Shown here one piece after another: positions 1-64,000 of a stretch of 64,000 nucleotides of DNA. How positions within the stretch are numbered: the first letter of the stretch is position 1; every line of letters begins with the position of its first letter. Both the position numbers and the translations under genes were made by a program. This stretch comes from the human T2T-CHM13v2.0 reference genome, Homo sapiens. The stretch is taken from the NCBI RefSeq assembly GCF_009914755.1, contig NC_060927.1. One strand, given 5' to 3'. The notes beneath the pieces were generated by a model, which saw only the letters and a list, made by a program, of their open reading frames with translations, did no database searches and was not told where the DNA came from.

Positions 1-1589
1 TCAATACACTTCTATTTTGCTTAAGTAAATATGGATCTGTTTATGTTTGTAGTTAAGATGAATGACTAACATATTTGCATTTGTGGAATAAATCCTACTC
101 ATTCAAGCATTATTTGAAATCACCATTGGATTCAGTTTGTTAATATTTATACCTGTGTTCATAAATCAGATTGGCTGATAGTTTTCTCTTCTTGCACTGT
201 TCTCATCTTATTTTAGTATTAAAAGGGTGCCAACTTTTGGGGATTTTTTGGTTAGAAAAATTCCTACAGTAGAATTGCTGGATCAAGGGGTCTGTACATT
301 TTCAGTTTTGATGGCTATTGTCAAATTGCTATCCAAAGAAATTTTGCCAGTTTACATTTTGACCAACAACATATAATACTGCCTGTTTCTCTCTATCCTT
401 GCCAACACAAAGGACCTGTTATCAATCTGTTTTTTTTTTATGGGTAAGTTGAGCATCCTTGCATATGTTCAGAGTCTTTCTTTCCCCAGCTGTTTTGTTT
501 TCTATGAACTGTCTGTTGATGTCAAAGAACATCAACAGAGAGTTGGTGTTTAGTTTTTCCTCTTATGTTTTTTGTTGGGGAGGGAGGAGGCATGGGAGAG
601 TGAGGATTTAACTTTTTGTCCTACAGTGACCTGTTGGTCTGAAGTTTAAACTCGGTTCCTGGATGTTGGTTGTAATGGCTGTTGAAACTGGAAAAGACCC
701 TCACAAAGACCTGCAATGCAGAGGGAAGATGGCGTGATTGGCTCTGTCTTCCAACTCAAGACATTCACTTCCAGTTGCATCCACCAATTATGCAAAGGTT
801 TTTATTGAAGTCTGGTGAAAAAAATTTCATATTCCCTAATGATAATCAGTTGTTCTATAAACCAGTCAGAAGTTGTTGCATTTTTATATTTTTAACAACT
901 GGGTCCAAAACCAATACAATGATTTTGTAAGTAATAAGTAGGTGAGGAAATTCTATTTCCAAAGTTTTAGGTGTTCGACTGAGAGAGTTGTTATGAGTGA
1001 GTCACATTCCTTTTGGCAACAGAATCACATAAAGAAGGAAACATTTCAAACATCTGTTTTCTAAAAGCATTTCCACAGTATCTTAATTTGACTGATGAGG
1101 AGCTCCCTCTAGGGGAGAGAAAAATATCAGCACCAGGGTTTCTTGTTTGTGCATTTCAGCCTAGGGGTTTTTGTGGAAATCTTTTTAATCCCCTTGCCTG
1201 TGCTGGTAAGGCTTAGCATTGTTAGAACTAGACAATGCGATCCATACATGCTTTGTCAGTGCAGCACAGTCACAAATGATCATCTCTCCCAGTTCATGGA
1301 AAGCACATATATTGGCCTGTCTCTCTTACCAGAATGTGACCTTTATGTGGAGAGGGCTTTGCCTGTTTTATTCTTTTATTTAATAAATACCAGTGACAGT
1401 ACCTGACACATAGCATGGTTCAATAATTTTTGAATCAATGAACAAATCTTTGAACAAAAGTTTTGAGCTTAGTGTAGCCTGAAATCCATGACTAGGCTCT
1501 GTGGCCAAGGGCAGGCATTTGTCTGTGGCCTAAGGCTGAGTACTCTGTGCTGTGGGTGTGGGTGAGGTTTATTTAACTGGCTTAGGCCA

Positions 1590-2060
1590 AATGTATTCAC
1601 TCAATGCTTGTTTATTGAGCACCGACTATGTGCCAGACACTGTTATAGGGGCTGGGCTCCCAACAGTGAAAAGGGCAGGCAAGATTCCTGAACTTAAGTA
1701 GCAGTGATATAGAGAATGTTGAGATGGTAATACTTGTTATAGAGAAAAATCAAACAGGGAAGGGAGATAGAGTATTCTGGCATGGAGAGGAGGTCTTGAT
1801 TTTATCTGTGGTGAGAGAAGACTTCACTGAGAGGTGAAGGAGGGAGGGAGGAGGTTGAGCAGCCACCTGGGAGACAGTCATCAAGGCACTGAAGCAGGAA
1901 CGTGCCCAGCATGTTTGAAGAACACGGAGGAGGCCGGTACGGCAGAGCAGAGTAAGGGAGGGGGAGAGGGATAGGGGCTGGAGTCAGAAAGATGTGGCCT
2001 ACAGATGTGAAATTCCTAGAGAGAACGGTTGAAGATTTTCCAGCAGTGAGGGAGGACCCT
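1590..2060 (-). mobile_element. L2 LINE 3' fragment
   Basis: Begins with tattcactcaatgcttgtttattgagcaccgactatgtgccagacactg, the reverse complement of the L2 3' tail. Boundaries approximate. Confidence 0.65.
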
Positions 2061-2919
2061 GTGAGTCAAGGGCAAAAGCAGGCCTGGAACTTTCCTGCAT
2101 CCTTTCCTGCTTCTAAAGGTGATTTTCAGGTTTTCTCTGAGACCATTTTCTTCGAAAGAGTCAGATCATCAATATGAGGTAACAGTGCCTACGGTGGTTC
2201 TGCTGCAGCCCACCTGTCAGGAGGTGGGAGATGTTCTAGGATAGTATGGGGTACAGAGGGGAGAACCTGCTGAACTGGATTCTGGCTGAACTAAGCTAAA
2301 CAAGAGACAGCACTTTAGACCCTGAACGTCAGAGGTGGAGGAAGGGACCATCTATCTCTCTCAGCTCCTGTCTGTAGGTCATCGGGCCCCACTTAATTGC
2401 GGCCACCACTCTCATTGAAGAATCTTAATCTAAAAACTCTGGAAACCTCCCAAGAGCCAGAAAGAAACAGCCTCCACTGGAGATGACAAAACAAGATTAA
2501 CCTTTTTGGACATTGATATGATTCCCTTTAGCCTCATTTTGTTATTGTTAGATTCTTTTTTTTTTTTTTAACAGTCTACAAATTGTTCTAAACTTTGTAG
2601 TGTAAGTGGTGATGGGCAATGGCGCTGTCCTGGGCTTCCTGCTAGCCAGTTGAGGTGGGGGTGTGTGCCAACACCTCTTGCTGCATCTGGTTTCATGACA
2701 TATTTAGCTAGCCTGGCTCCAGATGGAAAGCCTGGCTGCAGTCAGTACTCTAAGTCAGCCTGATCACAGTATTAAGAGTCATTGTTATGGTCACACACCT
2801 CATTGTCTATGACAAACAAAACGCACTTATTCAAGCCCTAATCTGTATAATGAATTAGGGTATCTGATGGGGTGACCCACACTCCTGAGAATTCTTAGTA
2901 GGACACATGAATGTCAAGG

Positions 2920-3452
2920 GATGGAGTTGCAGGGGAATGACTTTGCCATGGCAACCTTGCATATATCTACACCCCCTGCAAAGGCGAAGGCTTGAACCAC
3001 AGCTAATCTGAGTCTTGGCAGAACACTTCTTGATCCCCCTTGGAACAGAAGAGGATGGGAGGCTTGTAAGGCATGCTCTGAGGCCCTTATCTCCCTTGGG
3101 AGGCTGTCATGAGACAGCTTTCTCTCTCCTCTCCAGTCCTGATGAGGTGTGGGGCTTTCTGCCTCGTGCCCCTCAGAATAGAGCTACAGAATATAAAACC
3201 ACATAGCTGCAGTCTAGACCCCCTTGGCTCAACAGCAACAGGGTATCCCACGACTTGCCTTGTAGTCATCGAATCCCTTTTGTGTTGTTCCTTTTGTTGT
3301 GTGAGACAAGAACCACAGGGAGCTGGCACTTTTGACTAATCTTCCTTTTTCTATCTATGTGAGTAATTGAAACAATCAGTCTGAAGTGGCTCGATTGGAT
3401 CGGTTAGACCTTGGCCTTCGTTTTCTCTTGTGTGCCTTGTGTGTGCTTGACA
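2920..3452 (+). mobile_element. Old ERVL-class LTR (MER74/LTR53-like), 5' boundary uncertain
   Basis: TATAAAA at about 3192 and a 3' terminus gtgtgcttgaCA typical of this LTR group. Confidence 0.4.
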
Positions 3453-4106
3453 GAAGGCCACGTACTGGGGGTCAGTTATCTGTCACGGTTACCATGAAGC
3501 CTCTGAACTGGGAGAGCTGTAAGTTGTAATGCTGATGGTGTGCGTGTGTGACTGGCATGATAAAAAAGACCAGTGGAAAAATGAGGCAGTGGCTCCCTGT
3601 GGCAAGAGGAACTGCACACACCTGGACCTCGTTCCTGGCAGATGTTTACACACCTCCTTGCCCCTTGTGGGTGGGGTTAGGGAGGAATCAGAATCTGCAT
3701 TCTAAGTAGTTGCTGGGACTCCTGAGGAGAGTGAAGCTCATTTCCTGACCTGTATCTTTTACAGGGCTAAGGAAACATAGTGCTAGATTAAAGTCTGTCG
3801 TGTCTTGAATTTGAAGTCTAGCCTACCCTCCCAGTGGTGGGACAGACCTGAATCTTCAGACTAAGGATGAAAATAAGTCCAAATAGATCAGTAATCACAA
3901 TAAGTTCAATGAGTTAAACTTGATAATTAAAAAGCAGTTTGATAGATTACATTTAATAGATCTATATAATGTTCATAAGGGATATATCTAAAACAAAGTA
4001 ACACAGAAAGTTTGAAAACAAAAGGATAGAAAAAAGATATATCCGGCAAATTTCCAACCAAAGAAAACTACCACAACAAAATATAATTTAAATCTTAAAA
4101 GGAATC

Positions 4107-4329
4107 AAGGAATCAGCGAACTATGGCCTGCAGGCCAGCTGAACCCACCACCTGTTTTTAGAAATAACATCTTATTGGAACACAATCACTCCCCTTTGTT
4201 TACATATAGTCTGTGGTTGTTTTTGAGCTACAATGGCAGGGTTGAGTAGTTGTGACAGATACTGAATGGTTGTCAAAGCCTAAACTTTTTACCACCTGGT
4301 TCTTTATAGAAAAACTTTACCAATTCTAG
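4107..4329 (+). mobile_element. MER58A-like hAT-Charlie MITE
   Basis: aactatggcctgcaggcc...ttattggaacac...gctacaatggcagggttgagtagttgtgacaga, about 220 bp. Confidence 0.7.
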
Positions 4330-4446
4330 TTGTAAACCAATGAAAGGAACACTACTCTAAGATGCTATAATACTTGGGAATTTTTATGTACGCAACATAA
4401 CTTCAAAATATGAAAATAAAAAGGCTGATAGAATTACAAAGTAAAG

Positions 4447-4758
<312 letters not shown>

Positions 4759-5173
4759 TTACAAAGTAGATAATTCTACATTTATACCTATTTCAGACAC
4801 TCATGGATCAAGGAGACAGAAAAATGGTAATAGGATATTTGAAAAATCTTGTCCACATACACACACACACGTATGAATTGTAAATGGAGACAATTGGGCA
4901 GAGAGTGGCAGAGCTGAGGATCATATGCATAGATGCATGAGGGGTCATAGTGGTCATGACCAGCCAAAATTATGAAGCCATCAATGTTACAAGGCAGAGA
5001 AAACAAAGACAATGGAGATCATGAAAAAATGGTAGTAACAAGAACAATTAGAGCATAAAAAAGTTAGCCAAACTGGAGAGACCAGCCCAGAGTGAATGCC
5101 ACTAAAGTCCTGAGGAGTCCCAGAGCTACCTTGCATTCCATTCAAGTCTTTCAGATGCTCCATTTTATGACTT

Positions 5174-5461
5174 GTTTGTTTGTTTGAGACAGAGTATTGC
5201 TCTGTTGCCCAGGCTGAAGTGCAGTGGTGCAATCTCTCAATCTCAGCTCACTGCAGCCTCTGCCTCCCGGTTCAAGCAATTCTCCTGCCTCAGCCTCCCG
5301 AGTAGCTGGGATTATAGGTGCGTGCCACCATGCCGGCTAATTTTTGTATTTTTAGTTTCGCCATGTTGGCCAGGCTAGTCTCAAACTCCTGACCTCAAAT
5401 GATCCACCTGTCTTGGCCTCCCAAAGTGCCGGGATTACAGGTGCGAGCCACTGCACCCGGC
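5174..5461 (-). mobile_element. Alu (AluS-like)
   Basis: Antisense dimer flanked by direct repeat CCATTTTATGACTT (5160-5173 and 5462-5475). Confidence 0.95.
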
Positions 5462-6116
5462 CCATTTTATGACTTTTTAAACCTGCATCTCCAGAACGCC
5501 CTCTTCCTTGTGTTGATCTTGTATTGGCCGTCCATCATGTGAGCTAGCCCAAGAAAAGCCATCCTTCTTGTAATAAAGGGAAATAAAGTAAAATCTCCTT
5601 TTGAATGTCTTGCCACAGCTATGACACAGTGCCATGGTGGACACATAGATGGGTGGGTGAAGTCCAGGAGAACCTGGTCTGCCAGGAAGTCCTAGTGGGA
5701 CTTGTCCCTCCCCCTGGTGCTGGTTGTCACAGCTAATCTTGAGGTTTCTGGCTTCCTCTGGAAGGAAACAGATGCATCAGCCCTGACATATTAAAACAAG
5801 CATGTGAATACCTGGGTTTCCTATACTGTCTCATGTGCAGTAAGGAGCAAGGGTTTGGGAATCAGTACTATATGAATGCTGTAAACTTCGTTACAATGCC
5901 CACTTTTTTTTTTTGTTCCCCATGTATGAAACCTTGAAAATAAAGAGGAATAGTTTGCTTCCCTGGGAAGCATTGAGGAGAGCTGGAGAGCTAGGCAGCA
6001 TCTAGATTTGATGTGAGATAAATCCTCAAGTGCCACAAAAGGACAGAAAGGAAAACAGACCCAAGGACAAAGGATCAGGGCCAAGGGACGCATGTCCAGG
6101 GCCAGTCAGGGCCTGA

Positions 6117-6547
<431 letters not shown>

Positions 6548-6999
6548 TGATGGGATTCAGGTTTCACGTATTTTTACTTACACCCCTATCCTATCTTTGA
6601 CAGGAGGGAAACAGACAACTGTTGCATTCCTGTCCACAGAGCCTCTCCCTGAAGAAGACTCAATTATGCGGCCAGCATCCTAACCCTGGGCTGTAGTCAC
6701 TTTCGATCTCATGATTTTTCATCACTTTTACCCATGCCTGGTGACTGAACCATCTAGAAACAAGCTTTGGGCATTTGCCATTGTATAGGAAACATAGCCA
6801 TATCTACCCAGTTGGCAGAAGTATCCCATGACTATCCCAGGATGAGAGGGACCCTGGAAATTCATAGACTCTGAGACTGATTAGGAAGCTAGGGTTGTGG
6901 ATGTCATTGTTATAAGCCAAAAGGAGAAATAACCGTATCTTATGCAAATCTATCTCTTCTCTATAAAATCAACTCTACAGAAATGCATAGGCAACTATA

Positions 7000-9900
7000 A
7001 TTGAGACCCAGAAAGTTGAAGAAATATTTTAACGGAAGCAGAAGGTAAGTAGGTGTTCCATATAAAAAAGAGAAACCCAGATTATTACTATCAGATACTT
7101 AAGTGTCCTGAGGATGCTGAGCTGTGCCTCCTGTGTGGAGGCACACAGGATTCCTCCCAAAAATAAAAAGGGTCACCCTGATCAGTAAACATTGGTAACT
7201 GGTTCCTCATCTTCCTGGGTAGTGGTAGAGGGAGTGGGAGAGGTGGTGAGAAGGCAGCTAGAAAGCCAAGGAGCTGAAATTTTGGGCAGAATTTTTGACA
7301 GTTTCTGTGTAAGGAGGCTTCAAAGTTGGAGACCAGGCCTGCTAAGGATAGGGGCACACTAGTAAATCCCCAATATTTAACAGTGGAAGCCAAGAGGGCT
7401 ATACCATACCAAGAGAAAGGTGGATTTAAAATAGGCCATTAACATTTCCCATGGTGGAAGCCCTGTTTCACATCTTAATCTCTGAAATTGGGTTAAAGTG
7501 ATCCAGGATTGCTAATGCTCCAGTCACCTACCAGAAGCAAATGTAAATCGCCTCTGAAGGAAGGCAGCATAATCTCAGACCTCAACTTATTTTAAAATTT
7601 TTTCTTATACAACCATCCAGCACTCCATTAAAAAAAACCCAAACTTAAACACAGAACAAAAAAAAACCCCACCCAAAACACGAGAAATAATTGACACCAA
7701 AAACAGACTCACAGAGGATCCAGGTCATGAAGTTATACACATTTTAAAATTTGTAAGCACACTATGCCTTAATGTGTTAAAGAAAATAGAAGGCAAAATG
7801 AGAATTCAGCAGGAAATTGAAATCTTTCAGAAAGTATCATATGGGAATTTTAGAACAGAAAAGCACAATAACTCAATTAAAAACTCAGTGGGTAAGTTTC
7901 AGCAGATTAGACAGAGAGAATTACTGAACTGGAAGATAGGTTAGGAGAAAATATATAGAATAATTAGACTAATAGCTGACTTTTTAACAGAAGCAATGGA
8001 AGCAAGAAGACAGTGAAATTACATGGTTCAAGTACTGAAAGCAATAAATAATAACTAATGACCTACCTGTTGAAACCATTCTTCAATAATTAGGGTGAAA
8101 TACAGAACTTTTTTGACAAAAGTTGAGAAAATTAATCACACTTAAAGAAATACGAAAGGGTATTCTTCAGGTGCAAAGAAAATAAGCCTAAATGGCAGAC
8201 AGATTCAGAATCAATGAAAATAGTAAATATTTGGAAAAATTCAAACGAATATGCTACATTAAGCAATAATTATATAATTTGGGAAGAGAATTAAATAAAA
8301 TAAAAATGTTCTGAGCTCCTTGAATGTCTGAGAAGAGGTAAGGTAAAAGTACTACATTTATATTAGACTTTCATAAGTTAAGGATACATATCGTATTACA
8401 AGGCTGCTTTGTTAACTGTGGTAGCCCCTAGGCACATGTGGCTATTGGCACTTAGAAATGTGACCAGTCCTACTTCAGGTATACTGTAAATGTAAAATAT
8501 ACACCAGATTTCAAAGACTTAGGGTAAGAAAAGAAAGGAGAATAAAAGAAAGGAAAATGATACCATTACTAATGTTATATGGATTACATGTTGAAATGAT
8601 AATATTTTGATATATTAAATTAAATTGAATGTATTATTAAAATTAAGTTCACCTGTTTCTTTTTTCTTTTCTTTTTTTACTGTGGATATTAGAAAATTTA
8701 AAGTTACATATATATGGCTCACAGATTATATTATTATATTTGCAACATGCATTATATTTCTATTGGATAGTGCTAGTCTAAGGTAATCACTAAGTAAATC
8801 GTAAAAAAAAAAAAAAAAGTGTTAACTTCCAAGTTAATGAAGTTGAGAGTAGTGGGAGAAATGGAATAATAAAAAAAACAAGCCAAAAGAAGGAAAGAAA
8901 GGACAGAGAGAGAGAAAGAGAAAAAAATATATAACAGATGAAGCAAATAGTAAGACAGTAGATTGAAACATACACCAATAATTACATTAAACGTAAATGG
9001 ACAAAGGGCTCTAACTGGAAGATAAAGATTGTCAGACTGGATTTTAAACAAAAGAGCATGCTGCTTATAAGAGGTGTATCTAAAATACAAAGATTTAGAA
9101 AGATTGAAAGTAAAAAGATGGAAAATTATAAACCAGGCAAATACACTAACCAAAGAAACTTGGTCTAATTAATGATATCATACAAAGCATATTTTAATGC
9201 AGAAAGCATCTAGAAATAAAGATGCTCACCTCATAGTGATAAATTTTCACCCACAGGATGATATACTAATTATAAATCTGTGTGCACCTAATAATATAGG
9301 TATAAAATATATAAATCAAGAATTGACAGAATCACAATGAGAAATATGCACACTTACAATGTAGTGGGCCTTTCAATGTCTGATAGAATAAGAAGAAAAG
9401 TAATTAGTAAGTAAGGATATGGAATATTTAAACAACACAATTAACAACATTGACTTGATCAGCATATGTAGAATACTGCACCCAACTGCTGTGCTTGAAT
9501 CATTATTTTCAAGTACATATTGAATGTTTACCAAAATTGACCACATGCTGAGCCTTGAAGAAAGCCTCAACAAGTGTCAAAGAATGTAAATCATAGAGAT
9601 TATGTTCTATGAGCATAGTTGAATTAAGCCAGAAATCAATAATAATAAAAACAACTAGAAAATTTCCAAATTTTTAGAAATTAAGCAACATAACTTCTTT
9701 ACAACTCAGAAGTCAAAGAAGACATCAAAATAGTAATTAGAAGATATTTTAAACTGAAGATATTTTAAACTGAATGATGACAAAATACTTCATATTCAAA
9801 GTTGTAGGATGCAGCTAAAACTTGCTTAGAGGGAAACATTATTTCAAATGTATGCATTAGGAAAGGTAGAAAACCAATGAGCTAATTATCCATCTTAAAA

Positions 9901-10010
9901 TTTAAAAAGCAATTTAAACCCAGTAAAAGTAGAAGGAGAAAAATAATAGAGATAAGGACAGAAAATAATGAAAAGGGAATAAAAGATCAAGGAAAAAAAT
10001 AATAAAGTCC
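7000..10010 (+). mobile_element. Degraded old L1 (L1M; ORF1 end and ORF2 endonuclease region)
   Basis: A-rich sense strand with L1 ORF2 motifs such as ataattacattaaacgtaaatggac and agattgtcagactggatt. Many disruptions; interrupted by a MER33-like element. Confidence 0.75.
8405..8775 (+). mobile_element. MER33/MER3-like hAT MITE
   Basis: ggtagcccctaggcacatgtggctatt...atttctattggatagtgctag. Confidence 0.65.
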
Positions 10011-10134
10011 AAGAAATATAAAAGGTCTTGGTATCATGAACACGGTTCTTCATATGAACATGGTACACTCCCGTTCATCATATGCTTTCTCCTAGATGCC
10101 GCACCTCTGAGGAGAATAGGACAGATGTGTCTCT

Positions 10135-10208
10135 CTCTCAGATGAGAATGTAGGTCATCACGTGTGAGAAGCTCTCAGATGAGAATGTAGGTCATCATGT
10201 GTGAGAAG
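10135..10208. repeat. 37-bp tandem duplication (2 copies)
   Basis: ctctcagatgagaatgtaggtcatca(c/t)gtgtgagaag twice, one mismatch. Confidence 0.95.
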
Positions 10209-10959
10209 CAGGACATAAACTCAAAACTTCCAGATTTATATTGGCACCTGCCCGTTTCTCTGGAACTACCCAAGGAAGGGTTGATTGTTAAGAGTGAGCC
10301 AGTACCCCTTCTTGGCAGACACTGGGGGTGAAGTGTGGGTAGTTTTATTTCTCTAAGTACCTATGCTTCCTAAAACTAAAGAACACACAGCAGAACAAAG
10401 CAACCATGAAGATTTTGCTTGGGTATGATACACGGTTGTATGCTGTGCTCATAACTTTGATCATTTAGTGCTGGTTGAGGCCAAGACTGGCAAGGCTGCT
10501 GGAACAGAAATGGCTGGCAGCTTAGAGGTGGAGGCAGGGATTCTATATAAACTGGGTGGTCAGGCTGCAGTTTTGCTTTGCATGTGGTATATCCACCCAC
10601 ACCTCTGCCAAGTGCTGTGGTGAATGATCCAGGCCCACTGTTGATAGTACATCTTCCAGACCCACAGCCTTTTCCAGGAACAATATGAAATCACTTCCAA
10701 CCAGCTGGGTTCCACATTGAAATCTTGGTGTGAAGAGTCCCTGTGAGGAAAACTGGCTCCCTTTTTTGGTAAAGATCTGGCCTGTGTTTTTGTGTCTCAC
10801 AAATTCCTCAAGTCTTCAGACTCCAAGGACTTCCAATCCATGCTGACGATGACCATATTCCACTGACACACTCTGTAAATTAGAAACAGAGGCCAAGGAG
10901 GACATGATGTATGTCAGAGCCAAAGTCCAAGTGTCTAGCCTTGGTACAATGTTTAGATA

Positions 10960-12256
10960 TTTCTATTCAAGGATGGACATTCTCTCACATTATTGGGCAA
11001 ATCTTCATACATGTTTAGACATTCCCTCTGCTGGGAGGATCATCCCCAAGCATGGTTGTTTATCTCCTTGAATAGACATCTCTACACATAATTAGACATA
11101 TTCACATGTTTGGTTATCCTGATGTAATGGTGGAAATCTACATGCATGCATGACTGGTCATGCTCCCCCTTGGGTGGATATCCCCATTCAAGGCTGGACA
11201 TTCCCATTCATAGCTGGACATCCTTCCTCATGCATGGACATTGAAGAGTCCAGCTCCTGTGACTTTTCTGGCCTAAACACAGGCAACAACAAAAGCATTA
11301 TTTGGCAGGCCTCAGGGAAGAAGGCTGCCCTCCCTGCATCAGACTTGGTGTGCAACCAATGCATTGCAATCTCTGAAAGGAGTTACAGTTAAGGAATAAG
11401 GCCCCTCTGGCCTGCTATGCTCTTACTCATATCTCATTGTAGTCCAGGCAGCTTCATTTGGAGGCCTCATTCTTGTGGACCTTCAGCTGAGACTTTCTCT
11501 AGGTGCTTCTGCCAATATATCCTTAAGTGGGTGGGTTGCGGTGGGCTTAAAGATATTTTTCACTGCTTTGACTTCGTACTCAGTATGTTTCCACTCCTAG
11601 CCCTTCTTTCTTTCCTTTTTCCCAGCCTCTGGGTTCATAAAACTGCAGAAGCCTTTTATTCGGGGCTCCTTTGGCGGTGAGACTGCCCACCCCTGCATCT
11701 ATGCTGATCCACCTGACCCTCAACCGGTATGCGGTACCATGAGGGAAAAGGGATATGGGAGAGTGGGCACTGGCTCTAGTTTAGCCTCTTACTTGTATTG
11801 CAGCAGGTAACTAACAACTTCACTGTTACTTTCATTTTGGCTTGTTGTCTTAATTACCTCCTCTGATGCCTCTCAGTTCAGCTCTCTTTAGCTCAGCTGA
11901 GCTCTTGACAGACTTTTTTACTCATGGACAGACAACCTAATCATGGCTGAGTATTGCCCCAATGGCTGGACCTCCTCCCATTACAGCACATCCACCCATA
12001 GCTCATCCTCACCATGGCTGGGAGTGCCTCCTCCATGGATGGACATTCTGCCAATGTGTGGACATTCCTCCATGGCTGGACATGGTACCAATGGCTAGAC
12101 ATCTCCACCTATGGCTATACATCCTCCCATGTCTGGACATTGACAATCATGGCTAGACATCCCCTTCCTGACTGAACATAATCACCAATGACTAGACATC
12201 CCCACCCATGGCTGGACATCCCCCCTCATGACTGAACATCCCCTATAGCTGGACAC
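10960..12256. repeat. Degenerate ~20-bp minisatellite (consensus ~ATGGCTGGACATCCCCCC), split by an LTR
   Basis: Repeated tggctggacat/tggctagacat/tgactgaacat cores about 20 bp apart in 10960-11241 and 11915-12256. Confidence 0.8.
11242..11910 (+). mobile_element. ERVL-class solo LTR (MER54-like)
   Basis: TG...CA termini (tgaagagtcc ... gagctcttgaca), cataaaa TATA-like box, near 5-bp TSD GACAT/GACTT. Confidence 0.65.
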
Positions 12257-12737
12257 TTGCCCTTCCGCGCACTGATAAAGGGTTTGTCTGCACATTCAGC
12301 ACTTCATGGATTTGAGAGGAAACCACTTATTTCTTCTCCTTTTACTTTCTCCTTCCTTGCTTGGGCAAATTCTACCTTTTCTAACCCTCTGCCTCCAACT
12401 CTGTTGTTACCTTGTCTCCTCTTAGTATACAGCCAGGATCTCTATGTCTTTGCATAAATGAGTAGGTTCTATTTTTGCTCTATAAGTTATTGGCATTTGA
12501 CTTATCATCATTTGTGTTCTTCTTTCCTCTCAAAAAGCTGATGCCCCATCATTTAGGTTTTCAGGCAACCTTAGGTGGACAATTCCTAGGTCACATCTCA
12601 GATTAGCTTAATCTCTCTCTGTCTGTGTTTCTCTGTCTCTCTCTGACTCCCCCACACCTCACACATGCACACACTCACACACACAGTTGAAAATATCATG
12701 ATGTTCCTACTCCCTAATTTATTATTATAATGGCTCT

Positions 12738-13160
12738 TGTCTTAGGCTATTCATGCTGTGCTATAAAAATACCCTAGACTGGGTAATTTTATAGCACAGC
12801 ATATAGTCCCTCACTCTCAGCCTGTGTCCCTGGCCACTTCCTGGGAGATCCAGGCACGGGGATGTAGAAATTTATTTCTCACAGTTCTGGACACCAGGAA
12901 GTCCAAGAGCAATGTGTTCGCAGATGAAGGTGAAGGCTTGCTCTGTTTTATGGACGGTACTATGTTGCTGTGTCCTCACAGGGGTAAATGTGTGTCCTCG
13001 CATGAGAGAAGGGCAAAATGGCTCCCTCAAGGTGCTATTATAAGGATACAAATCCCATTCATGAGGATACAGCCTCCCAAAGCCCCACCTCTTAATACTA
13101 TTACATTAGAGATTAGGTTTCAGCATATGAATTTTGAAAGGACACAAACATTCTGACCAC
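12738..13160 (-). mobile_element. MaLR LTR (MST/MLT1A-like)
   Basis: tgtcttaggctattcatgctgtgctataaaaataccctagactgggtaattt...caaacattctgaccacagca. Confidence 0.7.
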
Positions 13161-13460
13161 AGCAGCTCTGTCGATTATTATTGTCACGACTGTGGCCTGG
13201 ATAAAATTTCCATTGGTACCTCCATCAGTCTTTCCGTTCCCACAATAGTGTCCACATCATCACACTGGCAGACACTCACCGTCCTCCTTTCCTCTACCCT
13301 TAGTGTCCTTTTCTCATCCACCGATCCCTATATAACAATCCATTCTTTTCTTTTGCCTGTCTCCCTTCTTTTAAGCTATTTTCTAAATTAAGACTCTTTT
13401 GGTTGCAAATGACAGAAAATAGACTTGGAAACCAAAAAAGGGAATTTATTGGTTTACTTA

Positions 13461-14240
<780 letters not shown>

Positions 14241-17049
14241 AAGGCCCATTTTTTGTAGTTGGATTCAGAACCCCAGACAATATTGACAGGCCCTTCCTCA
14301 CTTCCTATCACACTTGCCCAGTCTGCAAAATCACAGCAAGCCAGATGGAACTTGAAATAGAGAATGCCATGACATAGGCCTGGCTGTAGGAAAACCTAGC
14401 TAACCCCAGATTTGCCAAGCTGATGGCCACTTGTGGGAGATCTGTTGCATAGAATAAGGCCTGGCACAAGCTGACCCTTGGCTGCTGCCCCTGACGGCAG
14501 ATCTGGTGAAACTTTTCTCTAAAAGAGGCCCTAGTGCTCAGGCTGACTGGGATGCCAACAGAGGTAGGAGGGCTATTTCAACCCCTTTCACCAGGGAGTG
14601 TAGAAACTGGGCTTTATTTTTCACAGCCCCTGTCCAGGCATCTCCATTCAGAGCAGGACATCAGAGAGTCTGGCTGCAGCCAGGGCCAGCTGGGAAGGCC
14701 AGGATTCCGCAGGCCTGTGCTTGGCAGGGCCCTCAGGGCCGGCAGAGTGCTTGGCAGGGAGCCAGGAGGACAGGGCACTTTAGCTGGGCAACCGCAGGAC
14801 AGACGCTGTGCCTTATGGTGGGGAAGGGAGTCGGGGAGCAGCCAGCCAGAGCCAGCCCCTGGGAAAGCCAGAGCAGGAGCTGAGGGCAGCAGCTGTGCCT
14901 GCCGCCTGCCCACCCTGGGGCTGAACAACAAGGTTTCCCTCCCCTCTGCTGGGCACTTCCTGGGAGAACCAGGCATGGGATCGGGGAGGGGAGAGAGACT
15001 CGGGGGCTGTGGGGGGATGGTGGTGGGGGTGGCATGGGGGCAGGTAAACAAACAGAGGACTAGGGGTAGGCAAGGGAAAGGGCTGTCCCTCTGCCACTGG
15101 AGGTCATTGGGCACATAGCCTCTAAATCCTATCATGTCCTCAGAAGCAGCTGTGCTCCTCCTCCACCCCCATGTCCCCTCTCTGGCCTCCCCCCAGGCTG
15201 TCTCACCCTCTGCTGGGCCTGCCTTAGGTGGGTGCTGCTGGGCCACTGCTTTGCTGAGTCTCCCTCTGTCTCTGGGCACCTATGGCGCAACCATCTCTCA
15301 CGTGGTCTCTCACTGTCTCTGCTTTGTCATCCATGCCCAAGGCCCCTCACTCTCAGACTGTGTCCCTCAGATGTTTGTGTGAACCTCCATCCCATAAGTC
15401 TGAGGTCTGCAACCCTCCGCAGGCTCTTTCCATGGTGGGCCCTGCATGAGTGATGGGAGGGCCAGTGGAGAGGTGTGCAGGGGTCTTCATGCCTTGCAGC
15501 TGGGTGACGCTTTCCTCAGCCCCAAGCCCCTTCTGTGTGTTGGAAGGTGTGGGAGTGGGGATCTGCAGAGCAGCCATAGTATATTTTCAGGTCCAGGGTT
15601 CAGCCTGGTGCCCAACGCCGCTGGCAAAGGCAGGTTGCAAAGATTCTGCTCAGGACCTATTGCCTTTGGCCTGCACCTCACTCCTCCAAGGGGCTCTTTT
15701 CTTCAGAAGCTTTAGCAGTAGCCCCCTCCTCCTCCTCCTAAAGCAGTGAGAGAACAACTTTCTGCCATCACTGGTGGGAGCCATGCCTACTCTTGCATGT
15801 CTTGCTTTGTAAGGTGGCTGTGCCTGGAATTCTGCATGGCAAATCCCCGGAGGTGCTACCAGGCTGGAGATATTGCTACTCCAAATATTCATGGGTCCAT
15901 TAGTTAGGAAAATGAGGAAAATGGATACTGGCTAGGCAAGTGCAGTCTGCCTCAACTTCTATAGTGAAAAAAGAATAAAAATCCAAACAATTCCCTACCA
16001 ATTCAACAAAAGACAACAAAAGTGAAAATGAAAAAAAAAATAGCTGGAAATTATGAAGCAATATGGCAATAAGTCAAAGCATATTAGAAATGAAAATAAC
16101 TGTGAATGTGTAGTAGTGTCTATCAAAATACAGAGACTTTCTTGCTGGATCAAAAGAGAAACACATGTATTTTGTGCACAGAAGGAGATGGGAATTTGAA
16201 AATAAAGGAGTGGGTAAGGATACAGCATGGAGGGACTCCTGCTTCTAGTAATGATGTGCTAAGGAGCTGGAATGGTCCTTTTGCTGAAGGTAACTAGAAA
16301 AGCTGATCAATGTACATTTTAAGTTTCTGTTTGAAGAAATTCAAAACAAACAATACAGTAAAAAAAAAAAAAATCACTGGGTCATGATCCAAAGAAAGAC
16401 TCTCAGAGATGCAAATCTTGTCCTGTGGATATTCTCCAATTGCTTCATCAAAAAATGCTTTCTGCACCTTCCCGGTCCCACAAGTTCTTCTCACCACTTA
16501 CCCTGCCCTCCACCTAGCACCTGTCTTTTCCACACCCCTCGTCCTACTATCTTCACCCTGATATCCACCCCCAGCCTTAACTGCCCTCCTCCTCTTCCCT
16601 ACATTCCCCCCAGGGCTCCACTGCAGCCTCCCCAGTACTCATCCTAAACATTTCAAATGTACTCTAGTGACCCCTGGGCAGAAACTCTGAGGGGGACCAG
16701 GGTCTGATGCTGACCCCTCAGGCCGTGGCCAGAGGACCTTCTGCTGAGCATTGACCTGCAGCACCAGGTGGCTTTTCAGTGGTCGGGATCAGGCAGAGAT
16801 GGTGCCGGCTTCTGCAGTGGCTGTGCTGACTCATCTTCTGACTGCGACAGGAGAGCAGTCAAAGACATTTGTACCCCAGCTGGGGCCTCAGAGGTACCCT
16901 CAGTGTGTGTCCTGCTCTCCCAGGAGGCTGATAACTGGGTGCCCTGCAGACAGGACAGACACAGGGAGTTCAGCCACAGTGAGGGTGTGTGCCCTGTCCC
17001 TCCAATTCTACTAGCCTCATCAAAGATAATCATTGATAAATTTTAGTTG

Positions 17050-18290
<1,241 letters not shown>

Positions 18291-18551
18291 TTATATGGCT
18301 CAATTGTTTCATTGAACTGAAATCCATGTGACTGAATTTTGTATTTGATGGAGGTTTAGGTTGTCTCAATTTTTGTTTTTATCAACTAGATTGAAAGCAT
18401 TAACTATATACCTCTTTGTGCTAATTAGCCAGTATTTCCAGTGGCTTGCTTTTGTAGTCAAATTGTGGCCATGTCTGCAAAAAAGAATGGACAAGAGTTC
18501 CACATATTCGCTGGAAAAGACTCAGCTGTTGGAAGCCATTCTGATGCCAGA

Positions 18552-18575
18552 GTCATAGGTGCCCTTATGACATCA
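18552..18575 (+). promoter_or_regulatory. IQCF4P proximal promoter motif with CRE-like TGACATCA
   Basis: gtcataggtgcccttaTGACATCA about 145 bp upstream of the ATG; paralogous to the motif upstream of IQCF3. Confidence 0.55.
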
Positions 18576-19899
18576 TCACACTCTCTCTTCCTTCACACTT
18601 CCTGCCACAGTGGTGGCTAGAGAAGTACAGACCTGAGTATAATGGAGACCTCTAGCCTCTAATCATGGGCACTAAAGGGGATTGCAGACTTGAAGGGATT
18701 GAACCAACTACTGCAAGTCATGGGCATTCAATGTTTTGTAAGAGACAACCAGTCAATTCAAAGATGCAGGCAGGCGGAGGTGAATTCCCACAGTTAATCA
18801 GGATGCAAGCCCTGTGTCTGGGTCTCTGGGAAAGCCAAGAGGTTAAGGATGTGGTGAACTTGGCTGAAAACTGGGTATCCTGCAGGCAATACAGACACAG
18901 GGGATTCAGTCACAGTGAGGGAGAGTGCCTTGAGTTCTACAAATAACTACCTATCCATACCTCACCTCTTTAAAATCTGATTACAGAAGGATGGCCATGT
19001 TCGCCAAAGCATAATGGAAGATGTTGATGAAACCGCACTGTTGAAACAAATGGAGCGGGAGAAAATGCCTCCTCCTCCAAAGCCAAAGGTAAGTCAGAAC
19101 AGGCCCTCAAGGTTGGAAGAGACCCCACACCTGCAACATCTCTGACCTGTGCCACCCAGTAGTGGTGGTTGTCTTCTCTGTGGCTCATAGAATTGGTTAA
19201 TTATGGAATTTCTTGTCCAAACTAGGAAACGTTTGTGAGTGAAAGGTGTTGCTATTAATCCTTACTCAGGAACAACCACCATAAACCAAGAATATCCCAG
19301 GCCAACAAGGACATAGTCGTTGTATTCAAAGCTGCAATAAATAGAGATTGACTCATCCTGGGCTATCTTCTTCTCCCATTTCCTTATGAGTCTGGGAAAG
19401 GTGGGTGACTGAGGCATGGAGACTTGGATGTAGGAAAGAGAAACCCTGAAAAGTGGAAAGCAGACATGCAACATTGGAGCATGGCATGGTGAGGGCTCTG
19501 TTTGGGGAATGCATGGCCATAAAGGGAAACCCAAGTCTTGAATTGGGTGGGATGTGGGGGAGTGTGCACATGAGTCCACTTATGTGTAGGTAAGCTGAAG
19601 TTAAAAGAAGTTTTAACAAGAAAAAGTGTGTTAAAAGAAGTGAAAGTAAGAAGTAGGTGAAAAAGACTCCAAACTGTGTGGAGCAGGGAAACTTTGACTA
19701 CTATGACGTGACAGCAGGAAAGAGCAGGCTGTGGATTTCACTTGGAGTTAGAAATAAGAGGGCATGGCCAGCAAAGGAGACACTTCTCTGGCAGGTGGGA
19801 GAGGTCTGAAGGGATGGGTCATGGGTCTCAGGAGATGGTCAGGCCTAGGTGAAATGTGTTAACACTTTGGCCCTACATCACAGTGTCCTTACTCTAGAC

Positions 19900-20060
19900 T
19901 GGCCAACAAGGTTTGCAAAAACCTGGGCAAGGTAGCTAGGGCAGGTGTACCCCCATTTTGCAGATGGGAACATTGAGATTCAGAGGTGAAGGTGAGGTGG
20001 CCATGTCCATTGGCCTGTGGGTGGCAGAGGGGGTACAACCTGGTCTCCTGAGTTAGGTGT
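19900..20060. mobile_element. MIR fragment in IQCF4P intron 2
   Basis: cccattttgcagatgggaacattgagattcagaggtgaaggtgaggtggcc, the MIR core. Confidence 0.65.
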
Positions 20061-20255
20061 TGCCCTGCCCAGTGCTCCTGAACTTTACAGGAAAGGGCCA
20101 TTGTAGAGTACCTGGCCACTTCCTCTCACCCACTGGGGCTGATGTTTGTGAGGAAAATGTCCTGACTTTTCTTTCTTTTCTTGCAACCTCTCCTCCTTTT
20201 CCAAATGAAGCCCCCCACTGACAAGGTACTGGCAGCAAAAAAGATCCAGTCCTGA

Positions 20256-20636
<381 letters not shown>

Positions 20637-21432
20637 TGACAAGGTGCTCCAACTATGTGTCCCTAGTTCTCTATTAAGCAAACTCCGAGAGATCTTTGCC
20701 TCAGCAAAGGGTCAGGGAAATGAGGACAGGTACCTGGCATCTCACAGGTCAGCTCTGAGGAGTCAGCCGGCTTGTCTGGGGTCCTGTGGGGAGAAGGATG
20801 TGACAGCCCCATGCTGAAGGAGCAGGGCTTGTGAGAGATAGCAATGTCGGCCATGGGTGAGCGAGTTGGGGTTGCAGAGCCACCAAGAAGGCCAGCTCCG
20901 GGAAGACTGGTTCCCGCTGTGGTATGTGTAATGGCGCCCCCTGTGGCCATGCAGTATGGAGGCCTGTGCCATCCTTTGCTCTTAATCCTCCAGCGTCTTC
21001 CCTTAACACTTAGAGCAAGTTCAAAAGCTCTCCCTGGGTCTACATAACCCTGCATAGTCTGGTCCTGGCCATCTCATCCTCTTTATGTCCTCCCTGGCTG
21101 CTCTGCTATTTAGCAACTATCCCAAGCGTGTTCCATCTGAGAACTTTGCCCTGCTGCCTGCTCTCCTAGGGCCGTCGGCTTCTGGATGGAGCTCCCGCTC
21201 CATGCAGGTTTGTCTCTGTGCAAAGGCGCCCTCTCCAGCTCCTCAGTCTGCCTTCCTGTTTTCAAAGTCCTCATCACTACTTGAGCTTGTCTTACCTGAT
21301 TGTCTATTTTCTTTTTCCTTCTAGAGGGTGGCCTCCAGGAGAGCAGGATTCTGGGGTCAGTGCTGGGTTCCCAGGACCTAGAATGGGGCTTGGAACATAG
21401 TGGTTCTCTCTCTATGTATCTACACATATGTA

Positions 21433-21666
21433 CAGGTTCAGTATCCTTATCTGAAATGCTTAGGAGCAGAATAGCTTCAGAGTTCAGATTTTGGGGGATG
21501 TTGGAATATTTACTTTTTACTTACATATTCAGCATCCCTCATCTGAAAATCAAAATCCAAAATTCTCCAACAGCATTGTCTTTGAGCTTCATTTTGGCAC
21601 ACAAAAAAACTTCCTATTTAGTAGCATTTTGGGGTTTGAATATTTAGATTAGGAGTACTCAATCTG
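21433..21666 (+). mobile_element. Tigger4/MER46-type Tc1-mariner MITE
   Basis: TA-flanked, with imperfect TIRs caggttcagtatcc ... ggagtactcaatctg. Confidence 0.75.
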
Positions 21667-22080
21667 TATATATTTAGATATCCAAACTACCCAATCCAGA
21701 GCAGACCTCCTGCACCTGGCTCTTACACCCCAGGAGGCAATATTCCTCTCCCTTAATTATTCCTGGGCAGGTACCAGAACACTAGGGACCACCTCTACAG
21801 CTTAGAACTCGCCACATTATGCCAACCAGCCAACCCTAAATGCTTTACCCTGCCCTGCCTTGCCTTTCCCTCAGAAACTCAATTAAGACCATGACTTCAG
21901 ATCTCCCCTTGCTTCTTCCTCTGCCACCTGAACAAAGCCTGGAGCTTCCCTTGTCACCCTGCATGGCATGTTGCCCACTGTAAGAACCAGGTCCTGTGAG
22001 TGTAATAAACTTAGTTTTCTTGAGTTTCTTTTTGTCTCTGCTTGTGGCCACACCTGACTCATTAAAAAAACAGGAAGTGG

Positions 22081-22380
22081 GGCCGGGCGCGGTGGCTCAC
22101 GCCTGTAATCCCAGCATTTTGGGAGGCCGAGATGGGTGGATCATGAGGTCAGGAGTTCGAGACCAGCCTGACCAACATGGAGAAACCCCGTCTCTACTAA
22201 AAATGCAAAAATTAGCTAGGCGTGGTGGCACGTGCCTGTAATCCCAGCTACTCAGGAGCCTGAGGCAGGAGAATCGCCTGAACCTGGGAGGTGGAGGTTG
22301 CATTGACCCAAGAGCACACCACTGCACTCCAGTCTGGGGGACAGAGTGAGACCCTGTCTCAAAAAAAAAAAAAAAAAAAA
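22081..22380 (+). mobile_element. Alu (AluS-like), followed by (TG)n at 22387-22422
   Basis: Full dimer, poly(A), adjacent GT microsatellite. Confidence 0.95.
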
Positions 22381-22383
22381 AAG

Positions 22384-22423
<40 letters not shown>

Positions 22424-22479
22424 TCTGTAAGTTTGAAGTGATCTTCATGTAACATAAGACTAATCATTTTTAGATTAAC

Positions 22480-23560
22480 CATGTAAGATTAACCACTAAA
22501 CTAAAATTAACAATTCGATGGTATTTAGCAGATTCACAATGTTAAGCAACCACCATCTCTATAAAGTTCTCAGACATTTTGATCACAGTAAAAGAAAATC
22601 CCATTGATATGGTTTGACTCTGTGTCCCCACCCAAATCTCATCTTGTAGCTCCCATAATTCCCACGTGTTGTGGGAGGAACCTGGTGGGAGATGATTGAA
22701 TCATGGGGGTGGGTCTTTTCTATGCTGTTCTCGTGACAGTAAATGGGTCTCATGGATCTGATGGTTTTAAAAACGGGAGTTTCTCTGCACAAGCTCTCTC
22801 TTTGCCTGCTGCCATCCATGTAAGGTGTGACTTGCTCCTCCTTACCTTCTGCTATGATTGTGAGGCCTCCCCAGCCATGTGGAACTGTAAGTCCAACAAA
22901 CCTCCTTCTTTTATAAATTGCCCAATCTCAAGTATGTGTTTATCAGCAGCGTGAAAAAGGACTAATACACCCATATTCATTAAACTACCATTTTCCATTA
23001 TCCCCAGCCCCTGGCAACCCCCAGTCTGCATCTGTCTTCATGAATTTACCTACTCTAGATTTTCCACATAAATGGAATTGTACAATATTTTGTGTCTGGC
23101 TTCTTTCACTGAACATAATGTTTCCAAGTTTCATCCATGTTGTAGCATATATTATTACTTTTTATCCTGAGTAATATTCCATTGTATGGATATGCCACAC
23201 TTTGCTTATCCATTCATCATTGATGGACATTTGGATGTTTGCACCTTTGGCTCTTGTGAATAAACCTGTTGTGAATATCTAGCAGCTACATCATTTTACA
23301 TTCCCTCCAGCAATGTACAAGGGTTCTGATTTTTGTACATCCTTGCCAACATTCACTATTTTCTCTTTTTAAAAAAATTATAACCATTCTAGTTGGTGTG
23401 ATGTGATATTTAATTGTGGGCTTGATTTGCATTTCCCTAATAACTAATGATGCTGACTTAGGTGCATGGTCTCCATTTGAATACCATCTTTGGACAAATG
23501 TATATTCAAGTCCCTTGCAATAATTTTAATTAGTTGGTGATTGTCTTTTTGTTGCTTTAA
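22480..23560 (-). mobile_element. Old L1 3' region
   Basis: cccagcccctggcaaccccc, tgtctggcttctttcactgaacataatg and gatttgcatttccctaat motifs. Confidence 0.75.
22605..22969 (+). mobile_element. THE1 (MaLR) solo LTR inserted in an old L1
   Basis: tgatatggtttg...ggactaataca, 365 bp, exact 5-bp TSD CCCAT (22600-22604 and 22970-22974). Confidence 0.92.
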
Positions 23561-24849
23561 TAAACATTTATCTGATGAACGAATACACGATTCACAATTC
23601 CATCCAGATCTTAGATCTGTGGCTTCAGCACAGTTGAAATCCTACTGCCTAGAAACAACTATCCCACCATCCCTGAATGATTCTGTCAGCCAACCACCCT
23701 AGATCCCTCATACCCAATAGGCATGTTGTTCTCAGCCTCAGTCTCTCTGCGTTATCGTTTCTCTCTGGCAGTGTTCCCAAGTGTGTGAGTGAGTGTGTCT
23801 GTGTGCACAGCGTGGTGGGGCAAGGTCTATTGTTGCCCCTCCACTTCATGGGTGCATGCTGCTCTCTTTCTCTGTGGGGTTTTGCCTGTCTCTGTCTCTG
23901 TCTCTGCCTACCTCTCATAATGTTGTCTTTCACTCTGTCTCTTCCACTCCTCAGTATCTTTCCCCATTGGCTTCTGCTTCCCTCTGTCTACTCTCTGCTA
24001 ATGTCATGTCTCCTTCCACCTCTTGGACTCACTGCATTTTCTGGATCTGTAAATGGCCGGTAAAGATTATTATTTCAGCAGCCAGTTCTCAGACAATCAA
24101 TTTGCTTTTCTAAATCATGATTACCCTTTGTCTCCAATAGCCCCACAACCATGGGATGGAGAAGCCTTAGAGAAGGTACCAACGTAGTTGCTCCTGCATG
24201 ATGGAGGCATGACTCACTCAGGCTTATCAATCCAGGATGTGCAAGTGCTGAGAGGAATATCAGAACACTTGATGCATATGGTCACTTAATGCATATGATT
24301 GGTTCAGGGCTGAGCATGAGACCCAAACCAGGTCAATAATCCTCAGCTTTTGTGCTATCTTGGAACTACTGGGTTTGCTAACTATAGGGATTATGTAAGC
24401 AGAGCTGCTGGGGACACCACACAGAAAAAGCTTGCTGAGAATGAAGCCAACCGAGGAAAGTACAGTCAAGGGATGGAAAGGGAGGAACTAAGCGTAGCCA
24501 TGCCTGAAGCTTGCCTAGCTGTCCTACGGGAAATTTTAATTTTGTGAGTCAAGACATCCCCATTTTCACTCCAGTCAGTTTGCCAGGCCAGATATCTAAA
24601 GAGTAAGACATTTCACTGGATTAATAAACAAAGAGGTTTAATATTATGTGAGCAACGTTTCAGGAAGTGGTTTTCAAACACTGGTTTTTGAATCAGAAAC
24701 TTGACAGAAGGTGTGCCTAGGGAGTTCTTGACAGTAAACATGGAATTGTCTCTCAATTAATACACGCAGAAGACCAGAACATTCCTGTAATGCAGAAAAC
24801 TACAATGAAAGGGAATCTGCTGTGGATAAATCAGCTCACACCTAGAATC

Positions 24850-25040
24850 AGAATGGCCAGAGGGTACATCAAACGTGGATTGGTCACAGCTTTGACCTAT
24901 AGGTCACAGCCCAGATTACTGGGCCTTACCTAGCACTTCTGATTCACTGTATCAGGATCGCAGGATATGTGTTTCTAACAAGATTCCAGGTGATGCTGTG
25001 GCTGCTGCTCTGGGGCCGCCCACCCTAAAAACCACTGGGG
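24850..25040. mobile_element. MER5A-like hAT MITE
   Basis: ttctgattca...ttctaacaagattccaggtgatgctg...aaaaccactgg. Confidence 0.6.
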
Positions 25041-26121
25041 CGGAGCCTAGATATATCAGGATGAAGGTGGCTGTGAGTGACAGCACAACCAAAGAAACAG
25101 TGGTTTCAATAAATGAGAAGATTTTTTTCTCTTTCCCATGTAAGTCCAGTACAGGTGATCCAGACCTGATATGGCGCTCCACAGGGTGAGGAATCCTGGC
25201 CCCTCAAATGTGTTACTCTGCTATGTATTGCCTCCATTTCCAAGGTCATTATTGATTCAAAAATGGTTGCTTCAAACTCAGTAATTACATTCACAATCCA
25301 GCCAGCAACAAGGAAGAAAGAGCAAAAACAAGGCGTACTCCTTATCCTTGACATTGCACGTGCCACTTTGCCCACAGCTCAGAAGAACATAAAAGAAGAC
25401 CTGAACAAAGGAGAGATATAGTATATTTATTGATAGAATTTCTTAGCATTGTAAAATTGTCACTTGTCTCCAACATAATCTAGTAAACTCACATTCCAAT
25501 AAAATAAAATTAAGGTCAATTCTAATCGAAATCTCATCATGACTTACGGGAACTTGACAAACTAATGCAAAAAAAACATATTGCAGAATTAATTTCCACA
25601 GTTCATTAAATCAATTTTGAAAACAGAATAGAAAAGTGTTCACAGACACTAAAATGTGTTACAAAATGATTAGTGTGAAATTGAGGTACTGGCTACTAAG
25701 AATCTAAATAGGAAATAAACATTTATTTATGAAATTGTTGTGTTCACCCCATCCTCCTCCTTAACGCACAGAGCCAGGCAAGAGTTCTCTCCCCACCTTG
25801 GCAGAAGACAGGTTTATTTACTAGATAAGTTGAACCAGAGAGCATCTGAATGCAGGGAATGCAGGCATAGCTGGCGACAGTGGTGAAGCACCATACCAAA
25901 AACCAAGGGAGTATGTGAAAGTGTACAGGCTAAATAGAGAAGCCTCCAGCCCTCTCTGCCAAATCAGCTCCCCAAAGGCTTGCAGACAGGTTTCATTATC
26001 CTACTCTCTTACCCAAGGTTCTGGGATTTCTATCTGAGAAAACTGAGACAAAAACAAAAACAGAAGAGAAGGGCTTAAAAGAAATATTAGAGACAAGAGA
26101 AAAGGTTAAAAACCGCACACA

Positions 26122-26667
<546 letters not shown>

Positions 26668-27093
26668 CTACACTATTCTATTGGCCAAAACAGGTCGTAT
26701 AGTCAAACTCAACGCCAGGAAGACATATTCCATCACCTTACAGGGAGAAACTGACACAAAAAGATGGAATATAGTGTAGAAAATATTAGAAACTTCGAGG
26801 ATCAATCTATGATTTGATTAATAGGATTTCTAAACATAGAAAGCTAAAAAAATTGAGGGGTAGAAATTATCAAAATAAAAAAAAGCAAATACAACAAAGT
26901 TTCCCAGTAAATGACATGAATTTTTAAATTAAAAGGCTAAACCACTGCCCAACACAATGAATGGTTAGAAAAACCAAAACACATCTCTAGGTATATCATC
27001 TTGTAGTTTCAGAACATCAGGGAAAGAGGAGATCCTAAAAGCTTCCAGAAAGAAAAAAAAAAATAGGTCACATTCCAGAGTGATAAAAGACAT

Positions 27094-27520
27094 TGTATTT
27101 GTCGGTTCTTGCACTGCTATAAAGAAGTACCTTTAAAAAAAAAAAGAAATAACTGAGACTGGGTAATTTATAAAGAAAAGAGGTTTAATTGTCTCACAGT
27201 TCTGCAGGCTGTCCAGGAAGCATAGGGGCTTCTGAGGAGGCATTGGGAAACTTACAAACATTGCAGACGGTGAAGGGGAAGCAGGAACATCTTACATGAG
27301 CAGGAGGAAGAGAGAGGGAGAGGTGCCACACTTAAACGACCAGATCTCACAATAACTCACTCACTCACTACTGCCATGACAACACTAAAGGTGATGGTGT
27401 TATACCTTGAGAAACCACCCCCATGATCCAGTCACCTCCCACAAGGCCCCACCTCCAACACTGGGAATTACAATTCAACATGAGATTTGGGCAAGGACCC
27501 AGATCCAAACCTCTAACAGA
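27094..27520 (-). mobile_element. MST (MaLR) LTR
   Basis: tgtatttgtcggttcttgcactgctataaag...ggattacaattcaacatgagatttggg-like terminal segment. Confidence 0.8.
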
Positions 27521-27555
27521 AAGTAGAACAAATTCTGAGAGAAAAATAATTTTCG

Positions 27556-27790
27556 AGCCTGGGCAACATGGTGAAACTCCATCTCTGCAAAAAATTAGCC
27601 AGGTACAGTGCCATGTGCCTGTAGTCCCAGCTACTCCAGAGGCCAAGGTGGGAAAATTGGTTGAGTTCACTAAGCCTGGGAGGTCGAGGCTCCAGTGAGC
27701 TGTGCTTGTGTTCCTACACTCCAGCCTGGGTGACAGAGAGAGATCCTCTCTCAAAAAAGCAAAAGAAAAGGAAAAAAAAAAAGGAAAGGA
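27556..27790 (+). mobile_element. 5'-truncated Alu (AluJ-like)
   Basis: gcctgggcaacatggtgaaactcc...ccagcctgggtgacagag plus A-rich tail. Confidence 0.8.
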
Positions 27791-28664
27791 ACAAAAAGTA
27801 ATTTTCTATCTAGAATGTAGTACCCTCTTTTCCCCAGATGCTTGCACAATCGCATATGTTCTAATTCCTATTATGAATTCCTTATCCCATAGCATCCAGA
27901 GTGGCTCTGCATCCCCAGTAAAACTGTGCCTGCAACACGTGGGATCCAGTAAGTAGGAGAGTCCTCACAGGGAAGAAGGGAAAGAAATTCCTAGGATGCT
28001 GGGGTGAGGGTACCCCAGAAGAATGACCAGGCAGCAGGCTTGAAGAGCAGCTACCCAGATTACACAGTGGTGCAGCGGTCCATGAAAAAAGCAGAGTTGA
28101 CGGATTATCCAAGTTTTGGTGGAAAGTTTGGGATAAATTAGTACAAACCATGGCAATCAAGAGCTCCAGGAAAAACAGACAGGAAATGCATGAAAGGCTA
28201 TGTCACAGCAATATGCCATGTTGCTAAGCCATGGACAGGATATAATCACAATGATGGAAGCCCTGAATGCTTATTGAACCAAAAACTGTGATGCTATAAT
28301 CATATAGAGAGGAGAGCAGAAGGATGGGAACAGGTAAATCTTCACTTCATGAAAAGAAGTCAAGAGGTAATATCTAAAAGAGAAAATAATTTTCAATATA
28401 GCATGTTATAGAGGTAAATCATAGGAGAAATATACAGAAGAGTTAAAAATAGTTGTCTCAGTGATGGGAGATTCTTTTGGGAGAGAATAAGACAGGAAAT
28501 GCATACTGTCCTTTTTTATTAATTACAATTTTTATAATTAATTTATAATTATGTTTATAATTTTTATAAATGCTAGATTATAATTATTCATAATTTTTAT
28601 AATTAATTTATCATTGTAAGTTTTTTTAAACAAGGTACATGAAGTTCTTTTTTGTTGGTGGTTT

Positions 28665-30035
<1,371 letters not shown>

Positions 30036-30379
30036 AATGTCTTATAAAAACATTTACATTAAATGTTAAAACACCTTAATGTAAAAGGTAGACCAGAATC
30101 TAATAGAAAAATCTATGATCCTGGATGGAAAAGCACTTTATTAGAAAACTACAAAAGCAGAATTGTAAAGGGGCAATGGATTTGAGCATATCAAAAATTA
30201 AAGATAACTGTGGAAGGAAAGGCAACCATGAAAAAAGTTAACAGGCAGATGACAATCTGAGAAATGATATTTGCACAATTTTTCCTCAACAGAGAGTTGC
30301 CCAAGGAAGTCAACAGGAGAGCCAGGTATTTTCTCTTTATCCATCAACTTTGAGCCTGGAAAAGGCACTGTGGCCCCTG

Positions 30380-30403
30380 GTCATAGTTGCCTTTGTGACA
30401 TCA
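30380..30403 (+). promoter_or_regulatory. IQCF3 proximal promoter motif with CRE-like TGACATCA
   Basis: gtcatagttgcctttgTGACATCA about 92 bp upstream of the ATG. Confidence 0.55.
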
Positions 30404-30494
30404 CGGCCATCTCTTTCTCCACCTTTCCTGCCCCTGCCAAGATCAGGAAACAGCAACCAGAGGGAGATGATCACCTGAACCACTGCTCCAAACC

Positions 30495-31820
<1,326 letters not shown>

Positions 31821-31856
31821 AAGGCCTGGGGCATGGAGAACAGGCTGCACTACCCT

Positions 31857-31862
31857 AATAAA
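31857..31862 (+). terminator. IQCF3 polyadenylation signal
   Basis: AATAAA 37 nt after the stop, followed by GT-rich ggttgtgtgag. Confidence 0.8.
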
Positions 31863-33089
31863 TGTCTGACCAGGTTGTGTGAGTCTCAGTGATTCCCCTC
31901 ACCACAGGGACCCCTTGGATTCATACCCCACTCTTTCTCTGCTTCTCTACGTGGGGAAAGACTTCAGCGTAAGTACTTCCTCGTTCCCCTCTCCCTGCCC
32001 CAGCAGGGACTATGGCCCCTGTGAGGACTGACAGTGGCCATATGCTGCTGCCTTTACATGCAAATTAGAAATTGCAGCCCAAGGCTGTCCTCGTGTGCAG
32101 AGCCAGATGTCTCACTCCACAGCCCTGGCATCATTCCTGTCTCCTGAGCTTGGAATCAGAAGGGTATGGGCTTCACTTTCCTGAAGAATCTGGGCACTCT
32201 CTTGGAAGACAGTTGTGTCTGAGGCCATGCTCTTTCATTCAACCATCAGGAGCCAACTGGGGCTTGCACAGGTTGGGTTTCTATTTGCCAAGTCCCTGAC
32301 AGAAGTCAGGCTGTCAGGCCCTTGGAGCACTCTCCTTGGAGCAGTGTTGTCCAGGGAAAGCACAGGAGGCTGTCCTTAGTGGCAACTGTGTGCAAGGTTT
32401 GTAAGCCTCATGCTAACGTGGAGGTTGATGGACAGGAATACCCCTTTTGGAAGCAGCTGATACCACGATCTTAAGGCACCTGAGCTCTGACTCCCTCCTG
32501 CCTCCTCAGCACCTGCTTCCCCAGGGCCCTGAACACAAACAGGGCTCCTACTGCCCTCACCTCCTCCCTGTGTGTGGCACCATAACCAGGGATTTCGGCA
32601 TGGACTGTGATGCTCCCAAACCCCCTGTTTTTCACCTCCAGTGATTTTTACTTCCCTCTGATCTCAGTCACCCACCTTAGACCATTGTCTCCCAAGCTGT
32701 CCATGGGGAAGGACCACTTCTTAAAAATGTCCAATTCATCACAGACCAGTTCATATGTAAAACATTAAAAATGAATTATGAGAAAAATATATGGAAAAGT
32801 CATAGAGAACAAAAGCCTTATTTTTATTTATTAGAACACATAATATTGGTATTTCAATTTGTTATAATAGTTTCTCCATGCTTATCCTCAATCTCTGTAC
32901 TTATATCATTGGTAACAAACAGTTCATACGCTGGGTCTGGTCCACAGACCACACTCTGGGTAGCATTGCCCCAGCCCTTGTCATCATTCATCAGTGACTA
33001 CAGCAATAACATTCATTTCAACCACCCTGGTCTCTGATTTGTTGTTGTTGTTGTTGCCTTCTATCCTCTAGGGCAACAACTTGTGCTTG

Positions 33090-33340
33090 TGATTAGCATC
33101 TGAAGCATGAGGCAGTCTTGTGGGACTGAGCCCCCAAGCTATGGGATCTGACGCTATCTCTACGTAGATATTGTCAGAACTGAATTGAGGTAGGGGACAC
33201 CAAGCTGGTGTCCATTGAAGAATCTGCCAGAGAATTGCTTTGTGGGGAGAAATCCCTGCACACTTCTTGGTGACCAGAGGCGAAGTACTGTGTTGAGTAT
33301 AGTTGGATGTAGGATAAACTAAGTTTTTTTTTCTATATCT
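33090..33340 (+). mobile_element. MER21-like LTR fragment
   Basis: gcagtcttgtgggactgagccc...ggatctgacgctatctc...gtcagaactgaattg. Confidence 0.6.
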
Positions 33341-33599
33341 TTAGAATAGCCAAAAAAGTGAACCAACCCAAATGGGTGAATGGATAGACAACCTGTGGTA
33401 CATGCATATCACAGACTACTCTTCAGCTATAAAAAGTGTTGACCTAAAAGGAAGAGGCTGAGGCACAAAATATAATTTAAAGAGTTTGCTTGAGACAAAG
33501 TTAAGACAGCTGCCTGGAAGACTCAGATGCAGGTAACCTTGGATATGAGCTCCATTTGGGCTTTGTTTCAATCAGGTTTTTAAAGGCAAAGAGAATATA

Positions 33600-36130
<2,531 letters not shown>

Positions 36131-36882
36131 AGCTGCAGCCATGATATTCTTTTTAAAGGGTTTTTTTTCTTTTACACATACTGCAACCTGAGGATAAAGA
36201 GCTTTTAAAAAAATGGAAAATATCCCCCTTTTAGACATACATGTAAAGAGAATAATGAACCCACATGTATCCATCAGCTAGCTTCAACAATTGTAAACTC
36301 ATCACCAATCAATCACCTTTAAAATATGCCACATAAAACCTGGCCCTGTCCAGATTCAAATGGTATTTTGTTTCTTCCGCTTTTTTCTTCATTTGTTAGT
36401 TGGTATTACTCTAAATAGAACAATTTATCAATTCATCAACAATTTTATTGTCCTGAAATATAGTTTGTGCAGAAAAGACAAGATCAAAACCTTTATTCTT
36501 TCCCTTTCTTTTCCATTGTTTATCTGGCATTCAGAAGTGACTAATGATTAAATAGCAGACAGGTGCTTCACAAAAAAAATTAATAAAAAATTTTAAAATG
36601 ACTAGTGAGTTTTTTTTGCTTTTTAATATTATTACGAAATTATGGATTTTAACATAGTTGATTTGTTTTATTCCACTGATATTATACTTTTGAATCTTAA
36701 ACTCTCCCATTTTAGGCCCATGGCAGCCCCTCCAAGTTGGCTTCTGTCTCCTTTTAAAATAGTCAGAGTAGTCTTTGATAACGTTCTTTCTTTCTAGTAT
36801 AAGATACTCAGGTTCATTGCATACATTTTCTTCACTAGACCTGAAATCAGCCACTTCTCCAAAGACCTCTGATTGCTTTTAG

Positions 36883-37248
<366 letters not shown>

Positions 37249-37458
37249 AGTGTCAGTTTTTGTTGCTATTAAGTTGGTCATTTCAAGAAACAGAGTTAGA
37301 AAATCTCTTTTAAAAGAAAAAAAATGAGTCTATATTAAAATTTCCAAATCAAATTTAAGATTACAGATTTTTACTTGTTATTTTATATTTCTCTTTCTCC
37401 AATGCTGAAACATCTTCATTTCTATGCCATTAGCACAATTAATTATTTTCTTTACACT

Positions 37459-39650
<2,192 letters not shown>

Positions 39651-39659
39651 TGAGCGATA

Positions 39660-42600
39660 ATGCTGAAACACAACCAATAGAACCCTTAGAATCTTGGACA
39701 AAGCTATGACACACAGTAAGTGAAGTAGAAATTTCAGAACTTCCCATGAAAGATAGTGAAAGAAGATATCAAAAGGCTTAAAGGAGCAGTGGGCATGCTA
39801 CAGTAAATATATAAAGCCAGAAAACCCACCAATTGACTATATCCTGTGGAAAACCCAAAGGACATTTTGTTTTCTGAATCAATAAAAAATGTATTAGTGA
39901 GAATAGCACCAGCATCAATTTTAATAAGCTTAATGTAGGCCAGGCACGGTGGCTCATGCCTGCAATCCCAGTACTTTAGCAGCCTGAGGCAGACGGATCA
40001 TTTGAGGCCAGGATTTTGAGGCCAGCCTGGCTAACATGGTGAAACTCCATCTCTACTAAAAATACAAAAATTAGCCAAGAGTGGTGGCACTCACCTGTAA
40101 TCTCAGCTACTCAGGGCACTGAGACACAAGAATCAATTGAACCCGGGAGGCAGAGGTTGCACTGAGCCAAGATCACACTACTGCACTCCAGCCTGGGCAA
40201 CAGAGAGAGACTCTGTCTAAACAAAAAAACAAAAAACAAAACCAAACAAAACCACAACAATCTGTTTCCCTATCCTCAGGAATTCTGGAAGAAAGAAAAA
40301 GGAGAGAAAACTCAATGTGGTATCTCCTTGGTAGGCAAGGGCTACTGGTAAGAGATGCTCCTATACAACAGGGGTCAGTGAAAGCAATGCAGATAATAGG
40401 TTCCTAAATTGATACAGGCAGGAGCATGCATCTATCATAAACCAGATGGGTACAATTAATGTGAAGAATGGCAAAGGTGGGGTAGCAGTCACAGGTCTTG
40501 ACCCACAGAGAGATCTGGAGACAGATGTGGTAAATCTAGGTGCAAAGCAGATAGGCAGCCAACAAGAGTATGCTTAATATATACAACCAGAAGAAATCAA
40601 AGATAGATTGTCAGGAGGCTGAAGTTCACCATCCCAATAAAGAGTCACAAGCATTTATCTGGTTTCTGTATCTGAACCAGTTTAAACATTATGCTTATTG
40701 ATGAAAAGAGAGCCTGGGACCTCAGAAGGAAGGACTCTGCAACACAGTAACAAGTGTGCATGGTAATAATTGACCCCGTTTTTCTGTATATACTATGTGA
40801 CCATATCCTAGGGAAAGGAAAAAGGGCAGTGAGTCTGAGTTGACATTGATACCTGGGGATCCAAGGCATCATCAATGGCCCCCATGTTAGAGTAGGGTCA
40901 TATGAAAACCAGGTAATAAATGGAGAGCTCATGAGAAACCACTGGGTCCATGAACTCACCCAGTGGCTAGTTCCCAAGATCCCAATGTCCATTTGGGATG
41001 AACATACTTGCTAGTAGACACAACACCTGCTTTGGTTCCATGGCATATGAGGTAAGAGGTATCCTAGTGAGAAAGGCCAAGTGGAAGCCTCTGAAACTAT
41101 CTGCTCTCCTGGCTAAGAAAGTAAATCAAAACTAAAATTACATTCCAGGAGGAACGATTGAGATTACTGAGATGAAGTGGTGGTCCCCATTAAATTTTAT
41201 TTCACCAAACTGGCCCCAGCCAAAACTAGGTAGATCCTGTAGGATGACAGTGGACCAGATTCAATAAACTAGCAGCCCCAGTTATTTCTACTGTACCAGA
41301 TGATGTATATTGTCTAGAGCACTTTAACATTGCCTCAGTACCTATGTTATTTAGCCATTGATCTGGCAAGTGCCTTCCTTCCCAGCCCTATCAGAAAGTT
41401 CAATTTTATTTGTAACGGCCAACCGTATGCCTTTTACTATCTTGCCCTAGAGCAATGTTAATTCTTCTGCCCACTATTACAATATATTATAATATAATAT
41501 TCCACAGAACATCACACTGGTCTACTCTATTGTTGACATTGTGCTAAGCAGACTAGATGAGCAGGAAGTGGCAACTACATTGCAGGACTTGGTAAGGCAT
41601 GTGCACTCCAGAGAAGACAGATAAACTCTATGAGCATTGAGACTTTCACTACGTTAGTAAAAAAGCAAGTGGTCGGAGACATACTGGGGCATCCTTCCAA
41701 AATAAAGGACAGATTATTATATTTCATACCTCCCATCGTGAAGACCGAAACAGAACATCCAGTATGACTCTGGCTTCTAGGAGCAGTATGTTTCACTTCT
41801 GGGAATACAGCTGTAACCTGACCATATTTCAGGTGGCATAAATGGCTGTCAGTTTTGAATAAGACTCAGCAGGAAATGTTCTGCAGCAGGTCTGGGTCAT
41901 GGTATAAGTAGCTCTGCCACTTGGGCCACATGATCTGGTAGGTCTTAGAATATACTTCTAATGGTGGTGGGAAAAGATGCCATGTAAAGTTTATAGCAAA
42001 TTTTATTGCTTGAATCATAGCACAGGTTCCTAGGATTCTGGAGCAATTCTATGCCACCTACAATAAATTGTACACCTTTTGTCAAATAGCTCCCAGTGTG
42101 ACACTGGGCTATGATAGAGATGATGTGCCCAACCATGGAACTCCAAGTGATCAATCAACCAGAAATGCCCATCATAATTTAGTTTTTGTCATATCCACAG
42201 GGTGAGTGAGCCCAGCATCAATCCATCATAAGATGGAAGTGGGATGTTCCTGACTGAGCATGAACAGAGCTGGGGGAAACAAGAAAGCTGCGTTAGCGGG
42301 TAGCCCAGAGCTCCATGTCATCTACCACCATTCCATCAGTGCCTCTCCCTTAGTTTACACCTGAGTGTGCATGGGGATTCTCTTATGATCAGATATTGGG
42401 AGAGGAACATATTGATGTTTGTTCCTAGATAGGTTGACTCAATGTGTGGGTACAAGGCAAAATTGGCCTGACAGTGTAGTATGGTCTCACTCAAGCCTGG
42501 TCTTAAAAGATGGGAGTGAGGAGAAGTCCTCCTAAAGAAGAGAGCTTAGGGCAGTGGACCTTATCATCAGTTTGTGGGGAACTGAAGTTAAAATATATTC

Positions 42601-42800
42601 AGATTCATAGACAGTGGTAAATGGTTTGGTCCATCGGTCAGGGACCTCGAAGGTAAAAGACTGGAAGATTAGGACAATGAGCTCTGTAGTAGAGGCCTGT
42701 GAATGAGCCTATGGGAATGTGAACAAAGTGTAAAGATCTTTGTAAGACATGTCAATACCTGCCAGGGAGTATCCATCATGGACGAGGCACCAGGCCATCC
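39660..42800 (+). mobile_element. Decayed ERVL internal gag-pol
   Basis: Plus-strand relics of KWKPL (41080), RMTVD (41240), IDLA (41357), YIDD-like tactctattgttgac (41522) and RNase H YxDS..V.NGL (42595). Confidence 0.7.
39938..40260 (+). mobile_element. Alu (AluS-like)
   Basis: Full dimer with a CA-rich tail. Confidence 0.9.
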
Positions 42801-43680
42801 ACGAAACTGAAAACTTGGCTTAATAGGCAGGAATGAGCCATGTTCATCTCCGCTGTGCCTTTTAACTTGTTTTCCATTATCATCTGCCTCTGGATTCCTC
42901 AGATCCAGTATTTTTTCCTACGGCTTTGAACGGAAGCTTGGGATTGAGTTTGGGACAAAAATGTGTCTCAGGAGGGTTGCATAGACCCCTTATCATAAGC
43001 CAAATGCTAAGGTGCGACTGTGGAACTGAGTCCTCCTCCAACAAGGGAGAGAAAAGGATGTCTTGTGACATGCCCAGATAACTGGAGACTGTAGTTATGT
43101 TTTCTAGGATTTGGGTGCATGGAGCTTGGCTTTGGTTAGCTCCCTTGGTCTTACTTTCCCAAAAAGGAAACCTCTGAGTGATGGGCATCCTATTTATTCC
43201 CATCACCTGGCAGGATTTGCAGGATAATTGCTCAAAACTACAATATTGATCTAGATTTTTACATTACCCATCCCCTTCTTCTTTCTGAACTGCAGCCGGA
43301 GATTGCTGGTTGGTTCACAGGAAAAAGCAGGATTAGTCTACAATGCAGGCGAAAACTTAAAAACATTTAGTAACTTTAGAATTTAAAGACAAATGTATGA
43401 TAAGTTTTGGAACATAATTTCTCTTTCTCCAGTCCTCATGTTTGTTAAGAAACAAATGATCATAGGACTGAGTGGTTTGCAAAATAGACTTTAGTTCTAT
43501 ATGTAGCCTGATTATTTGCATAAAGTGCAGCAAGAATAACTATTTCTACATAGGCCTTTTGGATTGGCTTTGATAGAAGTCTGTTCCACAAGGAATCTCA
43601 GATAAAACCTTTTAAAGCCGAGCCCAGCCATGGGTTTCTATCCTCAAATACCTGCAAGTTGGCTGATCCTCTCCTCTTAA

Positions 43681-44032
<352 letters not shown>

Positions 44033-45062
44033 AGAAAGTGACATTCTTTACTGACCACAGGTCAGGAACCCTGTACAGGGACTGTGTAGATGAGGGTATG
44101 AAGCCGGTTTCCCCACTGGGCTTCTATTGGCTCTACAAATCAAGCTTAACTCCTTAAAGGGAAGCATACCTTTCCAGTCAAATCTTTGGTAAAATAACCA
44201 TTTTTTCCAATTGTGTCCTATTGCAAAAGAAAAATGGATTCTTATTGGACTGATGCAAACAACTATATTGCCATAAGTTAAGAATACTCACAGACACTTT
44301 CCAAATTCTAGGGGAACCGGGCAGAGAGAAACAAAGATGCTCCAAATTTTGATTACAGGAGTATACCTTGCTTAATTATTAAAGGCTGTAAATAGTTCAA
44401 AATACGTTTCCTTGGCTCTGAGAAACAAAACAAGGATCAGCAATATTCCAATCAAATGTCAAAAAGATTGCTTCAGCTTTCTGAGTTCAGTCCATTTAGT
44501 CAATTCTTGTTTTGCTTGATATTTGTGAACATTTCAGCTCTTCCTAAGTCCTGTACTTTTTCTTTATCCCTATGTCACAATCTCCAAAGTTATCAGAAAT
44601 CTGTATTTGAGAGCACCTGTCAGAGTCCTATAGCTTATTATAAACCATCTTTTGAAAAGGATTAAAACAAGACAATTGTCTGTGAATAACAAAGTGTCCT
44701 GGGTAGTTACAGTTAGAAACACAATTGACAAAGAAGTTTGGTTTTCTCCGTGGTTTACAATAACTTAACAACCTTAATTATGATTGATAGCATATACTCA
44801 GACACAAGAATTTTAGAAATCCCATATAATGTTGGAACATATATTAGCATTCACCAAAATGCAACCTGAAGAAGACTGAACATCATTTTGGCAATCCCAT
44901 GTACCTAAACATGTCAAATAATACTGTTTACCTCTTTTCTGGATGTTTCAGGGGCTCTCTGAACCATCCAAAAAGCCAGGCATCAGGAAAGACAATTTTG
45001 AAACAGAAGTTTGATTTTGGGAAGGCTGTTAAATATGTTCAAAGTTTAAAACACTTGATATT

Positions 45063-45400
<338 letters not shown>

Positions 45401-47038
45401 TTATTTTGCCAAAATGATGACTCCAAAATTTTAAAGAAGCAAAAACCTTCTATAATCCTTTACAAACTTTGCCGAAGAGCAGATTAGTGCCTTAAGAATA
45501 CCTCGTTGTGCTTTTATTTCAATGCTCCACTTACAGAAATACCATATAATACCTTTTGAACTTAGTCAATACGTTCACACAGAGAACTCCTTTGCAAGAT
45601 TAATTTCCACAATCCTTCCACCACTTGTTTGAACCTTCAGCTTTATCTTAACTAATTTAAAACAATTCTTTAACCCTAGGCAAAAATTTCCATTTCCATG
45701 CCTTCTTACAACCTTTTGCTGAAAAACACATTTTATTGTTCTTACACACCTTGCATGTAAATCTATTTCCAGTAGTCTCAATTACATGTTACAATGGTAA
45801 CTCCTAGCAATTTTTAATTTTAATGTAAAACCTGGTACATTGTTTTAATTTTGTGCTAGGTGCAGACAAGGTTTGCCTTCTTAATTAACGGTGTGGTTAG
45901 TTCCATATGTCCCCAGGCCTTATCAGTTGTGAAGCCAGTAAATCAAATAGTTGTCAAAACCCAAAAAGCAGTTTATCACCTTAAAACATTTAGTAAACCT
46001 TGCATCCAACCTGCATAATCTAGTTCACCTATTTACATTTTAATGACATCTGCATTTTACCAGTAATCTTTAAGGCTGTTTTTATTTCTCAAAGATTAGT
46101 CACATGAACTGAAAGGTACTACATATTTTATCTTCTCTTTAAAAAAATATTGGATCCAAGCGTTTGTTTTTCTTTAGGCCAAATTAATTATAGCTCTTTT
46201 TACAGACATCACACACAAACACACACACACGCACATACACACACACACACAACGACAGGCAGGAGAAAACCCAGTCGCTGGGTGGAGCCCTTTAAGAAAC
46301 AGGGCCAGAAAGGAACTTTTTCCTTAAGGCAGGATTGCTAAACAAAGCCTTGCCCCCAGAGTTACAAGCCATGCCCTCAGGATGTAAAACAAGATGGAGG
46401 CTTGCAGGGAAGTTTGCTATGAGCCATATAGACATGCAAAACACACCAGATCGGCTATAGCTTAAGACCAGCCCCGCAAATCCTTTTTCGCAATTAAAGC
46501 TTTACAGAGAATATAAACAGTGATAGTTCCAGGGGCTGGCCTAGTAAAATGTCTTCTAAAAGGGGGGAAAAAAAACTTGCTTAAAAGTTAACTGCTGGTG
46601 GGGTGGAGAAAAGGAAAGAAAAAATGTTTAAAAATGCCTGCAGAAGAACCTCTTATTCTTATGCAAGTCCACCAGGGAGACAAGTTTAATTGTTGTGGGT
46701 CAGAGCGGGCTTCCCTGGTCCAGGGATGGAGAGACTCCATGGGCACGTGGCAGAATATGCCAGCTAGCTGCCTGGGGCACCTTGGGCCCTGTGTCCCAGC
46801 CCCGGCAGGGAGGGAAGGGTGGAAGGGAGCCACTGCTTGCTGGTCTGTCCTGAAAAAGGGAGGAAAAGGTCATGGAAACCAAGGCCGATCTTACCAACCC
46901 CTGGGAGCAACAGAGGTGGAGGCATGGTTTCCCATGAGCTCAGAAGTCTGTGGATGAAGAGGCGTAGAAATGACAGCGAGAGGATTGAGTCTCCATTTCA
47001 CTCACCACTTCTCCAGCCCCCATGTTGCATGCCAAAAA

Positions 47039-47360
47039 TGTTGCAGGACTTTTCCTTAGTTCAGCTAAAAATGGGGTCCTTGTCACACAGCCACAAAGAT
47101 TTAGACTTGCAGATGATTTGACGGGTGAGTAAGGCAGGGTTTTATTGGGTGAAAAGGGACAAAGGGAAACAGGAACCCTCCACAAAGCCAGAGTCCCTGC
47201 TGGTGTGCTTCCCACCTCACAGTTTGAATCTCAGTTTCCACACAGGAAGAGGAAGAGCTAGGCTCCTCCTTGCTGTGGGCTCCACCTCAGTGTGCAGTCC
47301 TCCCAGTGTGCAGGTTGGTTGGAGGTTTTACCAGGGAGCCCTTCCCACCTGGCTGTCTCA
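47039..47360 (-). mobile_element. MER61A-type LTR (5' LTR of the minus-strand provirus)
   Basis: Minus strand reads TGAGACAGCCAGGTGGGAAGGG...CCCAATAAAACCCTGCC...GAACTAAGGAAAAGTCCTGCAACA, followed by a PBS-like TGGCATGCAACATGGGGGC. Confidence 0.8.
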
Positions 47361-47374
47361 GCCCTGTCTAACAA

Positions 47375-48370
47375 TGTTATAATTTTGTATTTCAGCAGTC
47401 ATACATATTTTAAAGAACTTAAGATGAAAGTAATTTATTATATTTGACAAGATATTTCCCATTTTGGATGCTCTCCTTCATTTTAACGTTCCAGATTCCC
47501 CTTTGTCATCATTTCCCTTCTGCCTGAGTAACTTATTTTAGCATTTCTTTTAAAGAAGGTCTACTGGAGATGAATTCTTGTGATTTTTCCTTCACTGAGA
47601 ATGTCTTTATTTTTCCTTCTGGATGAGTATTTTCAATAGATATAAAATTCTGGGTTGACAGTTGTTTTTACTTGGCACTTCAAAAATGTTGTTCCACTGT
47701 TTTATGGTACTCCAATGACATAAATATTACATCTTTGCATATTGTACCATAAGTCTCCAAGGCTATGTTTCTTTTGCTTCTATTTGTCTTTCTCTGTGTT
47801 CAGATTTAAGAATTTCTGTTGCTTTATTGTCAAGTTCACTCTTTCCTTTGTCATCTCCATTATGCTATTGAGCCACTCTAGTGACTTTTTTATTTAATTA
47901 CTGAATTTTTCAGTTCTAAAATTGTATTTTAAAAAATGCTTCTATTTCTTTGCCAAGAACCCTATATTTCCATTTGTTTCAATATTATTCAGTCTTTCTT
48001 CTTGAAATATATCTGTAATAACTGCTGTTGAGTCTGTGTGATAATTTTAACATGTGGGTCATCTTGGGGTTGACATCTTTTGATTGCCCTCTCCATTGAT
48101 AGCTGTTCATGTTTTTCTTATTCTTAGTAGGTTGAGTAATTTTGTGTTGTATTCTGAACATTTTGAATACTATGTTGTAAGATACTGGGTCATCTTATAA
48201 CCTTTTCATTTGTTGGTTTGTTTGTTTTAGCAGGCAGTCAATCCAATGAGATACAGCCCATTTTTTTTGTTGGCTGTAGTTCCAATGTTAATTTTTTTTC
48301 AAAGCTTTTGGCATGCATTTCTAATCTATCCTGCATGTGTGCCACCCTTGGATCAGTTTAGGATCTGGGC
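47375..48370 (-). mobile_element. Old L1 fragment
   Basis: gagaatgtctttatttttcc...tataaaattctgggttgacag L1M ORF1-region motifs. Confidence 0.65.
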
Positions 48371-50825
48371 AGTGATATTATCAAAGAAAAACTAAGCTGG
48401 ACACTAGTTAAAGTGATAAAGACAGATCTTAATCAGTAATAACTATTGCAAAAAAGAACAGACTCCAACAAGAGTTGAACTCAACTTCTATTTGTAAACA
48501 GCTAACTGGGCATTTTAAAGGGAGAATGAGGGAGGGGGCTAAGCAGGGACTCAGTAGAGTCAGAGAAAGCAAAAATTACAGAAAACAGTAAGGTACAGGG
48601 GTGGGGTTTAGTCCATGTGAAGCCCATCTAGGTTTGCTAACTGGTAGTTCCTTCTGGGAGCAGAATCTAATAGAAAAACATCATCCTAGATGGGAAAGCA
48701 CTTGTTTAGAAAATTACAAAAACTGAATTGTAAAGGGAAATAGATGTATTTGACCATGTCAAAATTTAAGACATCTGTGGAATAATACCAGACAGAGCAA
48801 CTTAAAGGAAATAATTTTTAAACACATAGTAAAAGAAACAATAAGGCAATTAAAATGGTACACTAGCAGATATCTACTTAACACAAAGGAAGGCAGTGAT
48901 GGAAGAACAGGAAACACACACACACAACCTATAGAAACAGACAGCAAACTGGAAGAAGTTCTTTCTCATTGGTAATTATATTAAATTAAAAGTAAAAGCA
49001 GAGATTGGCAAAATGGATAAAATACATGATCCAACTATAATTAAGTATAAGAGACTGGTTTTAGATTCAAAGACACAAATAGGTTGAAAATAAAGGAATG
49101 GAAGAAGATATGCTTTGCAAACAGCAACCAAAACAAAGATGAAGTAACTATACTAATATCAAACAAAATAGATTTTGAGACAAAAATTATTACTAGTGAC
49201 AAATAAGGACATTATATAGTGATAAAAGGGTAAGTTCATCAAGAAGATAAATACATATGCATCTAACTGTGGAGCACCAAAATATATGAAGCAAAAACTG
49301 ACAGAATTAAAAAGAGAAAGAAATAATTCAACAGTCATAGTTGGAGGCTTTAATATTGCATTTTAGCAAAAGATAGAACAGCTAGACAGAAGATCAGCAA
49401 GGAAATAGAAGACTTGAAAAACACAATAAAAACCGACTACACCTAATAGACCTCTATAGAATACGTCATCCAACAAGAGCAGAATATGCATTCTTCTCAA
49501 GTGCACATGGAACATTCCCCAAGATAGAACATATGTTAGAACAAATCTCAATACATTCTTTAAAAATTGAAGTAATATAAGATATGTTATCTGACAATAA
49601 TAAGATGAAATTAGAAATAAATAATGGAAGAAAATTTGGAAATTAAACAAAACATTGCTAAATGACTAATGGATAAAAGAAATTTAGAAAACATTTTGAG
49701 ATGAATGAAGACAAAAACTCAACATACCAAAATTTATGGAATGCAGCAAAAGAATTGCCCAGAGGGAAATTTGTAGCCATAAACACCTACATTTTTAGAA
49801 AAGAAAATGTACAAATCAATAACCTAACCTTCTACCTTAGGAAACTGGAAAAAGGACACACTAAACCCAACACAAACAAAAGAAAGAAAATAATAAAGGT
49901 TAAGGCATAAATAAATAAAGGATAATTTTAAGATCAAAAAAGAAGGTCAATGAAATGAAAAGTTGGTTCTTTGAAAAGAAAACAAAATTGACAAAACTTT
50001 AGCTAAGCTGAGCAAGGAAAAAGAGGGAAAGACACAAATTACTGAAATCAGGAAAGAAAGGGGGAGCATTACTACCAACCTTACAGAAATAAAAAGAATT
50101 ACAAAAGAATATTATGGTGAATGAAATGGACAATTCTATGCCAACAATAGATATCATAGATGAAAAGGACAAATTCCTAGAAAGACACAAACTACTAAAA
50201 CTGACTCAAGAGCAATAGAAAAATATTAATAAATCTATATCAAAGAAGTACAGAGATTAAATTAGCAATAAAGCCACTTCCCACAAGGAAAAACCCAAAA
50301 CCAGATTGCTTCATTGGTAACTTCTACCAAAGTTTAAATAACAATTAACACCAATTCTTCACATACTCTTCCAAAAAACACAAGAGGAGGGAACACTCCC
50401 ACTCATTCTATGAGGTTAGAATTACCCTGATACCAAACTTAAACAAGGACGTCACAAGAAAAGGAAATTACAGACCAATATTTCTTATGAATAAAGGTGA
50501 AGAAATTCTCAACAAAATACTAATAAACCAAAAACAGCAGCTTATAAATAGAATTATTATGCCATACCCAGGTGAGATTCATCCAAGGGATGCAAGATTG
50601 GTTCAACAAACAAAAAACAATTATTGTGCCACCGTATTAATAAAATAAAGGAAAAAATCCCATTAATCATCTCAATTGATATATTAGAAAAAAAACTTTA
50701 GACAAAATCTAACACCCTTTTATTGTCAAAAAGCAAAAACAAAAAAAAGAACTGGACAGACTAGGAATAGAAAGGAACTTCCTCAACCTGATAAGGGGCA
50801 CCAGTGAAAAATTCACAGCTAACAT

Positions 50826-51642
50826 TGACAGGTGAAGCTGGCTGGGCTTCTGGGTCAGGTAGGGACTTGGAGAACTTTTCTGTCTCGCTAAAGGATTGTA
50901 AACACACCAATTAGCACTCTGTGTCTGGCTAAAGATTTGTAAATGCACCAATCAGCACTCTGTAAAAACGCACCAATCAGCGCTCTGTGTCTAGCTAAAG
51001 CTTTGTAAACGCACCAATCAGCACTGTGTACAAACGCACCAATCAGCGCTCTGTGCCTAGCTAAAGGTTTGTAAACACATCAATCAGCACTCTGTAAAAA
51101 CGGACCAATCAGCACTCTGTAAAATGGACCAATCAGTGCTCTGTAAAATTGACCAATCAGCAGGACATTGGTGGGGCCAAATAAGGGAATAAAAGCTGGC
51201 CATGTGAGCCAGCAGCGGCAACCCGCTTGGGTCCCCTTTCACACTGTGGAAGCTTTTTTCTTTTGCTTTTCATAATAACTCTTGCTGCTGCTCACTCTTT
51301 GGGTCCACACTACCTTTATGAGCTGTAACACTCACTGCAAAGGTCTGCAGCTTCACTCCTAAAGTCAGTCAGACCATGAACCCACCAGGAGGAACAAACA
51401 ACTCCAGCCACCTTTAAGAGCTGTAACACTCACTGTGAAGGTCTGTGGCTTCACTCCTGAAGTTAAGCAAGACCATGAACCCACTGGAAGGAAGAAACTC
51501 CGGACACATCTGAACATCTGAAGCAACAAACTCTGGAAACACCATCTTTAAGAACTGTAACACTCATCGCAAGGGTCTGCAGCTTCATTCTTGAAGTCAG
51601 CTAAGACCAAGAACCCACCGGGAGGAACCAATTCTGGACACA
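50826..51642 (+). promoter_or_regulatory. LTR12 5' LTR with a tandem CCAAT enhancer array
   Basis: Multiple accaatcagc units, gaataaaag TATA-like box, and U5 repeats gagctgtaacactcac. Confidence 0.92.
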
Positions 51643-51645
51643 TTT

Positions 51646-51663
51646 TGGCACCCAACGTGGGGC
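51646..51663 (+). other. Primer-binding site, tRNA-Lys(CUU) type
   Basis: TGGCACCCAACGTGGGGC is 17/18 to TGGCGCCCAACGTGGGGC. Confidence 0.85.
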
Positions 51664-52907
51664 TATCATCTATCACCAAATGGTGAGTACCATCAGACCC
51701 GTTTCGCTTGTTATTCTGTCCTATTTTTCCTTAGAATTTGGGGGCTAAATACCGGGCACCTGTCGGCCAGCTAAAAGTGACTAGCATGGCTGCCAAACTA
51801 AAGACACGGGTGTCAGGCTTTCTGGGAAAGGGCTCTCTAACAACCCCCGACTCTTCGCAATTTGGAGCGTTGTTTGCCTGGAACCAGCTTCCACTTTTCC
51901 TGTACTTCTGGGCTGAGCTGAGGGTCAACAGACAGGAAAGCCATTCAGCTCCGGGGTTCCGACAATGAGTTGGCTGACTCTGCGGCCATAAGCAGAACTC
52001 TTAAACTCATGTTGCCCAAGTGAGACTTGCCCATCTATCCTATCTATGATGACCCTTGCCTCCTGGGTCCTAATGCTTGTCAGATAAACTTCCTCTCGCC
52101 TCTCTTCTCTGAAGCTAGTCCCACTTCTAAAAACCACTCCCTGTCTCTGGTGCTTTTCTAGTTTCTCCTATAAGAATGATTTCTAGTATAAACTCCAGGA
52201 CTCTGTTACCTTCTTTAGGCACCCAGGCTCACCAATCAGAAAGACATAATTTTTGCCCAAAGCTCCACTGGGGCAGGGGACTATCTTATCTGGAATTTTA
52301 GGATCCCTCCTCAGACTAGCAGGCCTAACAAAAGCTATTCCAGAAGCTAGGATATGGGGAGCTTCAGAAATTATAGCCTTCCTATTCATATAAGTGAGGA
52401 CAAAAATGCATCACTCTTCCAACTCTGGAGATCCCTCACCTCCCTCAGGGTATGGCCCTCCACTTCATTTTGGGGGCATAACATCTTTATAGGACGTGGG
52501 TAAAGTCCCAATACTAACAGGAGAACACTTAGGACTCTAACAGGTTTTCGAGAATGTGTCAGTAAGAGCCACTAAATCCATTTTTTCTCAGTCCTCTTTG
52601 TGGTCTAGGAAGACAGGCAAGGGTGCAGGTTTTTGAGAATGTGTCAGTAAGTGCCACTAAATCCTATATTCCTCGGTCCTCCTTGCGTTTTGGGAGGAAA
52701 ACTAGTGTTTCTGCTGCTGCATCAGTGAGCGCAACTCTTCCAATCAGCAGGGTCCAGGAACCGTTGCAGGTTCTTGGGCAAGAGGTATTTCTGCTGCTGC
52801 ATCAGTGAGTGCAACTATTCTGATCAGCAGGGTCCAGGGACTGTTGCAGGTTCTTGGGCAGGGGGAGAAACAAACAAACCAAAACCACGGGTGGTTTTGC
52901 CTTTCAG

Positions 52908-54364
52908 ATGGGAAACACTCAGGCATCAACAGTCTCACCCTTGAAATGCATCCTAAGCCATTGGGGCCAATTTGACCCACAAACCCTGAAAAAGAGGCGG
53001 CTCATTTTTTTTCTGCACTACAGCTTGGCCCCAGTATGCTCTCTCTTATGGGGAAAAGTGGCCACCCAAGGGAAGTATAAATTACAATACTATCCCGCAG
53101 CTTGACATTTTCTGTAAGAGGGAAGGCAAATGGAGTGAAATACCTTATGTCCAAGCTCTCTTTTAATTGAAGAGAATACACAACTATGCAACGCTTGCAA
53201 TTTACATCCCACAAGAGGACCCCTCAGCTTACCCCCATATCCTAGCCTCCCTATAGCTCCCCTTCCTATTAATGATAAGCCTCCTCTAATCTCCCCCACC
53301 CAGAAGGAAACAAGCAAAGAAATCTCCAAAGGACCACAAAAACCCCTGGGCTATCAGTTATGTCCCCTTCAAGCTGGAGGGGGAGGGGAATTTGGCCCAA
53401 CCTGGGTACATGTCCCCTTCTCCCTCTCTGATTTAAAGCAGATCAAGGTAGACCTGGGGAAGTTTTCAGATGATCCTGATAGGTACATAGATGTCCTACA
53501 GGGTCTAGGACAAAAGTTCGATCTCACTTGGAGAGATGTCATGCTATTGTTAGATCAAACCCTGACCTTTAATTAAAAGAATGCAGCATTAGCTGCAGCC
53601 TGAGAGTTTGGAGATACCTGGTATCTTAGTCAAGTAAATGACAGAATGACAGCTGAAGAAAGGAACAAATTCCCTACCAGTCAGCAAGCTGTCCCCAGTA
53701 TGGATCCCCACTGGGACCTCAACTCAGATCATGGGGACTGGAGTTGTAAACATCTGTTGACCTGTGTTCTGGAAGGACTAAGGAGAATTAGGAAAAAGCC
53801 CATGAATTATTCAATGATGTCTACCATAACTCAGGGAAAGGAAGAAAATCCTGCCTTTCTTAAGCGGCTACAGGAGGCCTTAAGAAAATATACTCCCCTG
53901 TCACCCGACTCACTCGACGGTCAGTTGATTCTAAAAGATAAGTTTATTACCTAATCAGCTGCAGATATCAGGAGAAAGCTCCAGAAGGGAGCCCTGGGCC
54001 CTGAACAAAATCTGGAGGCATTATTAAACCTGGAAACCTCGGTGTTCTATAATAGGGACCAAGAGGAACAGGCCCAAAAGGAAAAGCGAGATCAGAGACA
54101 GGCCACAGCCTTAGTCATGGCCCTCAGACAAACAAACCTTGGTGGTTCAGAGAGGACAGAAAATGGAGCAGGCCAATCACCCAGTAGGGCTTGTTATCAG
54201 TGTGGTTTTCAAGGACACCTTAAAAAAGATTGTCCAATGAGAAACAAGCTGCCCCTCACCCACGTCCACTATGCCGAGGCAATCACTGGAAGGCACACTG
54301 CCTCAGAAGACAAAGGTTCTCTGGACTGGAAGCCCCCAACCAGATGATCCAATAACAGGACTGA
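52908..54364 (+). pseudogene. HERV9 gag (disrupted)
   Basis: MGNTQAS start, QGKEENP major homology region and a CYQCGFQGHLKKDC zinc knuckle. Several stops and frameshifts. Confidence 0.9.
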
Positions 54365-55640
54365 GGGTACCTGGGGCAAGTGCCAGCTCATGTCATCACC
54401 CTCATGGAGCCCCAGGTATGTTTAACCATTGAGGGCCATGAAATTGACTTCCTCCTGGACACTGGTGCAGCCTTCTCAGTGTTAATCTCCTGTCCTGGAC
54501 AACTGTCCTCAAGATCCATTACCATCCAAAGAATCCTTGAACAGCCTGTAAGCAGGTATTTCTCCTACCTTCTCAGTTGTAATTGGGAGACTTTGCTCTT
54601 TTCACGTGCCTTTCTTATTATGCCTGAAAGTCCCACACCCTTATTAAGGAGGGATATATTAGCCAAACTTGGAGCTATTATTTACATGAATATGGGGAGC
54701 AAGTTACCCATTTGTTGTCCCCTACTTGATGAGGGAATCAACCCTGAAGTCTGGGCATTGGAAGGAACAAACTCAAGCTCCAGCCTTAAGCCTTCCCACA
54801 GGAAAAAACTTCTCTTTATACATCACAGGGAGAGCAGGAATAGTTCTTGGAGTCCTTACTCAGATTCATGGGACAACCCCACATCAGTGGCATACCTAAG
54901 TAAGGAAATTGATGTAGTAGCAAAAGGCTGGCCTCACTGTTTACAGGTAGTTGTGGTGGTGGGAATCTTAGTGTCAGAGGCTATCAAAATAATACAAGGA
55001 AAGGATCTCACTGTCTGGACTACTCATGATGTAAATGGTTTACTAGATGCCAAAGGAAGTTTATGGCTATCAGACAGCCGCCTGCTTAGATACCAGGCGC
55101 TACTCCTTGAGGGACCGGTGCTTCAAATACACACATGTATGGCCCTCAACTCTGCCACTTTTTTCCCAGAGAATGGGGAAACCAATCAAGCATGACTGCC
55201 AACAAATTATAGTCCAGACTTATGCCGCCCAAGATGATCTCTTAGAAGTCCCCTTAGCTAATCCTGACCTTAACCTATATACCGATGGAAGTTTATTTAT
55301 GAAGAATGGGATATGAAGGGCAGGTTATGCCATAGTTAGTGATGTAACCATACTTGAAAGTAAGCCTCCTCCCCCAGGGACCAGCACCCAGTTAGGAGAA
55401 CTAGTGGCACTTACCCAAGACTTAGAACTGGGAAGGGGAAAAAGAATAAATGTGTATACAGATAGCAAGTATGCTTATCTAATCCTACATGCCCATGCTG
55501 CAATATGGAAAGAAAGGGGGTTCCTAACCTCTGGGGGAACCCCCATTAAATACCACAAGGAAACCATGGAATTATTGCATGCAGTGCAAAAACCCAAGGA
55601 GGTGACAGTCTTACACTGCCAAAGCCATCAAAAGGGGAAG
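54365..55640 (+). pseudogene. HERV9 pro-pol remnant (protease, tether, RNase H; RT core and integrase deleted)
   Basis: FLLDTGAAFS protease; NPEVWALEG joined directly to the PAL.LP / VAYLSK connection region; YTDGS and YTDSKYA RNase H motifs. No YxDD or integrase core visible. Confidence 0.88.
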
Positions 55641-55689
55641 GAGAGGGGAGAACAGCAGCATAAGTGGCTGGCAGAGGCAGGGAAAGACC

Positions 55690-55880
55690 AGCAGAAAGGA
55701 AAGAGAGAAAGAGACAGAAAGTCAGAGAGAGAGAGAGAGGAAGAGAGAGACAAAGAGGGAGTCAGGGAGAGAGAGAAAGAGAGACACAGAAAGTCAAAGA
55801 GAGAGAGGAAGAGACAGACAAAGACGGAGTCAGAAAGAGAGAGACAAAGAAGAAGTCAAAGAGAAAGAGAGATAGAAGTA
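55690..55880. repeat. GA-rich simple repeat inside HERV9
   Basis: (GA)n/gagaca arrays. Confidence 0.85.
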
Positions 55881-56579
55881 GTAAAGAAAAAACAGTGTAC
55901 CCTATTCCTTTAGAAGCCAGGGTAAATTTAAAACCTATAATTGATAATTGAAGGTCTTCTCTGTAACCCTATAACACTCCAATACCACCTTGTTGTCAGT
56001 GTAAACAAGGGTATAGCCTGAAAGCACTGAGGCCACTGACAACACGTAGGCTTCCTATCAAAAATCCTTAACCCAGCAGGTTTCCTAACAGGGGATCTAA
56101 ATCTTAATTAATTACCATACAAAGGTCAGACCAGATCTAGGAGGAACTCCCTTCAGGACAGGACGATAGATGGTTCCTCCCAGGCAATTAAGGAAAAAAG
56201 ACACAATGGGTATTCAGTAAATGATAAGGAAACTCGTGTAGAAGCAGAGTTAGGAAAATTGGCTAATAATTGGTCTGCTCAAATGTGTGAGCTCTTTGCA
56301 CTCAGCCAAACCTCAAAGAACTTACAGAATCAGGAAGGAGCCATCTATACCAATTCTAAGTTAATATGGACTGAACAAAGTCTTATTAATAGCAAAGAAT
56401 AATTGAAATCCCAAACTTACAAGGTTTTCAACAAAAGTAAAGTTTGCTAAAAGTTAACAGTGTAAACATATATCATCCTAACTTCTAATCTTGTGGAAAT
56501 CAGACCCTATCAGTACCCCTCAAAGCTCAAGTCCATCAGCACAGAGCCATACAACTAATACCCCTACTTATAAGGTTAG

Positions 56580-57210
56580 GAATGGCTACTGCTACAGGAA
56601 CCGGAAGAGCCAGTTTATCTATTTCATAATCCTACTACCACACATTCTCAAAGGATTTCTCAGACAGTTTGTAAGAAATAATGAAATCTATCCTTACTCT
56701 AAAATCCCAAATAGACTCTTTGGCAGCAGTGACTCTCCAAACTGCCAAGGCCTAGACCTCCTCACTGCTGAGAAAGAAGGACTCTGCACCTTCTTAGGAG
56801 AAGAGTGTTGTTTTTACACTAACCAGTCAGGGAGAGTACAAGATGCCACCCGGCATTTACAGGAAAAGGCTTCTGAAATCAGACAATGCCTTTCAAACTC
56901 TTATACCAACCTCTAGAGTTGGGCAACATGACCTCTTCCCTTTCTAGGTCCCATGGCAGCCATCTTGCTATTACTCGCCTTTGGGCCCTGTATTTTTAAC
57001 CTCTTTGTCAAATTTGTTTCCTCTAGGATCGAGGCCATTGAGCTACAGATGGTCTTACAAATGGAACCCCAAATGAGCTCAACTAACAACTTCTACCAAG
57101 GACCCCTGGACCAACCTGCTGGCCCTTTCACTGGCCTAAAGTGTTCCCCTCTGGAGGACATTAAAACTGCAGGGCCCCTTCTTCACCCCTGTCCAGCAGG
57201 AAGCTGCTAG
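56580..57210 (+). pseudogene. HERV9 env remnant (TM subunit only)
   Basis: GLDLLTAEKEGLC immunosuppressive domain, CTFLGEECC CX6CC motif and LLLAFGPCIFN membrane anchor. Frameshifts and stops; SU absent. Confidence 0.88.
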
Positions 57211-57266
57211 AATGGTCATTGCCCAATTCCCAACAGCAGTTGGGTTGTCCTGTTTAGAGGGGGGAT

Positions 57267-58086
57267 TGAGAAGTGAAGCCAGCTGGGCTTCTGGGTCAGG
57301 CGGGGACTCAGAGAACTTTTCTGTCTAGCTAAAGGATTGAAAACACACCAATCAGCACTCTGTGTCTAGCTAAAGGTTTGTAAACGCACCAATCAGCACT
57401 CTGTAAAAACGCACCAATCAGCACTCTGTGTCTACCTAAAGGTTTGTAAATGCACCAATCAGTACTCTGTAAAAACGCACCAATCAGTGCTCTGTGTCTA
57501 GCTAAAGTTTGTAAACACATCAATCAGCACTCTGTAAAAAGGGACCAATCAGCACTCTGAAAAATGGACCAATCAGTGCTCTGTAAAAGGGACTAATCAG
57601 CAAGACATGGGCGGGGCCAAATAAGGGAATAAAAGCTGGCCACCCAAGCCAGCAGCGGCAACCTGCTCGGGTCCCCTTCCATGCTGTGGAAGCTTTGTTC
57701 TTTCGCTCTTTACAATAAATCTTGCTGCTGCTCACTCTTTGGGTCCACGCTACCTTTATGAGCTGTAACACTCACTGCAAAGGTCTGCAGCTTCACTCCT
57801 GAAGTCAGCAAGACCACAAACCCACCGGAAGGAACAAACAACTCTGGACACACCACCTTTAAGAGCTGCAACACTCACTGCGAAGGTCTGTGGCTTCACT
57901 CCTGAAGTCAAGTGAGACCACGAACCCACTGGAAGGAAGAAACTCTGGACACATCTGAACATCTGAAGGAACAAACTCCAGACACACCATCTTTAGGAAC
58001 TGTAACACTCGCTGCGAGGGTCTGCAGCTTCATTCTTGAAGTGAGTGAGACCAAGAACCGACCAGAAGGAACCAATTCTGGACACA
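57267..58086 (+). promoter_or_regulatory. LTR12 3' LTR (CCAAT array, GC box, TATA-like AATAAAA)
   Basis: Copy of the 5' LTR; GGGCGGGG at 57609-57616 precedes gggaataaaag. Confidence 0.92.
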
Positions 58087-58484
58087 ACATCATACTTACT
58101 GGTGAAGTACTGAAAGCTTCCTCCCTAAGAACAGGAGCAAGACAAAAATGTCTACTCACCACTTGTATTCAACATTGTACTGGAGATTCCAGCCAGAACA
58201 CTTAATCGAGAAAATTAATAAAGACATACAGATTAGGAGAGAAGAAGTAAAACTCACTATTTGCAGATTACATGATTCAAGGTTGCAGGATATAAGATCA
58301 ATAACAAATAATGGTTGTATTTGTATATCAGCAATGAAAAAGCCAAAAATGAAATTAAGAAAACAATATCATTTACAACAGCATCAAAAAAGTACAATAC
58401 TTAGGAATAAATTTTACACAAAAAGAGCAAGATCTGTACACTGAAAACTCCAAAACATTGTTGAAAGAAGTTTAAGAAGACCTA

Positions 58485-58596
58485 GACAGCGGAGGCCTAG
58501 GTGGCAGACAGGGGGCCCGGGCCGCTGCGTGTTGTCCACCCAAGATGGAGTTCCTCCTGGGGAACCCGTTCAGCACACCAGTGGGGCAGTGCTTCG
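58485..58596 (+). pseudogene. TOM1L2: Retrotransposed TOM1L2 first-exon fragment (5' UTR plus about 17 codons)
   Basis: caagATGG then [17 protein letters not shown], matching the recalled TOM1L2 N-terminus [19 protein letters not shown]-rich 5' UTR; lies inside the SVA TSD. Confidence 0.85.
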
Positions 58597-60698
58597 AAAA
58601 TGCCACACAAACACAACCATGGGTATTTAGCTCTACTGAAACAGATGAGGGAAGTAAGGCTGACAGAGGAGCTCAAATCAGTTCTGATTTTTCTCTTCAT
58701 AAAAGAATTTCCATTCTGCAGCATTCATTCAGGAAGCACTCATGAAGAGCCTACCAGGTGCCGGCCCTGGCCTGGGGCTGGGCTTAGAGCCGGGGCAGGA
58801 TGGCCCAGCATCTGCTCCATGGAGCTCACAGCCCAGCCTAGGCTGGCAACTCCAGTCTGCCCCAGTTTCCAGTTCTGTCCATTCCCCTTGCAGCTCAGCA
58901 TGGATGAAGCTTTGAAATCCAGCTCTCCCTCTCCCTCTCCCTCTCCCTCTCCCTCTCCCATCTCCCCACGGTCTCCCCCGTCTCCCCACGGTCTCCCTCT
59001 CCCTCTCCCGTCTCCCCACGGTCTCCCTCTCCCTCTGTTTCCACGGTCTCCCTCTCATGCCGAGCCGAAGCTGGACTGTACTGCTGCCATCTCGGCTCAC
59101 TGCAACCTCCCTGCCTGATTCTCCTGCCTCAGCCTGCCGAGTGCCTGCGATTGTAGGCACGCGCTGCCACGCCTGACTGGTTTTCGTATTTTTTTTGGTG
59201 GAGACGGGGTTTCGCTGTGTTGGCCTGGCCGGTCTCCAGCTCCTAACCGTGAGTGATCCGCCAGCCTCGGCCTCCCGAGGTGCCGGGATTGCAGACGGAG
59301 TCTCGTTCACTCAGTGCTCAATGGTGCCCCGGCTGGAGTGCAGTGGCATGATCTCGGCTCGCTACAACCTCCACCTCCCAGCCGCCTGCCTTGGCCTCCC
59401 AAAGTGCCGAGATTGCATCCTCTGCCCGGCCGCCACCCCGTCTGGGAAGTGAGGAGCGTCTCTGCCTGGCCGCCCATCGTCTGGGATGTGAGGAGCCCCT
59501 CTGCCTGGCTGCCCAGTCTGGGAAGTGAGGAGCGTCTCCGTCCGGCCGCCATCCCATCTAGGAAGTGAGGAGTGCCTCTTCCCGGCCGCCATCCCATCTA
59601 GGAAGTGAAGAGCGTCTCTGCCCGGCCGCCCATCGTCTGAGATGTGGGGAGCGCCTCTGCCCCGCCGCCCCGTCTGGGATGTGAGGAGCGCCTCTGCCCG
59701 GCCGTGACCCCATCTGGGAGGTGAGGAGCGTCTCTGCCCAGCCACCCCTTCTGAGAAGTGAGGAGACCCTCTGCCTGGCAACCGCCCCGTCTGAGAAGAG
59801 AGGAGCCCCTCTGCCCAGCAGCCACCCCGTCTGAGAAGTGAGGAGCCTCTCCGCCCGGCAGCCACCCCATCTGGGAAGTGAGGAGCGTCTCCGCCCGGCA
59901 GCCACCCCGTCCGGGAGGGAGGTGTGGGGGTCTCCCCCCCGCCCGGCCAGCCGCCCCGTCCGGGAGGTGAGGGGCGCCTCTGCCCGGCCGCCCCTACTGG
60001 GAAGTGAGGAGCCCCTCTGCCCGGCCAGCTGCCCCATCCGGGAGGGAGGTGGGGGGGTCAGCCCCCCGCCTGGCCAGCCGCCCCGTCCGGGAGGTGAGGG
60101 GCGCCTCTGCCCGGCCGCCCCTACTGGGAAGTGAGGAGCCCCTCTGCCTGGCCACCACCCCGTCTGGGAGGTGTGCCCAACAGCTCATTGAGAATGGGCC
60201 ATGATGACAATGGCGGTTTTGTGGAATAGAAAAGGGGGAAAGGTGGGGAAAAGATTGAGAAATCGGATGGTTGCCATGTCTGTGTAGAAAGAGGTAGACA
60301 TGGGAGACTTTTCATTTTGTTCTATACTAAGAAAAATTCTTCTGCCTTGGGATCCTGTTGATCTGTGACCTTACCCCCAACCCTGTGCTCTCTGAAACAT
60401 GTGCTGTGTCCACTCAGGGTTAAATGGATTAAGGGCGGTGCAAGATGTGCTTTGTTAAACAGATGCTTGAAGGCAGCATGCTCGTTAAGAGTCGTCACCA
60501 CTCCCTAATCTCAAGTACCCAGGGACACAAACACTGCGGAAGGCCGCAGGGTCCTCTGCCTAGGAAAACCAGAGACCTTTGTTCACTTGTTTATCTGCTG
60601 ACCTTCCCTCCACTATTGTCCTATGACCCTGCCAAATTCCCCTCTCCAAGAAACACCCAAGAATGATCAATAAAAAATAAATTAAAAAAAAAAAAAAA
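58485..60698 (+). mobile_element. 5'-transducing SVA (SVA_C/D-like core from about 58923)
   Basis: (CCCTCT)n, antisense Alu-like region, GC-rich VNTR, SINE-R, AATAAA 60669-60674 and poly(A). TSD (AAA)GAAGTTTAAGAAGACCTA at 58464-58484 and 60696-60716 brackets about 440 bp of non-SVA 5' sequence. Confidence 0.95.
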
Positions 60699-61257
60699 GA
60701 AGTTTAAGAAGACCTAAATAAAGACATCTGTGTCTGTAGGTTAGAAGACTTAATATTGCTAAAATGACAATATTCCCCAAATTGATCTACAGATTTAGCA
60801 TAATCCCTATCAGAATTCAGCTGACTTCTTTTGCAGAAATTGACAAGCTGGTTCTAAAATTCATATGGAAAGTCAAGGGATTCAGAATAGCCAAAGCAAT
60901 CTTGAAAAAGAAAAACAAAGTGGGAGGGCTCACACTTCCTGATTTCAAAACTTACTACGAAGCTACAGTAATCAAACTGGTTTGGTACAGGCACAAACAC
61001 AGACATATAGGTCAGTGAAATAGAATAGAGAGTCTGAAAGAAACCCATATATCTATGGTCAATTTAGTTTTGACAAGGGTGCCAAGTCCATTCAATGGGA
61101 AAACAATTGTCTTTTTGACAAATTATGCCAGAACAACTCGACATCCACATGTAAAAGAATGAATTTGAACCTAGCCTCACTCCATACACAAAACTTAAAA
61201 TGGATCAAAGATCTAAATGTAAGAGCTAAAGCTATAAAACTCTTAGAATTTTAAATC

Positions 61258-61590
61258 GGCCAGGTATGGTGGTTCACACCTGTAATCCCAGCACTTTGGG
61301 AAGCTGAGGTGGGAGAATCACTTGAGCCCAGGAGTTTGAGACCAGCCCAATCAACATAGTGAGACCCCATATCTTAATAAATACATACTTTAAAAAATAA
61401 AAGAACAAAAAAATGAAAAAAATAAATAGCCAGGCATGGTGGTGTGTGCCTGTAGTCCCAGCTACTCAGGAGGCTGAGGTGGGAGGATCACCTGAGTCCA
61501 GGAAGGTCAAGCCTGCAGTGAGCCAAAGTTGCACCACTGCACTCCAGCCTGGACAACAGAGTGACACCCTATCTCCAAAAAAGAAAAAGA
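61258..61590 (+). mobile_element. Alu (AluJ-like) with an expanded A-rich linker
   Basis: cttgagcccaggagtttgagacc left arm; the right arm ends in A-rich sequence. Confidence 0.88.
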
Positions 61591-62116
61591 GAGAAAGAAA
61601 ATCATTTTCTCTTAGTGTTCAAATTTGTCACCATCAATATTTCCTTGTATTTATTTAAATTTCCCTGTGGCTATTTCACCTTTTTCATTCCACTTCATTC
61701 TCTTGATTACCCAGGTTGGTAAACTGTGTATCTTTAAAACTGGTCTTGTCAGAATACTGCCTTTTAAATTTATTTTCCACTACCCATCTTTGTTTTCTAT
61801 GCATTAATTTAAGTTTTGATCTTTATTTGACTGCTTTCCAGATTCATCTGGTGTATCTTTTTCTAGTTTCCTAAGGCTTTGTGAGGCACCGAGTCAAGGG
61901 AAGAGAGGAAGTGCTAAATCTCACCAGACGCTAGAGAGTGATATGGGGATGCACCGTCATGGTCCTCCCTGCTTTGCCATGCTGATGATAATGAGAAGGG
62001 ACTGTGGATGGACTTCACATGAGGAGAGCCCTGCTATGGAATGGCACTCAAGTGCTCTATTTTTCCACCCTCAGCTCTGACACATCTCTGACAGGAGGCA
62101 AGCAGACACATGGTAC

Positions 62117-62471
62117 TGAGGAGAGAGGCCATTTCTCTTACTGTCTCCTGTCTCTGAAGAGAATGAGGAAGTAAAAGCTGAAGAACAACAGGAATGAAGT
62201 CAGTGGCAAGACCAACTGGTGCCACTGACCAGACCTGAGATTGAAAGATTAACCCTCCCCACCCCCGACTCTAACCACATGTGCTCTCAATCTATCACAA
62301 CACTTTCACATGGACCCCTTAGAGTTGAAAGCCCTTTAAAGGGCCAGGAACTCTTTCTTTAGGGAGCTCGGTTCTTGAGATGCAAGTCGGCCAATGCTCC
62401 CGGGGGAATAAAGCCTCTTCCTTCTTTAACCCAGTGTCTGAGGGGTTTTGTCTGCAGCTCATCCTGCTACA
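62117..62471 (+). mobile_element. ERV1-class solo LTR directly upstream of IQCF2
   Basis: TG...CA termini (tgaggagaga...tcctgctaca), exact 4-bp TSD GTAC, tttaaa TATA-like box, AATAAA 62407-62412. Subfamily not assigned. Confidence 0.85.
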
Positions 62472-62644
62472 GTACAAGTTCCCCTGGAGTTTGTTTCTGA
62501 CAGAGACACATCTCTGTGGCAGATGTCCCAATCCCTATGTCATAATGCAATTGTGAATTCAGAGCTCTCTCCTCACTCACGTTACTCATGCCAGACCTTG
62601 GGAAGCAGAGAAATCAGGGCTAATGAACCATCTAAGGACAGGCC

Positions 62645-64000
62645 ATGAGGGTTCGATTTTGTGTAAGAGACATGGCCAGATCTATTAGGTGGACCAGGAA
62701 TGGGTGGGTATCTCCCTGGGCTTTACAGGACTTGAGAAAAGAGAGGATGTTAAAGTAGTAATTGTCTTTGTATAGAGCCATAGAGAGAAACAGTCTTAAC
62801 TCATTTATGTATTTCCCATTTAATTCTGATGACAGACCAAAGGCAATTTAATTTTGGTTATAATTGAGGATGTTGAAGAAAGCATTGAATGGAAGACATT
62901 GCAGAAGAAGAAACAGCAGAAAATCAAGGTGAGAAGAATTCCATGTACTTAAGAGAAATCCAGAACATTTATAACTACATCATAAGGTGTAGGACTTTGC
63001 CTCTTATCAATCCAGGGTCTAATTAGGAGTCAACTCAATGTTGGCTCATTTTTCCTCCATTCTCTTCTCAGTCTGGGCTGTCTGGATCTGGGCCTGACTG
63101 AGATATTGAGAGTGATTGGAAAGAATGAAAGCCTTGGGAGGCCGAGACAGGCAGATCATGAGGTCAGGAGATTGAGACCATCCTGGCTAACACGGTGAAA
63201 CCCCATCTCTACTAAAAATACAAAAAATTAGCCGGGTGTGGTGGTGAGTGCCTGTAGTCCCAGCTATGCTACTCAGGAGGCTGAGGCAGGAGAATGGGTG
63301 AACCCGAGAAGCGGAGCTTGCAGTGAGCCAAGATCACGCCACTGCACTCCAGCCTGGGCAACAGAGCGAGACTCCTTCTCAAAAAAAAAAAAAAAAAAAA
63401 AAGAATGAAAGCCATCAAGAAATGCATAAGGCTGAGAGGTGAGAATGTGAGAACTTGGAATTAGAGAGTAGACTGTTCAAAATATGGAAAGACTTGGAGT
63501 AGAATATGTGGTCAGGGTATTGAAAACCTACCATAGTATCAAAATATGGTCATAGCAGACAGAAATCAGCCAGTGGTGGTTTGGGGCTGGAATTAGCAGA
63601 TAATTACCAGGCAGAAGGTTATGAGGCCTTTCCAAACCCAGTGAGCACCAAAGAGGTGAGTGTGACTAACAAGGTCCCACACATCCCTATTGCACCCTTC
63701 TAGTTACTAATGGTTTTTCCCTTGATCCATGCACTGCAGAAATAGTCTGCAGAAGAACTCTGTGACTCTAAGATTGAAGTGATGTGCCCACAGTGGCAGA
63801 GGAAGGTCACCACCAGGTCTGATGGCTCCTAGTCAGTGTCCTGCTAACTTCCCTGAATTCTGAGGAAGGGCTGTGTTTTGAGAGAGAAAATCCAGGCTCC
63901 TTCCAGGAAGATCCTAGAAGTTGGTGGCAGGAAGTTTTCTGACTGATCGCTCTTGTCTCTGCCTAGGAAAAACTTAGAATAAGAACAAAAGCAGCTGTAA
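62645..64000 (+). CDS. IQCF2: IQ domain-containing protein F2, 5' part; exons 62645-62662, 62836-62928, 63967 to window end
   Basis: MRVRFC|gtaag, gacag|[31 protein letters not shown]|gtgag, cctag|[11 protein letters not shown]...; matches the recalled human IQCF2 N-terminus. Truncated by the window edge. Confidence 0.93.
63134..63400 (+). mobile_element. 5'-truncated AluY in IQCF2 intron 2
   Basis: TSD AAGAATGAAAGCC (63121-63133 and 63401-63413). Confidence 0.93.

What the first reader, a model, noticed from the sequence alone, without database searches (positions are those of the whole stretch)
58485..60716. SVA carrying a captured TOM1L2 first exon spliced to a cryptic exon (exon-shuffled retrocopy)
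Seen: the 18-21-bp TSD encloses about 440 bp ahead of the SVA hexamers. This segment holds a GC-rich 5' UTR and [17 protein letters not shown], then with no GT donor about 325 bp of intron-like DNA with MIR-like (acagatgagggaag) and L2-like (cattcattc) traces. Known: the peptide matches the TOM1L2 N-terminus, a gene on another chromosome, and SVAs acquire 5' transductions from host promoters (for example MAST2 in SVA_F1). Inference: a TOM1L2-promoter transcript spliced exon 1 to a cryptic acceptor upstream of an intronic SVA, was polyadenylated there and retrotransposed here. That implies a source SVA in TOM1L2 and perhaps a family of sibling copies. It may already be listed in SVA transduction surveys.
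Basis: partly seen in the sequence, partly recalled or inferred. Interest (0 to 1): 0.85.

Follow-up and report, generated by a model that had tools for sequence, protein, structure and literature searches.

The report
SVA carrying spliced TOM1L2 exon 1
A full-length SVA retrotransposon on chromosome 3 carries, at its front, the first exon of the chromosome 17 gene TOM1L2 spliced to a piece of that gene's first intron, which is a clear but already documented kind of exon capture by a mobile element.

Summary
An exact 21-nt target-site duplication (58464-58484 and 60696-60716) encloses a 2,211-nt insert: 438 nt of non-SVA DNA followed by a complete SVA.

- 58486-58596 copies the first exon of a TOM1-family gene on chr17, on the minus strand (110 of 111 nt identical). 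It ends exactly at that exon's GT donor.
- 58597 onward continues exactly after a canonical AG acceptor 58,640 nt downstream in intron 1 of the same gene.
- A sense-oriented SVA sits there on chr17.

One refinement: the 438 nt has three parts, not two. The last 209 nt (58714-58922) is an older 5' transduction. The chr17 SVA brought it from chr6p21 and has its own 13-nt duplication. Six other SVAs in this assembly carry the same segment, and the chr6 origin has no SVA here. The route was therefore chr6, then chr17, then chr3.

No second copy with TOM1L2 sequence exists in this genome.

SVA 5' transduction, exon splicing and concatenated transductions are all in print. Pugacheva et al. 2016 list TOM1L2 among promoters trapped by SVAs. 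I rate this real and tidy, but already known, with low interest.

The parts
58464..58484 (+). 5' target-site duplication, AAAGAAGTTTAAGAAGACCTA
   Evidence: Exact 21-nt direct repeat, family D5, spacing 2232.
58485..58485 (+). Untemplated G at the 5' end of the insert. Inferred to be cap-derived, marking a full-length transcript.
   Evidence: The window has G where chr17 has T just upstream of the matching exon sequence. The cap-derived reading is inference from recalled knowledge of L1-mediated retrocopies.
58486..58596 (+). Copy of TOM1L2 exon 1: 59 nt of 5' UTR, then ATG at 58545 and 17.3 codons.
   Evidence: 110 of 111 nt identical to C17:17919049-17918939, minus strand. The parent exon is followed by GTAAGG. 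The chr22 paralogue match stops at the same base.
58597..58713 (+). Native TOM1L2 intron-1 sequence used as a cryptic exon. Its last 13 nt (58701-58713, AAAAGAATTTCCA) are the 5' target-site duplication of the chr17 source SVA.
   Evidence: Identical to C17:17860298 downward, and preceded on chr17 by CTTCTTTCTTTTCATTTTGCAG. The same 13-mer follows the chr17 SVA's A-tail.
58714..58922 (+). Older 5' transduction that originated at chr6p21 (C6:36759546-36759761).
   Evidence: The sequence is contiguous with unique DNA on both sides at the chr6 locus, which has no SVA. It is present next to the SVA hexamers in 8 SVA copies, including the window and chr17.
58923..59036 (+). SVA hexamer (CCCTCT)n region
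   Evidence: TRF period 6, 18.7 copies.
59037..59418 (+). SVA Alu-like region. The name is recalled.
   Evidence: Homologous to the same region in the 7 other copies. No repeat library was available to name it.
59419..60173 (+). SVA VNTR
   Evidence: TRF periods 40, 77 and 156 over 59419-60173; direct repeat families D1, D2, D4.
60174..60674 (+). SVA SINE-R region, ending in AATAAA (60669-60674). The name is recalled.
   Evidence: Sequence read. The roughly 499-nt block (60174-60672) aligns across all 8 copies.
60675..60695 (+). A-rich tail
   Evidence: Sequence read.
60696..60716 (+). 3' target-site duplication
58545..58745 (+). Chimeric 66-codon open frame: 17 TOM1L2 residues followed by 49 residues read from intron and chr6 DNA, then a stop.
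   Evidence: No Pfam family at E up to 1. There is no evidence that it is expressed.

Best explanation
This is a full-length SVA retrotransposon, copied into an old L1 remnant on chr3 by the LINE-1 machinery. Its RNA was a TOM1L2 transcript.

Shown steps:
1. An SVA that already carried 209 nt of chr6p21 DNA at its 5' end inserted, in sense orientation, into intron 1 of TOM1L2 on chr17.
2. A transcript joined TOM1L2 exon 1 at its normal GT donor to a cryptic AG acceptor. That acceptor lies 117 nt upstream of the intronic SVA insertion.
3. The transcript ran through the SVA.
4. The resulting sequence is now at chr3, with an A-tail and a 21-nt target-site duplication.

Inferred steps:
- Transcription started at the TOM1L2 promoter.
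- The extra 5' G came from the RNA cap.
- The transcript ended at the SVA's AATAAA.
- L1 ORF2p carried out the insertion.
- The chr6p21 progenitor SVA is absent from this assembly because it is polymorphic or lost.

The captured piece holds only 17 codons of TOM1L2. It is a lineage tag and a possible regulatory fragment, not a gene copy.
For: - Insertion hallmarks: an exact 21-nt duplication, AATAAA plus an A-tail, and a downstream flank (60740-61018) matching LINE-1 ORF2p residues 808-898 at E 3.6e-30.
- Exon part: 110 of 111 nt identical to C17:17919049-17918939. The parent sequence is followed by GTAAGG.
- Intron part: 325 of 326 nt identical from C17:17860298 downward. The parent sequence is preceded by a pyrimidine-rich tract and AG, and followed by an SVA on the same strand.
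- Gene identity: VHS-domain exons lie on the same strand further downstream, at C17:17854138-227 and 17840350-502. Exon 2 translates to a peptide 26 of 27 identical to TOM1 VHS in 1ELK, E 2.2e-12, with a weaker match to TOM1L1.
- Source element: the chr17 SVA has its own duplication, AAAAGAATTTCCA, which encloses the 209-nt chr6 segment. The window contains the upstream copy of that duplication in its chr17 context.
- Chr6 origin: it shows the segment inside unique DNA, with no SVA.
- Closest relative: across the contiguous alignment that runs into the VNTR, chr17 is the nearest copy. It is 97.2% identical over 1,450 nt, against 88.6-94.2% for the six others.
Against: - The SVA bodies of the window and chr17 differ more than the unique parts do. 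There are 8 of 484 differences in the hexamer and Alu-like region and 13 of 499 in SINE-R, against 2 of 437 in the transduced part.
- I found no substitution in the SVA body shared only by these two copies. Descent may therefore have gone through another chr17 allele or a lost intermediate, or gene conversion may have acted since.
- No ape genome or human pangenome was available, so empty sites were not seen.
- The name TOM1L2 rests on recalled map position, on elimination among the TOM1 paralogues, and on PMC5007689. No annotation of chr17 was consulted.
Confidence: 0.94

Rival explanations
1. Indirect descent. The chr3 copy was made from an intermediate offspring of the chr17 element that already carried the exon 1 and cryptic exon head and has since been lost or is polymorphic. 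On this reading it was not made directly from the chr17 locus.
For: The SVA body differs from chr17 at 21 of 983 aligned sites, against 2 of 437 in the unique head. The window also has two extra hexamer units and a longer VNTR.
Against: No such intermediate exists in this assembly. Of the 4 places found with the TOM1L2-derived part, one is the window itself, two are the chr17 parent places and one is the chr22 paralogue. CpG decay accounts for 9 of the 21 sites, and VNTR instability could explain the rest.
Confidence: 0.1
2. Template switching. L1 reverse transcriptase jumped from an SVA RNA onto a separate TOM1L2 mRNA during insertion, giving a chimeric retrocopy with no spliced precursor.
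For: Chimeric retrocopies made by template switching are known. [quoted passage not shown]
Against: Both sides of the junction fall exactly on a GT donor and an AG acceptor of one gene, in genomic order and on one strand. The 117 nt beyond the SVA insertion are intronic, so they would be absent from mature mRNA.
Confidence: 0.02
3. DNA-level duplication or an assembly artefact joined chr17 pieces next to an SVA on chr3.
For: None found.
Against: A 58,640-nt intron is removed precisely. The insert has an A-tail and an exact 21-nt duplication inside an L1 ORF2 remnant.
Confidence: 0.01

Closest known systems
SVA_F1 (MAST2 exon 1 fused to SVA_F)
   Same: A GC-rich first exon of a host gene sits at the 5' end of an SVA. 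It was acquired by splicing of a host-promoter transcript containing an intronic sense SVA (passages in PMC12593883; PMC6139936; PMC5007689).
   Different: In F1 the exon is spliced into the Alu-like region and replaces the hexamers, and the form expanded to about 84 copies. Here the acceptor is intronic, 326 nt upstream of intact hexamers, and there is one copy. The head maps to chr17 and chr6 only.
Spliced exonic 5' transductions of polymorphic SVAs (MRPS18A, LINC02916, UQCRC1; PMC12593883)
   Same: Host promoter, exon splicing, read-through to the SVA poly(A) site, then retrotransposition (passage read).
   Different: Those cases splice exon 1 into the SVA, or exon 1 to the normal exon 2 followed by read-through. 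Here exon 1 is joined to a cryptic acceptor in intron 1, bypassing exon 2, which lies downstream of the SVA.
Concatenated (serial) SVA transductions
   Same: Transduced sequence from more than one source locus sits on one SVA, showing that offspring became sources. PMC12593883 reports 27 such cases and cites earlier work.
   Different: This is a reference-genome example in which the second step also involved splicing. The first source locus, on chr6, is empty in this assembly.
Chimpanzee pt_SVA_D6 (STK40 exon 1 fused to SVA)
   Same: A first exon was captured by splicing, and members carry additional 5' transductions including exons of other genes (PMC6139936).
   Different: It is a different species and gene, the exon is joined to the Alu-like region, and there are 94 copies.

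Membership tests
Canonical full-length SVA retrotransposon | (CCCTCT)n hexamer array at the 5' end | tested here: met
   TRF period 6, 18.7 copies, 58923-59036.
Canonical full-length SVA retrotransposon | GC-rich VNTR with units of about 35-50 nt | tested here: met
   TRF period 40, 18.8 copies, 59419-60173.
Canonical full-length SVA retrotransposon | Alu-like and SINE-R modules matching the family consensus | not testable with these tools
   No Dfam or RepeatMasker library was available. The blocks are homologous in 8 of 8 compared copies, and the module names are recalled. The subfamily (D, E or F) was not assigned.
Canonical full-length SVA retrotransposon | AATAAA, A-tail and target-site duplication (L1-mediated insertion) | tested here: met
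   AATAAA at 60669-60674 and the tail; exact 21-nt duplication.
SVA 5' transduction with a spliced host exon | Non-SVA sequence lies between the 5' duplication and the hexamers and maps to a unique locus directly upstream of another SVA | tested here: met
   The 438 nt head: its 58597-58922 part maps directly upstream of the chr17 SVA.
SVA 5' transduction with a spliced host exon | The junction coincides with a GT donor and an AG acceptor of one gene, in order and on one strand | tested here: met
   ...CCTCG|GTAAGG and ...TTTTGCAG|AAAATG, 58,640 nt apart on the chr17 minus strand.
SVA 5' transduction with a spliced host exon | The site is empty in genomes that lack the insertion | not testable with these tools
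   Only this one human assembly could be searched.
SVA_F1 | MAST2 exon 1 replaces the hexamers and most of the Alu-like region | tested here: not met
   Hexamers and the Alu-like region are intact. The head maps to chr17 and chr6, with one paralogue hit on chr22.
Retrogene or exon-shuffled coding copy of TOM1L2 | Carries a functional part of the parent's coding sequence | tested here: not met
   Only 17 codons of exon 1 are present. The 66-codon chimeric frame has no Pfam match at E up to 1.

The most novel reading that the evidence does not exclude
The TOM1L2 intron-1 SVA may be a host-promoter-driven source that is still active. It might even be the unnamed 'hot' chr17 SVA_E source with 65 5'-transduction offspring mentioned in PMC10681720. 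Its chr6p21 progenitor, absent from this assembly, would then be a segregating or extinct master element. On that reading, the chr3 copy is the fixed fossil of a TOM1L2 isoform (exon 1, cryptic exon, SVA poly(A)) that truncates the gene in the germ line, and the three-step relay from chr6 to chr17 to chr3 has not been described as such.
Probability: 0.1. Interest if true: 0.4.

Novelty: already known. Interest (0 to 1): 0.25.

Why it matters
The element is a compact worked example of how SVAs borrow host promoters and move exons. The whole ancestry can be read from one sequence: a chr6 flank, the chr17 target-site duplication, chr17 intron, a splice junction and the host first exon.

It also records that a sense SVA in TOM1L2 intron 1 once acted as a premature terminal exon in the germ line. 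It places a CpG-containing TOM1L2 5' fragment 1.9 kb upstream of IQCF2.

None of this changes what is understood about SVA biology. The phenomenon has been in print since 2009, and this gene is named in a 2016 list.

Tried and rejected
- translated one base out of frame. It was redone.
- Pfam gave nothing for the 66-residue chimeric frame or for the two L1-like flank frames (0 credible families for 3 proteins at E up to 1). The L1 identity of the flank was then shown against solved ORF2p structures.
- I looked for further copies carrying TOM1L2 sequence and found none. Of the 4 places found, one is the window itself, two are chr17 parent places and one is a chr22 paralogue.
- I looked for substitutions in the SVA body shared only by the window and chr17 and found none. 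The link between the two rests on the shared unique chr17 DNA.
- A target-site duplication for the chr3:46.5 Mb cousin could not be recognised.
- Literature:
  - Damert et al. 2009 and Hancks et al. 2009, the two surveys most likely to list this element, are not held.
  - Two full-text searches found only PMC5007689 linking TOM1L2 with SVA elements.
- PMC10681720 gives no coordinates for its hot chr17 source in the sections read.
- The MIR and L2 labels and the SVA subfamily were not tested.

Full report
**What is in the window**

Reading 58300-60900 shows an insert bounded by an exact 21-nt direct repeat, AAAGAAGTTTAAGAAGACCTA, at 58464-58484 and 60696-60716 (family D5). From 58923 the insert has the layout of a complete SVA:
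- a period-6 CTCTCC array at 58923-59036;
- a block homologous to the same region of other SVA copies up to 59418;
- a VNTR with a 40-nt unit at 59419-60173;
- a roughly 500-nt 3' block ending in AATAAA (60669-60674) and an A-rich tail.

Ahead of the hexamers lie 438 nt that are not SVA (58485-58922). The ATG at 58545 opens [22 protein letters not shown]... for 66 codons (one search was a frame slip on my part).

The downstream flank, 60740-61018, matches human LINE-1 ORF2p residues 808-898 at E 3.6e-30. The target was therefore an old L1 remnant.

**Where the 438 nt comes from**

A search of the window's own assembly with 58485-58922 returned 11 places, all 11 scored:
- the window itself;
- C17:17918931-17919049, minus strand (query 2-120, 97%, E 6.8e-48);
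- C17:17859973-17860299, minus strand (query 112-438, E 5.4e-165);
- a short 87% match on chr22 that ends exactly at query 112;
- C6:36759546-36759761 (query 223-438);
- six further places matching only the 3' part of the query.

On chr17 the first place reads ...TT|ACAGCGGAGG...CAGTGCCTCG|GTAAGG. The window copy is 110 of 111 nt identical (58593 T against C). It stops exactly at the GT donor and begins with a G where chr17 has T.

The second place reads ...GCTTCTTTCTTTTCATTTTGCAG|AAAATGCCACAC.... The window continues from 58597 exactly after that AG and is 325 of 326 nt identical (58807 A against G, at a CpG). The two chr17 points are 58,640 nt apart, on one strand and in transcript order.

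**Is the chr17 gene TOM1L2?**

No annotation of chr17 was available, so I tested the identity indirectly.
- Pfam VHS (PF00790) finds exon-sized matches on the same strand downstream, at C17:17854138-17854227 (profile positions 10-39) and 17840350-17840502.
- The first of these is bounded by AG and GT. It continues the exon 1 frame and translates to [27 protein letters not shown].
- That peptide is 26 of 27 identical to the TOM1 VHS structure 1ELK (E 2.2e-12) and more distant from TOM1L1 (E 0.0011).
- Separate VHS genes sit at the chr22 place and at C17:55.78 Mb.

The chr17p gene is therefore a third TOM1 paralogue. Calling it TOM1L2 rests on my recall of its map position and N-terminus. It also rests on PMC5007689, which names TOM1L2 among promoters 'trapped by SVA repeats' (passage and section 10 read).

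The intronic SVA lies between exon 1 and exon 2, so it is in intron 1, about 4.1 kb upstream of exon 2 and in sense orientation.

**The source element and an older layer**

On chr17 the sequence after ...TTTGAAATCCAG runs straight into SVA hexamers, as it does in the window. The chr17 SVA has its own duplication. AAAAGAATTTCCA precedes TTCTGCAGC... about 209 nt upstream of the hexamers, and the same 13-mer follows its A-tail. The chr17 insertion therefore already included those 209 nt.

Their origin is C6:36759546-36759761. There the same sequence continues into unique DNA on both sides, and no SVA is present (...GAAATCCAG|AGAGGAAGATC, no GT).

Six other SVAs carry the chr6 segment directly on their hexamers: chr6:74.84 Mb, chr3:46.51 Mb, chr12:100.26 Mb, chr2:198.18 Mb, chr14:57.37 Mb and chrX:50.55 Mb. 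This holds in two searches (in one search all 9 places were scored: the window, chr17, the chr6 origin and these six).
- Target-site duplications are recognisable for 7 of the 8 SVA-linked copies. None could be recognised for chr3:46.51 Mb.
- Three of the 8 copies (chr17, chr3:46.51, chr12) start at the same base.
- One copy (chr6:74.84) starts about 27 nt further upstream, and the others start further in.
- Three of the 8 (the window, chr2, chrX) begin with a G that the parent sequence lacks.

The window head thus has three layers: TOM1L2 exon 1 (58486-58596), native TOM1L2 intron (58597-58713, ending in the chr17 duplication) and chr6p21 DNA (58714-58922).

**Mechanism**

The following steps are shown:
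- the junction sits on a canonical donor and acceptor of one gene;
- the source SVA is in sense orientation downstream of the acceptor;
- the chr17 duplication lies inside the window's head;
- the chr3 insert has an A-tail and a target-site duplication.

The following steps are inferred:
- transcription began at the TOM1L2 promoter, with the extra 5' G read as a cap-derived base (recalled knowledge);
- exon 1 was spliced to the cryptic acceptor instead of exon 2;
- the transcript was polyadenylated at the SVA's AATAAA;
- LINE-1 ORF2p inserted it at a TG/AAAG site in the L1 remnant;
- earlier, an SVA at chr6p21 that this assembly lacks gave rise to the chr17 copy and its cousins by upstream-initiated transcripts.

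**Results that sit less well with the model**

The window and chr17 differ at 2 of 437 sites in the transduced head. They differ at 8 of 484 sites in the hexamer and Alu-like region and at 13 of 499 in SINE-R. Nine of those 21 are at CpGs, and some are clustered.

The window also has two more hexamer units and a longer VNTR. I saw no substitution in the SVA body shared only by the two.

Over the contiguous alignment that runs into the VNTR, chr17 is nevertheless the closest copy: 97.2% over 1,450 nt, against 88.6-94.2% for the six cousins.

CpG decay, VNTR instability, gene conversion, a different chr17 allele or a lost intermediate could each account for the excess. I cannot tell which. From 2 differences in 437 nt, the chr3 insertion is probably a few million years old at most. 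That estimate is inference from recalled substitution rates, and its range is wide.

**Copies carrying TOM1L2 sequence**

A search with 58485-58720 found 4 places, all 4 scored: the window, the two chr17 parent places and the chr22 paralogue. The tool warns that its counts are lower bounds for common repeats, but this query is unique sequence.

**Comparison with what is known**

SVA 5' transduction, exon capture by splicing and serial transductions are established.
- PMC12593883 (abstract and passages read) describes exonic 5' transductions generated by splicing. [quoted passage not shown] It cites Damert et al. 2009 and Hancks et al. 2009.
[quoted passage not shown] 2009, and to the chimpanzee STK40 analogue.
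- PMC5007689 names TOM1L2.

I could not read Damert 2009 or Hancks 2009 (not held), nor Table S3 of PMC5007689 (supplements closed). These may give the coordinates and the layered structure. Two full-text searches found no other open paper linking TOM1L2 to SVA elements.

Since this assembly holds exactly one SVA with TOM1L2 exon sequence, the published TOM1L2 entry is very probably this element.

It is not SVA_F1. The hexamers and Alu-like region are intact, and the head maps to chr17 and chr6. It is not a retrogene either, because only 17 codons are carried and the chimeric frame has no Pfam match.

**Verdict**

One layer is added here (chr6, then chr17, then chr3), and the source element has been located. 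It belongs to a well-described class and is already named in print. Interest is low (0.25) and the novelty rating is 'already known'.

The boldest reading not excluded is that the TOM1L2 intronic SVA is still an active, host-driven source, possibly the unnamed hot chr17 source in PMC10681720. I put this at about 0.1.

Noticed in passing
window 58597-58609, compared with L019 221-209 (minus strand): The cryptic exon starts AAAATGCCACA and the true exon 2 starts AAAAGGCAACA. The chimeric frame therefore reads QCFENAT where TOM1L2 reads QCLEKAT. This is probably chance resemblance around two acceptors.
   Followed up: no
L004 1501-1716 (C6:36759546-36759761): The origin of the 209-nt transduced segment shared by 8 SVAs has no SVA in this assembly. 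It differs from all 8 copies at one base (T against C, segment A, column 131). The progenitor is presumably polymorphic or lost.
   Followed up: partly
L014 (C3:46509000-46515000): The chr3:46.5 Mb cousin sits in the A-rich linker of an Alu, and no target-site duplication could be recognised. The 3' flank is not Alu, so a target deletion or a 3' transduction is possible.
   Followed up: no
window 57322-57602: There is a tandem array of units of about 25, 41 and 66 nt, rich in CCAATCAGC (TRF). By recall this looks like an LTR12-type LTR lying just upstream of the L1 remnant.
   Followed up: no
SINE-R columns 6-61: The chr17 source has five private changes clustered within about 55 nt at the start of SINE-R, and the window has a private 3-nt change near its end (columns 476-478). 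Changes this clustered suggest gene conversion or multi-base events rather than independent point mutations.
   Followed up: no
window 60716-62593: The SVA ends 1,877 nt upstream of IQCF2 exon 1, in the same orientation. Any effect on that gene was not examined.
   Followed up: no
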